From Octopus sinensis (Eukaryota): a stretch of 64,000 nucleotides of DNA. The stretch spans positions 139,438,001 through 139,502,000 of the forward strand of contig NC_043000.1 in the NCBI RefSeq assembly GCF_006345805.1. The letters are read 5' to 3'. Both the position numbers and the translations under genes were made by a program. A model generated the notes under the pieces. It worked only from the letters and a program-made list of their open reading frames with translations. It ran no database searches and was not told the DNA's origin. Shown here in pieces: positions 1 through 64,000 of this stretch (the stretch's first letter is position 1; each line of letters opens with the position of its first letter).

Positions 1-519
1 ACACCGTCGTTTCTACCTTTAACAAACTACTTCTTCAGTATATGCCCAAAATTAGCCTCTGACCTGCATGAATTTCATTTACAAGAGACTATTTAATCTC
101 ACCTAATTCCATTCTGCAATTAGTCAACCTGCCTTTTATTCTACCAGCATATGCTCATTTTTTTTCCCATCTGTATAATTTTTCACTCTTTTCCGTTCAT
201 CCTTCTTGGCAAAGAACAATTCTCTGTAGTGTCATCTCTTACTACACAGCATAAAAGGCATTGATTTTGTAGTCCAATTCATTGTACTTTGTAGATGTGT
301 GTGTGCATGTGTTGTTCATTATTTGCTTTTGGTTTATTAAAGTTGATGTGCTCTTTACATTATGCATGTTAAGACTGTGTTATCTAATTGTTTTCCCATG
401 CAGATGTCATTTCTAGGTCGTTTTCCTCGATACAACACATTTTTTACTTGGTGTGTCTGATCTATGAGCCTCTGCTTATATTCTCTAAGTCTGTTCTGGA
501 ACTACTGAGTGAACTGTCT

Positions 520-1019
520 TCTTCTTCTTCTTCTTCTTCCAGTCAGGACTCACACCATTAGCCACAAAGAATAATCTCCAATTCAAGCCTACTCCAAGCT
601 ACTAAGAATGTGTGCGGCGACTTGAAGATCCACCCACCACACGCAATAGACTGGTGGTTGTATGGGTGCAAAAGCTACATTGTTATCCTCATTTCTTAAA
701 CGGTGGCTTTTAACGGGTGGAGAGCTGAACCATCCGGGGGTACAGAGGATTCGCAATCTAGACTAGGGTCTGAAAGTTTACCACACCATAATGAGTTACA
801 CCATGGTTTTTCTGCTTTTGTGGCAGAAGTAGGAAGAAAGAGTGAGAGAAAGTTGTGGTGAAAGGGTACAGTGTGGTTCTCCACTACCCACCGATGGAAC
901 CTCATGGAGCTTAGGTGTTTTTACTCAATAAACACTCACAATGCTCAGTCTGAGAATCGAAACCATGCTCTTACGACTGCAAGTCCGCTGCCCTAACTAC
1001 TGGGCCATTGTGCCTCCAC
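520..1019 (-). mobile_element. tRNA-derived SINE (head type F)
   Basis: Minus strand begins GTGGAGGCACAATGGCCCAGTAGTTAGGGCAGCGGAC...GGTTTCGATTCTCAG (A/B-box-like). Same head and body as 10503-10710. The 3' boundary at the (GAA)n tail is approximate. Confidence 0.7.
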
Positions 1020-1530
1020 TAAGTGAACTGTTGTCACATATTGCAATAGAAACAATAAAATTTCATCTGAACTTCTAAATTAATATTAGAGAAAAGAAAA
1101 ATCAGATCTAAAATGATAAAGAGCTTGTGAGCAGTCTGACATGGCAGTGGGGTAATTTTACTAGAATTAGAATACATTTGGTTCTGTTGGGGTTTATTAA
1201 AGTGATAATAAGATCCTGACAATAATGTAGTGCCCATTAGGATTTTTCATTCCGAGTGGTTAATTGATCAAAATTTCATCTCAACTTTAAGGGAATAATG
1301 AGGAGACTGAAGGCATTCTTTTATTGTTTGAGTCAAAACAAGAATCAAATAATTATTTTTCAAATGGCAAATATTTAAAAAAATAAATGATCAGTAATCT
1401 CTGGTGATGTAAGCTTAATATCCAAAACAAGAAGGGAAATGAATTGAAAGCATGACTCATGCCTTACATCCAGGCTAACTTAGTATGATATTTTTCATTC
1501 AGATAATGTTTTGACCACTGATATCTATAA

Positions 1531-1760
1531 GGTGGTGAGCTGGCAGAACCGATAGCACGCCGGGTGAAATGTTTAGTGGTATTTCGTCTACCATTACGTT
1601 CTGAGTTCAAATTACGCTGAGGTTGACTTTCATTCTTCCGGGGTCGATTAAATAAGTACCAGTTACGCACTGGGGTTGATGTAATTGACTTAATCCGTTT
1701 GTCTGTCCTTGTTTGTCCTCTCTGTGTTTAACCCCTTGTGGGTAGTAAAGAAAAGGATAT
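1531..1760 (+). mobile_element. tRNA-derived SINE (family B)
   Basis: GAGCTGGCAGAA..TAGCACGCCGGG..GTTCTGAGTTCAAATT..CTTTCAT..GGGGTCGAT..GTACCAGTTACGCACTGGGG; repeated at 4640, 6898, 18883 and 28231. Confidence 0.85.
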
Positions 1761-1770
1761 CTAATATAGG

Positions 1771-2070
1771 AGCACTCCATTGGTTGTGACAACGAGGGTC
1801 CCAACTGATATGATCAACGGAACAGCTTATTTGTGAAATTAATGCGTAAGTGGCTGAGCACTCCACAAACACGTGTACCCTTAACGTAGTTCTCGGGGAG
1901 ATTCAGCGTGATACAGTGTGTGACAAGGCTGGTCCTTTGAAATAGAGGTACTACTCATTTTTGCCAGCTGAGTGGACTGGAGCAACGTGACACAACGCGA
2001 CACTAGGAATTGAACTCACAACCTTACAATCATGAGCCAAATGCCCCTAACCACTAAGCCATGTGCCTTC
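1771..2070 (-). mobile_element. tRNA-derived SINE (head E, tail E)
   Basis: Minus strand GAAGGCACATGGCTTAGTGGTTAGGG..GTGAGTTCAATTCC, then CCACTCAGCTGGCAAAAATGAGT. The tail is shared with 6250-6450 and 10320-10500. Confidence 0.8.
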
Positions 2071-2927
2071 TAATATCCCATTATCTTTTGGGTTTCATGA
2101 TCATACTGTATATCATGGCAGGCAAGTAAGACAGGGTCCATTACTCATCGTGCCATTTAACTACAGCATTATATTTATATGTACACAAAATGCTTTCACT
2201 TCCAGTAGAGAGAAAATAATAACGTATGTACAGTAGCCATCATACTTTTTGCAAAAGCATCTGGTAATGAGTGAGAAGTAAAACTGCTCCATCTGAGAAT
2301 TGAATCTGTCACACGACTTAGCGCTTGCCAACAGCTTGCTACCAATTTACGATGCTGATAATGACTGAAATTAGAAAAACATTAAAGAAGATCAATAAGG
2401 TGAAGCCAATCTCAAACACAGCAATATAACAATGACATTTTTATTGGAGACTGGCTGAGATTCAGCTTCTTTTTTTTTTGTTTTTGTTTTTGTTTTTCTA
2501 TTTCTTTCTCAAGGTACTTTCTTGTGTGTGCATGATAGTTAATACAAGCAGATAAAAACAGAAAGCTATCAACAACGTAATGCATAGCTGTGCTGTGCTG
2601 TGCTGCATCGGCATTAGCAGAAAGCTAAATTACTAGGGTATTTTTTTTTCGCTAAAATTTCATTGACATTTGTTTAAAACCAATGCAATTTTGATATCAA
2701 AAATAAAATAAAACTTAAGATAATCGAAGATGTGGATTCAGTTCAGATTTAATCAATCGCTGCTGTTTTCACCTATTCTTCTCTCTGTATTCCTCTGTGC
2801 TTTTCCTCTGTTAGCTGAATATTCTCTCTAAATATTATCTTTTTGTCTCTTGGAGCCTACCATTGTGAAACCCAGATTAGATCTTCTTAACCCTTTCGTT
2901 ACTATGTTTACTTTGAGATGCTATTGT

Positions 2928-3194
2928 CAGCCTCGCTTGGCTCCCGTGCTGGTGGCACGTAAAAAGCACCATCCGATCGTGGCCGTTTGCCAGACGCGTC
3001 TGGCACCTGTGCCAGTGGCACGTAAAAATCACCCACTACACTCACGGAGTGGTTGGCATTAGGAAGGGCATCCAGCCGTAGAAACATTGCCAGATCAGAC
3101 TGGGCCTGATGCAGCCTTCTGGCTTCGCAGACCCCAGTTGAACCGTCCAACACATGCTAGCATGGAAAGCGGACGCTAAACGATGATGATGATG
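2928..3194 (+). mobile_element. RTE-type 3'-end non-autonomous retroelement (family C)
   Basis: GGCACGTAAAAAGCACC subrepeats, GTTGGCATTAGGAAGGGCATCCAGC motif and (GAT)n tail. Confidence 0.8.
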
Positions 3195-3254
3195 CTATGT
3201 GTTTCTTCCAGTTAGTTTAAGTATAACAAAGAGTTTAGTAAAATCACTCGTATG

Positions 3255-3692
3255 CTACTAAGAGTACCATACACGTGAGATTGGGGCCAGGACAACAAGC
3301 TGGCCTCTGGACCAATGGCACGTAAAAAACACCATTCGAGTATGATTGTTACCTGTGTCACCTTGCTAGCACTTGTGCTGGTGGCACGTGAAAAAATATT
3401 CGAGTGAGGTTGTTGCCAGTGCCGCCGGACTGGTTCCTGTGCAGGTGGCACATAAAAAGCACCATTTGAGTGTGGCCATTGTCAGTACCACCTGACTGAC
3501 CCTCGTGCCAGTGGCATATAAAATCACCCACTACACTCTTGGAGTGGTTGGCGTTAGGAAGGGCATCCAGCTGTAGTAACTCCGCTAGATCAGATTGGAG
3601 TCTGGTGCAGCCATCTGGTTCACCAGATGTAAGTCAAATCGTCCTGCCCATGCTAGCATGGAAAGTGAACGTTAAACGATGATGATGATGAT
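3255..3692 (+). mobile_element. RTE-type 3'-end element (family C), longer copy
   Basis: About four GGCAC(A/G)T(A/G)AAAA subrepeats, then GGCGTTAGGAAGGGCATCCAGCTG and a (GAT)n tail. Confidence 0.8.
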
Positions 3693-4185
3693 AAATATCG
3701 TTATCATTGAGCTAGTGTTAAAAACATAAATTGTGACAAAGATTTGGTGGAATATTTGAATTCAAAACTTATGCAAACAAGACAATTGTACTAAAGAGCC
3801 AGAGCTGGTTTCAACCGGGTTGGTAATGAAAGGGTTAAAGGAATGATCTCTACAACACTCATCTCTATGATTTAGAAATTATGGTCTTCATCAATGCATG
3901 TCTGTAGAGTGTGCATGCCGGGTGTTGGTTTTTGAGTTAAAGATGAATGAAATGCTTCTGTGTAGTGTAGATTCTTGTTTTCATAAATCTGGTTTACATA
4001 CATTGGATAATGTAGTTCCAGATGTAGCATCTATCTTGAGAATAGTGGGGTAATCAAGGGTTTGTTCAGTCAGGGCTAACCAGGAGCTAAACAACTACAA
4101 CAGGAGATGATAATCATGCTAATTCTAGTAATAAGCTTTATCTACCTCAGTGATACATATTAACAGCAATCTTTTATCTCTTCAT

Positions 4186-4602
4186 TTATCTTTTACTTGT
4201 TTCAGTCGTTTGACTGTGGTCATGCTGGAGCACTGCACTGAAGACTTTTAGTTAAACAAATCGATCCTAGGACTTATTACTTTTTAAAGCTTAGTACTTA
4301 TTTTATTGGTCTTTTTTGCTGAACTGCTATGTTACAGAAACATAAACACATGAACACCAGTTATCAAATGGTAGTGAGGAGACAAATACAAACACAAAGA
4401 AACACACACATACACACACTCATACACATACACACATACATACGGCAGGCTTGTTCTAGTTTCCATCTACCAAATCCACTCATTAAGACCTGGTTAGCCT
4501 CAGGCTGTAGCAGAAGACACTTGCTCAAAATGCCATACAGTGGGACTGAAACGGGAACCATGTAGTTGGGAAGCAAGCCTCTTACCACACAACTATGTCT
4601 GC
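4186..4602 (-). mobile_element. CORE-type tRNA SINE with internal microsatellite (family A), diverged
   Basis: Reverse-complement match to the 5636-6067 copy. Confidence 0.8.
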
Positions 4603-4639
4603 ACATGTGGAATACTTTGCTGTATGTTTGCCTATGGAT

Positions 4640-4810
4640 TAAATCGATTATATCGACCCCAGTGCATAATAGGTATTTATTTAATTGACCCTGAAAAGAT
4701 GAAAGGCAAAGTCAACCTCGGCGGAATTTGAACTCAGAACGTAGCGGCAGAGGAAATACTGCTAAGCATTTCGCCCGGCATGCTAACGTTTCTGCCAGCT
4801 CGAAGCCTTC
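4640..4810 (-). mobile_element. SINE family B, partial
   Basis: GAAAGGCAAAGTCAACCTCGGCGGAATTTGAACTCAGAACG...TTCTGCCAGCTC is the reverse complement of the family B head. Confidence 0.8.
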
Positions 4811-5635
4811 ATTTCTTAACCATCTTACCATACTGCTCTGCATTAACACCAGCATCAGTAGGGAAATAGCTGTCATAACAGAAAGGAAATATTAATTATT
4901 ATAAGTATATCTTATAATGTTGGTACATTCTAAAAGTAAATGCAAGACAATGACAAATACAGACCAGATTGATGCTAAAAAAGCTTTACAGAATATTTGA
5001 GAGAAAGAACATATGATCTTTTCCATGTTCTGGTGAAGAATTTGCTTATATATTTGTTTTTGTGTTTTATAATTAAACTAGAAATCGGGAAGATATTTTC
5101 TTCTCTATCATTTATTTTGATATGCTTCATTCAGAAAACTATTATTTTCTTGAATTACTTTGGCAAAAATTTTAATATCATTTGCAAGACAAATACCTGA
5201 AAGGTATGGCAAGCATGCTTTCAAACAACAGACGTTGTTGCTTCATTCAATTCTATTACAAAAAAAAAAGGAAAACCAAAAAACAAAGAGAAAATCAAAG
5301 TCTCTCATTTGTATGTGTTAACATTTGAATATTTGTGTCAAAAGCATATGATCTATATCAGAATTTAGAATTGCTTTAAGATTTGCTTGCCTTTGAGGAA
5401 AAAGTGTCTCATAACAGTGTGTCAATATTTGGCTTGAATCAATGATTGTGCGTATGAAAATGTTGAAAATTCTGCTCTAAATCATGGCATGACATGGCAC
5501 ACAAGAAGAAGAATGATGTCTAATTACTTTTGTAAATAAAGTGAATTCAATCCTTTTTTTGTCTCATTTATATTTATTATTTTACCTATTTTTACCTAAC
5601 TGTGCAAAAAAGCCTATTCATCATCAACATGAATA

Positions 5636-5808
5636 GGCGTAGGAGTGGCTGTGTGGTAAGTAGCTTGCTTACCAACCACATGGATCACAGTTCAGTCCCA
5701 TTGTGTGGCACCTTGGGCAAGTGTCTTCTGCTATAGCCTCGGGCTGACCAAAGCCTTGCGAGTGGATTTGGTAGACGGAAACCGAAAGAAGCCCGTCACA
5801 TATGTGTG

Positions 5809-5861
<53 letters not shown>

Positions 5862-6067
5862 TTGTGTGTCTGTGTTTGTCCTCCCAACATCGCTTGACAA
5901 CCGATGCTGGTGTGTTTACATCCCCATAACTTAACGGTTCTGCAAAAGAGACTGATAGAATAAGTACTAGGCTTACAAAGAACAAGTCCTGGGGGTCGAT
6001 TTGCGTGACTAAAGCGGTACTCCAGCATGGCCACAGTCACATGACTGAAACAAGTAAAAGAGTAAAG
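5636..6067 (+). mobile_element. CORE-type tRNA SINE (family A; resembles octopus OR-type SINEs)
   Basis: AGGAGTGGCTGTGTGG (A box), GTTCAGTCCC (B box), GGCACCTTGGGCAAGTGTCTT (CORE-like), internal (TA)n(TG)n and an (AAAGAGT)n tail. The family name is from recall, not a database match. Confidence 0.85.
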
Positions 6068-6249
6068 CGTATCGTCATCATCATCATCATCATGTCCCAT
6101 GTTTGCATGAGTTGAGCAGTTTAACAAATATCCAATGTGTCGAAGGACTGCATCAGGCTCCAGTGATTGCTCTGACATAGTTTCTGTGGTTGGATGTCCT
6201 TCTTAATGCAACCACTTTTACTGTTTGTACTGGGTGCTTTTCTCATGTT

Positions 6250-6450
6250 ACCCAGCTGGCAAAAATGAGTAGTACCTCTATTTCAAAGGGCCAGCCTTGT
6301 CACACTCTGTATCATGCTGAATCTCCCTGGGAGCTATGTTAAGAGTACATGTGTCTGTAGAGTGCTCAACCACATGCATCTCAATTTCACGATCAAGCTG
6401 TTCTGTTAATCAGATCAACTGGAACACTTGTCATCATAACTGACAGAGTG
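6250..6450 (+). mobile_element. SINE family E, headless fragment
   Basis: CAGCTGGCAAAAATGAGTAG..TATTTCAAAGGGCCAGCCTTGTCACAC matches the reverse complement of 1771-2070. Confidence 0.7.
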
Positions 6451-6897
6451 TCACCGGTGAGTATTGAGGTCACCGTGTAGCTCACAAGTCAGGGAGGAAG
6501 ATGTCACGTCCATATGTTAGGATGGCGGTTAAGGTAGAGTTTGGAGTAGAGCAGGTTCTCATTGTAGAGGAGTGACGTGGCTATCCACATTTAGAGACAG
6601 AGTGAGAATGAATTGGAGTTATCTCCAAGGAGATAACAAGGTTGTGGATGGAAAGAGTGATAGTTGCAAAGTGTATAGAAGAAGAGATAGGGAAGAGGGA
6701 TAAGGATGTAGGTAACATCTGTAAAGATTCAGGAAGGGTTAAGGGGAAGGTGATGCACAATTTGGGATACTAAAGGGTACTAGCAGTAGGGTAGTAATGA
6801 TACTGTTGACAGGTGGGAGAAGAGAGAGGACATCTTTGAGTAGGCTTACATATTAGAAGAATTAGATGCAGTGTGCAAGAGAGAAGACTCTCTTTAT

Positions 6898-7132
6898 GGG
6901 GCAGCGAGCAGGCAGAAACATTAGCATGCTGGGTGAAATGCTTTGCGATATTTCGTCTGCTGGTATGTTCTGAGTTCAAATTCCACCGAGGTCGACTTTG
7001 CCTTTCATCCTTTCAGGGTCGATAAATTAAGTACCAGTTACCCACTGGGGTCGATGTAATCAACTTAATGCCTTTGTCTGTCCTTGTTTGTCCCCTCTGT
7101 GTTTAGCCCCTTGTGGGCAATAAAGAAATAAG
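6898..7132 (+). mobile_element. SINE family B
   Basis: Full match to 1531-1760 and 18883-19120. Confidence 0.85.
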
Positions 7133-10100
7133 AGAGAAAACTCTGATGGTAGAGTCATGTGATGTCTATGAGTGAGAGCAGCAGCATAAAGAAGCGTAAA
7201 CTGTTAAATCCAGATGGAATGAGACAAAGAAGTGAAGACAGATCTCATGATATTGAAGCTCACTAAAAAAGGATGAATCTGATTAGCACTTCACTGCATC
7301 TGAGAAAACCTGCCTATCTTCATGAAAATAAAACCCTAAAATATACTATATTTATGCCTATACACTCACTTAGTCCTGTACCAGCATTAAATTTGTCCAT
7401 GTCAAGCCTTCCACACCTCTTGTTTTCCTAATACCTGTCCCTCTACTCTTCTAAATACACCACTATCCAGATACTGTAATCCTATGAGAGCAGAACTTGT
7501 ACAAATCTTATCCATTGTAATATGTTTTCTCCCCACTCTCTCTCTTGAACTACCTCCTTTTCAAATCAATTCCTCCCATAATACTTTATCTGGCAGATAC
7601 ACATGATGTGTTCAAGCCATTACTATCGGTTTCTCAGAGCTACTCACCTATATAAATAACATTTGTCAACTCTCTCATTACTCCATTTCTTACATGTTCC
7701 TGCCATCAGATGCTTAAAATTATTCTTAATGTTTTGCTTTTGAAAACACAGAAAAATCTGGTTATGGTTTCATTGTCATACTAAAATTCTTTGCCATAAA
7801 CTACCACTGATCTAATCTGTGAAAAATTGAACCTTACTCTGATAGTTAGACAGCATATCCATCACCTGATGCCCTCTCTTTACTCACTCAGTAGTACAGA
7901 ACCTTGAAATCACAAGTGTTGCACCTTCCTGAATTCACAATTCTTTAGTGAGTAAAGTCACCCTTCAAAACATTAGTGAAATAGATAAAAAACATATCAC
8001 TTGTGATTTTTCCCATTAGTTTGATATGTTCAATTTCTAACCACGGTAATGCATAAATGTTAAAACACACATCAGCCTAAAGATGATTGAGGAATCTATG
8101 AATCAAAGCATAGAGGAAAATACAAAGTATCAGTTCTTGGTCTGGTATTGTTTTTCTATTATCTGATATTCTTTGGTTGTTCTGTGCTATAGTATTTGCG
8201 TTAGCGTGTGTCTCTGGGTAAATATGTTTAGAGACAGTCTATGTCTGCATGTGCGCTTGCAGCATGTATATGTACTAGTATGTATGTGTGCATTGAGCTG
8301 TCATGTGATACAGCTTTGCATTATAGAGAGAAGACAAGACACCAACTGATAATTAATGGACAGAGAAGATTACAAGATACTTTCATCTTTAGCTCTGAGC
8401 CAATCCTAGATAGGAATAAAGCTCAGATTGTTATATCTAGAAAAGAGACTCATATATTTGGAAGTGCATTCAGGAAATTGTGTAAGTTACCAGTAATAGT
8501 TTCTTGTCTAAATTATTGGTAATTGTGTTTAATGGTAGCTTTGTAGTCAACCATCAGTAAATAGTGTGTCTAGAGGAAGAAACATGGTTAAATGATTGTG
8601 AATCTAAACTTATAAATAATAACTATTTGATGTTGTGTATGAGAAGAGACTAAAAGAAACACAAATATAAGCACAAGACGATATATGAATACATGTGTGT
8701 GTATTTAGATATATATGGAAGGGAAGGCATATTTATATCTTTCATGTGTTAAATTTTTTTTCTAACTTTATGCAAGTTGTTGTTTCAACATCTTTAGAAA
8801 GTTTTATAATTTGTAAGGACAGGACACATAATTTAGAAACATATACAACTTTTAATGCAATCCACATAAATTAAACATTGCAATCTGCTTGCCTGTTAAG
8901 TTGTATTAATTCAGAGTCATGAAAATGTTATGGTCATATCATGAGACAGTAATGTTTAGGAAGGTTAATGGACCAATAAATCATGAATTGCTGAGGGAAG
9001 CAAAGGGTTCTTTGCTATAGTTGTGACTATGACATGAAAATGAAAAATAATATCTTGGATCCAAAATAAAAAAAAATTCTCAGTTGTTAATAGATTAGTT
9101 GTTGTATAATTGGCATGTGCTGCAGTAGCCCTAAATGTCAATGTTGCTCTACATTGCTGGAGGCAGTGATACAGTGGGAAGGAGCAATAACCCCTGTGAT
9201 CTTCAGTCAACAGCTGATGGAATGAATAACCTGCAGTGCAAACTATATGTAATATAGAGAATATGCAATTTAAGAATTAACAGACAGATTATCATCAGGT
9301 CCAGTCCCAGGAGTCTTTCAAAGGCAAGGTACAAGGTCAGAAGGGAATACAATTCCAGAAGAAAAGGGTGTAATAACATTATTTAAGAGGGCACACTTTT
9401 TATCTTGAGTGGGGCATGTGTCCCCCATCAACACCTTGTGTTGACCTATGATCATAGCGTAAAACAAATCACTTACTAGCTATATAATTGTGTTCATATT
9501 TCATTTGGCTTCTAGTGTGTTGTCTCCCATCATAGTTTATCTGGTTGAATACATAGAAAGTATCCATATCATCTTCATTTCTTTCTCAAGAGCTGCTCAT
9601 CTATATAGATAACACTTGTAACCTCTCTTATCTTTTCAATTCTTACCTGCATCTACAAGCTGATGCTTAAAATTCCTCGAATTAGTTTGTTCTTGAAAGT
9701 GTAAAAGTGTCTGAGTAGGATTTCATTGTTGTAATATGACACTTTGCCATCCAATTCTACTGAGTGAACTAATGAAACAGAATTATTCTTGTATGGGTTG
9801 TTAGTTCATAGGGCTTCTAGTCATTATACAGAATATCCATTACTTAGTGTCCTCTTTTCATTCCCTAAAGACTAGGTGGTCCAGTACTTTAAATACACAA
9901 CTGATATATGTCATGACAAGGTAATCAGCAGAACAGTAACTTATCAATTATTTCTACTTACTACACTTCCAAATACATGAGTCTCTTTCCTATAGATAAG
10001 ATTCTCAAGTTTATTTCCATACAAGAGTGGCTAAGAGTTAAAGCTGAAATTATTTCTTATTCTATTAAGTATCACTTTGTATCTTCTCTTTATATTAAAT

Positions 10101-10319
10101 GGCATTTCAACACACATACACACGCAAAGCTAGACAAAATCATTTACATATATTATCTAAGAAATATCACTGTAACTCTTTGTTTAAATCTGTGGGTACA
10201 TCAAATATTTAGTAGGTTTATAAAAAATAATTAGTACAAAGATTGATCTCTGTCATTAGCCAACATTTTTTTCAGAATTCTTTGCTAAACATACAGCTAA
10301 AGTCTGAATGACCGTTGTT

Positions 10320-10710
10320 GTTGTTGTTGGCACTTTGTCGGTTACGACGACGAGGGTTCCAGTCGATCTCATCAATGAAACAGCCTGCTCATAAAATTAA
10401 CATGCAAGTGGCTGAGCACTCTACAGACACGTGTACCCTTAATGTAGTTCTCAGGGAGATTCAGCGTGACACAGGGTATCACAAGGCTGGCCCTTTGAAA
10501 TAAAGGTGCAGCAGAAATAGAAAGAAAGAGTGAGAGAAAGTTGTGGTGAAAGAGTACAGCAGGGTTCACCACCATCCCCTGCCAGAGCCTCGTGGAAGCT
10601 TTAGGCGTTTTTGCTCAATAAACACTCACAACTCCTGGTCTGGGAATTGAAACCACGATCCTACAGCCTCGAGTTCACTGCCCTAACCACTGGACCATTG
10701 CGCCGCCACG
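10320..10710 (-). mobile_element. SINE with head F joined to tail E
   Basis: 10503-10710 matches 820-1019; 10320-10500 matches 1775-1950. Confidence 0.75.
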
Positions 10711-10920
10711 TCTGAATGACTAGGTATTATATGTATGACTAATAATGTGGATATATTCAGTGCCTATAAAAGTTGAAAATTGGTAATAAAGGAAAAAGTA
10801 AATCACTAACAAGAAAAAATAAAATATGAAAAAATACACAATAAAATAAAAGGAATTAAAATTAATACATAAAAACGACTATATGATAAAAAAAGAAAAA
10901 AAGACATTTTTCCGATGGCT

Positions 10921-10983
10921 GGATAACTGAAGAGATGGTGGCGTGGATTTCCACCCCGGCATCTGAAACTCGGAGTTTTATCT
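10921..10983 (+). ncRNA. minimal type I hammerhead ribozyme motif in a Penelope-like pseudo-LTR remnant
   Basis: GATAA-CTGAAGA-GATG..TGGATTTCCA..CATC-T-GAAAC-TCGGA-GTT-TTATC. Stem I is GATAA/TTATC, stem III is near-palindromic ACTCGGAGT, and the cleavage triplet is GUU. Stem II is partly decayed and has one extra nucleotide before GAAA. Confidence 0.6.
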
Positions 10984-11142
10984 TGGCTACCGAATAATTG
11001 TCACATATTACATTTACAGATAAATTCCTCTATTTACATAATATCGAGGTCTCTTTCTTTTGTTATCTTACCGATTTTATCAATATATATAAATATATAT
11101 ATATAAATGTAAAATGATGAAATGAGTGACCTCACAAATAAA

Positions 11143-11175
<33 letters not shown>

Positions 11176-11895
11176 CATTGTTGAGATTGTTCGAATTGTA
11201 ATGTGATGTGCTGAAGTGTTATGTTTCATATTACATTGTAAGGTGTGTGTATATAGACACATACATACATATGCATATAAATATGTGAAGTATGAATTAT
11301 AATTATTATGTATGTGGCATTTGATACATTGTATATGAATTTATTTATTGGCACTTCTCACTTTATCATATTAGTTACTACGCAGTGTTTTCTTTGTCTG
11401 TAAATGTACAGCATGACATTTTAGCTTCATGTACCAATGCATGCATAACTATTTGCACATAATGTGTGTGTGTGTGTGTGTGTGGTGTGTGTGTGTGTGT
11501 GTGTCCCTATCTCTTACAAAGTTTCCATATAGATATCATTGTTTTTCTTTTTTTTCTTAATACATAAACAGCAGGATGCATCTTGTATGAGGAACCAAGT
11601 TTATATTTAAGTAAACATGTGTTAAAGAATCTGTTTCATAAGAAGCTTGATTTTGAGTTCTCTCTCATTGTACGCTATCCTGAGGAAATTTCTTTTATTG
11701 TGGTTTTCTCTGTGATGGGTTATCCAACTTTGTAGAAAGAGTTTCATTAAAAAAAAAACCCAAATGTGTGGGAATTTAATATATATGTGTATGTGTGTGG
11801 GTGTACTTATGTTTTTGTGTGCATGCGTGTGTGTGTATACATACATATGTATTTACACATATGTGAATGTTTATGTACATGTATATTTGCTTATA

Positions 11896-12119
11896 TACTC
11901 TTTTACTCTTTTACTTGTTTCAGTCATTTGACTGCGGCCATGCCGGAGCACCGCCTTTAATCGAACAACTTGACCCCTGGACTTATTCTTTTGTAAGCCC
12001 AGTACTTATTCTATCGGTCTCTTTTGCCGAACCGCTAAGAAACGAGGATATAAACACACCAGCATCGGTTGTCAAGCAATGCTAGGGGGACAAGCACAGA
12101 TGCACAAACACACACACAT

Positions 12120-12154
<35 letters not shown>

Positions 12155-12312
12155 CGACGGGCTTCTTTCAGTTTCCATCTACCAAATCCACTCACAAGGC
12201 TTTGGTCGGCCCGAGGCTATAGTAGAAGACACTTGGCCAAGATGCCATGCAGTGGGACTGAACCCGGAACCATGTGGTTGGTTAGCAAGCTACTTACCAC
12301 ACAGCCACTCCT
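11896..12312 (-). mobile_element. SINE family A
   Basis: Full-length reverse-complement copy with internal (CA)n(TA)n. Confidence 0.88.
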
Positions 12313-14537
12313 GATTAACTTTTGAAAATATATATTGGTAAAGAAACCAAATAAATTCCATACTAGATTAAAACTACCCTATATGGTATCTCCATTGCTG
12401 AGGCAGATATTTTCTTCATCATTCTCACAGACAAAAATACGTTGAATAAACCATGAGAGTTCTATTATAAAATCTGTAACCAAGAAGGCTATTGAACATA
12501 AATTATCACACAAAATTAAGAAAAGAGATTGAAATGTAACTTATATTAAATAAAGACATTTCTGCATTTAATCAGAGATAAATAAGTGTGAAAGAATTAT
12601 GTTCCAAAACTTAGCCTTAATAATGAAATAGTACTAATAGAAAATATGATACAAAATATTAAAAAAAGTATTTTGTAATATAACTGGACAAATATATGAA
12701 AATGTAAAGCCGAAAAGGAAAACAACAAAAAAAAAAGCTGATGGTGAAACAAAGTCATATGTAGATAATTTCATTAAGAGATTTGAATGAGAATCATCAA
12801 AATGTATGCCACCCTGATCTTAAACCTTATATCATAAAACATTTTCTGGGTGACAGGAGTTTCATTTCAGGTAAGTACGATTCGAAAACATGAGAGAGGA
12901 AAAGTCATAACACAAACGAATTAATCAATAAAAGTCTGTAATAGGCATTTCATCACCTATATAAAGCAAATGTTACAAGTCGAAACTATTTCAAAGTGAT
13001 GCCTATAAATAATTGTTTCAATTTCATGACATGTGATCTTTAATTTTAATTGAAGAAATACTATACCACCCATTTCTCTTTGTATAGAAAAGAAAGTATA
13101 CAAAGACAAATGTCTGCAAGTAGACAGAATGGTAAAGAAGTAATATATCTGTGCAATACAGAAACAAGCACGACTGCTGCACAACTTTAACAAAGATAAA
13201 ATAGGCAAAAAAAAAAATAAAAAAGAAAAACAGAAAAAGAAAGGAAAAGAAAAAAGAGTAAATAAGAAAGGAAGGATATAGAAGCAGAAGAACTTTCTAT
13301 AGTAGAATCAAATATTTAAGATGTGTATACGATAGACATTAGCAATTTATTTATTGAGTAAATTGTTGTTGTTGATTCTGTAGTTGGTGGCAATGTTCAG
13401 TTAGGTTGTGTTGGCATTGTGTTGTTGTTGATATTGGTGTTTTGAATAGGCAATTATTCTAAACTTACATTGAAAATGACCTTCCAACCAAGAACAATGG
13501 CATCAATTTATATTCCCATATAAAGACAGTCATTATTGACAGAGACACAGCAATTTCCAATGTTTATGGTTCTGTTTTAACTTGTTCTACTTTAAATTTC
13601 CTAATTTGTTAAGTACCCAGATATTTCCATTCACTTCTTGTTTATCATGGAAAAGGTGTGCAGAGTTCATAGTCTATGCTTTGCTTCCATGGACCAACCG
13701 AACAGAGAGTCAAATGAAAAAAAAGAAATGCAGTGAAAACCGATGTAGCTGATACTTTTTTTAAATATTTCAAAGCTGAAATATGCAAGGAGAGATCTAT
13801 AAGTTAATTTGATTTCATGACCTGTATATCTTATTATTAGTTTGATTACATAAAAATTTTATTAGTTTCATTTTCTCTTTAAAGATGTGCTCAGCTCTAT
13901 ATAAAAAAACGGTCTCGAATATTTCTGCAATTTCATCTTGAATGCCCTACATCTTTCCCCGACTTGATATTCTTACATTCTATATATTCCCTTGCTGACT
14001 ATGACAATATACATGATGTTAAACATGATTACTGACCAGAAAGTCTGAACAGTACAATCGCAAAAAAAAAAAAAAAAAAAGAAAAAAAACACAAAAAAAA
14101 TCAAAAGGGACACTCATACCTCATTCTAACCTAATTCTGTCAAAAGTTATCAAAGCCTACTTCCTTTAACTTCCAACAACAGGCACCATGTAGACATGTC
14201 AATTTCCATTAGATGGGTTTGATGATACAAAGAAATAAAAAAAAAAAAATGCCTCATAGCATATATTTTAAGTGGTGCTAGATATTTTGTTGTAAATAAT
14301 TTCTGAATATATGCTGATAATAACAACAATATTTTCAGAAAGGTTTTAATTTAGTTGTATGCATATGTCATGCACGTGCGCATTTTGTATATACATGCAT
14401 ACAGGCAAACATGCATGCATACATACATATACACATACATACATACATCATATGTTTGTATATGTGTATGTATATATGCAGGTATATATGCATGTATATA
14501 CACGTAAAAAAAAATATATATATATTAATAGTTATGT

Positions 14538-14810
14538 GAAGGCGCATGGCTTAGTGGTTAGAGTGTCGAGCTTATGATCGTGAGGTTGTGCGTTCGAATC
14601 CTGCACCAGGCTGCATGTTGCGTTCTTGAGCAAGACACTTTAGTTCACGTTGCTCCAGTTCACTCAGCTGTAGAAATGAGTTGCGACGTCACAGGTGCCA
14701 AGCTATATTGGCCCTTGCCTTTCCCTGGGATAACACTGGTGGCGTGGAGAGGGGAGGCTGGTATGCATGGGCGACTGCTGGTCTTCCACAAACAACTTTG
14801 CCCAGACTTT
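14538..14810 (+). mobile_element. tRNA-derived SINE (head D)
   Basis: GGCGCATGGCTTAGTGGTTAGAG..GTTCGAATCC head, then TTCTTGAGCAAGACACTT and CTCCAGTTCACTCAGCTGTAGAAATGAGT; the last block is shared with family E. Confidence 0.75.
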
Positions 14811-14955
14811 TAAGTGGTCACCAAGTAATTGCAAGACAAAAAACTTTTAAGTGGGGTCGAGGCATTGGAGGAGGTGATCTTGTGTCAGATGATGAAAGGT
14901 TATAGTGAGTGAGAGAGACAGGTGTCTTGTTGTAGAGGAATAACAAGGTTACCTG

Positions 14956-14992
<37 letters not shown>

Positions 14993-15721
14993 TCAGCAAT
15001 GAAGACAGAAACAGGTGCCCTACCGCAAAGGAAATACATGGTTACCCAACTTGAGGGAAGTGCAGGAGAAAGAAAGAGAGAGTGGGAGACAGCAGGATAG
15101 AGATGGTGGCAAAATATTGAGCATACTCACAAGGGATGGGGATCAGAATATAAATGGGATGATTGAATAAAGGAAGAGAGAGATATAGATGGTGGCAAGT
15201 GCCAGGGCATACTCTTGAGGTTCAAATGCCATAATATAAGAGGCAGGATATTGCAAAGGAAGTGTGATTAAAGACTACTGAGGGGGGAGTGGGTAATGAA
15301 AACCTGAGTATATATAGAGTTGGCGGGGGCAGGGTGGCTAATGGATAGCAATGATACAGAAGAACAGGGCCATGAGGACAGGGTTTGGGAGTGAGAGCTA
15401 GGTATAGTGTGCGAAGGAGGAAATGTGAGGAAGAGAAGAGATGAAGAGATGTAGATTGGTTTGTTGGGGTAGGGTGAGTGAAACATTTTCTTGTTATATG
15501 TGGGTGGAACACACAGGTTGTGGGTGAGCAGATAGCAATAATACAGTGAGACAGAGCATGTGGGTGGAACACACAGATCAGAGGCTAGTGGAGAGCAATG
15601 ATCGTGGCATAGGGCCAAGAAGGCAGAACTGGGGAGTGAGAGCTAAGCATAGTACATGAAGAGGAAACGTGAGGGAGAAAGGATGTAATGATGTAGCTTA
15701 GTCTGTTGTAGTAGAGTCATT

Positions 15722-16015
15722 ATCATCATTATCATCATCATCATCATCATCATCATCATTTAATGTCCGTTTACCATGCTAGCATGGATTGGACGTTTCG
15801 ACCGGGGTCTGGGAAGCCGGGAGGCTACACCAGACTCCAGTCTGATCTGGCAGTGTTTCTACAGCTTCAATGCCTTTCCTAACGCCAACTACTCCGTGAG
15901 TATAGTGGGTGCTTTTTATGTGCCACTGGCACAAGTGCCAGGGGAGGCTGGCAACGGCCACGATCGGTTGGTGCTTTTTACATGCCAGTCAAGGCAGCAC
16001 TGGCATTAGCCACAT
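15722..16015 (-). mobile_element. RTE-type 3'-end element (family C)
   Basis: (CAT)n followed by TTTAATGTCCGTTT-CCATGCTAGCATGG...CCTAACGCCAAC. Confidence 0.8.
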
Positions 16016-16316
16016 TCGGAGAAATTTTCTTAAGTGAAGGTGGGGCACACAGTGATTCTAGAACTTGGTTTTGTTGATGTGGGCAGGTTCTCTCTAGAAC
16101 TTCATATCACCAGACATCTTGGTCCGTTGTCCTTTCTTTCATGAGGTACAACATCTATGCATGAATACATCTATGTATATATGTTTTCATTTTGGCTTTT
16201 TAATTTCAAATTAATTTTGATCAGTTTCCTGTCTGGTAGTAAGATTGTGAAAGAAAGCATCTTTTGTTCCTCATCATTTAAATCTAAAGAACGTCTTACA
16301 GTTTTTTATTGTCCTA

Positions 16317-16570
16317 TATATGTATGTATGCAAGCATGCATGTATGTATGTATGTATGTATGTATGTATGTATGTATGTATGTATGTATGTATGTATGTA
16401 TGTATGTATGTATGTATGTATGTATGTATGTATGTATGTATGTATGTATGCATGCATGCATGCATGTATGTATGTATGTATGTATGTATGTATGTATGTA
16501 TGTATGTATGTATGTATGTATGTATGTATGTATGTATGTATGTATGCATGTATGTACACATGTATATATG
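16317..16570. repeat. (TATG)n tetranucleotide microsatellite
   Basis: Direct reading; source of the MYVC/HTYI pseudo-ORFs. Confidence 0.95.
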
Positions 16571-17877
16571 TGTATTTGATGTTTGCTGATTTTTTTGCAT
16601 TGGTTATTATGATAAAGCATTAAAAAAATATATTGAATTAATATTTACTGATATAGAAGTATAGAAATAACTAAAGTATTTTATATAGGATCTTGAAAAA
16701 CAAAATTTCAAATTTTTTCTTACAAATACATATACAAATCTTATATGAGTTTAATAGTAATCTCATGTATAACACCTAGACACTATTCATAGAACTAAGA
16801 AAACTTAAATAAAACATTTATGTTATTTGGTTTCTTATTGAGTAACAAGATCAGAGCTTGCAGTACAAGAGCATAGGCAGTTCCTGTATTTCACCAGAAT
16901 TTTATTTATCAATCCCATATTATAGAAAAAACAAAGTTCAATTCTGTATGATTCAAATATTAAACTCAAAGGGACAAGATTTTAAGTTCAGTAAGACACT
17001 TAGTGAAGCTCTTCATTAATGTTAGTTAAAAAAAATAAAGCACATTGATATCGGTATATTTTTCTTGAATCATAGACATGACATTAAGAAATGCATCAAA
17101 CCGGAGAAACAGGACAAAGAAAACATCTGAGTTCAACATGGTCCTCTAACTTATCAGATCCTATCAAATAATCCAGTCTATGCCTGCCTAGATGACAGAT
17201 ATTAAATGATAAATATATACATACATACACACACATATGTATATATATATATATATACATATGTCCTGTTATTATTATTATTATTATTATTATTGTGTTT
17301 TTGTATTATTTTTGTATTTATATTTGTGTAACATCGTCCGTTTTTCCATCCTTGTTTCATATACATTCGAAGCTTTTTCTAAGGAATCTAATGCTCTTAG
17401 CTTAGTTTTTCCTTGGGACTGGCCAGATTGGAGTAATCTAAAGATTAATCAGCCAAAATTGTGAGGATGATCCGGGTTTTGAATGATTAAAGGCTTCGAA
17501 TGACCTGTCCATGTTTTTTGTATTGTCTTCTGGATGTTTTGTGTTCTTGTCCCATTTTGTATTCTTTATATATATATAGATACCCACATACACACACACA
17601 CACACACACACAACACACACATATATATATATATATATATAAATATACATATAATATCTATCTCTCTAACTGTCTACTAGTTATTGTTTGTTTTCATGTC
17701 CAGTTATAATAAAAGCAATTTTATGCTAATCTGATGGGTTAATCTATACATTTGTGGAGTACAAGTTTATTATTCTTATACAAGAATGTTGTTGAGAGTG
17801 GCTTTGAAGTTTCTGCCATCTAATCTATCATTTGACACACACACACTGGTAAATAATTTAAGAGAAAACTGGGTATA

Positions 17878-18280
17878 AGGAGTGGCTGTGTGGTAAGTTG
17901 CTTGCTTACCAACCACATGGTTCCAGGTTCAGTCCCATTGCGTGGCACCTTGGGCAAGTGTCTTCTACTATAGCCTCAGGCCGACCAAAGCCTTGTGAGT
18001 GGATTTGGTAGACAGAAACTGAAAAGAAGACCGTCATATATATATGTATGTGTATATATATGTGTGTGTTTGTGTGTCTGTGTTTGTCCCCCCAACATCG
18101 CTTGACAACCAATGCTGGTGTGTTTGCATCCCTGTAACTTAGTGGTTCAGCAAAAGAGACTGATAGAAAAAGTACTAGGCTTACAAAGAATAAGTCCTGG
18201 GGTCGATTTGCTCGACTAAGGGCAGTGCTCCAGCATGGCCACAGTCAAATGACTGAAACAGGTAAAAGAGAGTATAAGAG
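17878..18280 (+). mobile_element. SINE family A
   Basis: Full-length match to 5636-6067. Confidence 0.88.
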
Positions 18281-18882
18281 ATATGAACTGTAGTGTACAA
18301 GAGAAAAACTCTGTGCTGGTATGGTGATGTGATGTGTATGGACGAGGACAGTTGTATACAGATCTTTGGAGAGAAGCTGTGGAAAGGGTAGACCCAGGAA
18401 GACTTGGGATGAAGTGGTAAGAAATGATTTTCACTGACTGAATCTCACAGAGGAAATGATGAGATGGAAGCTTCTAGCAATTTGCTGTGCTTGAGTAGAT
18501 ACAACACAATAAGTATAATCATGGTTATCCACACATACAGGCATGAACTTTCCAGCCATAACACCACCTCCCTCACACACATATGCATACACACACATAA
18601 TTCTGTCCTCCAGCAACCACTGTGCCCACTACAGGTCGCTAGTTCCCTCACTTTCACTTTCTATCCCTAAATACCTCCACTCACACTCTTATCTAACATC
18701 TCTGTCTCCTCAGTACTATCTATGCTCCCTGTCACTGTTCTCTATGAGTAGGCCCTCTTTCTGTCTCTCATTCAGACTGTCTCCATCTTTTTCTTCCTCC
18801 CTCGCTTCCCACTGCTTTGCTGTTCTACTGGTGTAACCAAGTATCACCTCTGGAGACCCCATGAGTGCTGGTATAACATAAA

Positions 18883-19120
18883 AAGGCAGCGAGCTGGCAG
18901 AAACGTTAGCACGTCGGGCGAAATGCTTAGCTGTATTTCGGCTGCCATTACGTTGTGAGTTCAAATTCCGCCGAGGTTGACTTTGCCTTTCATCCTTTCG
19001 GGGTCGATAAATTAAGTACCAGTTACGCACTGGGGTCGATGTAATCGACTTAATACCTATGTCTGTCCTTGTTTGTCCCCTCTATGTTTAGTCCCTTGTG
19101 GGTAATAAAGAAACAGGTAT
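18883..19120 (+). mobile_element. SINE family B
   Basis: Well-preserved copy retaining its CpGs. Confidence 0.88.
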
Positions 19121-19383
19121 CACATAAAAAGCACCTGTGCTGGTGCTATGTGAAAAAATACCAAAGCCAAGGCCATATCATGAAGCACCCAAACTGGTTC
19201 CATGTAATAAAGCACGTGTGCCAACACCACGTAAGGAAGCACTGAGGCTGGTGCAACGTGAAACAGCACCCAGTATACTCTGTAAAGTGGTTGGAATTTG
19301 GAAGGCCTTAGAAATGTTGCAAAACTGGAACCAGGTGCAGACCTCCAGCTTGCCAGCTACTGGCATGGAGAACAGACATTAAA

Positions 19384-19385
19384 TA

Positions 19386-19423
<38 letters not shown>

Positions 19424-19773
19424 GGTGATGATGGTGGTGATGATGGTGGTGATGATGGTGATGAAGATGATGATGATGATGGTGATGGTGATGATGGTGT
19501 TGAAGGTGATGATGGTGATGATAATGATAATGACGATGATGTCGATGGTGATGGTGATGATGGTGATGATGATGGTGATGGTGATGTTGGTGGTGATGAT
19601 GATGGTGATGGTGATTGTGATGATGATGATGATGGTGATGATGGTGATGATGATGGTGATGGTGATGGTGATGATGGTGATGATGGTGCTGGTGATGGTG
19701 ATGGTGATGATGATGATGATGATGGTGCTGGTGCTGGTGATGATGATGATGATGAAGGTGATGGTGATGATGG

Positions 19774-19828
<55 letters not shown>

Positions 19829-19840
19829 GGTGATGATGAT
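19384..19840. repeat. (GAT/GGT)n compound trinucleotide tract expanded from a retroelement tail
   Basis: Follows a degenerate family C-like 3' end (19121-19383, ...GGCATGGAGAACAGACATTAAATAATGATGAT). Confidence 0.9.
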
Positions 19841-20149
19841 ATATATAACTTGAATGTGAACCGTGTTTTCCTTGATGAAATAAATACACAGAAATAAAAG
19901 AGTTTTAATACATACTTTATATTTTCCTCAAACAAATTTGATCTAAACTGTTTTCAACTGATTGATAACAAATATTATTTCTAAGATTGATGAGCTATAT
20001 TACTTTGAAAAAATTAAAAACAGAAAATGTCTGTAATGTCATTTACGTATCATTATAATCATCATCATTACCAACCCATTTTATTTTAACATTTATATTA
20101 CTATTCTTATATAGATTGTAGGAATCTCTCCATACACATGTAAATTCTT

Positions 20150-21125
20150 TATAATATAATAATGAAATTATTGTACACAGTGCTCAGGTGCACCACAACT
20201 TGTCAAAAGTTCGTATAAAGTATATGCAGCAATGTACAAATGTCTGGGAAGAGAACAGTGTATGAGTCAGATACATGCTTGTGTGTGTATGGAGGGGGAA
20301 AATCAGGTGTAGTGTTGGCGAATCTCAGGAAGCATGGAAGTTTTGAAGGATGCAGTACTCCGACAACTAACAACTGATGCCGGCAGTTTGTTCCATGCTT
20401 CAGCAACTCTTAGTGTGAAAAAATATTTCCAAAAGTCATGGGAGCTGTGCTGTTTTCTGACTTTGTAAAACATGTCCACAGGTGTTAGACAGTTTGAAAA
20501 GGTGCTCAGAGTTATTGTTAGTAAGATGGTTAATAATTTTATGGGTGTCTGCCAAGTCAGTTGCCAGACGTTGGAGTTTCAATGTATCCATGACCAGGGA
20601 AGTAAGGTGTTCAGAATATGGCAAATGCCTGATGGAGGGTATTCTCTTGGTTGCATGTTGCTGAACGGTTTCCAGACGATTAATATCCTGGGCAAGATAG
20701 GGGTTCCAGACCGGTGATGCAAATTCCAGGTGAGGCCGTAACATAGCTATATAAAGCCTCAGATAGATAGCCGGAGAGTGGCTCACAAAGGACTTGGTAA
20801 GTGATGCCAAGACACCCTCAACCTTCTTGGCAATTTTAGCAATGTGTTTTGTCCAATGCAAATCACTGTCGAAAATAACACCCAGGTCACGTTCACAAGA
20901 AGACTTTTTGAAATTAGTGTTGTGGAAGGAGTAAGTGGACGCTGGGTTTCTCCTCCCAAAACGCATGGTGGTACATTTGTCCACAGCCAGCTTGAGTTGC
21001 GAGTCCATGATCCACTGCTGCATTGTGTCCAGGTCTGATTGCAATAAAGATCTATAGTGTACAGGATCTGTTCTCTTTATTTCGAGGTGCAGCTTGATGT
21101 CATCTGCATATTTCAGCACTGTGGC
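20150..21125 (-). mobile_element. 5'-truncated CR1-like LINE (RT C-terminus plus 3' UTR)
   Basis: ORF 20436-21119 contains YADD, ERDLGVIFD, RPHLEFASPVWNP and LETVQQHATK motifs; 3' end ...CTGAGCACTGTGTACAATAATTTCATTATTATATTA. Confidence 0.88.
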
Positions 21126-21553
21126 ATTCTTTAAGTTGGCATCTTATACATGAAGACTAACATTCTTAATAACAACTGAACTTTACTCTCAGATTCATTC
21201 TTGGGATACATCTCAGCTCCACCACATTTCATTATGCTGTATATGTTGGAAACCAAAGTGTTAAGTTGAAGCAGTAAACTTATAATAGGTTTGGGATGAC
21301 TCCAAGCTTTGAGAAACTGGCTAACAGAAACTGGAAAGTCTGTCAAATGAATTATTGTAGATGTAATTTGATTGGCTAACTTTGACATAGAAGTGTCATG
21401 TTGAGTTTTCCCAGGAATTACATTTAGAGCACAATTATGTTTGGGATACTCAGTCACTGATACTTTGATGCAAAAAGCATATATTTCTTATGTTTCACCT
21501 GTTTCAGCTTTTGCACTGCAGTCATGCTTGGACACCATCTTAAAGTGTTTTAA

Positions 21554-21776
21554 CCCTTTTGTAATCATATTTCTGTTGAGAGGCTTTGTGTTTCTTTCAA
21601 TTAATTTCAAATATAACAAAGAATTTAGTAAAATAACTTAGCTATAAATTAAGCCAGTGTTAATAACATAAATTACGACTAAGGTCTGATGGAAAGTTTT
21701 AATTTAGAACTTTTGAAAACAAGACATTTGTACTACAGAGCCAGAGGCGGTTTAAGGTGGGTCGGTATCAAAGGGG
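21554..21776. mobile_element. TTAA-flanked MITE (piggyBac-like), intact 223 bp
   Basis: TTAA|CCCTTTTGTAATC ... GTATCAAAGGGG|TTAA; same body as the split copy at 2891-3834. Confidence 0.75.
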
Positions 21777-21991
21777 TTAATCAAACAAATCAATTCCAGT
21801 ACTTCCCTTTTTAAAAAGTCTGTTACTCCTTACAGGGATATAAACAAGCCAACACCAGTTGTGAAGTGGTGGTGGGGAAACAAACACAAACACAAAACTA
21901 CACACACATCCTTCCACTCATCGATCTGATGCCACTCATCTGCCTATTCTTCTGTCTATCCATCCAAATATATATATATATATGTAATACA

Positions 21992-22120
21992 AAAGTTCTA
22001 TAATTATAAGAATAATTATAATTAGGGTTCTAGTATTTAACTGTTATTTCTAAATTTCGGTATGTGGTAGAGCAATCTGCTGAACCCTAATTATAATTGT
22101 GCTTATAATTATAGAATTTT
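21992..22120. repeat. inverted repeat, 39-bp arms with 51-nt spacer
   Basis: 21992-22030 versus reverse complement of 22082-22120: 36/39 identical by eye. Confidence 0.85.
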
Positions 22121-22209
22121 TTAATAAGGTTACCGATAAAGGTTCTTATAACATACTAACTACTTGGTAAAATTATTAATTATTAATTAATTAATTTTAC
22201 CCTTTATTT

Positions 22210-22241
<32 letters not shown>

Positions 22242-22255
22242 GCATATATATATAT

Positions 22256-22306
<51 letters not shown>

Positions 22307-23136
22307 GTGTGTGTGTGTGTGTGTATTCAAATGTGAAATACAAGCAAATCTAGTGTAATAAACATTATCAATTACGTAATGCTTAATGCATATCCTTTGT
22401 GTATTTGCTGCCTGGCTTCAATTTGGTGTGGTGGAGAATACTCGCACAGGATCAGAGATTAATTGAAACATCACTGTCCATCACTCCCAGATAGGATAAG
22501 AGGTGAATTGTCTCACCTGGCTATGACTTTCAGGTGTTTTAAAAACCTGGTGCTTTGAAAGAGGATTCTCCACTACACCGAATCACATCCTAATGGCAAA
22601 TACAAGAATCATATTAGTTGAGTATATGCAGCTAGTAATATTTATTACGCTAGTGCTGTTTCTGTTTCATATTTGCATTTATCCTTATGGATGCATTGTC
22701 CCAGCATTCCCGCACATGGTTTGCACACTACGTGCATATAAGTCGCTGGATACATGATGTTTACAAGCCACAAAAATGATAAAACATCAATGTTGATCAG
22801 TCCTAGATGTGTTTAAAGGTGAATCATCTCACATGTCCATGACTTGGTTACAAGTCACAAAAATGATGAAACAGCAATGTCCATAAGTCCTAGATGGTAT
22901 TAGAATTGTGTTATCTTGCCTGTTCCCAACTTTAGATGTTTTAACACTTGGTGCTTTGAGAGAATATTCCCCTAATGTACAAATGACAAATACGAAGCAT
23001 ATATGTTAATATATATATTATTATATATATAAAGTTAATCCAAACATGAAAATACAAAGAGAAAACACAACAACGCGAGGACATGGAACAAGTAAAGTGT
23101 TATTGGACGCTCAGGAAAGGGAAGAAAGAAGGAGGA

Positions 23137-23169
23137 TTTAACGTTTCGAGCGTAGCTCTTCGTCAGAAA
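23137..23169 (-). ncRNA. minimal type I hammerhead ribozyme motif (Penelope pseudo-LTR type)
   Basis: Minus strand TTT-CTGACGA-A-GAGC-TAC-GCTC-GAAAC-GTT-AAA; palindromic stem III AACGTT, GUU triplet. Confidence 0.75.
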
Positions 23170-23261
23170 CATAAAAAAAGGATAGATGTAAGGAAGGGAA
23201 GACAGAGGAAAAAAAAATATATATATACATACATACATACGCACACACACACACACACACA

Positions 23262-23500
23262 TCATCATCATAATCATCCTTTAACGTCAGTTTTCTGTGC
23301 TGGCATGGGTTGGATTGTTTGACTAAAAACTGGAGAGCTGTACCATGTTTCAATCTGATTTGGCATAATTCTACAGCTGCCAACCACTTCAAGAGTGTAG
23401 TGGGTGCTTTTTTTATGTGTCACTGGCATGGGCGCCAGTTACAAAACACCGGTACTAGATACGACTACGGTCTCACTTGGCTTGACATGTCCCTTAAGCA
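23262..23500 (-). mobile_element. RTE-type 3'-end element (family C), diverged
   Basis: (CAT)n..TTTAACGTCAGTTTTCTGTGCTGGCATGGGTTGG..GTAGTGGGTGCTTTTT. Confidence 0.7.
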
Positions 23501-23884
23501 TGGTAGATTGCCAAAGGTGGGTGATTACACATAGCTGAATACATACAGACAGAAATAAGATGAAAAAAATAGATTTATTTTAAAAGACTAAATAATATAT
23601 TGGAATCCTAATAGTAAAAGTATTATACACTATTGTACAAAATAAGATATTTTTCTTCCAATATAATAACCAGTTTCATTATTGCTTTTCAAATTATGAG
23701 TTTTGGATGAATTTCTTAATTAGATATTTTATTTGCTAGGGGGGATAATTGATAACCAAGGTATTTTACAGTAAAGGGGTTGTATATCTGTATTTTTATA
23801 GGGTCTACATAGTTAGGGTATATCTGTATTTTTATAGGGTCTAAAATAGTTAGGGTAAATCTTTAATTTTAAATATAGGTTTAT

Positions 23885-24165
23885 ATTTAATTCTGGCTCA
23901 TATTTTTTGATAAATGAGGCCTCTTTATTTAGTCATACTTGTGTTGAGCTTCAAATAATAATGGGAAGTTTAGGAATTGTGGTTGCAGCTGTTCTGCCCA
24001 TCTGCCAATGTGTTCACTGAGATAAATCTGGCGATTATCTGTCATCTGTGGACCATACATCTCCAGTTGATCGACACTCCTGTCGACACTATATAGTTTT
24101 TATGGCAGCCCGAGCATCTGATAACATAAATGAGATTTTCAGAGGTGCAAGTGAAGTTGGATTTA
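23885..24165 (-). pseudogene. GIY-YIG endonuclease domain of the PLE
   Basis: IKSNFTCTSENLIYVIRCSGCHKNYIVSTG...HR*QI...SEHI...KEASFIKKYEPELNI. Confidence 0.85.
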
Positions 24166-25680
24166 ATTTTGTGCTGGTGTATGTATGTATGTATATATGT
24201 ATGCATTTGGTGATTTTTTTATGACTTCGTTTATAGTTTGGATTTTGTGAATATTCAATAGACCATAGAATAGGCTGGGCTTACATTTAAAGTTTGTTAG
24301 TCTATTTCTTTTTTCTTTTGTTCGGTCTTTTCCGTGGGTTTGGATTAATATAAAGTGGTTTTTCAATATTTTTTGGTGGGGGTGTAATCATTGATTTTTT
24401 TTCATAGTGTTTGTCATTATTTAGTCTGGACACTACTAGATTTTAGTTGTAAAATGTGTCCATCACCTCTACTGCACTCCCTTTATCCACTTCTTTGATT
24501 ATTATTTCTTTATTGTTTTGTTTTGTAGTTCAATTAGTTTTTTTCCTTTGGGTGGTTCTGAAGTTTGAAACGATTTTTTGTTTGTGGAATGTGTGGTAGG
24601 GGAAGTTTTCGATGTGGTTGCAGAATTCGTCAAGATTTTTATTTATTTCTGTGTGGGGAATGTTTTGTTTTTGACTAGTGAATCATCTTTGCTTTAATTG
24701 GCAAGAGCTTCTGTAAGCTTTAATTTCCTGCAGAATTCGGAAACACTGTCCTTGACCTCATTTTGGTTAGCTCTGCATGGCGTTGGGGGTGAATTTTAAC
24801 CCTTTATATAGGATATCGATCTTTGTGGTTCATAGGGTTTTATATGACAGGTTGATTAACTTCAGTTTTTCCTGTGTCTTGTTTTCTCTTGTCTGGGGTA
24901 AAATAAATGGTGGTTGTGGTTGTGTTGGTATGAACTGGCCATGCTAATGTAGGGGTTTGGATTGGGTGTATGGTCATGTTGTTTTCTTGGATTATTTTGT
25001 GTGTTTGGGTGTCTGAGGGTTCGTTGGTTGGCATTGTGTGTGTTCCAACCTATCCCCCATTTCCCCTGGTCTGGGGCTAGAAAATGCTGGTTGCTGTTGT
25101 GTTGGTATGAACTGTCCGTATAAAAGTAGGGGTTTGGGTTGGGTGAGTGGTGATGTTGTTGTCTTGGATTGTTTTGTATGTATGGGTGTCTGAAGATTCT
25201 TTGTGTGTGGCACCCAGTGCCCTTGTCACTCCTGGAAATGGGTCAAAGTTTTCAAATGCACTGCCATCCTACCCAAAATCTATGGTGTGCATGGCACCCC
25301 CACTCCTCATATCACCTTGTGCCACTCCTGCATTTGGGGCAGGCCAATAGCCCTGGGTTATAGGATGGTCATGCTTGGCACCAGAATGGAGTTGATGATT
25401 TCTGCCCATGGTGCATGTATGATAATAAGGGTTTATAGGATTGTTCTCTATTATGCTGTCATACTTGTGGGTGGCTTGTGTGTTGCTCATTTTCTGTTGG
25501 CTAATCTTTGTTTCTTTCTTAAAGAATGGATTATCTGAACTGAATTCCTCTTTGAAATTTAATTCATACCTTTGGAAGAAATTATCACTTTTCTCTCAGC
25601 ATTGGAAGAAGTTTCTTTCTTCAGTTACACATGCTTCTTTCCAAAGATTAATAATATTTTCTAGTGAGTGATATTTTCTA

Positions 25681-26090
25681 GGTGCAGGAGTGGCTGTGTG
25701 GTAAGTAGCTTGCTAACCAACCACATGGTTCCGGGTTCAGTCCCACTGCATGGCACCTTGGGCAAGTGTCTTCTGCTATAGCCTCGGGCCGACCAATGCC
25801 TTGTGAGTGGATTTGGTAGATGGAAACTGAAAGAAGCCTGTCGTATATATGTATATATATGTATATGTGTGTGTGTGCGTGTATGTTTGTCCCCCTAGCA
25901 ATGCTTGACAACCGATGCTGGTGTGTTTATGTCCCCATTACTTAGCGGTTTGGCAAAAGAGACCGATAGAATAAGTACTGGGCTTACAAAGAATAAGTCC
26001 TGGGGTCAAGTTGCTCGATTAAAGGCGGTGCTCCAGCTTGGCCGCAGTCAAATGACTGAAACAAGTAAAAGAGTAAAAAGAGTAAAAGAG
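25681..26090 (+). mobile_element. SINE family A inserted into the PLE ORF
   Basis: Full-length copy; PLE-like coding sequence resumes on both sides. Confidence 0.9.
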
Positions 26091-26658
26091 AGAGCGAATG
26101 TCCATTCCTGTGTTTATTTATTTCTCTGAGCATCTCTTCGTCGATGTTTAGGTAATTTTCCTCATTGTTTGAAGCTCTTAATTTTAATGGTTCAATTTCT
26201 GATTTAAAGTGGAATAGTGCTAGCTTTTCCCTAACTATCCTCTGTCCATCAGATTCATTTGGTATTATTTTTATTTGGAATTTGCATTGGAGAATCATCA
26301 GTGTTGTGTTTATCCAACGTTCATAGATTTCTGATTTGTTGGAATTTTTAAGCATATTCCAGAACGCAAGTTTTCTGTTATGAAAATTTGTGTTCCAGAT
26401 GTTATCTATTTTCTTTTTAATTAAATAGTTAAGTGATAGTATGGAGTGGGGTTCATTTAGTGCAGGTTGATGATTCATTAGCTAAAAGAATTTGATTAGT
26501 TGCATGACCTATTTAAAGAATGAACAAATGCCAAATATATTCATATCAATATCAATAAAGACAAAATTCAACAATTTATATAGTTTTATTTTCATTTTTA
26601 ATATATGTGGTTTTTATTTTTAAAACAAATAAATCTGTGTTTTTCATCTTATTTCTTC

Positions 26659-26830
<172 letters not shown>

Positions 26831-27163
26831 TGGCAATATTGAATGATAATGATGGCGACGATGATGATGATAATGATAATGAGGTCGAGGAGAATGAGGA
26901 GGATTAAAAATAAGGATTACTCCAAAGTAGCAATAGCATTACCTTATTCTTAATATTGTCAATATTTATACTCCAGGAAACCTTATACGGTTAAAAAAAT
27001 ATATCCATAATTATCCAACAGAATATTTCTATAATTTCTTATAAGAACTTTATTGGATTTATGTTAACTTTTGAATAACATATTTTGAATACCAAGCTGA
27101 GAGCAAACTGGTAATTACTTAGGAGTAATCTTTTACTTTTTACTAATATATATATATATATAT

Positions 27164-27442
27164 CATCATCATCATCATCATTATCATCATCGTTTAACGT
27201 CCGTTTTCCATGCTGGCATGGGTTGGACGGTTTGACCAGGGTCTGGGAAGCCAGGAGGCTGCACCAGGCTCCAGTCTTATCTGGCAGTGTTTCTACAGCT
27301 GGATTCCCTTCCTAACACCAACCACTCCGTGAGTGTAGTAGGTGCTTTTTATATGCCACCGGCACAGGTGCCAGGAGAGGCTGGCAATGGCCATGATCGG
27401 TAGGTGCTTTTTACGTGCCACCTGCATGGAATCCAGTCATAT
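27164..27442 (-). mobile_element. RTE-type 3'-end element (family C)
   Basis: (CAT)n tail and family motifs; 5'-truncated at ...CCAGTCATAT. Confidence 0.85.
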
Positions 27443-27474
<32 letters not shown>

Positions 27475-28230
27475 CACACGCACACACACACACCAGGCTT
27501 CTTTCAGCTCCCATCTACCAAATCCATACAGTTGCACTTAACCACAAAACTTACTTAAAAAAAAACTTATATATAAAATCTTATATATTGGGCTTTCATG
27601 CAGTTTCTACCAAATACTCTCACTTGGCAACAATTTTCCTGGAACTATTGTAGAAGACACTTACTCATGTTGCTCGGCTGTTAAACTGAAGTTGAAACCA
27701 CATGGTTGCAAAATGAATTCCTAAGATATGTCAACAAGTGGAGCACTTATCAAAACCAATACAAGGTCTATCATTTTAAATATGTCTATTCTAATAATTC
27801 ACTTCTCTATATAAATGCCAAAGCTTTTGTTATCCAGTCAATTTCCCAGCCTGTTTTTATATTCAGATTAGTCTTATATATATTAACATCACAAAGCTAA
27901 TAAATTATACACTTTATTATTATACAGTAATTCTTTTCAGTTCTAGGTCCATGCTTCACTGTCATGAAGCACCAGATTTCTTACCTCATATTTTTATCTA
28001 TTGGAGAAATTCCTTTGCTCTTATCAATACTACCCAATGGCAACCACATATAATAAAAATAAAAATAAAACTATAAAAATTGTCCAGTTTTGTCTTTATT
28101 GATATTAATATGAATATATTTGGCATTTGTTCATTCTTTAAATAGGTCATTCAACTAATCAAGTTCTTTTAGTTAAGTTTGACTTTAGTAAATTAAATGG
28201 AAGTTTTCATTATCAAAAATTTTGCTAGTA

Positions 28231-28660
28231 TGAGCTGGCAGAAGCGTTAGCACGCCGGGCGAAATGCTTAGCGGCATTTTGCCTGCCGTTTTGTTCTGAG
28301 TTCAAATTCCGCCGAGGTCGACTTTGCCTTTCATCCTTTCGGGGTCGATAAATCAAGTACCAGTTATGCACTGAGATCGATGCAATCGACTTAATACCTG
28401 TCTGTCCTTGTTTGTCTCCTATATGACTGGGTTCCATGCCAGTGGCACGTAAAAAGCACCTACCGATCATGGCCATTGCCAGCCTCTCCTGGCACCTGTG
28501 CCGGTGGCATGTAAAAAGCACCCACTACACTCACGGAGTGGTTGGCATTAGGAAGGGCATCCAGCTGTAGAAACACTGCCAGATAAGACTGGAGCCTGGT
28601 GCAACCTCCTGGCTTCCCAGACCCTGGTCAAACCCTTTGTGGGTAGTAAAGGAATAGATG
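28231..28660 (+). mobile_element. SINE family B interrupted near its 3' end
   Basis: Head and body at 28231-28420; the tail CCTTTGTGGGTAGTAAAGGAATAG resumes at ~28635. Confidence 0.8.
28421..28634 (+). repeat. inverted copy of 27229-27442 (tail-less family C segment)
   Basis: About 96% identical by eye to the reverse complement of 27229-27442, including private variants and the junction. Confidence 0.8.
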
Positions 28661-29739
28661 TTTGACACATAAGTACATGAATTATGAATCAAACCAGTCC
28701 ATCCCTTTATGTATCACTTTCTGTTTCTCTGTTTTCCTTCAGTTTCTATATATCTCTGTCTCCTCTCTCTCTCTCTCTTCCACCCTTACACACACAAACA
28801 TATGCACGTGTGTGTATTCCACCCCACTTGCAATACTTATACCAGTAGTCCCTAGCTCTCTTTAAAGAATTATATTAACCATCAAATATTTAGAGTACAT
28901 GACAGCTCCACTATTGTTTGTGACAATGTTCATCCATCCATAGGTACCAAGCCAAAAAATATAACTCACAATCAAGGTGCAGTCCCCAAACCATTCAGGT
29001 GAACAGCACCATAGAATTAGAGTTGGCATACTTTATGGTAGCTAATTTAAAGCAAATGTGAAACCTTGATGAAAATGTATATATCAAACTAAAGTTATTG
29101 AACAAACAAATGCAAGGTCATCCGCATATCATTTCATAATTCGAACATTTAATCATAGAATATACATATAAACATCCCGCAAGATGGAACATAATTCATC
29201 TGCACAAGCATATAATAATAATATGGTGCGAGAAAATTTTTTTTTTTTTTTCTCCCAGTTTAGAGTTAATACTTTAGCGATTCAGAAAAATACATTTTTA
29301 AAAAAAAACATTACAACACCTAGAAAGTAAAAATATAATATAAAGTAATATATAAAAATATATAGGTATATAAAAATATATAAAATATATATATATACAT
29401 ATAGGAGCATATAAAAAATATATAATATATATCATGTAAATAAAATAAAAGTTCATCGTTTAGCAATCTTATTAAATAATTATTCAAGTTAAAGAAGCCT
29501 TATAGTTAAAAAGAGAACCATATTTACTTAACCCTATGGCCATTTCAGGGGTGTATTATGTTTAAAGCACTAGGGTGCATCCAGATAATACGTCCTTTGT
29601 CAGGGGAAAAAATATATATATATACATAAAGATAGACATCATTGCGTACCAAGCCAGCACAATGTTGTTTGCTTTCCTATTGAGGCATTCATGCTCGGAT
29701 AGCCCAAAAGAAAAAAAGAAAAAAATGTATTTACACACA

Positions 29740-29770
<31 letters not shown>

Positions 29771-30508
29771 ATACATAAATACATATATAATGATGTAAGC
29801 TTTGCTTGGTTGAGAGGGCAAGAATTCTGAAAAACTCACTTGATCTAGAGAACTTTTTAAACTCCAGGAAATAAGTTTTCAATCAATGCCCTCATCTAAA
29901 ACGTTTCCTACTACAGACTTGGAGTTCTCCATTCATTGTAATGACTCACTGCATCTCCTTCGAATATCACCATGACAGAAGTCTATGTAAGCGGGATAAC
30001 CCTATCCTGCCTGCAGCACAGACAATTATTTTTTTTGTTTACAAAACCAACTGACTGTAACGTATTTCTTCCTCCAGTTGTAGAGAAGTTATGCACTTTC
30101 TCTACTATGGGTATTGAAAAATACTTTGTGTGTGAAACTGGTAGACAGAAATTATGTGTGGGGGGTGTGAGCATGAATTATTCATATGTACACATATGAG
30201 TTTGCATTTTCTCTTGTCTTCACATGTGTATGCATTGAATGTAAGTGAAAGCCTCACTGTTCACACAGGTGGTGACACTTGTTTGCAATCCACTCCAGAA
30301 AAAACTGAGTGGTCCATAGGGCAATAGACTTGCGAATATCAAGTCAAAAGTTGCCGTTATTAAGGACATCTGGCCATAGAAAACATTACGTCATTGAATT
30401 TTGCCAGATCTATTGAAACATGGAAAAGTAGATGTTAAAATAATGACAATGACAATTGCATCAATAATGATGATGATGGCAATTGATGAAGGCAATGATG
30501 ATGATGAG

Positions 30509-30539
<31 letters not shown>

Positions 30540-31822
30540 TTTACTAAGAATACTTGCAAAGAAACTTCTCACTTGAACTGCTAAAAATAGCATCAAAATC
30601 TCCCTCGCGCCATACCTTACTGTCTTTGAACATAAAGGACTCACTAGCTATCGAAATTCTAGATAGTGTAGTTATGAAAGCAATCTTTCAAATATGATGA
30701 ATTCAGTCGAAATTTCAGACCAATTCCTAGATCTGCTCTTTTAGGGCTGACCCGAGGTTAAACAGCAATAATAACATCGTGACATTTTGGAGTGATTTTT
30801 TATCACATTAGAGATGCTGCAGTGTTCTCTGAGGAAAATAGCTAAATGTTTTTTGCTTCATTTGTTAAACAGTTAGAAAAGACACTAAACAATTTTAAAA
30901 TTCGTATGTGGTTTACTAGTTAAAATTACTGAGATCAGTTTTTTTTGTTCTATATAAAGAAATATTGATAGAAAATAGGCCTCAGTCTATTGAGGAAAGG
31001 TAGACTATTGAGAAGAATCTTAGCCATTATGTCTTTATGTCTGATGTCTTAAGTTTTAAGTGAATGTCTCCCGCTCATTTAGCACTTCAGAATTCAGACA
31101 AAAGAACCATTCCTGTGAGACACTGTAACTTGTCGAAGTATCTACAAAAGAATTTGAGGTAGTAATTTATCAGGAAATTTTCGTATAACTTAAATGATTA
31201 ATGATACATTGTGAGATAAAGTGTGAACTATCAAACCAGATTAAGAAACATATTTCCAAAATTGATGATAGTGAGTGAACTTGTGTAGCATAATACTTAG
31301 TAGAAGCAGCAGAGAGAATGGTTTTATTCAATGAGATTATCAACATGTCATAACTCTGATGTCATGTGTTAGTATGTCACCAATGATTCGCTGGTTATTA
31401 AATGAATTGAATATGTTCAAACCAAATTAATATCTATGCAAGTTATTTTGCTTGTTTTGCTGACATTATAGTATAATTTGTGTTCTCAATGGGTTTTATA
31501 ATTTGGGTTCACTCTCAGTAATTGTACAGATGGGATTTTAGGGAATCAAATTTCAGTCTTTATTTTTATTTTTTGTTCATGGATATTGAAAGAAATAGTC
31601 CACATTAGTCTCTTTGTTTCCTACTGAATTACTAATTAGCTTATTTCTATCTAACTTGGCTTCCATTTCATTGGCCACAACACCAGGTATATTGAATGAG
31701 TTCATGCTGGCATGCATCCAGTGAGAAGAGCCAACTCCTTCTTGAAGTTTAATGGACAAATTGCACTCATTTCATATGAATAGCAAGTTGGAAAGTGAAA
31801 GAGAATTTGTGTTTTTCTGTAT

Positions 31823-32519
31823 AGACTAAAAACAAAGGCATAATCAAAGAAGAAACGTTATTATTTATCTACCTTATACCTATAACATCCATACTGTTGT
31901 ATTTTATTTTCCAAAGGGTTTATGTTTTTGGGATAAAGTGTGTTTAATTGATACAATGAATCCTCGAATATTCTGTTTTTCATTGAGCCCTAGGGAATTA
32001 AAAGTTCAGTTGACCTTGGCAGGATTTGAACCAAGAACATAGAATGTTAAGACATTTTAATCTGGTGTTTTATAATTGCTGTTAACTCATCACCTTTCAT
32101 GTAATCAACGGTAACAAGAATTCATAAAATAATTAACAGTAATCCAGCAAGAAAATAAAACAAATAGTATCAGACTAAAAACAAAGGCATAATCAAAGAA
32201 GAAACGTTATTATTTATCTACCTTATACCTATAACATCCATACTGTTGTATTTTATTTTCCAAAGGGTTTATGTTTTTGGGATAAAGTGTGTTTAATTGA
32301 TACAATGAATCCTCGAATATTCTGTTTTTCATTGAGCCCTAGGGAATTAAAAGTTCAGTTGACCTTGGCAGGATTTGAACCAAGAACATAGAATGTTAAG
32401 ACATTTTAATCTGGTGTTTTACAATTGCTGTTAACTCATCACCTTTCATGTAATCAACGGTAACAAGAATTCATAAAATAATTAACAGTAATCCAGCAAG
32501 AAAATAAAACAAATAGTAT
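31823..32519. repeat. near-perfect tandem duplication, period 349 bp
   Basis: 31823-32170 repeated at 32172-32519; one substitution seen (TTTATAATT vs TTTACAATT). Confidence 0.92.
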
Positions 32520-33292
32520 ATTAGCAGGATTACAAACTGCCAGCATGGATTAAGATAATGTAATTTTTATAATTAGAAGCAAAAGCTCTTTTAAGCTGCA
32601 ACAGAAAATGCAGATGATAAATATATACAAGTTGGTATTTGAAACCTAAATGCTTCTAGACCAGTTATGAGGCTGCTTGCTTACAGACCAAGCATTGATT
32701 GGGTGTATACCATCACTTGTTTGGTTTACTTAGATATGTTGAAGAATCAGATCATTTCTTTTTCTTTCCTTCTCTTTTTTCTTTAAGTAGTGGAAGCATT
32801 GTATAAGAGACAGAATTAAAGCTGCTAAAAAAACTTGTCATCAATAGTTTGTAACAGCATCTAATTGCTGCAACTACAGTGCTTTACAAAAGAAACATGA
32901 TGTTGGCCAATATTGCTTTAAAATCATGCTTCACTGAATTCAGCCATCAGAATCATAAATAAACATTTCGAATGCTGTTCTTGGAATCCTCTTTAAAAAA
33001 TTTTCAAGAGGCAATTCTAGATATTTCTGCCACTTGTTTGTTATGTGTTAGCATGAAAATATTCATTAATCTGTCATTACTTTTTCATCAAGATATGGCC
33101 ATTTTATAAAGATATACTTTGTAAATACATCTACATATTAAGATTAAAGACACAAAAAAGAAAATTAGTGTTCCAACTATTTGCAATGTTCCCATAATCT
33201 TACATGGATTATGGGGAATAGAATTTAAACTCAATGCTCACTATCATTATGCAAGACTTTCAAAGACATTTCTAGAGATAAATTATATTATA

Positions 33293-33700
33293 GGTGCAGA
33301 CATAGCTGTTCAGTGAAGATGCTTGCTTTGTAACCGTTTTGTTTCAGATTCAGTCCCACTGTGTGGCAACTTCAGCAAGTGCCTTCTGATACAGCCTCTG
33401 GCAAGCCAATGCCTTGCGAATGAATTTGGTAGATGAAAATTATGTGGAAGCCTGTCGTATGTGTGTCTGTCTTTTGGTTTGTGCTTGTACCCTTCCACTG
33501 CTTGAAACCAGTGATGGTTTGTTTATGTCCCCATAATTTAGGAGGAAAAGAGAGACCAAGAGAATATGTGCCTGGCTTAAAATGACTACTGGGTTAGGTT
33601 TGTTTGCCCAAATCCTTCAAGATAATGCCCTAACATGGCTGCAGTTCCTAGCTGCAATCCACTCAACTGGTAAAAGCAAATAACCCCATGACAGACTGGT
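33293..33700 (+). mobile_element. SINE family A, old diverged copy
   Basis: GGTGCAGACATAGCTG..GATTCAGTCCCACTGTGTGGCAACTTCAGCAAGTGCCTTCT..GAATTTGGTAGATGAAAA. Confidence 0.65.
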
Positions 33701-33764
33701 GTGCTGTCCAGAAGGGGAATATATATATATATAATCAAATGGAAATTGTAGTTGTGATACCTGC

Positions 33765-34020
33765 ACCGGTATCCGAACGTGGCTGATGCCAACGCCATCT
33801 TGACTGGCATCTGTGCCAGTGGCACATAAAAAGCACCAACTGATCATGGCCATTGCCAAGCTCCCCTAGTACTTGTGCCGGTGGCATGTAAAAAGTACCC
33901 ACTACACTGTAGAAACATTGCTAGATCAGACTGGAGCCTGGTGCAGCCTCCTGACTTCCCAGACCCTGGTCAAACCGTCCAACCCTTGCTAGCACGGAAA
34001 ACGGACGTTAAATGATGATA
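33765..34020 (+). mobile_element. RTE-type 3'-end element (family C) with internal deletion
   Basis: GGCACATAAAAAGCACC subrepeats; ...GGAAAACGGACGTTAAATGATGAT tail. Confidence 0.75.
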
Positions 34021-34849
34021 TGTATATATCACTGAATCTGAGAAGTAGGCTATATTAGCCGATGACTCTGGGAAAGACCTTTGACCCATTTCTTTTGTAA
34101 ACGTTTTTGTCCCTATTAGTAGTAGTTTGAGTAGCCATATTTGAGCCAATGAGGCTTGACTCATTGGCTCAAATAGGCTTTTATTTCTGCTCAGTGATTC
34201 AAGTGATTAAGTGGCTCAAATAGGCTTTTATTTCTGCTCAGTGATTCAAGTGATTTAAGTGGCATTTATTAATATTACAATAATAATGTTGCAATAAAAG
34301 TTAAGTCTACTAATTGTGTAAAACAACAAGAGTTAATTGATGTTGTAATTACAATAGCTAATCCCAGCTTCTTGATCACTCAGACATTGAGCCTCTGTCC
34401 CTTTTTCAAATTATAGTGGCTTAAGGGAAAAGTTGATATAACTGTGATACAATGACTTTGTTTTACACTTAAAACACCTTCTCAGATTAAATAACTCAAC
34501 AAACAGGTGTCACTTAGAAATCTCTATATTTAATCAGGAACTTAAGAAATTAAATTAGATTAATTTTAGAAATGTATAGCTTAATACCATCAGTAAATTA
34601 ATGGATGTCTACATTATCTTTTTAATGCCTTCCATTCATGTAGAAAGTATGTAATTCTAAGAAATTTAGTCATTATCAGGCATTTGTAAAATGTTATACA
34701 TATCTTCTAAGGAAAAATAGGAGATTTCTGTTTGTATTTATGGAATAATTTAGTGAGTGCTGGCAGCAGGAAAGGCATCCAACTATGAACAAATAACCTG
34801 TCTCAACAAATTCCACCTCACCCAGGCAAGCATAGAAATGGATGCATGT

Positions 34850-34862
34850 GAGGATGATGATG

Positions 34863-34896
<34 letters not shown>

Positions 34897-35058
34897 CGAC
34901 GACGATGACGACAACGACGATGACGACGACGACGACGACGAAGAAGAAGAAGAAGAAGGAGGAGGAGGAGGAGGAGGAGGAGGAGGAGAAGAAGAAGAAG
35001 AAGGAGGAGGAGGAGGAGGAGGAGGAGGAGAAGAAGAAGAAGAAGAAGAAGAAGAGTG
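34850..35058. repeat. compound (GAT)(GAC)(GAA)(GGA) trinucleotide tract
   Basis: Direct reading; follows a retroelement-like 3' end (GGAAAGGCATCCAAC...GCATAGAAATGGATG). Confidence 0.9.
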
Positions 35059-35385
35059 AAATGGGGGAAAGGAAGAAATGGTGATTACAAAAGGATAGAT
35101 GCGGAATATAGAAATATAAGGTAAAACTGCAACTTTGTTTTGTTTTCATTTCCTTTTGCAGTTTACTTTCTACCATCTCACATTGTTCCGACCTTACACA
35201 ACAATGTTCTTTAAAGTTATACCACATAATGCTTCATCAAAACTACCTCATACATACCTACCTACATACATACATGCATACACACACACACACACACACA
35301 CACAACACACACACAGACACACACACACAAACACATACACTCACACACAGAGATCTATAGATATACATACTTGTTTTATAAATAC

Positions 35386-35461
<76 letters not shown>

Positions 35462-35462
35462 G

Positions 35463-35497
<35 letters not shown>

Positions 35498-36751
35498 GTG
35501 TGTGTATGTATATATTTATATATATATATACATATATACATACATACATATACATATATGTTTGCACATACACACACACACACACAGTGGTATGCATGTG
35601 TGTTATGTTAATGCACAAATGCATTGACACATACACTCGAGTCTCAACATATATTCTAATTAGGCAAATGTTATCCTGTGTTCACAAATCAGATTATCAA
35701 ATATCATAATTAAGATAATCATTACAGTGTTTTAAATTCCAATTAAGCAAACCATTTCACATGGCTGAAGTGATTATATGCTTTAATTAGTGAAAAAGTA
35801 TAAAACGGTAAACAAAAATTATTTCTTTTAATTGACAGATACCTTATTACAGACACTAGCAAGCAGTGAATGGCATGTCCATGGTAGTGATGAAGACACT
35901 GATGAGAGTGATGGTAATTTCCATAACTGTTTGAATCATTGACAGACCAGCAGCAGCTTCCCTTTATATTGTGTGTCTAAGGTGAGTTAGGTCTGCACAT
36001 TTTAACTCAGTATTATAAAACAATTAGGATTTACAGTGTTATCCCTTGTTAATAGATGTCATCTCTTACTTCCTGTGACTGCTTATATGCTGAAGACCAA
36101 TAGTCTCTGAGATAGCAAAGGAGCCTCTCTAAGCAGCAAAGGAGACACTGAGATGTCATTGGACTTGCTAAAAATAGCAGAGCACTCTCGCTAAAATCAT
36201 ACTTCAATATCATGCAAAAAAGAAGGACTCAATGTCATGAAAAAAAATGGACCCATTGGATAATGTTGTACTGAAAACCAGATGTGGTGGTCATGTGGAA
36301 AATATATTTGTTTAAGTCTAACCTGGAATTAAAGAATTTACTTCTCTATAAGTCTTTTGGAACTATCCATTCTTGTCAATGACACAATGCTGTAGTCATG
36401 ATGGAATATGAACCTTCAACATTTGGTCATTTTGTTTGGTTGTGTTGAGCAAACTTTTAGTCCAGCCAGTCACATCACCTCAATGTATAAGTTTTGTTAG
36501 ATATATTGGTGGGATCTCTGAATATCAGTAGAAAATTTGTGTAACATGCTAATGACAGCAACACGATCCAAGGTCAGAAAGCATTAGCTAAAATACTAGA
36601 GCTAATTTGACTGTTGTCTTACATTTAAACCCTCAAAATAATGAAGGGCTAAGCTGATCCTGGTAGGACATGAACAACATAAACACAGTAAAGCATATTG
36701 TCCAATGCTCTAATGATGACAACAATAGTGATGATGATAATTGCTATAGAA

Positions 36752-37038
36752 CAGTGGTTCCCAAAGTGGGCAGTACCCATTGTTCCCATTGGCGGCAGTG
36801 GAAAGATCTAAGGGGCATTGAAGGAAAATGAGGCGATAATGGAGTGACCAAAATGAAGCAATGAATGTAAAAAAAGACCCCACAAAATAAAGGGTTAATT
36901 AGATTAAGTTTTACTCATGAAATACTGTTGTTTTGAATTTGCTGCAGAAAATGGTCTATGGTGAGTGGTGGGGCACAGCACGAGGAATGTGACCTTAGAA
37001 CCAAGGGGAAGCAGCCTGAAAAAGTTTGGGAACCATTG
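36752..37038. mobile_element. hAT-superfamily MITE, 287 bp
   Basis: TIRs CAGTGGTTCCCAAA / TTTGGGAACCATTG; 8-bp TSD CTATAGAA (36744-36751) and CTATAGAG (37039-37046). Confidence 0.85.
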
Positions 37039-37248
37039 CTATAGAGGATTGGTAAAGATGATTGAATCAACCCCAAAATACTACATGCGTTACTTATTTT
37101 ATAGGTCCTGGAGGAATGAGGCCTATAATTAAGCATGGCATATTAGAGCGAGCTGGCAAAAATGTTAGCACGCCGATATTTCCAGGTTCTAAAATTCATG
37201 GTAAGTGAAATATCATAAACAATGTATTTAGCTTGATAGTTTTAATGT

Positions 37249-37512
37249 CATCATCATTGTTTAATGTCCGCTTTCCATGCTAGCATGGGTTGGACGATTT
37301 GACTGAGGTCTGACGAACCAGATGGCTGCACCAGGCTTCAATTTGATCTGGCAGAGTTTCTACAGCTGGATGCCCTTTCTAACGCCAACCACTCCAAGAG
37401 TGTAGTGGGTACTTTTACATGCTACCGGCACGAGGGCTAGTCAGGCAGAACTGACAGTGGCCACGCTCAATGGTGCTTTTTATGTACCACCTGCACAGGA
37501 GCCAGTCCAAAT
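37249..37512 (-). mobile_element. RTE-type 3'-end element (family C)
   Basis: CATCATCAT..TTTAATGTCCGCTTTCCATGCTAGCATGGGTTGGACG..CTAACGCCAACCACTCC. Confidence 0.8.
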
Positions 37513-37959
37513 GTTTTTTCATGTGCCAGTAAGGCGATGTTGTATATATTTTTTTCTCTCTGCACATATTTTTTAAAAGTTCACTTTCTAATATTACTCC
37601 ATCGAAACTGTGTTGAGAAAACACAAACACTTAGAGTTTGCAAAAACATTTTAAAATCGAAGAAAAAGACATATAGAAAAAAAACAACAATGAAAAAATA
37701 TAGATTTGTATAGCAAAGGTGGGATAAGTAAATATTTGACTTATTATTAATATATTTTTCTACAATTTTGAGCTGAAATGATTTGCAATTAGATAACTTC
37801 CTGAAACCTATTTCCTGGCCCAGCCCACTTCAAGCAACATATTACAAAATGTACATCATTATTGGAAATTTCAAATAAAATCACAAGTAATTTACTAATT
37901 AATTCTTTAATTAGTAATATAGATCACACACTTTCTTTCTCTCTTTCTTGTTCCCTTTT

Positions 37960-38003
37960 ACTTATATGCATATGTGTGTGTTTGTGCATGTGTGTTCGTG
38001 CAT

Positions 38004-38050
<47 letters not shown>

Positions 38051-38203
38051 TGTGCGTGTGTCTGTGTGTGTGTCTGTGTGTGTTTGTGCATGTGTGTTCG
38101 TGCATGTGTGTGTGTGAGTGTGTGTGTGTGTGTGTCTGTGTGTGTGTCTGTGTGTGTCTGTGTGTCTGTGTGTCTGTGTGTGTCTGTGTGTGTGTCTGTG
38201 TGT

Positions 38204-38256
<53 letters not shown>

Positions 38257-38275
38257 TGTGTCTGTGTGTGTGTAC
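37960..38275. repeat. (TG)n/(TGTC)n compound microsatellite
   Basis: Direct reading. Confidence 0.95.
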
Positions 38276-38413
38276 ATGAAAAAGGATACTTGCAATATCC
38301 ACTTGGAAGTACAAACATCAATTTGCTAATAAATATCAATTTCCACCAATAATTATCTCTCTCTGTTTGTCTATATATGAGAATAAATACATATATGTAT
38401 ATATTTATGCATA

Positions 38414-38880
38414 CGAGGTGTTTCAAAAGGTATCTGACTTTATTTTATCCAACAAAATCTAATGTTGCATGGGGAAAATCCTTTGGGTAGAAGGTGGCAC
38501 CACCTTTCCTGCACATGCACAAAAATTTTCCATCAGTTGGACACATCAACACCCAGTTGTTAAACCTAAAGTACAGGCATGCTGTGCACATTCGGCAGAT
38601 TTTCATTTTCACCAAATGCCTTAAACAGAGATATTACATCAAATTTTTCCAAAAGCTTGGTGAGGCTCAAGGTCAAACCATTCAGAATATCCAGCAGGTC
38701 TTTGGTGGTGATGCCATGTGCACATTTCAGATCAAAGAGTGGTACAATTGCTTCGAGCATGGCTGCACCTTAGTGGACAGTGAGACAAGCTCAGGTGGGC
38801 TATTCACAAGCGGAAATGGAGAGTCACTTAAAAAGGTTCTGCAAATAGTCATGGAAAAACTGTTGAGAAGCAATCCAGGA
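38414..38880 (+). mobile_element. mariner transposon 5' fragment (TIR plus transposase HTH N-terminus)
   Basis: TA|CGAGGTGTTTCAAAAGG TIR-like start; QRYYIKFFQKLG..QVFGGDAM..QIKEWYNCFEHG..VDSETSSG resembles the mariner HTH. It breaks off at a SINE and no catalytic domain follows. Confidence 0.8.
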
Positions 38881-38888
38881 AATTACTG

Positions 38889-39129
38889 TCTCTTTTATTT
38901 GTTTCAGTCATTTGACTGCAGCCATGCTGGAGCACCACCTTTAGTCAAGTAAATCAACCCCAGGACTTATTCTTTGTAAGCCTAGTACTTATTCTATAGG
39001 TCTCTTTTGCTGAAGCGCTAAGTTTTGGGGACGTAAACACACCAGCATCGGTTGTCAAGCAATGTTGGGGGGGGGGCAAACACAGACACACAAACATATA
39101 CACACATACACACACACACACACACACAC

Positions 39130-39167
<38 letters not shown>

Positions 39168-39328
39168 CGATGGGCTTCTTTCAGTTTCCACCTACAAAAT
39201 CCAGTCACAAGGCTTTGGTCGGCCCGAGGCTATAGTAGAAGACACTTGCCCAAGGTGCCATGCAGTGGGACTGAACCCAGAACCATGTGGTTCGTAAGCA
39301 AGCTACTTACCACACAGCCACTCCTACG
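38889..39328 (-). mobile_element. SINE family A
   Basis: Full-length reverse-complement copy. Confidence 0.88.
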
Positions 39329-40002
39329 TCAAATTGCTTATGAAATGGATATAAGTACAGTATCAATGCATTCCATTTTACTAGGGGATTTGTGCATGTA
39401 GGAAGTGTTGGTGAAATTCATCCCCAAGGTAATGCAGCTCTATAACACCACCCTTACTCACATACCTCATACTCTTTTACTCCTTACCCTCTCATCTCAT
39501 CCTCTCTCTCCCCCTCACCTCTCCCTTCCTCCTATCACTTTATCCTGACCATTAGCTAACACACTCTCTCGCATTTTGTTCCCTCTTCATTTCTCTTTTG
39601 TTTTCCCTCCTTTTTTCATTTTCTCTTTTTTCCTCCCATTCTCTCTTCTTATTTTTGATTTGACCTATCCCCTCTTTCTAATCATACACGTCTCTCTTCC
39701 TTCCATCTATTCATTAATATTACCAACGCATTCCCAAATTTCAATTTACACCAAAAAAACCGCTCGACTGAGTAACACTGTTTACAAGGCTCTATGCTTG
39801 GAATGACCAAATATAACTACCATTGGAACTCACACACCAGGTATAAGAAACTGCTTCACCTCTTGTATACACCATTCTTCTTGAATAATGGAACTACAAA
39901 TACAATATCCTTTACGTATCTCAATTCTACTTTCATTTTCTTACTTCCCTCTGTATTTTATATCTTCTCTACAATAATTAATACTCAAACATTTTCTTGC
40001 AC

Positions 40003-40052
40003 TGTCTCTGAAGAAGTGATATGTAAAATATCCCCGAAACAGCTGTAAGACA
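40003..40052 (+). ncRNA. minimal type I hammerhead ribozyme motif (Penelope pseudo-LTR type)
   Basis: TGTCT-CTGAAGA-AGTGATAT-GTAAA-ATATCCCC-GAAAC-AGCT-GTA-AGACA. Palindromic stem III ACAGCTGT and GUA triplet; two mismatches in stem II. Confidence 0.68.
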
Positions 40053-40270
40053 TTTTCTTTATAAATGTTCTGAAAACTATTTACAACCTTGGATTTTTTT
40101 TATCTCGTTCTGTCAATTTATATATATATGCATGCTAATACATGACCCACGTTGGACTCCTCACTCTTATCATTATTGAACCTGGAGTTTAACTAAGGTC
40201 TATCTGAAGCACTTACTTGGCATTACCAGAGACCTTTCGGGTCTTCTTGACACCAATACTTCTCATACAC

Positions 40271-40700
40271 TATCATCATCATCATCATCATCATAATCCT
40301 CATCATCGTTTAACGTCTGTTTTCCGTGCTAGCATAGGTTGGACGGTTCGACCGGGGTCTGGGAAGCCAGGAGGCTGCACCAGGCTCCAGTCTGATCTGG
40401 CTGTGTTTCTACAGGTGGAAGCCCTTCCTAACGCCAACCACTCCGTGAGTTTAGTGGGTGCTTTTTACATGCCACCAGCACAGGTGCCAGGGGAGGCTGG
40501 CAACAGCCACAATCAGTTGGTGCTTTTTACGTGCCACTGGCACGGAAGCCAGTCATCGTAGTGCTGGCATTGACTATGTACGGATGGTGCTTTTTACGTA
40601 CGAACCCATACCAGCATAGACAACAGGCATTATATGGTGATGATGACGATGATGATGCTTCAGTCACTGGACTTGCTTTGGTCACTGGACTACAGCTGTG
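40271..40700 (-). mobile_element. RTE-type 3'-end element (family C), long copy
   Basis: (CAT)n tail, family motifs and several GGTGCTTTTTAC subrepeats. Confidence 0.8.
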
Positions 40701-42561
40701 CTGGAGCAACACGTAATGTGTTGTTTCTTTTTAAATTTCATTTGAGTCTTGCTAGTAAACTGGATATTCTTAACATCTTACTTTCGACAAAATTCTCTAT
40801 GAATTTTCACAGTTAGTTGCACTGTATTCACACACACACAATGGATTATATCATAATAGTGTGATGTATAATTAACCTTGGCTGCTTCGAAATAAATCAA
40901 CCCTGTATTGTATTTAAAGTATATTCACTTCAATGTGAGAGCATATTAACTTGGGTGTTAACCCTTAAGAATCTTCACAGTCAGACAAGTGTGATTACTC
41001 ATACAAAATGGATTATGTCAAAGCCTGCGTGGTATAATCTAAAATTAAGAAGTCTATCAGAATTTATATATACTTAGTCAGTAGTAGGCTTTAGTTGCGT
41101 TAGACCTGATAATGTCCAATAAGTATGAAAATTATAATTTTCTAGTTGCTAAGCTCATATTTTCTCTTATTTGTTTAATTATCAAACTTATTTCACAGTA
41201 CACTAAATTATGTTCACTTATACAATATTTCACACCAGCGAAAATGTCTGTTAGAGTTTTGTTCCAACTGTTTGCCTGTAATACAATAATATCAATTTGT
41301 CTGAGAAATTATACATGAAGGGATTTGATAAATTCTCTATTCACACTTTACAAATTACAGGAAATAATATCTTTGTTACGTGGCTCTTGTTTGAAGATAA
41401 TTTCTTTGCTTTTTGCTGTCTTTGTTTCCTTGATGAACAATTTGTGCTAATAAAGCATATATACATACATAATTATTTTCTTTGTTAACCAGGGAATGAA
41501 AAAGTGTTCTAATGACCTGTTAAAAAAATAGTAAATTATGTAATAAACAAATAACGCTGCTTGAGATAAAAAAAAGATGCAATAAAACAAAACAATTGCT
41601 TGTAGATGATAATGACAGCTTTTAATTTCCTTCTGTGTCAATAAACGATGTTTTAATCTTCTTACTTTGATTTTATTATAATGAATTTGAAATAGTAAAG
41701 CAACAATAAATAAATTAAAAGAGCTGCTTGGGTTTCACATTAACAAATTTTTATTTTATTTTAATTAATGGAAGGTGGTTATAAGGTTAACCTGCTGAAC
41801 CTATGTCAAACTGAGCAACTTAAAACAAGCGAAGGATGGAAATAAATTATAAGAGAAAGCTGAAAAACAACAGTAAACATGATGACATTGATGGTACTGA
41901 TGACTTGTTTTGTAGGTGGGGTGTGTGTTGATGGTGCTGTGTTTATGGGACTGATCATAGCTTTAGGATAGCTGGTGGCGGTAGTGGTATTTTTGATAGT
42001 GATGCTGACAGTTGATGGTGGTTGTGATATTGATTGTGGCAGAAGTTATGCCAATCGTGATGATAATGATGGCAGTAGTAATTGTGTACATGGCAGTGGC
42101 ATTGGTGATAGTAATGTAAGTAGTGATGGTGGTATATGTGGCAGGAGAGATGGAAGTGGTAGTGGCAATGGTAATACTGCCAATGCTTGTTATTATAATG
42201 ATGATGATGATAGTTTTTTTTTTTCTTATGGCATTCTGTTTTATGTGACTTTTTGTAACAAAAAACAAAACAATTATTAATAGATAGAATTCATTTCTAA
42301 AATAAGAATAGATTTACTGTAGGAACTGTTCTCTATGTCTAATGATCCAAAATTAAGTAGCAATATATGTCTAGTTAATACTGATATAGGTGAATAAATT
42401 TATTTTGGAAACTCTAATGTTAACCAGCTCCTCCATCACTGAACTGGAGAAGAATCAACTTGATGATGTAGTTAAAAAATGATTTTAGAAAACAAACAAA
42501 ACACTAACAGCAAAAGTAAAACAACTCAATAAACCATATTTATTACAATGACTGTTCACAC

Positions 42562-42829
42562 CTGACTGAGCAAGTTTTGTCAATGAGAGTATATCTATGC
42601 AGTTACTTGGCCTACAAGAAATAACAATCAAATCACACCCTCTTGTCTTCATAAAATGCGAAGTACGCATTGGATGATGTAGTCTAACAAGTTCTATTTC
42701 ACAGCATGGTACTTTGGGCAAGAATCTTTTACCATAGTTTAGGTCTATCTTAATTTGGTGGATGGCAACTGTATGGAAGTTTATCCATGCGATGATTCCT
42801 GTTCTTGGATCAAAAATCAAATCCATCAT
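42562..42829 (-). CDS. candidate host-gene exon, product unknown (weak resemblance to a beta-propeller/YWTD blade)
   Basis: 89 stop-free, non-repetitive codons; acceptor TTCTCCTAG|ATG and donor CAG|GTGTGA. FDPRTGIIAWIN loosely resembles the YWTD repeat pattern. No homology search was possible. Confidence 0.35.
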
Positions 42830-43239
42830 CTAGGAGAACATCATCAATAGTTCCTTGGTCACCCTTCCTTAATGCTAGGATCATTTGGGACAGACTTAAA
42901 GCTTGAAAATAATTTCTACCTAAAAATCTTAGAGGCTGGGGAAGTGTCACAAGTATTGTCTTATGAGTGAACTAATAAAAATATATTCTCATCATCATCA
43001 TCATTTCTCATATTTGCATGCATGAAATAAGATTATGTGGTCCTGCCTGGCACCTACTCCTATTTCCTGGTGAAGTAATACTCAAGGTAGGCCAGGCATA
43101 GTTATACAGGGAACCAGACAAAAATAAAACCATCCAACACCATCAGCAAGGGAATCGTTTACTGTCAGGGAACACATGTAAAGACAAGGAGAAACACGAA
43201 TTCCCTCACCCACATGCATGCATACATGCACATGCATGC

Positions 43240-43270
<31 letters not shown>

Positions 43271-44318
43271 TGAATATGGTACTTAAGTTAAAGGCACCAG
43301 AATTTGGTATGGTATTACCCATATAAATCAAATGGGGTGATTATAATCAAAATAAGCAACAAGGATATCCAAGGTAGTGTAGTACAATCGTTTCATGCTA
43401 CTTCATTTTATTAAACAGTGTAAGTATTACATGAGTTTTAAAATGTAGAGCAATCTTCAGCCAGATATAGAATTTTTTAATTGAATAGACAATATACATT
43501 TTTATACTTATTTCATTTGCCAACATTACAAAGAGGGTAGATATATAGACAGAGAGGTTAATTTCATCATTAAGAATATGGTAGTAGAAGGTCCTTCTCC
43601 ATCTGTAGATTTTTTATCTCTGAGTTTACTTTGTTATTTAGATTTATCAATGGGGAGGTTTTTTTTTTAGCTAAAATACATTTAAATATGCCTAAGATGA
43701 ATTCCTCATAATGGGGCTGGATTTATGGCTTTGACATTTGTACTACCCCATCCTCTACCTATAAATAGAAAAAATTCTTGTTTGTCTCCAGATAGATAGA
43801 TAGATATATACATGCATACATATACATATATATGCATGTATAAGGTCAGATGAGGTGTGAAGTTAAGGTATTTCCATGGAAGCACTTGGTCTGAATACTA
43901 GGCTATCAACACTGTCCGGTTCTTGGTCAATGGTGGAATAATTGAAGTGTAGAAAATCCAAGTTTCATGATGATTATACCATAAAATGGGTTTGGTGAAG
44001 AGTAAATAATCCAATGAAAAGAAGACAAAGAAAATTATTTAACACATCTTTAATTACAATTGCTTGTGTACCATCTCTTTTTCCAATGCCAGTTTACACA
44101 AAAATCTTTCAGACCTTCTGAAGTGCACAATGTGACAACACACCTTTGAAGCAAGTCTGATAAAGTGCCTCTTTAATGTCTAAAGCCACAAACGTTTTGT
44201 GAATTTTCATTTAGAATTTTTCTTTAAACTGATGTGGCAAATAAAGATTGTACGGAAACAATTGCAACATTTCATTAAGAAGTGTTAAAGAATTTTCTTT
44301 ATTCTCTTCTTTACATCG

Positions 44319-44364
<46 letters not shown>

Positions 44365-44576
44365 TTCTGCGTGTAATGGCAGTATAAGCTAATGGAGGAT
44401 TTTCTTAAATCAATCACTTTATGAAGAACATCTTACACCTTGGATGAATGATACTGATTACACTACACGTTAATTATTATATCAACTCACCAATATGATA
44501 TAAATGTAAAATTATGGTGAAGAAATGGTAGTGATTTCTAGATAAAGAATGTTACTTAATCCATTTTCTCTCTCCC

Positions 44577-44632
<56 letters not shown>

Positions 44633-45128
44633 CATACATGCATATATACATATATATATATGTATGTGTATGTATATATATATGTGTGTGTGTCTGTGTG
44701 TGTCTGTGAGTGTGTGTGTATAGTAACAAAAGTTTCAATGTAACAATGTTTTCTAAGCATTTTTCTAAAGATTCTACCAACTTGCAACGGTATAATATTT
44801 GCTCCTTAGCATTTAATCAATCCATCCCAAATATTCTACCTCTTTTATATTCATACTGGCCAGATCCAGCCTCTCACACATAGACTACAATGTTATTTTC
44901 AAAATAAACAATCACATAATTAAAATGTCAAATCTACAAGATAATGCATGATTAATTCAAAACAATGTGAATAAATAAGCATTACATTTGACAAACTAAT
45001 CGAAATGCTAAAGGGTTAATAAAAGTTTATGCTGAAATTAGTGAAAATAATTGCAGCGTGGAAGGTGTTTATAAGCCATTTAAGAAACACACAAAAACTG
45101 TTAGATTCACTTCAACATTTAAATTTAA

Positions 45129-45179
45129 TTTGTCAAAATATTTTCGTCACTTTGAGAGCATGACCTGTTCACTGACAAA
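45129..45179 (-). ncRNA. hammerhead-like motif with G3:C8 core (left arm)
   Basis: Minus strand TTTGTCA-GTGAACA-G-GTCAT-GCTCTCAAA-GTGAC-GAAA-ATAT-TT-TGACAAA. Confidence 0.55.
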
Positions 45180-45213
45180 ACTTTGCGAGGCAGCACAAGA
45201 TGCAGCATGAAGC

Positions 45214-45264
45214 TTTGTCAGTGAACAGGTCGCGGTCTCAAAGCGACGAAAATATTTTGACAAA
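45214..45264 (+). ncRNA. hammerhead-like motif with G3:C8 core (right arm)
   Basis: TTTGTCA-GTGAACA-G-GTCGC-GGTCTCAAA-GCGAC-GAAA-ATAT-TT-TGACAAA: 7-bp stem I, 5-bp stem II, palindromic AATATT stem III. Confidence 0.6.
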
Positions 45265-48102
45265 TTAAATTTAAATGTTGAAGTGAATCTAACAGTTTTT
45301 GTGTGTTTCTTAAATGGTTTATAAACACCTTCCACGCTGTAATTGTTTTCGTTCCAGCACACGATCTCAGATCAGGTCACTTGCTATGCAAGTACATCTC
45401 TGTAATTAGTGAAAATACTTATCTGGAATCAAATACTTATATTCAAAATTGCAGTTGGTAGTCAGAATATACTGATGAGAAAATCTTAAGCTTGCTAAAC
45501 TTGCTAAATGCATTAGCAAAATATCACCATATCAATTTCTAGCTTCTTGGAAAGAGAAAGACCACATTGGAAAATGTAATGTTAGAAAGATGGAAGGGTT
45601 GCTGGTGGAATATGCTTTCAATATAGGTCTGCTTGACTAGGACTGTCCCGGTATTAAATAACAGGACCAATATTTATGATATATTAGAATTTACTAATGA
45701 GTAGAATATTAACTGTAAATATGTTCAATATAGTGCTGATATTTAACGTCTTTCTGTCAGTATTCTCCTTCATACAAAGTGTACAGAAAATTCACAGCTA
45801 CAAGATTCTTCGTCTATTTTCTTATACATCTTTTGAAAGACTTCTACATCACTAATCAGGTTCAACACCAGGCTATCACTCCAGCAATCATTTTGTCAAG
45901 TGAGTAATTATACATCCATGTAAATACTTCGGTTACATAACATTATTATGTATCTGTACAAGGTAAAAAATACAAGAATAAAGAAACAACAAAGTACTTA
46001 AGTCAACGTGAATATTTGACATTCTAAATTAGATTTTGTCACTTCGTTGCAAATATGATGTTATTGAAACTTGGTGTGTATGTTAACAGGCTGGAACATC
46101 TTTATATAGCAATGCTTAATAAATAACACAAATATAACCCTACCCAGTGTAAAGAAATATACAAGTATACAAGTTGTGTGATTTATTTACTCTCACATAA
46201 TATTATTTCACAAAACAGCGAAACCTCAAAGAAAAATATACCATTGCAGTACTGGAAGTTTCCCCATATAGCATCTCTCAAACCAGCCATTTATCTACCT
46301 AACTTCGACTGGTGAGTCATTATAGGAAACATTTTTTTCTTGTACTTTTATTCTTTCTTGGATACTAATCAAGAGTATTTCCCTATAGTATTCTTATAAA
46401 TGATAACAGCTAAATCTGACCAAGTATATATAAAAGAAACCAATGATAAAAACCAAGAAAAAAAACAACTTTAAAAACAAAATAAAAAAAGAAAATGAAA
46501 TGTGCCTATCAAATAGCAAAACATATGACAATAAGACAGATTAGAAATTTATATCAATAGCCTTTCCATCGCTGCACTGTTAAGAATGGAATATAAGGCA
46601 TTCAACCTGAAATCATTATACAGAAATTGTATTGATAAACTTTTTGGAAACTTTGACTAGTTAGCTGTTATAAAATATGTTCTTTCTTTCTTCTCCTCCC
46701 TGTGACTGCTTCAGACTGACAGAAAATAACAATATTAATAATAATAAAAAAAAAAAGAACCTCAAACAGGCAAAAATTGGTAATTCTCCCGCAATTTATT
46801 CTCTATGTTGCTGATTTATTAGAGTTTAGTACATCTTTGAAATTGCACTCATAATGGATTAATTATTTCATCAAATTCCCGCTTTCAAATTCCAGAAATT
46901 ACATTTTTAGTTTCTGATAGAAAACAAATCCTAGTGGAATAGCATCAGTTAAATTCCTTATTGAAAAAATATCTATATAGATTAGTCTAGCAAAATATTT
47001 TCATAACAAATGATTTTTATTTTATTTTTTCCATCTTTACTTATTTATTTATTCCGTGTCATAAAGCAATGTGTTCAGTGATGACAAATAATTCTTTCAC
47101 TGTTTAGATGTTAATAATACTAATTTACATTTTGAAGAAAATAAAACCCAGCAAAATACAAATATACACACACACACACAATGGAAAAAAAAACAACAAA
47201 ACAAAATACTTGTTTATATATATATATATATAGTTACTTGATTTATATATATTTACTTGATTTCAAAATTTGGTATAATATATAGAACATAGTTGATTTC
47301 GTTATCACAAAAAAAATCTGTCTTTCATTGCTCAACCTATATTGCCCAGTATGAAGTTCTACTTAATAAAAAGGTTTCTACATTCACCTACTTTATCTTC
47401 AGTTTCATTTCCCATATAAAAGCATTACTCATTTTTTAGTACTCTCTCTCTCTCTCTCTACATTACTTCATACATGCAATTATTATGCGTACCAACATCC
47501 TTTTGTTATTAAAGTTCAAACAACTATGAACTGGCCTGAGTGTACACCATGTACTCCATAATTGGATTTTAAATTTTCCATATTTCTCAACACCTCTTAT
47601 TAAATGGCTAATTCCCTTCACATATGGAAAAATGCTATCTCTGTTCCTCTAATTTTGTCAAATTTTAATCTATGACTATCTCATGTCTAATATTTCAAAT
47701 GCAGCAGTGACAATTACAGATAAATACTTTTCATAACAATTTCATTGTGTACTCTCTTCAGTAAGAATGTATAGCTCAAAATCTTTCCCCTTGAATCTAC
47801 ATTAACCAATAAAGGGACTTCAACTTGAGTACTTACTCCAAAAAAGAAAAAAAAATACACCCAAATTTCCCTCAAATCAAACCACACCACCACAAACAAA
47901 GAATGGATAAAATGTAGTTCCAGATACACTGAAATAAAAATGGGATAGTTATTACTTTAATCTCAAGTCTCCTCAGTCAAGTTTGTCCTGGAGCTAAATA
48001 GCAACTAAAGTTTATTTTGCTGCAGAGATCCTTATAATAGTATATTGCATTTTAGAACTTGGCGGAAAAAAAACGAAACAGACCTATATATTTTATATTA
48101 AC

Positions 48103-48300
48103 CAAGAAAATGTATAGTAATTTCATTTATTTCTCTTGCAAATTTTTGTACACTGCCAGGCCCTTGAATGCCAGTAATAGAACTCAGTGTGATGTGAACA
48201 TTCAGACCATGTTTTTTACCCAAAGATAGAGCAATTGATGCATTGATATACAACAGCTTACAGTGTTCCTTCTTCTCTCTGATCATCAATGTTGAAGGAC
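48103..48300 (-). CDS. candidate host-gene exon, product unknown
   Basis: TTATTTTGCAG| acceptor; 198-nt phase 1-1 open frame (GPSTLMIREKKEHCKLLYINASIALSLGKKHGLNVHITLSS...); weak donor G|GTTAAT, or an in-frame stop one codon later. Confidence 0.35.
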
Positions 48301-49636
48301 CTGCAAAATAATCAATTATAGATGCCCTTTCTTCTGGCTCAAGAATAAAAAAAATATGTTTTTTATTTACACACAAGCATATATATATACATACTTATAT
48401 ATCTATGCTAGCTGAATAGCCCATCATTGCTAGACAATTTTTACTATAGAATGTCTTATATAATTTTTTATTTATTCTATGTCAGAGCATGCCTTCCCTT
48501 ACAGATAGGCCTCTTGATCAGGACAGACTTGTGCAACTTTTCACCAAAAAACTTCACTGAGAATTTTTCTTCCCGTTTTAAATAATTTACATGTCTGTTT
48601 GACTGTTTCACATGATTTTATTCATTAAAACTTCAGAAGTTCTTACAACTTTGGTCATTGTAATGCTTTGCTTTCGTTTGTTTAATAAAAATTCCTTGTC
48701 TTAATGATTTTGCTTTCATTTCGTGATAGACAGATATCATGAAGAAAATGCCAACTTCCAAAGCACATTTTCTGATTAGGTAAAATTCATTAAGCTTTAA
48801 AACTCAGTAATATTTTTCTGAAATTTTTCTGGAACAAATAAGTAACAAAATCGGATTTAACATGGAAAATTATATCAATATACCAAATATGGAAATTTTG
48901 ACTTAATTTTAAAATCTCACAATATGTGACAGCAATGGGAAGACCCTACAAAAGTAGAAAGACAGAGAGTTATAGGACGTCACACACACATGCGCACATG
49001 CACACACACGCACATACATTTACAAACGTACACACAGGTAATCACGAGCTTAAAATGGTGTATAGTAGACATATGTATATAACTATGTATGTATGTACGT
49101 ATTTATATATATGTATATATGTGTGTCTGTATGTGAGTGTTTCTTTGCGATGGACAGCAGAAAAGCCACCTACCCTCTTTCTCCTTAAAGCTATGTATTC
49201 CTCATACCCACCTTTCTGTGTGTGAGTGTGCTTTGTATCTATGTATTTACGAAAGTATGTACGCAGCGTTGCATGTATGCAGTGTTGCAGTTATATGACA
49301 GCTGCGTTAATGTTAGCATCCCATTGCCACTGTCATTTTCGCCTTCACTGATATAAGTCACCCTCTCTATGTTACTACCTTTCCCTCAGACTAATACTTT
49401 TTGCAACCTTCTCATTTTATCATATAATTTGCCCAATGCCCCTGGGAGTACATTATAGAGTTTTATTGAAATTCAGTTGGCCTATTTTTGAACTGGATGT
49501 TAGCGTAACATGTATAAAAAGTTTCGTGAATATTGGTTTGCTGGTTTAGGCACTATAATGGTAACAAACAGAGAAATTGCCATTTATATATTAGATGTGT
49601 GTGAGTGTGTGTGTGTGTATTATGCATGCATGTATA

Positions 49637-49679
<43 letters not shown>

Positions 49680-50484
49680 TCATCATCATCATCGGTGTCG
49701 TCGTCATCATCATCATCACTATCACCATCATTTAACATGTCTTCCATGCTGGCATGAGTTGAATGATCTGACAGGACCTCGCAAGGCTGGGGCTGTACCA
49801 GGTTCCATTGTCTGTTCTGGCATGGTTTTTATGACTGAATTCCATTCCTACCACCAACCACTTCACAGAGTGTACTGGGGAATTTTTTCATGGTACCAAC
49901 ATCAGTGCTTCTTATGTGACACCAGCACTAGTGGTTTTTACTTGGATCTAGCACCAACAGGGTCACCAAGTACCAGCCAAAACAAAAAACCCTCAACTGG
50001 GTGGGGGAAGTTGTATTGAGGGGCATGTATGGCTTCATGTAAGTTGAGAGATTAAAGGTATAAAGAGGCAGAAACAATTGACTTGTTGTAGAATAGATAC
50101 ATGGATACTCCAGTTGGGAAAGAAATGAGTATGATTTAGAGAATAAGATAAGGAGAGCAATTGTGATGGATTACTCCATAATATGTATGTCTGTAAACCT
50201 TAACAGCAAAAGTGCTTGCATGCAATACAAAAATATCCTTCCCAAAAGTTTGCGTTATTCTGTCTCTTAAGATGTTTGTATATGATTGATAATTTTATTT
50301 TGATAATAAAAGTAATTTTAATAAATTTAATAATAGAAATACACACATATATATGTGCATGTGTGTGTGTATATGTGAGTATAATACATACATATATACA
50401 CATATATGTCTATATGCATGTGTGTGTATATATATACACATACACACACACATATATGCATCTATTTATCTATCTATCTATCTA

Positions 50485-50579
<95 letters not shown>

Positions 50580-50616
50580 GTATATATATATGTGTGTGTT
50601 TTGAGTGTGTGTGTGT

Positions 50617-51553
50617 TTGTGTGTGAATGTGTATTTGGGTTTGTTATTTAGGATTTGGGATGTATGTGTTAATTTGTCTGTCTGGGGAGGGAGTGGTTTT
50701 TGGTGTATATTGAGGTTTATAAGTTAGTATAGGTTTGTGTATAAGTCTTGGGTCTGTGGTTTACGTGTGGGTTTTTTGTGTGTGAATGTTTAGGTTAGGG
50801 GGATTGCTATATAAGTTTGTTATAGGTTTTTAAAGGGAGATTTTATCGTTATATACTTTTATGAGTTTTGGTTTATCATGGTTTTCTTAGGTAATTCGTG
50901 GTATTTTGTCTATTTTAGGTGTTGGTTATTTTTTTACATTGTTTCATTCATAATTTTTGAGTGGTGTTCGTTTTGCCACGTGAATAACCGGGTGGTGGAC
51001 TAGCGTTACTTGGAATGTGAATGGAATAGTGTAGTAGTGAGGTAGGCATAGAGAATGGGATTGGGTTACTGCAAGTTGTTTGTTAGAGATGCTAAGGTGA
51101 GTTAAAGCTCATAAATGTATAAAATGTATATAATGTTTTTTGTGGGTGTGTAAGTATTGTTGTATATGTCGAATTTAGTGAGTATGTATAGGCGTATATG
51201 TGAGGGAGTATATGTATCTTTTGTGTGTGAGTGTTTTGCGTGTGAGTGTGTGTTTTGTGTGTGAATGTGTATATGGGTTTGTTATTTAGGTTTTGGGATG
51301 TATGTGTTAATTTGTCTGTGTGGGGAGGGAGTGGGTTTTGGTGTATATTGAGGTTTATAAGTTAGTATAGGTATGTGTATAAGTCGTGAGTCTGTGGTTT
51401 ACGTGTGTGTATTTGTGTGTGAATGTTTAGGTTAGGGGGTTTACTTTATAGGTTTGTTATAGAGTTTAGCAAAGGGAGATTTTATCGTTATATGTTTTTA
51501 AGAGTTTTGTTTTATCATGGTTTTTTTTAGGGAATTCGTGGTAATTAGTCTAT
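50617..51553 (+). repeat. diverged ~300-bp direct repeat (50617-50913 and 51255-51553) in G/T-rich, C-poor sequence
   Basis: Aligned by eye, e.g. GGTGTATATTGAGGTTTATAAGTTAGTATAGG occurs twice; offset about 638. Confidence 0.8.
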
Positions 51554-51677
51554 ATTTTCGATATGGATTATATATAGGTTATATATGGATTATATACTTA
51601 TATTTTTTCATTTATACTTTAATTATTTAAAAGTATTATTTTTATATTTTAAAATTTTGATTTTTTAGATTGGAAGT

Positions 51678-51720
51678 CCACCTGAAGATTGTCGATCAAG
51701 ACAAGAAACGATTGTAGTGG
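51678..51720 (+). ncRNA. minimal type I hammerhead ribozyme motif
   Basis: CCAC-CTGAAGA-TTGTC-GATCAA-GACAA-GAAAC-GATT-GTA-GTGG; all three stems and the core are canonical, GUA triplet. Confidence 0.78.
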
Positions 51721-52693
51721 CGGTTTTTTTGACTATTTATTAAATTTTATGTATTGATTAAGTCTTTCCTTGTTTGTTTTGCAAAATAGTGGTTTTGTCT
51801 CAAATAATATTTTATATATATATATATATATAGATAGCTAGATAGATAGATGTAGATATGTATGTATATAGTGAGGGAATTCAAGTAGACATAGGAATGA
51901 GAGTAGGGATCAGTGTGGGGGGACCAGGTGGTGGTATACACAATATGGGTGATGAGAGGTGCTGGGATGAGGGAACAAGCAGTGTCTTATTAGAGAAGGT
52001 ACAAGACAAAAACAACCTGAGAACAGACCAAATTAATAACAGTAGACAAAACTGAGATATGAGACATCACGTCTGAGGGGCAAGTGGTTAAAGTGTGTTG
52101 CTGGTTAATTTCATGCTAATTAGTGAAGTAGCCTTCCTTTGGACGTGTCCTTGCATAAATGCATGTGTTCCAGAGTGTTAGTATGTTTTAGGTGTGTGTG
52201 TGTTGGGGGACTGAAGTATTTTGTGACATTCAAGCAGAGGAAGGCCAGACTTTGAGATAAGGCCATTGATATGTTAAAGATGTGAATTTACTAGGATAAA
52301 ATGTCGGTGATAGTAGGGTGTATCATATGAAATAATTGTGAAGGTCATGTTCACGTTTAAGGAGTGTAACGTCACCTTTTTCAGGTAAAAAGTAAGTTGC
52401 AGAGTATTCATAGGTTAAATTACTTTTTTTTTTATTACATACATACTAGGCAAGACAATGCAAAGTGTTGAATGTGTTTATTTAAGAAAATAATTTCAAG
52501 GTGAATTAAACAATGCTATGAACAAGGGCGAGGATTTTAAGTATTTTACTTAATTCTACTTTTCTTGCACTATAGAATCAGAGATATTTACAATTTAGTT
52601 AGAATCCACCTCCTGTCCATTGCTATGCACATTCTTCGACAGGCATTTCTATGTATTCAACTTGCTTAATGAGAATGATATCTAGTTTTCTAA

Positions 52694-52871
52694 GGCACTA
52701 GAAGTGGCTGTGTGGTAAGTAGCTTGCTTACCAACCACATGGTTCTGGGTTCAGTCCCACTGCATGGCACCTTGGGCAAGTGTCTTCTACTATAACCTCG
52801 GACTGACCAAAGCCTTGTGAGTGGATTTGGTAGACAGAAACTGAAAGAAGCCTGTTGTATATATGTATGTA

Positions 52872-52956
<85 letters not shown>

Positions 52957-53176
52957 GTACATGTGTGCGTATGTTTGTGTGTCTGTGTTTATCCCACCAA
53001 CATCGCTTGACAACTGATGCTGGTGTGTTACATCCCCGTAACTTAGTGGTTCAGCAAAAGAGAATGATAGAATAAGTACTAGTCTTACAAAGAATAAGTT
53101 CTCGGATTGATTTGCGCAACTAAAGGCAGTGCTCCAGCATGACCACAGTCAAATGACTGAAACAAGTAAGAGTAAG
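52694..53176 (+). mobile_element. SINE family A
   Basis: Full-length copy with a long internal (TA)n. Confidence 0.88.
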
Positions 53177-53529
53177 AACAAATGGCCATAAGTGGGGAAG
53201 TATAACAAATAAGATCAACGTTATGATAGATGTGAGTTGTCTACAACTGTTTGTAAGCATCTTATGTAATCGTGAAAGACAAAATAAATTCCAATATTTT
53301 ATAACAGAAAATATCAGCATCAAGTTTTATGGTTATAAATATGTGAATTCAAACACCATAAAAGAATAGAGTTTTTTTTATCAAAAATGAAGAACACTGT
53401 CAGCACTGTCAGCATCTCTGTTGCCATCATTGTCACCATTGTCGCTGTCATCATGACTGAATGACTGTCCTAAACTCTGTTTATATACGTACACATGCAC
53501 TCACACTAGCACAATCACAGATATATCTC

Positions 53530-53944
53530 TCTTTACTCTTTTACTTGTTGTCAGTCATTTGACTGCGGCCATGCTGAAGCACTGCCTTTAGACGAGCAAA
53601 TCGACCTTAGGGATTATTCTTTGAAAGCCTAGTAATTATTCTATTGGTCTCTTTTGCCAAACTGCTAAGTTACGGGACGTAAACACACCAGCATCGGTTG
53701 TCAAGCAATGTTGGGGAGACAAACACAGACACACCAACATATACACACACATACATATATACATATATATACATATATACGACAGGCTTCTTTCAGTTTC
53801 CGTTTGCCAAATCCACTCACAAGGCTTTGGTTGGCCCAAGGCTATATAGTAGGAGACACTTGCCCTAAGTGTCACACAGTGGGACTGAACCCGGAACCAT
53901 GTGGCTCGTAAGCAAGCTACTTACCACACAGCCACTCCTACGCC
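53530..53944 (-). mobile_element. SINE family A
   Basis: Full-length reverse-complement copy, tail-to-tail with 52694-53176. Confidence 0.88.
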
Positions 53945-54405
53945 TATATATGTTATAAAGCTTATATACATAAGCTATATAATATATATGCATATATATC
54001 TACCTATATATATCTATCTATTGACACATATACACAAAGAGAGAGAGAGGGGGAGGGAGAGAGAGAAAGAGAGAGAGAGACTATAGTAATAGAGACTTGG
54101 CAAACTGCATCACAGGCTATCTATCCAGGAGGAAAGGGACTCCGAGTAAGATTTGATAAAAGGTGGAGGGTGTCTTTTCTTTTCTTCACCATATATAACT
54201 TCTTTAGTGCCAGCAGCAAGGGAAAATGCACTTAGTATACTCTGTGGAACGGTTGCTGACAGGCAGGTGATATTACAGCCAAAATTACATTAGCATTAAA
54301 TGTTCAGCTCCCTGCAGGCTGTATGATGGTTAGCCATCTAAGAAGGCAGTGGTTTGAGGTGAGATTTTGATAGAAGGTAGAGAGCTTCTTTACTTTTCCT
54401 TTCAT

Positions 54406-54406
<1 letters not shown>

Positions 54407-54444
<38 letters not shown>

Positions 54445-54610
54445 GTTTAACGTCCGTTTTCCATGCTAGCATGGGTTGGACGATTTTGACTGAGGGCTGG
54501 CAAACCAGACGGTCGCACCAGGCTCCAATCTTGATCTGGCAGAGTTTCTACAGCTGGATGACCTTCCTAACGCCAACTACTCCGAGAGTGTAGTGGGTGC
54601 TTTTTACGTG
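54407..54610 (-). mobile_element. RTE-type 3'-end element (family C), short
   Basis: (CAT)n GTTTAACGTCCGTTTTCCATGCTAGCATGGGTTGGACG..GTAGTGGGTGCTTTTTACGTG. Confidence 0.82.
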
Positions 54611-55422
54611 ATAACTATTATTCTGCTAATGGCATACAGAATCCATGTAGTACCCTTTATGAAATGACTGATGAATGGAGGGGTATAAAGCCACTGAAAT
54701 AAAATAAAATAAAATTTACAAGTGAAGCATCTGCTCTGTAAGATGAATCACAGTTAGTGTCCCACCCACACAAGAGTAACTTTGAATAGAGGGGACTCTT
54801 CAGTTTTTTCTACATGATTGAACTTCAGTGGCAGTTCATAAATTTATAGCTATAAATTTATATTCTAGTAATAACTGTTTTAAAAAGTACAAAATGTTTC
54901 AAAAGTGTGCAAAGAAAATGGAATTAGTATATAATTCTCTAATTAAGTTTTAACTAAAGAGGCTTCATGAAATTAGTTCACAAGATTTCATTTTGAGAGA
55001 TAACTATGATTGTAGGTTTAAAAATTTTTGACCAACAAAAATATAATCTGTTCATAAAAGCAAAGTATAATCCTTAAGTTTTATTTTGTAGATATCATTT
55101 TATATCTCTTTAAATTACTTAATCTTACTTCTACTACAAATTCAGGCTTTTCTTTTTGTATATGGAAATAAATTGAATTATGTTACTATCTTCAGCTTCT
55201 CACTTTCTCTTTCAAAATCTCTTGCACTTTTTCAACTGTTCTCTATCTACATTGAGATTTAATTTCAAGTTGTTTTAGCACTTGTATATATAAGCTAAGC
55301 AGAGAATGAAGAGTTTTGAAACCGCCGCCGCCACCCCCACCACCACCAACACCAACACCACCAACAACAACAACAACAGCAACAGCAACAACAACAACAT
55401 TAAAATAATAATCATAATAAAT

Positions 55423-56000
55423 AACCTTGTTCTTGTTGCTGAATCTCTACCAGAATTAGATAGGAAATTTCAGGTATAGAAGCAAGGTCTGGAATCAAAG
55501 GGTCTTAGAGATAACTTAGCAAAGACCAAAGTCCTAATAAGTAGGAAAACAGACAAATTACAAATCTCTTTAGAGAGATGGCCCCGCTTGATATGTGAAA
55601 AAGGTGCCAGGAGAAACTCCATAAGGTGTATTCAGTGCAAGTTATGGACACATGAAAGGTGCAACAGTATCACTGGAAGACTAACAGAGAAAATATAGTC
55701 TTAACATGTGGCAGATGTGCAGGTACATTAAATACCAAGAATGTACAAAAAATAGACTCCCTCAAACGTCAGGAGATTCCTTATCAGTAGTAGACAGTTT
55801 CCATTACCTAGGTGACCAAGTTAGCAGTGGTAGAGGTTGTTCCAACTGCTAAAATAAGGAAGGGCTGGGCAAAGTTCAGAGAGCTACTACCTCTATTAGT
55901 AACTAAGGGCCTCTCCCTCAGAATGAAAGGCAGATTGTTTGATGCCTGTGTATGGATAGCTATGCCACATGACAGTGAGACATAGGCTGTAACTACTGAT
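55423..56000 (+). mobile_element. RTE-clade LINE fragment (RT C-terminus, pseudogenised)
   Basis: NLVLVAES..KQGLESKGLRDNLAKTKVL..VVDSFHYLGDQ..IRKGWAKFRELLPLL..KGRLFDACV..SET*; contains stops and frameshifts. Confidence 0.85.
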
Positions 56001-56075
56001 GTAGTCATTATAATTAAGTTATTTTATAGTAGATACCATCATGTATTTCATTGTACTATTTTACATTCTAAATGA

Positions 56076-56618
56076 TGATTTCACTTTCATTGGTCAAATT
56101 AAGTACTGGGACTTTTTTGTCAATGCTTTGAGTGTAAAGAAATTAAGCTCATGGCCTTCCCTGGACTTCCTATTCAATGATCTCTACTGATCCTTTTAAG
56201 TTTATGTATTCACACCAATGTAACTAACCATAGCACAATGTCCCTTACTTTCTGGTGATTTCACTAGCATTGGTCAAATAAGTAGTGGGACTTTTTTGTC
56301 AATGCTTTGAGTCTAAAGAAATTGAGCTCATGGTCTTCCCTGGAATTCCTATTCAATGAGCTCTACTAATCCTTTTAAGTTTGTGTATTCACACCAATGT
56401 AACTAACCATAGTACAATGTCCCTTACTTTCTGATGATTTCACTAGCATTGTTCAAACAAGTACTAATACTTACCTTTTTGGCAATACTTTGAGTCTAAA
56501 GAAAGAATTTGAGCTTATGGCCTTCCCTGGACTTCCTATTCAATGAGCTCTACTGATCCTTTAAGTTTGTGTATTCACACCAATGTAACTAACCATAACA
56601 CAATGTCCCTTACTTCTG
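56076..56618. repeat. three tandem ~180-bp units
   Basis: Units start at 56076, 56256 and 56435, each with TGATTTCAC..CTTCCCTGGA..GTATTCACACCAATGTAACTAACCATA..CAATGTCCCTTACTT. Confidence 0.92.
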
Positions 56619-56769
56619 AGTTTGATTTCAAGCAAGGTTGACATTCCCATTCATCTTCACATTCAATGTAAAAATGCACAGCTTTGATCCTATGTTAGAA
56701 ATTATAATTATCATTTCCAAACTTTAATGGATACTATCATTGAAAGAATAGTTGACAATATACTATGCT

Positions 56770-57167
56770 CTCATTTACTCATTTACTTGTTTCAGTCATT
56801 TGACTGCGGTCATTCTGGAGCACCGCCTTTAGTTGAGCAAATCGACCCCAAGACTTATTCTTTGTAAGCCTAGTACTTATCGGTGTTTTTTTGCCGAACC
56901 ACTGAATTACGGGGACGTAAACACACCCACATCGGTTGTCAAGCGATATTGGGAGGAGAAACACAGGCACACAAACGTATACACACACACATACATATAT
57001 ATATATGATGGGCTTCTTTCAGTTTCCATCTACCAAATCCATGCACAAGGCTTTGGTCAGCCTGAGGCTATAGTAGAAGACACTTGCCCAAGGTGCCATG
57101 CAGTAGATTGAACCCAGACCCATGTGGTTCATAAGCAAGCTACTTACCACACAGACACTCCTACGCC
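56770..57167 (-). mobile_element. SINE family A
   Basis: Full-length reverse-complement copy. Confidence 0.88.
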
Positions 57168-57904
57168 TATGTGGTATTTATTCTAGCTTCAGATACCAGA
57201 AATGTTAGCTTTGCCTATGAATCTTCTAGAGTCAATAAAATTTGTACCAGCCAAATAAAGGGCTTAGTTAAATTGACTGTATCTTATCCAAAGTTGTAAT
57301 CATGTGTATAAGTCATTAAAGATAGTTATTACTGTTGGATTAGCGGAATCTTTAGGTTTTTAGACTAAATATTAGCAATATTTATTCTAGCCCTTTACAT
57401 TCCTCCTTTAGATCCCAGTAAGGCCAACTTTATTTATGATCCTGCCAGATCAATAAATAAAGTTCTGAGATTGACTCAATTGACTAACCCTCTTTGGTGC
57501 CAAAATTTCTGATCTTGTGGCTATGTAGCAAATTAAAAATACCAGTGGATTGCCTGAATTATAAGATAAATGTAAATGATAGACAATTAGCATGCAAAAT
57601 ATAATTATAGAGGCACCAGACAAATTGCAGTTAAATACAGAATCTCTCATTTCCCATAAAGTAATGTGATATCATGAACACCAAGGAAGACTAAAGTTCT
57701 AAATATATTTGAGAAAAAAAAATGGATTTAAAGGAATTTTAATCACGCTCTAACAGTGCTTCACACTGTTTCTGTTAAATTGAAAATTGCAGAGTTTTTC
57801 ATCTTTTTAAATAGCATAGTGAAACATGAAAGTTAGCAAAACTTCACAAAATGTATTAAAGTTATGTCTTTTACTACCATACACTTTAAATAACAAATTC
57901 TTTC

Positions 57905-57940
<36 letters not shown>

Positions 57941-58094
57941 TGTATGCATATCATATATGTATGTAAACATATCTCATTGTCTTCGTTGCTTTCGCAGACA
58001 GAAACTGAACAAAACCCTCATTAATATTTACACACAGACAGACACAAACACATGGATATACATAGACATGCTCATTCATGTGTATATCTATCTA

Positions 58095-58162
<68 letters not shown>

Positions 58163-58324
58163 CACAGGTGTTGCTATGTGATCAGAAGCTTGCCTCCCAA
58201 CAACACAGTTCCGGGTTCAGTCCCACTATGTGGCACCTTTGGCTAATGTCTTCTACTACAGCCTTGGGCAAACCAAAGCTTTGTGAGTGGATTTGGTAGA
58301 CAAACCAAAAGATGCTCATTGTAT

Positions 58325-58355
<31 letters not shown>

Positions 58356-59469
58356 CACACACACACAAATATTAAAAATATGTGCATGTATGTATTTGTG
58401 TGTGTTTGTTCTGTAACATTTATAACCTATTTTCCGTATTTTTTTTATGATTCTGAAAAACGTTTTGAGTTTTTAAATGTCAATATTTTAATGGGTTTTT
58501 TTTTGCCAATTTTTACCCTCACAATTTTGGAGCTCACAAACAAAGATAACTTTTCAATTTTGAATAGTTTCTCCATTTTCTTTAGAAATATATTCTTTAC
58601 ACATAGAGATTTCGATCCTTCAAGAAGAAATCAACCTTGCAAATGAATGTTAGCTGGAAACTGGGGCAGTGAGTAGAAGGAGCATCACATTGATGCTAGA
58701 ATAAGTAGGAGCTATTGAGCTGAAAGTCATGATAAAGGGTCCATGATAAGCCATTACAAGTGGTTGACCAATTGGAGGACAATGTGATGTAGGGGTGGAA
58801 ACACCAGCTGAAGGTATTCTGTCCTGGTCATACATTATAGCTATAAGTGTGAGACTAAGTCTGCCAACGTCATTAGTAAATGTATTCATATGTTTGTTTA
58901 TATATGTAGCTGTATAACTGCAAATGTTCATGTATGTTCTTAATTTTACACTTACCATCATGTTGACACGCTTTTCTACCCCTGCTGATGACATCATTCT
59001 ATCGATGATGATGAGGAGGAGTAGGAGGAGAAGAATGATGATGATGATGACAATGATAGCACAGTAAAAGAAGAACAACAACATAAGCAATGATAACAAC
59101 AAAAATATAACTTGCTGAATTAACATCCGCATTTTCTTGAACTTGTAAAATAGCTCTTATATATATATCACCAAAATTTCTTTATGGGCAAAATCAATTT
59201 TAAATATATAACAATGGAAAGATCAAAGTTAGATATAAAGCATAATTTTCTAGAAAAACAGTTAAATGGCAGTATGAAATTAAAGCTTTTTGGGAGAGAG
59301 GTGAGTGAAATTTTGAAATGCAAAAAAAAGACGAATGGAAAATCAAATATATTCATTCTTTAGCTGAATAAATTGGCTTCAGATTAAAATATAAAATATA
59401 AAGAAGACATTCTTTGACATAAGTGTGAGGAAATTTGAAAAATATTCTAAAATATGATACAAAAGATGC

Positions 59470-59696
59470 ATATAAATGTGCGTGTGTGTATGTATATATA
59501 TATCTGTATCTGTATATATATGTATATATATATTTGTAGATATAATATATATATATAGCTATAACATACATACACATACTGACTTGCATATAAAGATACG
59601 TATATATATATATATATTCATATGCATATATATATATTCATATACATATGTATATAACTATATCATATATAAATGTGTGTGTGTGTATATATATAA

Positions 59697-59732
<36 letters not shown>

Positions 59733-60124
59733 TACACATATATATTACAGATATATATATATATATATATTTATATCATATGCATACATATATATGTAAA
59801 TGAATATGCATTTACATACACGCATATGTCTGTAAGATAGTGGAGTTGACAAAGAGGAGACAAAGAAAGCGAAAATGAAAAGAATGAAATCAATAGGACA
59901 AGAAAATACATGTTTTTAGGAAAGAAAAAATAAATATATTTAAAAATTTCTGATTATATAAATGCAAATGTGTGTATGTATGTATGAATGCATTCATATG
60001 TGAGAGTTTTATACACACACACACACATACAGATCATAGATTGATATATAGGTAAATAGAGAGAGAGAGAGAGAGAGAGAGAAAGAGGGAGTTAGCTAGA
60101 TGTCTATATGTATATGTGCATGTA

Positions 60125-60166
<42 letters not shown>

Positions 60167-60218
60167 ACAGATATAGATAATATCTGTATGTGTGTGTCTG
60201 TATATATATATACATACA

Positions 60219-60256
<38 letters not shown>

Positions 60257-60321
60257 TATATATATACAGATATAGATAATATCTGTATGTGTGTGTCTGT
60301 AATATATATATATACATACAA

Positions 60322-60361
<40 letters not shown>

Positions 60362-61088
60362 TATATATACATACGTACACACATACATACATATATATAT
60401 CCGTAGATATAATACATATATATAGCTATAATATACATACACACATTCACTTGCATATAAATATATATACATACATACACACACGCACATGCATATATAT
60501 ATATATATCCGTAGATATAATACATACATATAGCTATAATATACATACACACACTCACTTGCATATAAAGATATATACATATATATATATACGTTCATAT
60601 ACATCTGTATATAACTATATATTTACTTTTGTGTGAGTATTCCTAACATTTAATCAAATTGTTGGATGTCTTAGACTGCTAACTGCTAAAATAAACTCTT
60701 TTGAATTGTTATTGCTTCAGAGAACTGCAATTTTCTTTGGCACTTTGATTACTTCTAAAGTATAATGCTAAACTATGCATTGAGTAGACAGGAAAGGAAC
60801 AGCACGGACCTAAAGCAGAGATTAATTAGCAATTTCCTGAATGTGAATCTTTCTTGTTGTTTTTCTAAAATCATGCAATTACACATATACACATAAATAA
60901 ATGCATAACATGTTTATACATACACATATGCATGCATGCACACACATACACAGTCACATATATACACACATGTATATATATATATATATATACATAATGT
61001 AATATATATATATGTATATATATGATGTGATATATATGATATATATATATATATAATGTAATATATATATATGTATATATATGATGTA

Positions 61089-61127
<39 letters not shown>

Positions 61128-61131
61128 ATAT

Positions 61132-61204
<73 letters not shown>

Positions 61205-62108
61205 TATATATATACATACATACACACACGCACATGCATATATATATATATACTATATATATATATACATATATATATATAATACATATACATATATATA
61301 TGTATGTATCTATGTATGAATGTATGTATATATGAGTGTGTGTATTCATGCGCATGTTTGTGTGTGTATTCATGTATGCAAGTGTGTTTATGTGTAGCTA
61401 CAAAATTGTATATCTATTTTCATACATTAATATATATTTGCATTTGTGAAAATGCATATATATATATATGTTTCTCTCTAATAAGTTAATAATGTGTATG
61501 ATAGCTGCATCTATGTGCATGTGTGCATGGTTGTGTTTTTGAGCTTTTGTGTGTATCCATACACACACACATACACAAACACACACACACATATGTATGC
61601 ATGCATGTATATATTCACACACAGAGACACACTCACACATTTAAATCATCACATGTATATATATGTATACATACATAGATGCACACATACATGCATCTAC
61701 ACATATATGCTTGTTCCAAGGGTTATTTTATCACTTGTACACAAATTCTTATTTGTTCATTTCCCCTTTTTTTCTTATAATACAAAGATGATAGGAAAAA
61801 TATTTCTGCAGCTAATCACAAAATTTCTTCCGGAAAACAATAGAAAATATGATAAACATAAAATAGAATTAACTCCAAGAAGAGATATAAATAACCTGTC
61901 TTCTGTGGTGCAAAAATTACTTGGATAAGATGGCTCTACTTTGACTTGGAATATTTTTTTCAGTTTTCCTTTCTCTGTATTATATCCAGACATATATACA
62001 TAATTTGTGATACTTCCCTAACAATTTTTGTTTTATATTTCTTTCCATCTTAATTTATTTTTCCTTTCTTTTTCACTCCCTCATCTAGTGTAGACACACA
62101 CACACAAG

Positions 62109-62144
<36 letters not shown>

Positions 62145-62848
62145 TATATATCAAAGTATCTTTAGAGACAGAAAACCCCATATATATATATATATAGTTA
62201 TGTTATTATATACATGTGTGTGTTTGTATACATGTGTATATGTAAATGTGAATATGTACATACATTTACATACACCTACATACATACATACATATATATA
62301 TATATATACTTATGCATACATATATATACATATACATAAATATATATAAGTATGTATAAATTTGTATATGTGTGTGTATGTGTGTGTGTGTCTATGTATA
62401 TGTATATATCTTATATATGTATGCATGCATGTGTGTGTTTGTGCATGTACATTTTTATATCTGAATACAAGAACATACATGCAAGTGTCTGTAATGTGTT
62501 TGCATATAAATCTTTTATTTCAGACTGTATGCAAATATATATGTAAAATTATTAAGATGTGAGCGAATGTCTGCATGTGTTTCTCTATGTAACATTTCAT
62601 TTGAATATATGCCTCTGTTCATGTGTATAGAGAGAAATATATGCAAGTAGATATATACATGTATATATAACATCGCTATATTTAATCATCATCAACCTCA
62701 TCACCACCACCATCACCATCACGTACACCAGCTAAATGATGATGATGTTGATCAGGCATACACGTATGGATCTATGTGTATGTATGCATATATATATATA
62801 CATACATGCATATATATATATATACATATATACATGCATATATATATT
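59470..62848. repeat. field of (TA)n/(CA)n/(TG)n microsatellites with short minisatellite-like duplications
   Basis: Direct reading; e.g. GTAGATATAAT..TATAGCTATAA..CTTGCATATAAA recurs near 59537, 60403 and 60511. Confidence 0.9.
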
Positions 62849-63168
62849 GGATTAACTGTTGGAGTGGACGGACGTCTATTTGTTTCTCTCCCAAGTCAGT
62901 AGCAAGCTACACAGCTTCAAAACTAACTGACCTTAATATATATATATTTGTAACCACGTGTTTGCCTACAAACCCGTAAGTACGTTTTCATTTAACTACA
63001 AATTGTTATATACACCTGTTTTTCTTTTAATATCCTCAAACAACCAAATAATCAAAAACTCACACCCTTAAGAGAGAACATTTATATATATATACACTTC
63101 TTTAACTCCAAGAAAGAATATATATATTTTCAAAAATCAAAAGGAAAACAAACAAAAGAAAAACAAAC

Positions 63169-64000
63169 ATGACTAACTTGCAGGCCTGCAACAGACGAAA
63201 TTGGTCTGATAACGAAATTGATGTTTTGATAAACACATGGCTCTCTCTTTCCCAAACAGAAAATCTAAATGTCTTGTGTTTGAATGAGATTGCCGAAAAA
63301 ACATCACAAGTGGTCAACACACGATCCGTCAAACAGATTCGTAGCAAGTTGAAACATATCGAAGTATCTTTCAAACTGATAAGAGGTCATTATGAAAAGC
63401 TTCTACATATTTTCACGGTTCAAGAACAACAACAGCTAGAAAATCAGCAGCCACAACAACAACAACAGAATGAGCCACTCCTGGTTCCCAGCACAATGGC
63501 TGACCCTGACATCGGTCAGGCGCAACAACAACAACAACAGCCACAGCAACAAGAACAACAGCCACTCCTCAACTCTAGCTTACTAGACGATTCACTAAAT
63601 GCCAGTATCTTTTCACCGCTCTCACAGCAACCACCACAATTATCATCATCATCATCACCACCGCTGCCACCATCGTCTTCTATCACCAAAAATACCAACA
63701 GAAAACCAAATAAGAAACCACTGCCCTCTTCCCCCACATCACCACCTCAATACTACTGCAGTAACAAAAACTTAAAGAAACATAGGAAGCAGAATGCGCC
63801 CCCCACGGCTCAAACAAGAAATCCCCAAATATGCCGCTATTCACTGCGCCAGAGACTCTGCACAAATAGTGACTGCATCTTCACGCATCTACCCGGCACT
63901 AGACGCACTACCGGCCAAGGCCAAAGCACGCATCCCACAATAACATCAACACCACCAATAGTAAATCGAAATTCAAAACACACACAACTCGGAGTCCCAA
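63169..64000 (+). CDS. open ORF (at least 277 codons, truncated by the window end): Myb/SANT-like domain, Q/P/S-rich linker, CCCH zinc finger
   Basis: Hand-translated without a stop: MTNLQACNRRNWSDNEIDVLINTW...EIAEK...RSVKQIRSKLKHIEVSF...QQQ...CRYSLRQRLCTNSDCIFTH (C-x8-C-x4-C-x3-H, 63832-63888). Probably absent from the ORF track because it has no stop codon in the window. Confidence 0.75.
   Translation, partial: MTNLQACNRRNWSDNEIDVLINTWLSLSQTENLNVLCLNEIAEKTSQVVNTRSVKQIRSKLKHIEVSFKLIRGHYEKLLHIFTVQEQQQLENQQPQQQQQNEPLLVPSTMADPDIGQAQQQQQQPQQQEQQPLLNSSLLDDSLNASIFSPLSQQPPQLSSSSSPPLPPSSSITKNTNRKPNKKPLPSSPTSPPQYYCSNKNLKKHRKQNAPPTAQTRNPQICRYSLRQRLCTNSDCIFTHLPGTRRTTGQGQSTHPTITSTPPIVNRNSKHTQLGVP

What the first reader, a model, noticed from the sequence alone, without database searches (positions are those of the whole stretch)
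62848..64000. Hidden intact ORF combining a Myb/SANT-like domain and a CCCH zinc finger, starting just after a microsatellite field
At least 277 stop-free codons in a window where all other coding remnants are broken. The N-terminus has trihelix/MADF-like W spacing (RRNWSDNEIDVLINTW..RSVKQIRSKLKHI), followed by poly-Q/P/S and C-x8-C-x4-C-x3-H. A plausible 137-nt 5' UTR intron lies upstream (GTAAGT at 62976, CTCCAAG ending 63112), and unique sequence begins abruptly after (TA)n at ~62848. A DNA-binding plus RNA-binding pairing would suit an ORF1 or N-terminal module of a young retroelement (PLEs are known to retain introns; R2/R4-group elements carry Myb domains), a Harbinger-type Myb protein, or a domesticated host gene. 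The window cannot distinguish these.
Basis: partly seen in the sequence, partly recalled or inferred. Interest (0 to 1): 0.7.

Follow-up and report, generated by a model that had tools for sequence, protein, structure and literature searches.

The report
New ORF1 type of a LINE retrotransposon
The open reading frame at the window's end is real. It is almost certainly the first gene (ORF1) of a LINE-type jumping gene, built from a Myb/SANT-like DNA-binding domain and a CCCH zinc finger, a combination I did not find described for LINE ORF1 proteins.

Summary
Observation confirmed. ATG 63169 opens a frame that runs stop-free to the window end: 277 codons, or 298 counted from the preceding stop. 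This is longer than in any of 2000 local shuffles, and the other five frames carry 9-23 stops. Residues 9-73 match Pfam PF13837 (Myb/SANT-like) at 29.0 bits for the domain alone, against a cut-off of 27. C222-x8-C231-x4-C236-x3-H240 is a CCCH pattern whose four ligands are invariant in six relatives.

An exhaustive search of 1.8 billion proteins found only eight weak relatives. For five of them the DNA was fetched, as loci L001-L005:
- L001 and L002 carry both modules in the same order, directly upstream of an ORF2 with an APE endonuclease and a reverse transcriptase.
- L003 carries a CCCH-only ORF1 directly upstream of an APE-plus-RT ORF2.
- L004 also has a CCCH-only ORF1. Its downstream product is 75% identical to the L003 endonuclease product, but was not scanned against Pfam.
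- L005 is too short to show a second gene.

So this is ORF1 of an APE-type LINE. It is not a Penelope-like element, not an R2/R4 element and not a Harbinger gene. About 80-110 codons of ORF1, and all of ORF2, should lie beyond base 64000.

The proposed 5' UTR intron is no better than chance. LINE clade, copy number and activity remain untested.

Novelty: a new variant of a known kind. Interest is moderate.

The parts
62788..62847 (.). (TA)/(TACA)-type microsatellite directly upstream. It is the flank of the element, and possibly its insertion target.
   Evidence: Tandem Repeats Finder arrays at 62788-62847. Two other copies of the family, L005 and L013, also start directly after (TGTA)n or (TA)n.
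62848..63168 (+). Non-repetitive leader, the putative 5' UTR of the element. Its true 5' end is not established.
   Evidence: Sequence read. There is no significant similarity to the leaders of L001 or L002: local alignment scores fall within the shuffle range. GTAAGT is at chance frequency.
63169..63999 (+). LINE ORF1, first 277 codons, cut off by the window end. Relatives are about 360 aa long, so roughly 80-110 codons are missing.
   Evidence: open frame; homology to the ORF1 regions of L001 and L002; alignment A3, showing the missing C-terminal part.
63193..63387 (+). Myb/SANT-like (PF13837, trihelix-type) domain, aa 9-73.
   Evidence: Pfam 29.0 bits against a cut-off of 27 for the domain alone; 4 of 5 family members hit. 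Relative P0002 scores 31.7 bits. It is 54% identical over 83 aa to L001. The AlphaFold2 model shows helices at 14-30, 35-48 and 54-73, but confidence is low at pLDDT 61.6.
63418..63813 (+). Q/P/S-rich low-complexity linker, aa 84-215. Its second half and the C-terminal part are strongly basic.
   Evidence: Composition is Q 29, P 21 and S 19 of 132 residues. In aa 171-277, K+R = 18 and D+E = 1.
63832..63888 (+). CCCH zinc-finger motif: C222-x8-C231-x4-C236-x3-H240.
   Evidence: Motif located. All four ligands, plus P, S, D, F, L, G, T and R, are invariant in six sequences from two ORF1 subtypes. Weak profile matches only: Pfam zf-CCCH_2 at E 0.057, and the best PDB profile hits are the CPSF30 and Nab2 CCCH fingers at E 0.2-0.9.

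Best explanation
The ORF is the first open reading frame (ORF1) of an APE-type non-LTR retrotransposon (LINE) whose ORF2 lies beyond the window end.

**Shown:**
- The frame is open.
- It has a Myb/SANT-like N-terminal domain and a conserved CCCH motif.
- Both modules are homologous, in the same order, to ORF1 regions that sit directly upstream of APE-plus-RT ORF2s in other contigs.

**Inferred mechanism:**
- ORF1p is translated from the element's own transcript.
- The CCCH finger and the strongly basic C-terminal half bind that RNA in cis.
- A short conserved C-terminal helix, seen only in relatives and expected just past base 64000, mediates self-association. Together these give a ribonucleoprotein particle with ORF2p.
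- The Myb/SANT-like domain adds DNA or chromatin contact, helping to bring the particle to its integration sites. ORF2p then nicks the target and reverse-transcribes the RNA there.
- The module is portable. The same Myb-plus-CCCH ORF1 is attached to two different ORF2 lineages.
For: 1. **Open frame far beyond chance**. The sense strand is 38% A and 14% G, an A bias described for some LINEs, for example mammalian L1 (abstract of PMC7140322, listed).
2. **Relatives split by module.** Exhaustive phmmer gave 8 hits. P0002, P0003 and P0005 match the N-terminal part. P0001, P0004, P0006 and P0007 match the finger part. P0008 is a dinoflagellate C3H1-type protein matching only aa 230-253.
3. **L002.** The Myb ORF (354-827) and the CCCH and C-terminal pieces are followed by an intact 1093-aa ORF2: Exo_endo_phos at E 3.6e-9 and RVT_1 at E 6e-34.
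4. **L001.** The same ORF1, frameshifted, is followed by an endonuclease-type product (Exo_endo_phos_2, 24.9 bits, under the cut-off of 27.4) and an RT (RVT_1, E 1.9e-26).
5. **Window ORF against these loci (tblastn).**
   - L001: Myb 54% over 83 aa (E 1e-27); finger 62% over 50 aa (E 1e-14).
   - L002: both modules at E 1e-14.
   - L013 is a fourth, decayed copy with the same order of modules.
6. **CCCH-only ORF1s.** L003 has a multi-CCCH ORF1 directly followed by an APE-plus-RT ORF2. L004 has a similar ORF1, and its downstream product is 75% identical to the L003 endonuclease product.
7. **Constraint.** dN is 0.16-0.33 with dS saturated between copies, consistent with constraint on both modules.
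8. **Module exchange.** ORF1 of L001 and L002 is alignable throughout. The next ~1.3 kb (APE and linker) is not, and the RT core is only 38% identical.
Against: - The window ends at codon 277, so ORF2, the ORF1 stop, the 3' end and any target-site duplication are unseen for this copy.
- No second copy lies in the 64-kb window, and no near-identical protein is in the databases. Copy number and youth are therefore unknown.
- All four related copies have broken ORF1s, so no intact full-length element of this type was seen.
- The structure models of both modules are low confidence (pLDDT 61.6 and 52.5), and Foldseek found nothing.
- The CCCH profile matches are below the curated thresholds.
- RNA binding, DNA binding, oligomerisation and targeting are all inferred, not shown.
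Confidence: 0.85

Rival explanations
1. A host gene domesticated from such a LINE ORF1. It would be a single-copy Myb/SANT-plus-CCCH protein kept by the host, with no ORF2 downstream.
For: This copy is intact over all 277 visible codons, whereas the four related copies (L001, L002, L005, L013) are broken. No second copy is in the window.
Against: - No conserved orthologue was found among 1.8 billion representative proteins; the best hits are 30-57% identical fragments.
- The related ORF1s whose downstream sequence could be read (L001 to L004) are followed by LINE-type ORF2 sequence.
- The locus sits in a gene-poor stretch of microsatellites and transposon remnants.
- The strand composition is strongly A-biased.
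Confidence: 0.08
2. The Myb-like accessory gene of a PIF/Harbinger DNA transposon.
For: Harbinger elements encode a Myb/SANT-like (trihelix-type) DNA-binding protein. This is from my own knowledge; the PF13837 match is.
Against: - Both modules are homologous to ORF1s that precede APE-plus-RT genes.
- No transposase-like family was found among the eight of the window's 31 other open frames of 120 codons or more that were scanned. The only hits were an RT remnant and a Mos1-type HTH remnant 24 kb away.
- The CCCH module is, to my knowledge, not part of Harbinger Myb proteins.
Confidence: 0.02
3. The N-terminal module of a Penelope-like element, or of an R2/R4-type (restriction-like endonuclease) LINE.
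For: R2-group proteins carry zinc-finger and Myb motifs at the N-terminus. Penelope-like elements can retain introns.
Against: - In the relatives the protein is a separate ORF1. It ends with its own stop and is followed by an ORF2 that begins with an APE-type endonuclease.
- No GIY-YIG or restriction-like endonuclease was seen.
- The intron signal is at chance level.
Confidence: 0.02
4. A chance open frame produced by low-complexity CAA/CCA-rich sequence.
For: The middle third (aa 84-215) is Q/P/S-rich low complexity, which tends to stay open.
Against: - None of 2000 shuffles reached 298 codons.
- The non-repetitive ends carry a Pfam-level domain match.
- The finger shares 12 invariant residues with distant relatives.
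Confidence: 0.01

Closest known systems
ORF1 proteins of APE-type LINEs of the CR1 / L2 / Jockey group (ORF1 types I-V of Khazina and Weichenrieder 2009; Metcalfe and Casane 2014, PMC4120745)
   Same: - A separate first ORF of roughly 360 aa lies directly upstream of an APE-plus-RT ORF2 (relatives L001 and L002).
- It is a modular protein with a nucleic-acid-binding zinc module.
- The ORF1 module appears to have been exchanged between ORF2 lineages. This is the 'reticulate' pattern described for CR1/L2 ORF1s.
   Different: - None of the described modules (RRM, CCHC knuckle, L1-type coiled coil/Transposase_22, PHD, esterase) is detected by Pfam.
- Instead it has a Myb/SANT-like domain and a CCCH finger. 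Neither word occurs in the text of PMC4120745, in the 2026 CR1-group survey PMC13343379 or in the gastropod non-LTR paper PMC11203168.
- It would fall into 'type V, unclassified'.
- The RT clade of these elements was not determined here.
CCCH-only LINE ORF1s found here (P0004, P0006, P0007; loci L003, L004)
   Same: They share the finger CxxSxxxxLCTxxDCxFxHLxGTxR and a C-terminal 'FLxxxxL' helix. The L003 APE is 28.6% identical to the L001 APE.
   Different: They have two or three extra CCCH-like fingers upstream and no Myb/SANT-like domain. L004 has a different cysteine-rich N-terminal ORF instead.
R2-group LINE proteins and TRAS/L1 ORF2 Myb-like regions
   Same: A Myb-type DNA-binding module sits inside a non-LTR retrotransposon protein, where it serves target recognition (from my own knowledge; R2 structures are listed).
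   Different: There the Myb motif is part of the RT-bearing protein. Here it is in ORF1, belongs to the PF13837 trihelix-like family, and is paired with a CCCH finger.
Cellular PF13837 proteins (plant trihelix factors, animal MSANTD/ZSCAN29-like proteins, Harbinger Myb-like proteins)
   Same: The profile match covers positions 1-71 of the 89-position model, including the N-terminal W and the long third helix with the K/R-Q-I-x-x-K motif.
   Different: - The genomic context is different (LINE ORF1).
- There is no partner transposase.
- The second conserved tryptophan of the family appears to be replaced (by eye, not tested).

Membership tests
APE-type non-LTR retrotransposon (LINE), ORF1 | ORF lies directly upstream of, and on the same strand as, an ORF2 encoding an APE endonuclease and a reverse transcriptase | not testable with these tools
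   The window ends at codon 277. The feature is met in relatives:
- L002: ORF2 at 1282-4563, with Exo_endo_phos and RVT_1.
- L001: an endonuclease-type product at 1626-2351 (Exo_endo_phos_2, 24.9 bits, under the cut-off of 27.4) and RVT_1 at 2348-3700.
- L003 for the CCCH-only subtype.
APE-type non-LTR retrotransposon (LINE), ORF1 | Sequence homology of the whole protein to ORF1s of elements with proven APE-plus-RT genes | tested here: met
   By tblastn, the Myb part is 54% identical to L001 over 83 aa (E 1e-27), and the finger part 62% over 50 aa (E 1e-14). Both parts also match L002 at E 1e-14, in the same order. L013 shows the same order.
APE-type non-LTR retrotransposon (LINE), ORF1 | Many dispersed copies, mostly 5'-truncated, with target-site duplications and a characteristic 3' tail | not testable with these tools
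   Only one copy is in the window, and the host genome is not available. Relatives of the L002 ORF2 (L006, L007) are 5'-truncated. They end in a hairpin, then AATAAA, then a short TGAC-type repeat.
Myb/SANT-like DNA-binding domain (Pfam PF13837) | Profile score at or above the curated cut-off (27 bits) | tested here: met
   - Domain alone (aa 1-85): 29.0 bits, E 1.5e-6.
- Whole ORF: 25.6 bits, where low-complexity sequence lowers the score.
- P0002: 31.7 bits.
- 4 of 5 family members hit the model.
Myb/SANT-like DNA-binding domain (Pfam PF13837) | Three-helix bundle fold | tested here: inconclusive
   The AlphaFold2 model has helices at 14-30, 35-48 and 54-73, but pLDDT is 61.6. Foldseek against the PDB gave no match with E below 1. 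A profile search of PDB sequences gave only coiled-coil noise.
CCCH (C3H1) zinc finger | C-x(6-14)-C-x(4-5)-C-x3-H spacing, with all four ligands conserved among relatives | tested here: met
   C222, C231, C236 and H240. All four are invariant in six sequences from two ORF1 subtypes.
CCCH (C3H1) zinc finger | Significant match to a curated CCCH profile or to a solved CCCH structure | tested here: inconclusive
   - Pfam zf-CCCH_2: 14.4 bits against a cut-off of 25.8.
- The family profile's best PDB hits are the CPSF30 and Nab2 fingers, but at E 0.2-0.9.
- The AlphaFold2 model has pLDDT 52.5.
Described LINE ORF1 types I-IV (RRM+CCHC; coiled coil+RRM+CTD; PHD; esterase) | Presence of RRM, CCHC knuckle, Transposase_22, PHD or SGNH-esterase modules | tested here: not met
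   Pfam at E up to 10 lists none of these for the window ORF. The missing C-terminal ~100 aa in relatives also shows none (P0001: no Pfam family).
Penelope-like elements | Penelope-type RT with a C-terminal GIY-YIG endonuclease, in a single ORF | tested here: not met
   The relatives' downstream genes are N-terminal APE (Exo_endo_phos, Exo_endo_phos_2) followed by RVT_1. Their best PDB matches are LINE-1 ORF2p and R2 proteins.
R2/R4-group LINEs | Single ORF with N-terminal zinc-finger and Myb motifs, RT, and a C-terminal restriction-like endonuclease | tested here: not met
   In the relatives ORF1 ends with its own stop, and ORF2 starts with an APE domain.
PIF/Harbinger Myb-like gene | Paired DDE (DDE_Tnp_4) transposase gene within terminal inverted repeats | tested here: not met
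   No such family was found among the eight other long open frames of the window that were scanned. The relatives' neighbours are APE-plus-RT genes. Downstream of 64000 is unseen.
CR1/L2 group of LINEs | RT phylogeny placing ORF2 inside the group; 3' end with a hairpin and short tandem repeat instead of poly(A) | not tested
   No labelled reference RT set was available. The 376 relatives of the L002 ORF2 carry no informative names. The only hint is that L006 and L007 end in a hairpin plus a short TGAC-type repeat.

The most novel reading that the evidence does not exclude
The Myb/SANT-like domain makes ORF1p a sequence-specific DNA-targeting subunit. It would steer an otherwise ordinary APE-type LINE into TA-rich microsatellites. 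This would be a targeting principle carried by ORF1 rather than by ORF2, on a module that can be swapped between LINE lineages. The hint is that three of the five copies with a visible 5' flank begin directly after a microsatellite: (TA)n in L013, (TGTA)n in L005 and (TA)/(TACA)n in the window.
Probability: 0.15. Interest if true: 0.65.

Novelty: new variant of a known kind. Interest (0 to 1): 0.45.

Why it matters
LINE ORF1 proteins are the least understood part of the most abundant class of animal transposons. The published catalogue of their building blocks is RRM, CCHC knuckle, coiled coil, PHD and esterase. It includes neither a Myb/SANT-like DNA-binding domain nor a CCCH finger in the papers I could search.

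- A DNA-binding domain in ORF1 would be a new way for an APE-type LINE to choose or hold its target.
- A CCCH finger would be a second, independent solution to binding the element's RNA.
- The same ORF1 sits on two different ORF2 backbones. That adds a clean example of module exchange between LINE lineages.
- For annotation, the practical point is that this ORF should be masked as transposon, not called as a host transcription factor.

Tried and rejected
- **Word-indexed protein searches** found no outside relative. The whole ORF gave nothing, and the family alignment A3 gave only its own members. Only the exhaustive search found relatives.
- **JGI metagenome scan** with the family alignment: 77 pattern matches, none confirmed.
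- **Names and organisms.** No cluster of relatives carries a useful name, so host organisms and LINE clade stay unknown.
- **Structure.** Both AlphaFold2 jobs gave low-confidence models. Foldseek on the Myb model was uninformative, and a PDB profile search with the Myb alignment gave only GCN4-type coiled-coil noise.
- **ORF1 types of the nearest ORF2 relatives.** L008 and L010 look by eye like coiled coil plus RRM, L009 like coiled coil plus esterase, and L004 has a cysteine-rich N-terminal ORF. Pfam and PDB sequence searches confirmed none of these labels. I claim only that they are different from the Myb-plus-CCCH ORF1.
- **5' boundary.** Leaders of the window, L001 and L002 show no similarity beyond shuffles. 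A shared AAGTCAGT (Inr-like) 8-mer is expected by chance between two leaders of about 350 nt.
- **Intron.** No evidence beyond a chance-level GTAAGT.
- **Second copy in the window.** None; only low-complexity matches. The RT remnant at 20.5-21.1 kb belongs to another LINE family, at 20-29% identity.
- **Rfam.** No RNA family anywhere in the window.
- **Alignment method.** For alignment only, the frameshifted ORF1 pieces of L001 and L002 were joined, with X at each stop and at the L002 join.
Full report
**1. The observation**

The sequence from 62848 to 64000 was read directly. An ATG at 63169 opens a frame that runs to the last full codon of the window, 63999. That is 277 codons, or 298 stop-free codons counted from the preceding stop at 63103-63105. 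The other five frames of the same stretch carry 9-23 stops.

In 2000 dinucleotide-preserving shuffles of the stretch, the longest open frame averaged 100 codons and never exceeded 239. In 20 shuffles of the whole 64-kb window the maximum was 159. It is the longest open frame of the window. The next is a 235-codon fragment of a reverse transcriptase at 20439-21143 on the minus strand.

A (TA)/(TACA)-type microsatellite ends at 62847, and non-repetitive sequence follows. The motif C-x8-C-x4-C-x3-H is at residues 222-240.

**2. The two modules**

*Myb/SANT-like domain.* Pfam PF13837 (Myb/SANT-like DNA-binding domain) matches residues 9-73.
- The whole ORF scores 25.6 bits (E 1.7e-5), just under the curated 27 bits.
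- The first 85 residues alone, free of the Q/P/S-rich linker, score 29.0 bits (E 1.5e-6).
- Four of five family members hit the same model. One relative, P0002, scores 31.7 bits.

*CCCH finger.* Support comes mainly from conservation. In six sequences from two ORF1 subtypes, the four ligands and eight further residues (P, S, D, F, L, G, T, R) are invariant. Profile support is weak. Pfam zf-CCCH_2 gives E 0.057. A family profile finds the CPSF30 and Nab2 CCCH fingers as its best PDB matches, but only at E 0.2-0.9.

*Rest of the protein.* Residues 84-215 form a Q/P/S-rich linker. Residues 171-277 are strongly basic, with 18 K+R against 1 D+E.

*Structure.* AlphaFold2 models of both modules, made with shallow alignments, were of low confidence (pLDDT 61.6 and 52.5). 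They add only a predicted helix pattern for the N-terminal domain. Foldseek found nothing.

**3. What it is**

A word-indexed search found no relatives. An exhaustive phmmer search of 1.84 billion representative proteins found eight, all weak (E 1e-8 to 7e-4), and they split cleanly. Three match only the N-terminal domain and four only the finger region. The eighth is a dinoflagellate C3H1-type protein that matches only the finger core. None has a useful name. The contigs that encode them settle the question.

| Locus | ORF1 region | What follows |
|---|---|---|
| L002 | Myb ORF, then CCCH and C-terminal pieces; broken | Intact 1093-aa ORF2: Exo_endo_phos (E 3.6e-9) and RVT_1 (E 6e-34) |
| L001 | Same ORF1, broken by a frameshift at a short internal duplication | Endonuclease-type product (Exo_endo_phos_2, 24.9 bits, under the cut-off of 27.4) and an RT (RVT_1, E 1.9e-26) |
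| L003 | Multi-CCCH ORF1 without the Myb domain | APE-plus-RT ORF2 directly downstream |
| L004 | Similar CCCH-only ORF1 | Product 75% identical to the L003 endonuclease product |
| L013 | Fourth, decayed copy: Myb, S/P-rich linker, finger, C-terminal helix, in the same order | Contig too short |

The window ORF aligns to both parts of L001 (54% over 83 aa, E 1e-27; 62% over 50 aa, E 1e-14). It also aligns to both parts of L002 (E 1e-14 each), in the same order.

The family alignment shows that complete ORF1s are about 360 aa. They end with a conserved helix (NSFLxMLNLxKEIQRSIL) and a PQC[WC]H tail. The window copy therefore lacks roughly its last 80-110 codons, and its ORF2 should begin a few hundred bases beyond 64000.

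Between copies, dN is 0.16-0.33 while dS is saturated, as expected for modules under constraint. The sense strand is 38% A and 14% G. A-rich sense strands are described for some LINEs, for example mammalian L1 (abstract of PMC7140322, listed).

I conclude that this is ORF1 of an APE-type LINE.

**4. How it most likely works (inferred)**

By analogy with other LINE ORF1 proteins (review text quoted), the protein would coat the element's own RNA. The CCCH finger and the basic C-terminal half are the likely RNA-binding parts. The conserved C-terminal helix is the likely self-association part.

The Myb/SANT-like domain is the unusual part. The simplest reading is that it gives the particle DNA or chromatin contact at or near integration sites. 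One lead bears on this. The window copy, L005 and L013 all begin directly after TA-rich microsatellites. This would fit insertion into such repeats. These genomes are dense in microsatellites, however, and no background test was possible.

None of these activities was shown.

**5. Module exchange**

L001 and L002 share ORF1 along its whole length. The following ~1.3 kb (endonuclease and linker) is not alignable, and their RT cores are only 38% identical. The L001 endonuclease instead resembles that of L003, a CCCH-only element, at 28.6% identity.

Conversely, the closest relatives of the L002 ORF2 (43-48% identical: L008, L009, L010) carry unrelated ORF1s. Pfam and PDB searches could not name those ORF1 types.

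This is the modular, reticulate pattern described for ORF1s of the CR1, L2 and Jockey lineages (PMC4120745).

**6. Comparison with what is known, and novelty**

The classification of ORF1 types lists RRM, CCHC, L1-type coiled coil with RRM and CTD, PHD and esterase, plus an 'unclassified' bin. Neither 'CCCH' nor 'Myb' occurs in:
- the Jockey-superfamily survey;
- a 2026 survey of CR1-group elements;
- a gastropod non-LTR study.

Five further full-text searches found no paper describing either module in a LINE ORF1.

Myb motifs are known in R2-type proteins and inside some ORF2s (my own knowledge), but there they are part of the RT-bearing protein. I therefore rate this a new variant of a known kind. 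It is an ordinary class of element with an ORF1 architecture I could not find described. The literature search covers open-access papers only, and Repbase entries could not be consulted.

**7. What is not supported or not known**

- **Intron.** The proposed 137-nt 5' UTR intron rests on a GTAAGT that occurs 31 times in the window against 38 expected. The leaders of the window, L001 and L002 share nothing beyond chance.
- **5' end.** The true 5' end of the element is not established.
- **Clade.** The RT clade is not determined. The only hint is that L006 and L007 end in a hairpin and a short TGAC-type repeat rather than a long poly(A).
- **Activity.** Whether this copy is young or active cannot be judged from one truncated copy. 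No second copy lies in the window.

**8. Verdict**

The feature is real and correctly noticed. The named groups (Penelope-like elements, R2/R4, Harbinger) are not. Interest is moderate, mainly for transposon specialists.

Noticed in passing
L001 391-1582 vs L002 375-1453; L001 1582-2921: Two elements share the Myb-plus-CCCH ORF1, but their endonuclease and linker regions cannot be aligned and their RT cores are only 38% identical. The L001 endonuclease resembles that of L003, a CCCH-only element. This suggests that a whole ORF1 was exchanged between LINE lineages.
   Followed up: partly
window 62788-62847; L005 1-30; L013 1-22: Three copies of the family begin directly after TA-rich microsatellites: (TA)/(TACA)n, (TGTA)n and (TA)n. 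This could reflect an insertion preference, or simply the high microsatellite density of these genomes.
   Followed up: no
L001 1009-1037 and 1118-1146: The start of the finger (RNPK[IV]CRYSLR) is present twice. The upstream copy lies in the Myb reading frame and soon runs into a stop; the complete finger lies in another frame. L013 also has two finger copies (826-885 and 981-1073).
   Followed up: no
L002 1282-1444 (and the matching part of L001): The ORF2 start codon lies 163 nt upstream of the ORF1 stop, in another frame. This overlap is the best-conserved DNA between L001 and L002 (74% over 125 nt). It could be a coupling signal for ORF2 translation.
   Followed up: no
L005 about 400-1000: After the Myb part, this copy runs into a frame that by eye looks like a piggyBac-type transposase (LDKHLLAFRWRCSFRIYI...). 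That would mean the LINE copy is interrupted there. This was not checked with a profile search.
   Followed up: no
window 62893-62900; L001 174-181; L002 99-106: AAGTCAGT (AAGTCAGC in L002), containing the initiator-like TCAGT, occurs in all three leaders 200-270 nt before the ATG. A shared 8-mer between two such leaders is expected by chance, so this is only a lead for the transcription start.
   Followed up: partly
window 20439-21143 (-) and 38491-38949 (+): There is a reverse-transcriptase remnant (RVT_1, E 4e-5), only 20-29% identical to the ORF2s studied here and so from another LINE family. There is also a Mos1/mariner-type HTH remnant (E 1e-3). The window is otherwise microsatellite-dense with no Rfam match.
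   Followed up: partly
window 19286-19953, both strands: About 600 nt of trinucleotide repeat reads as long poly-D, poly-H, poly-S and poly-I open frames in several frames. These are artefactual ORFs of 180-200 codons, to be ignored in any ORF scan.
   Followed up: no
L006 6500-6620; L007 3810-3925: Two 5'-truncated copies of a LINE 71% identical to L002 in ORF2 share an identical 3' UTR. It holds a G+C-rich inverted repeat (GGGGTCTCTCAC...GTGAGGGACCCC), then AATAAA and a short TGAC/TTGAC repeat where the two copies' flanks diverge.
   Followed up: partly
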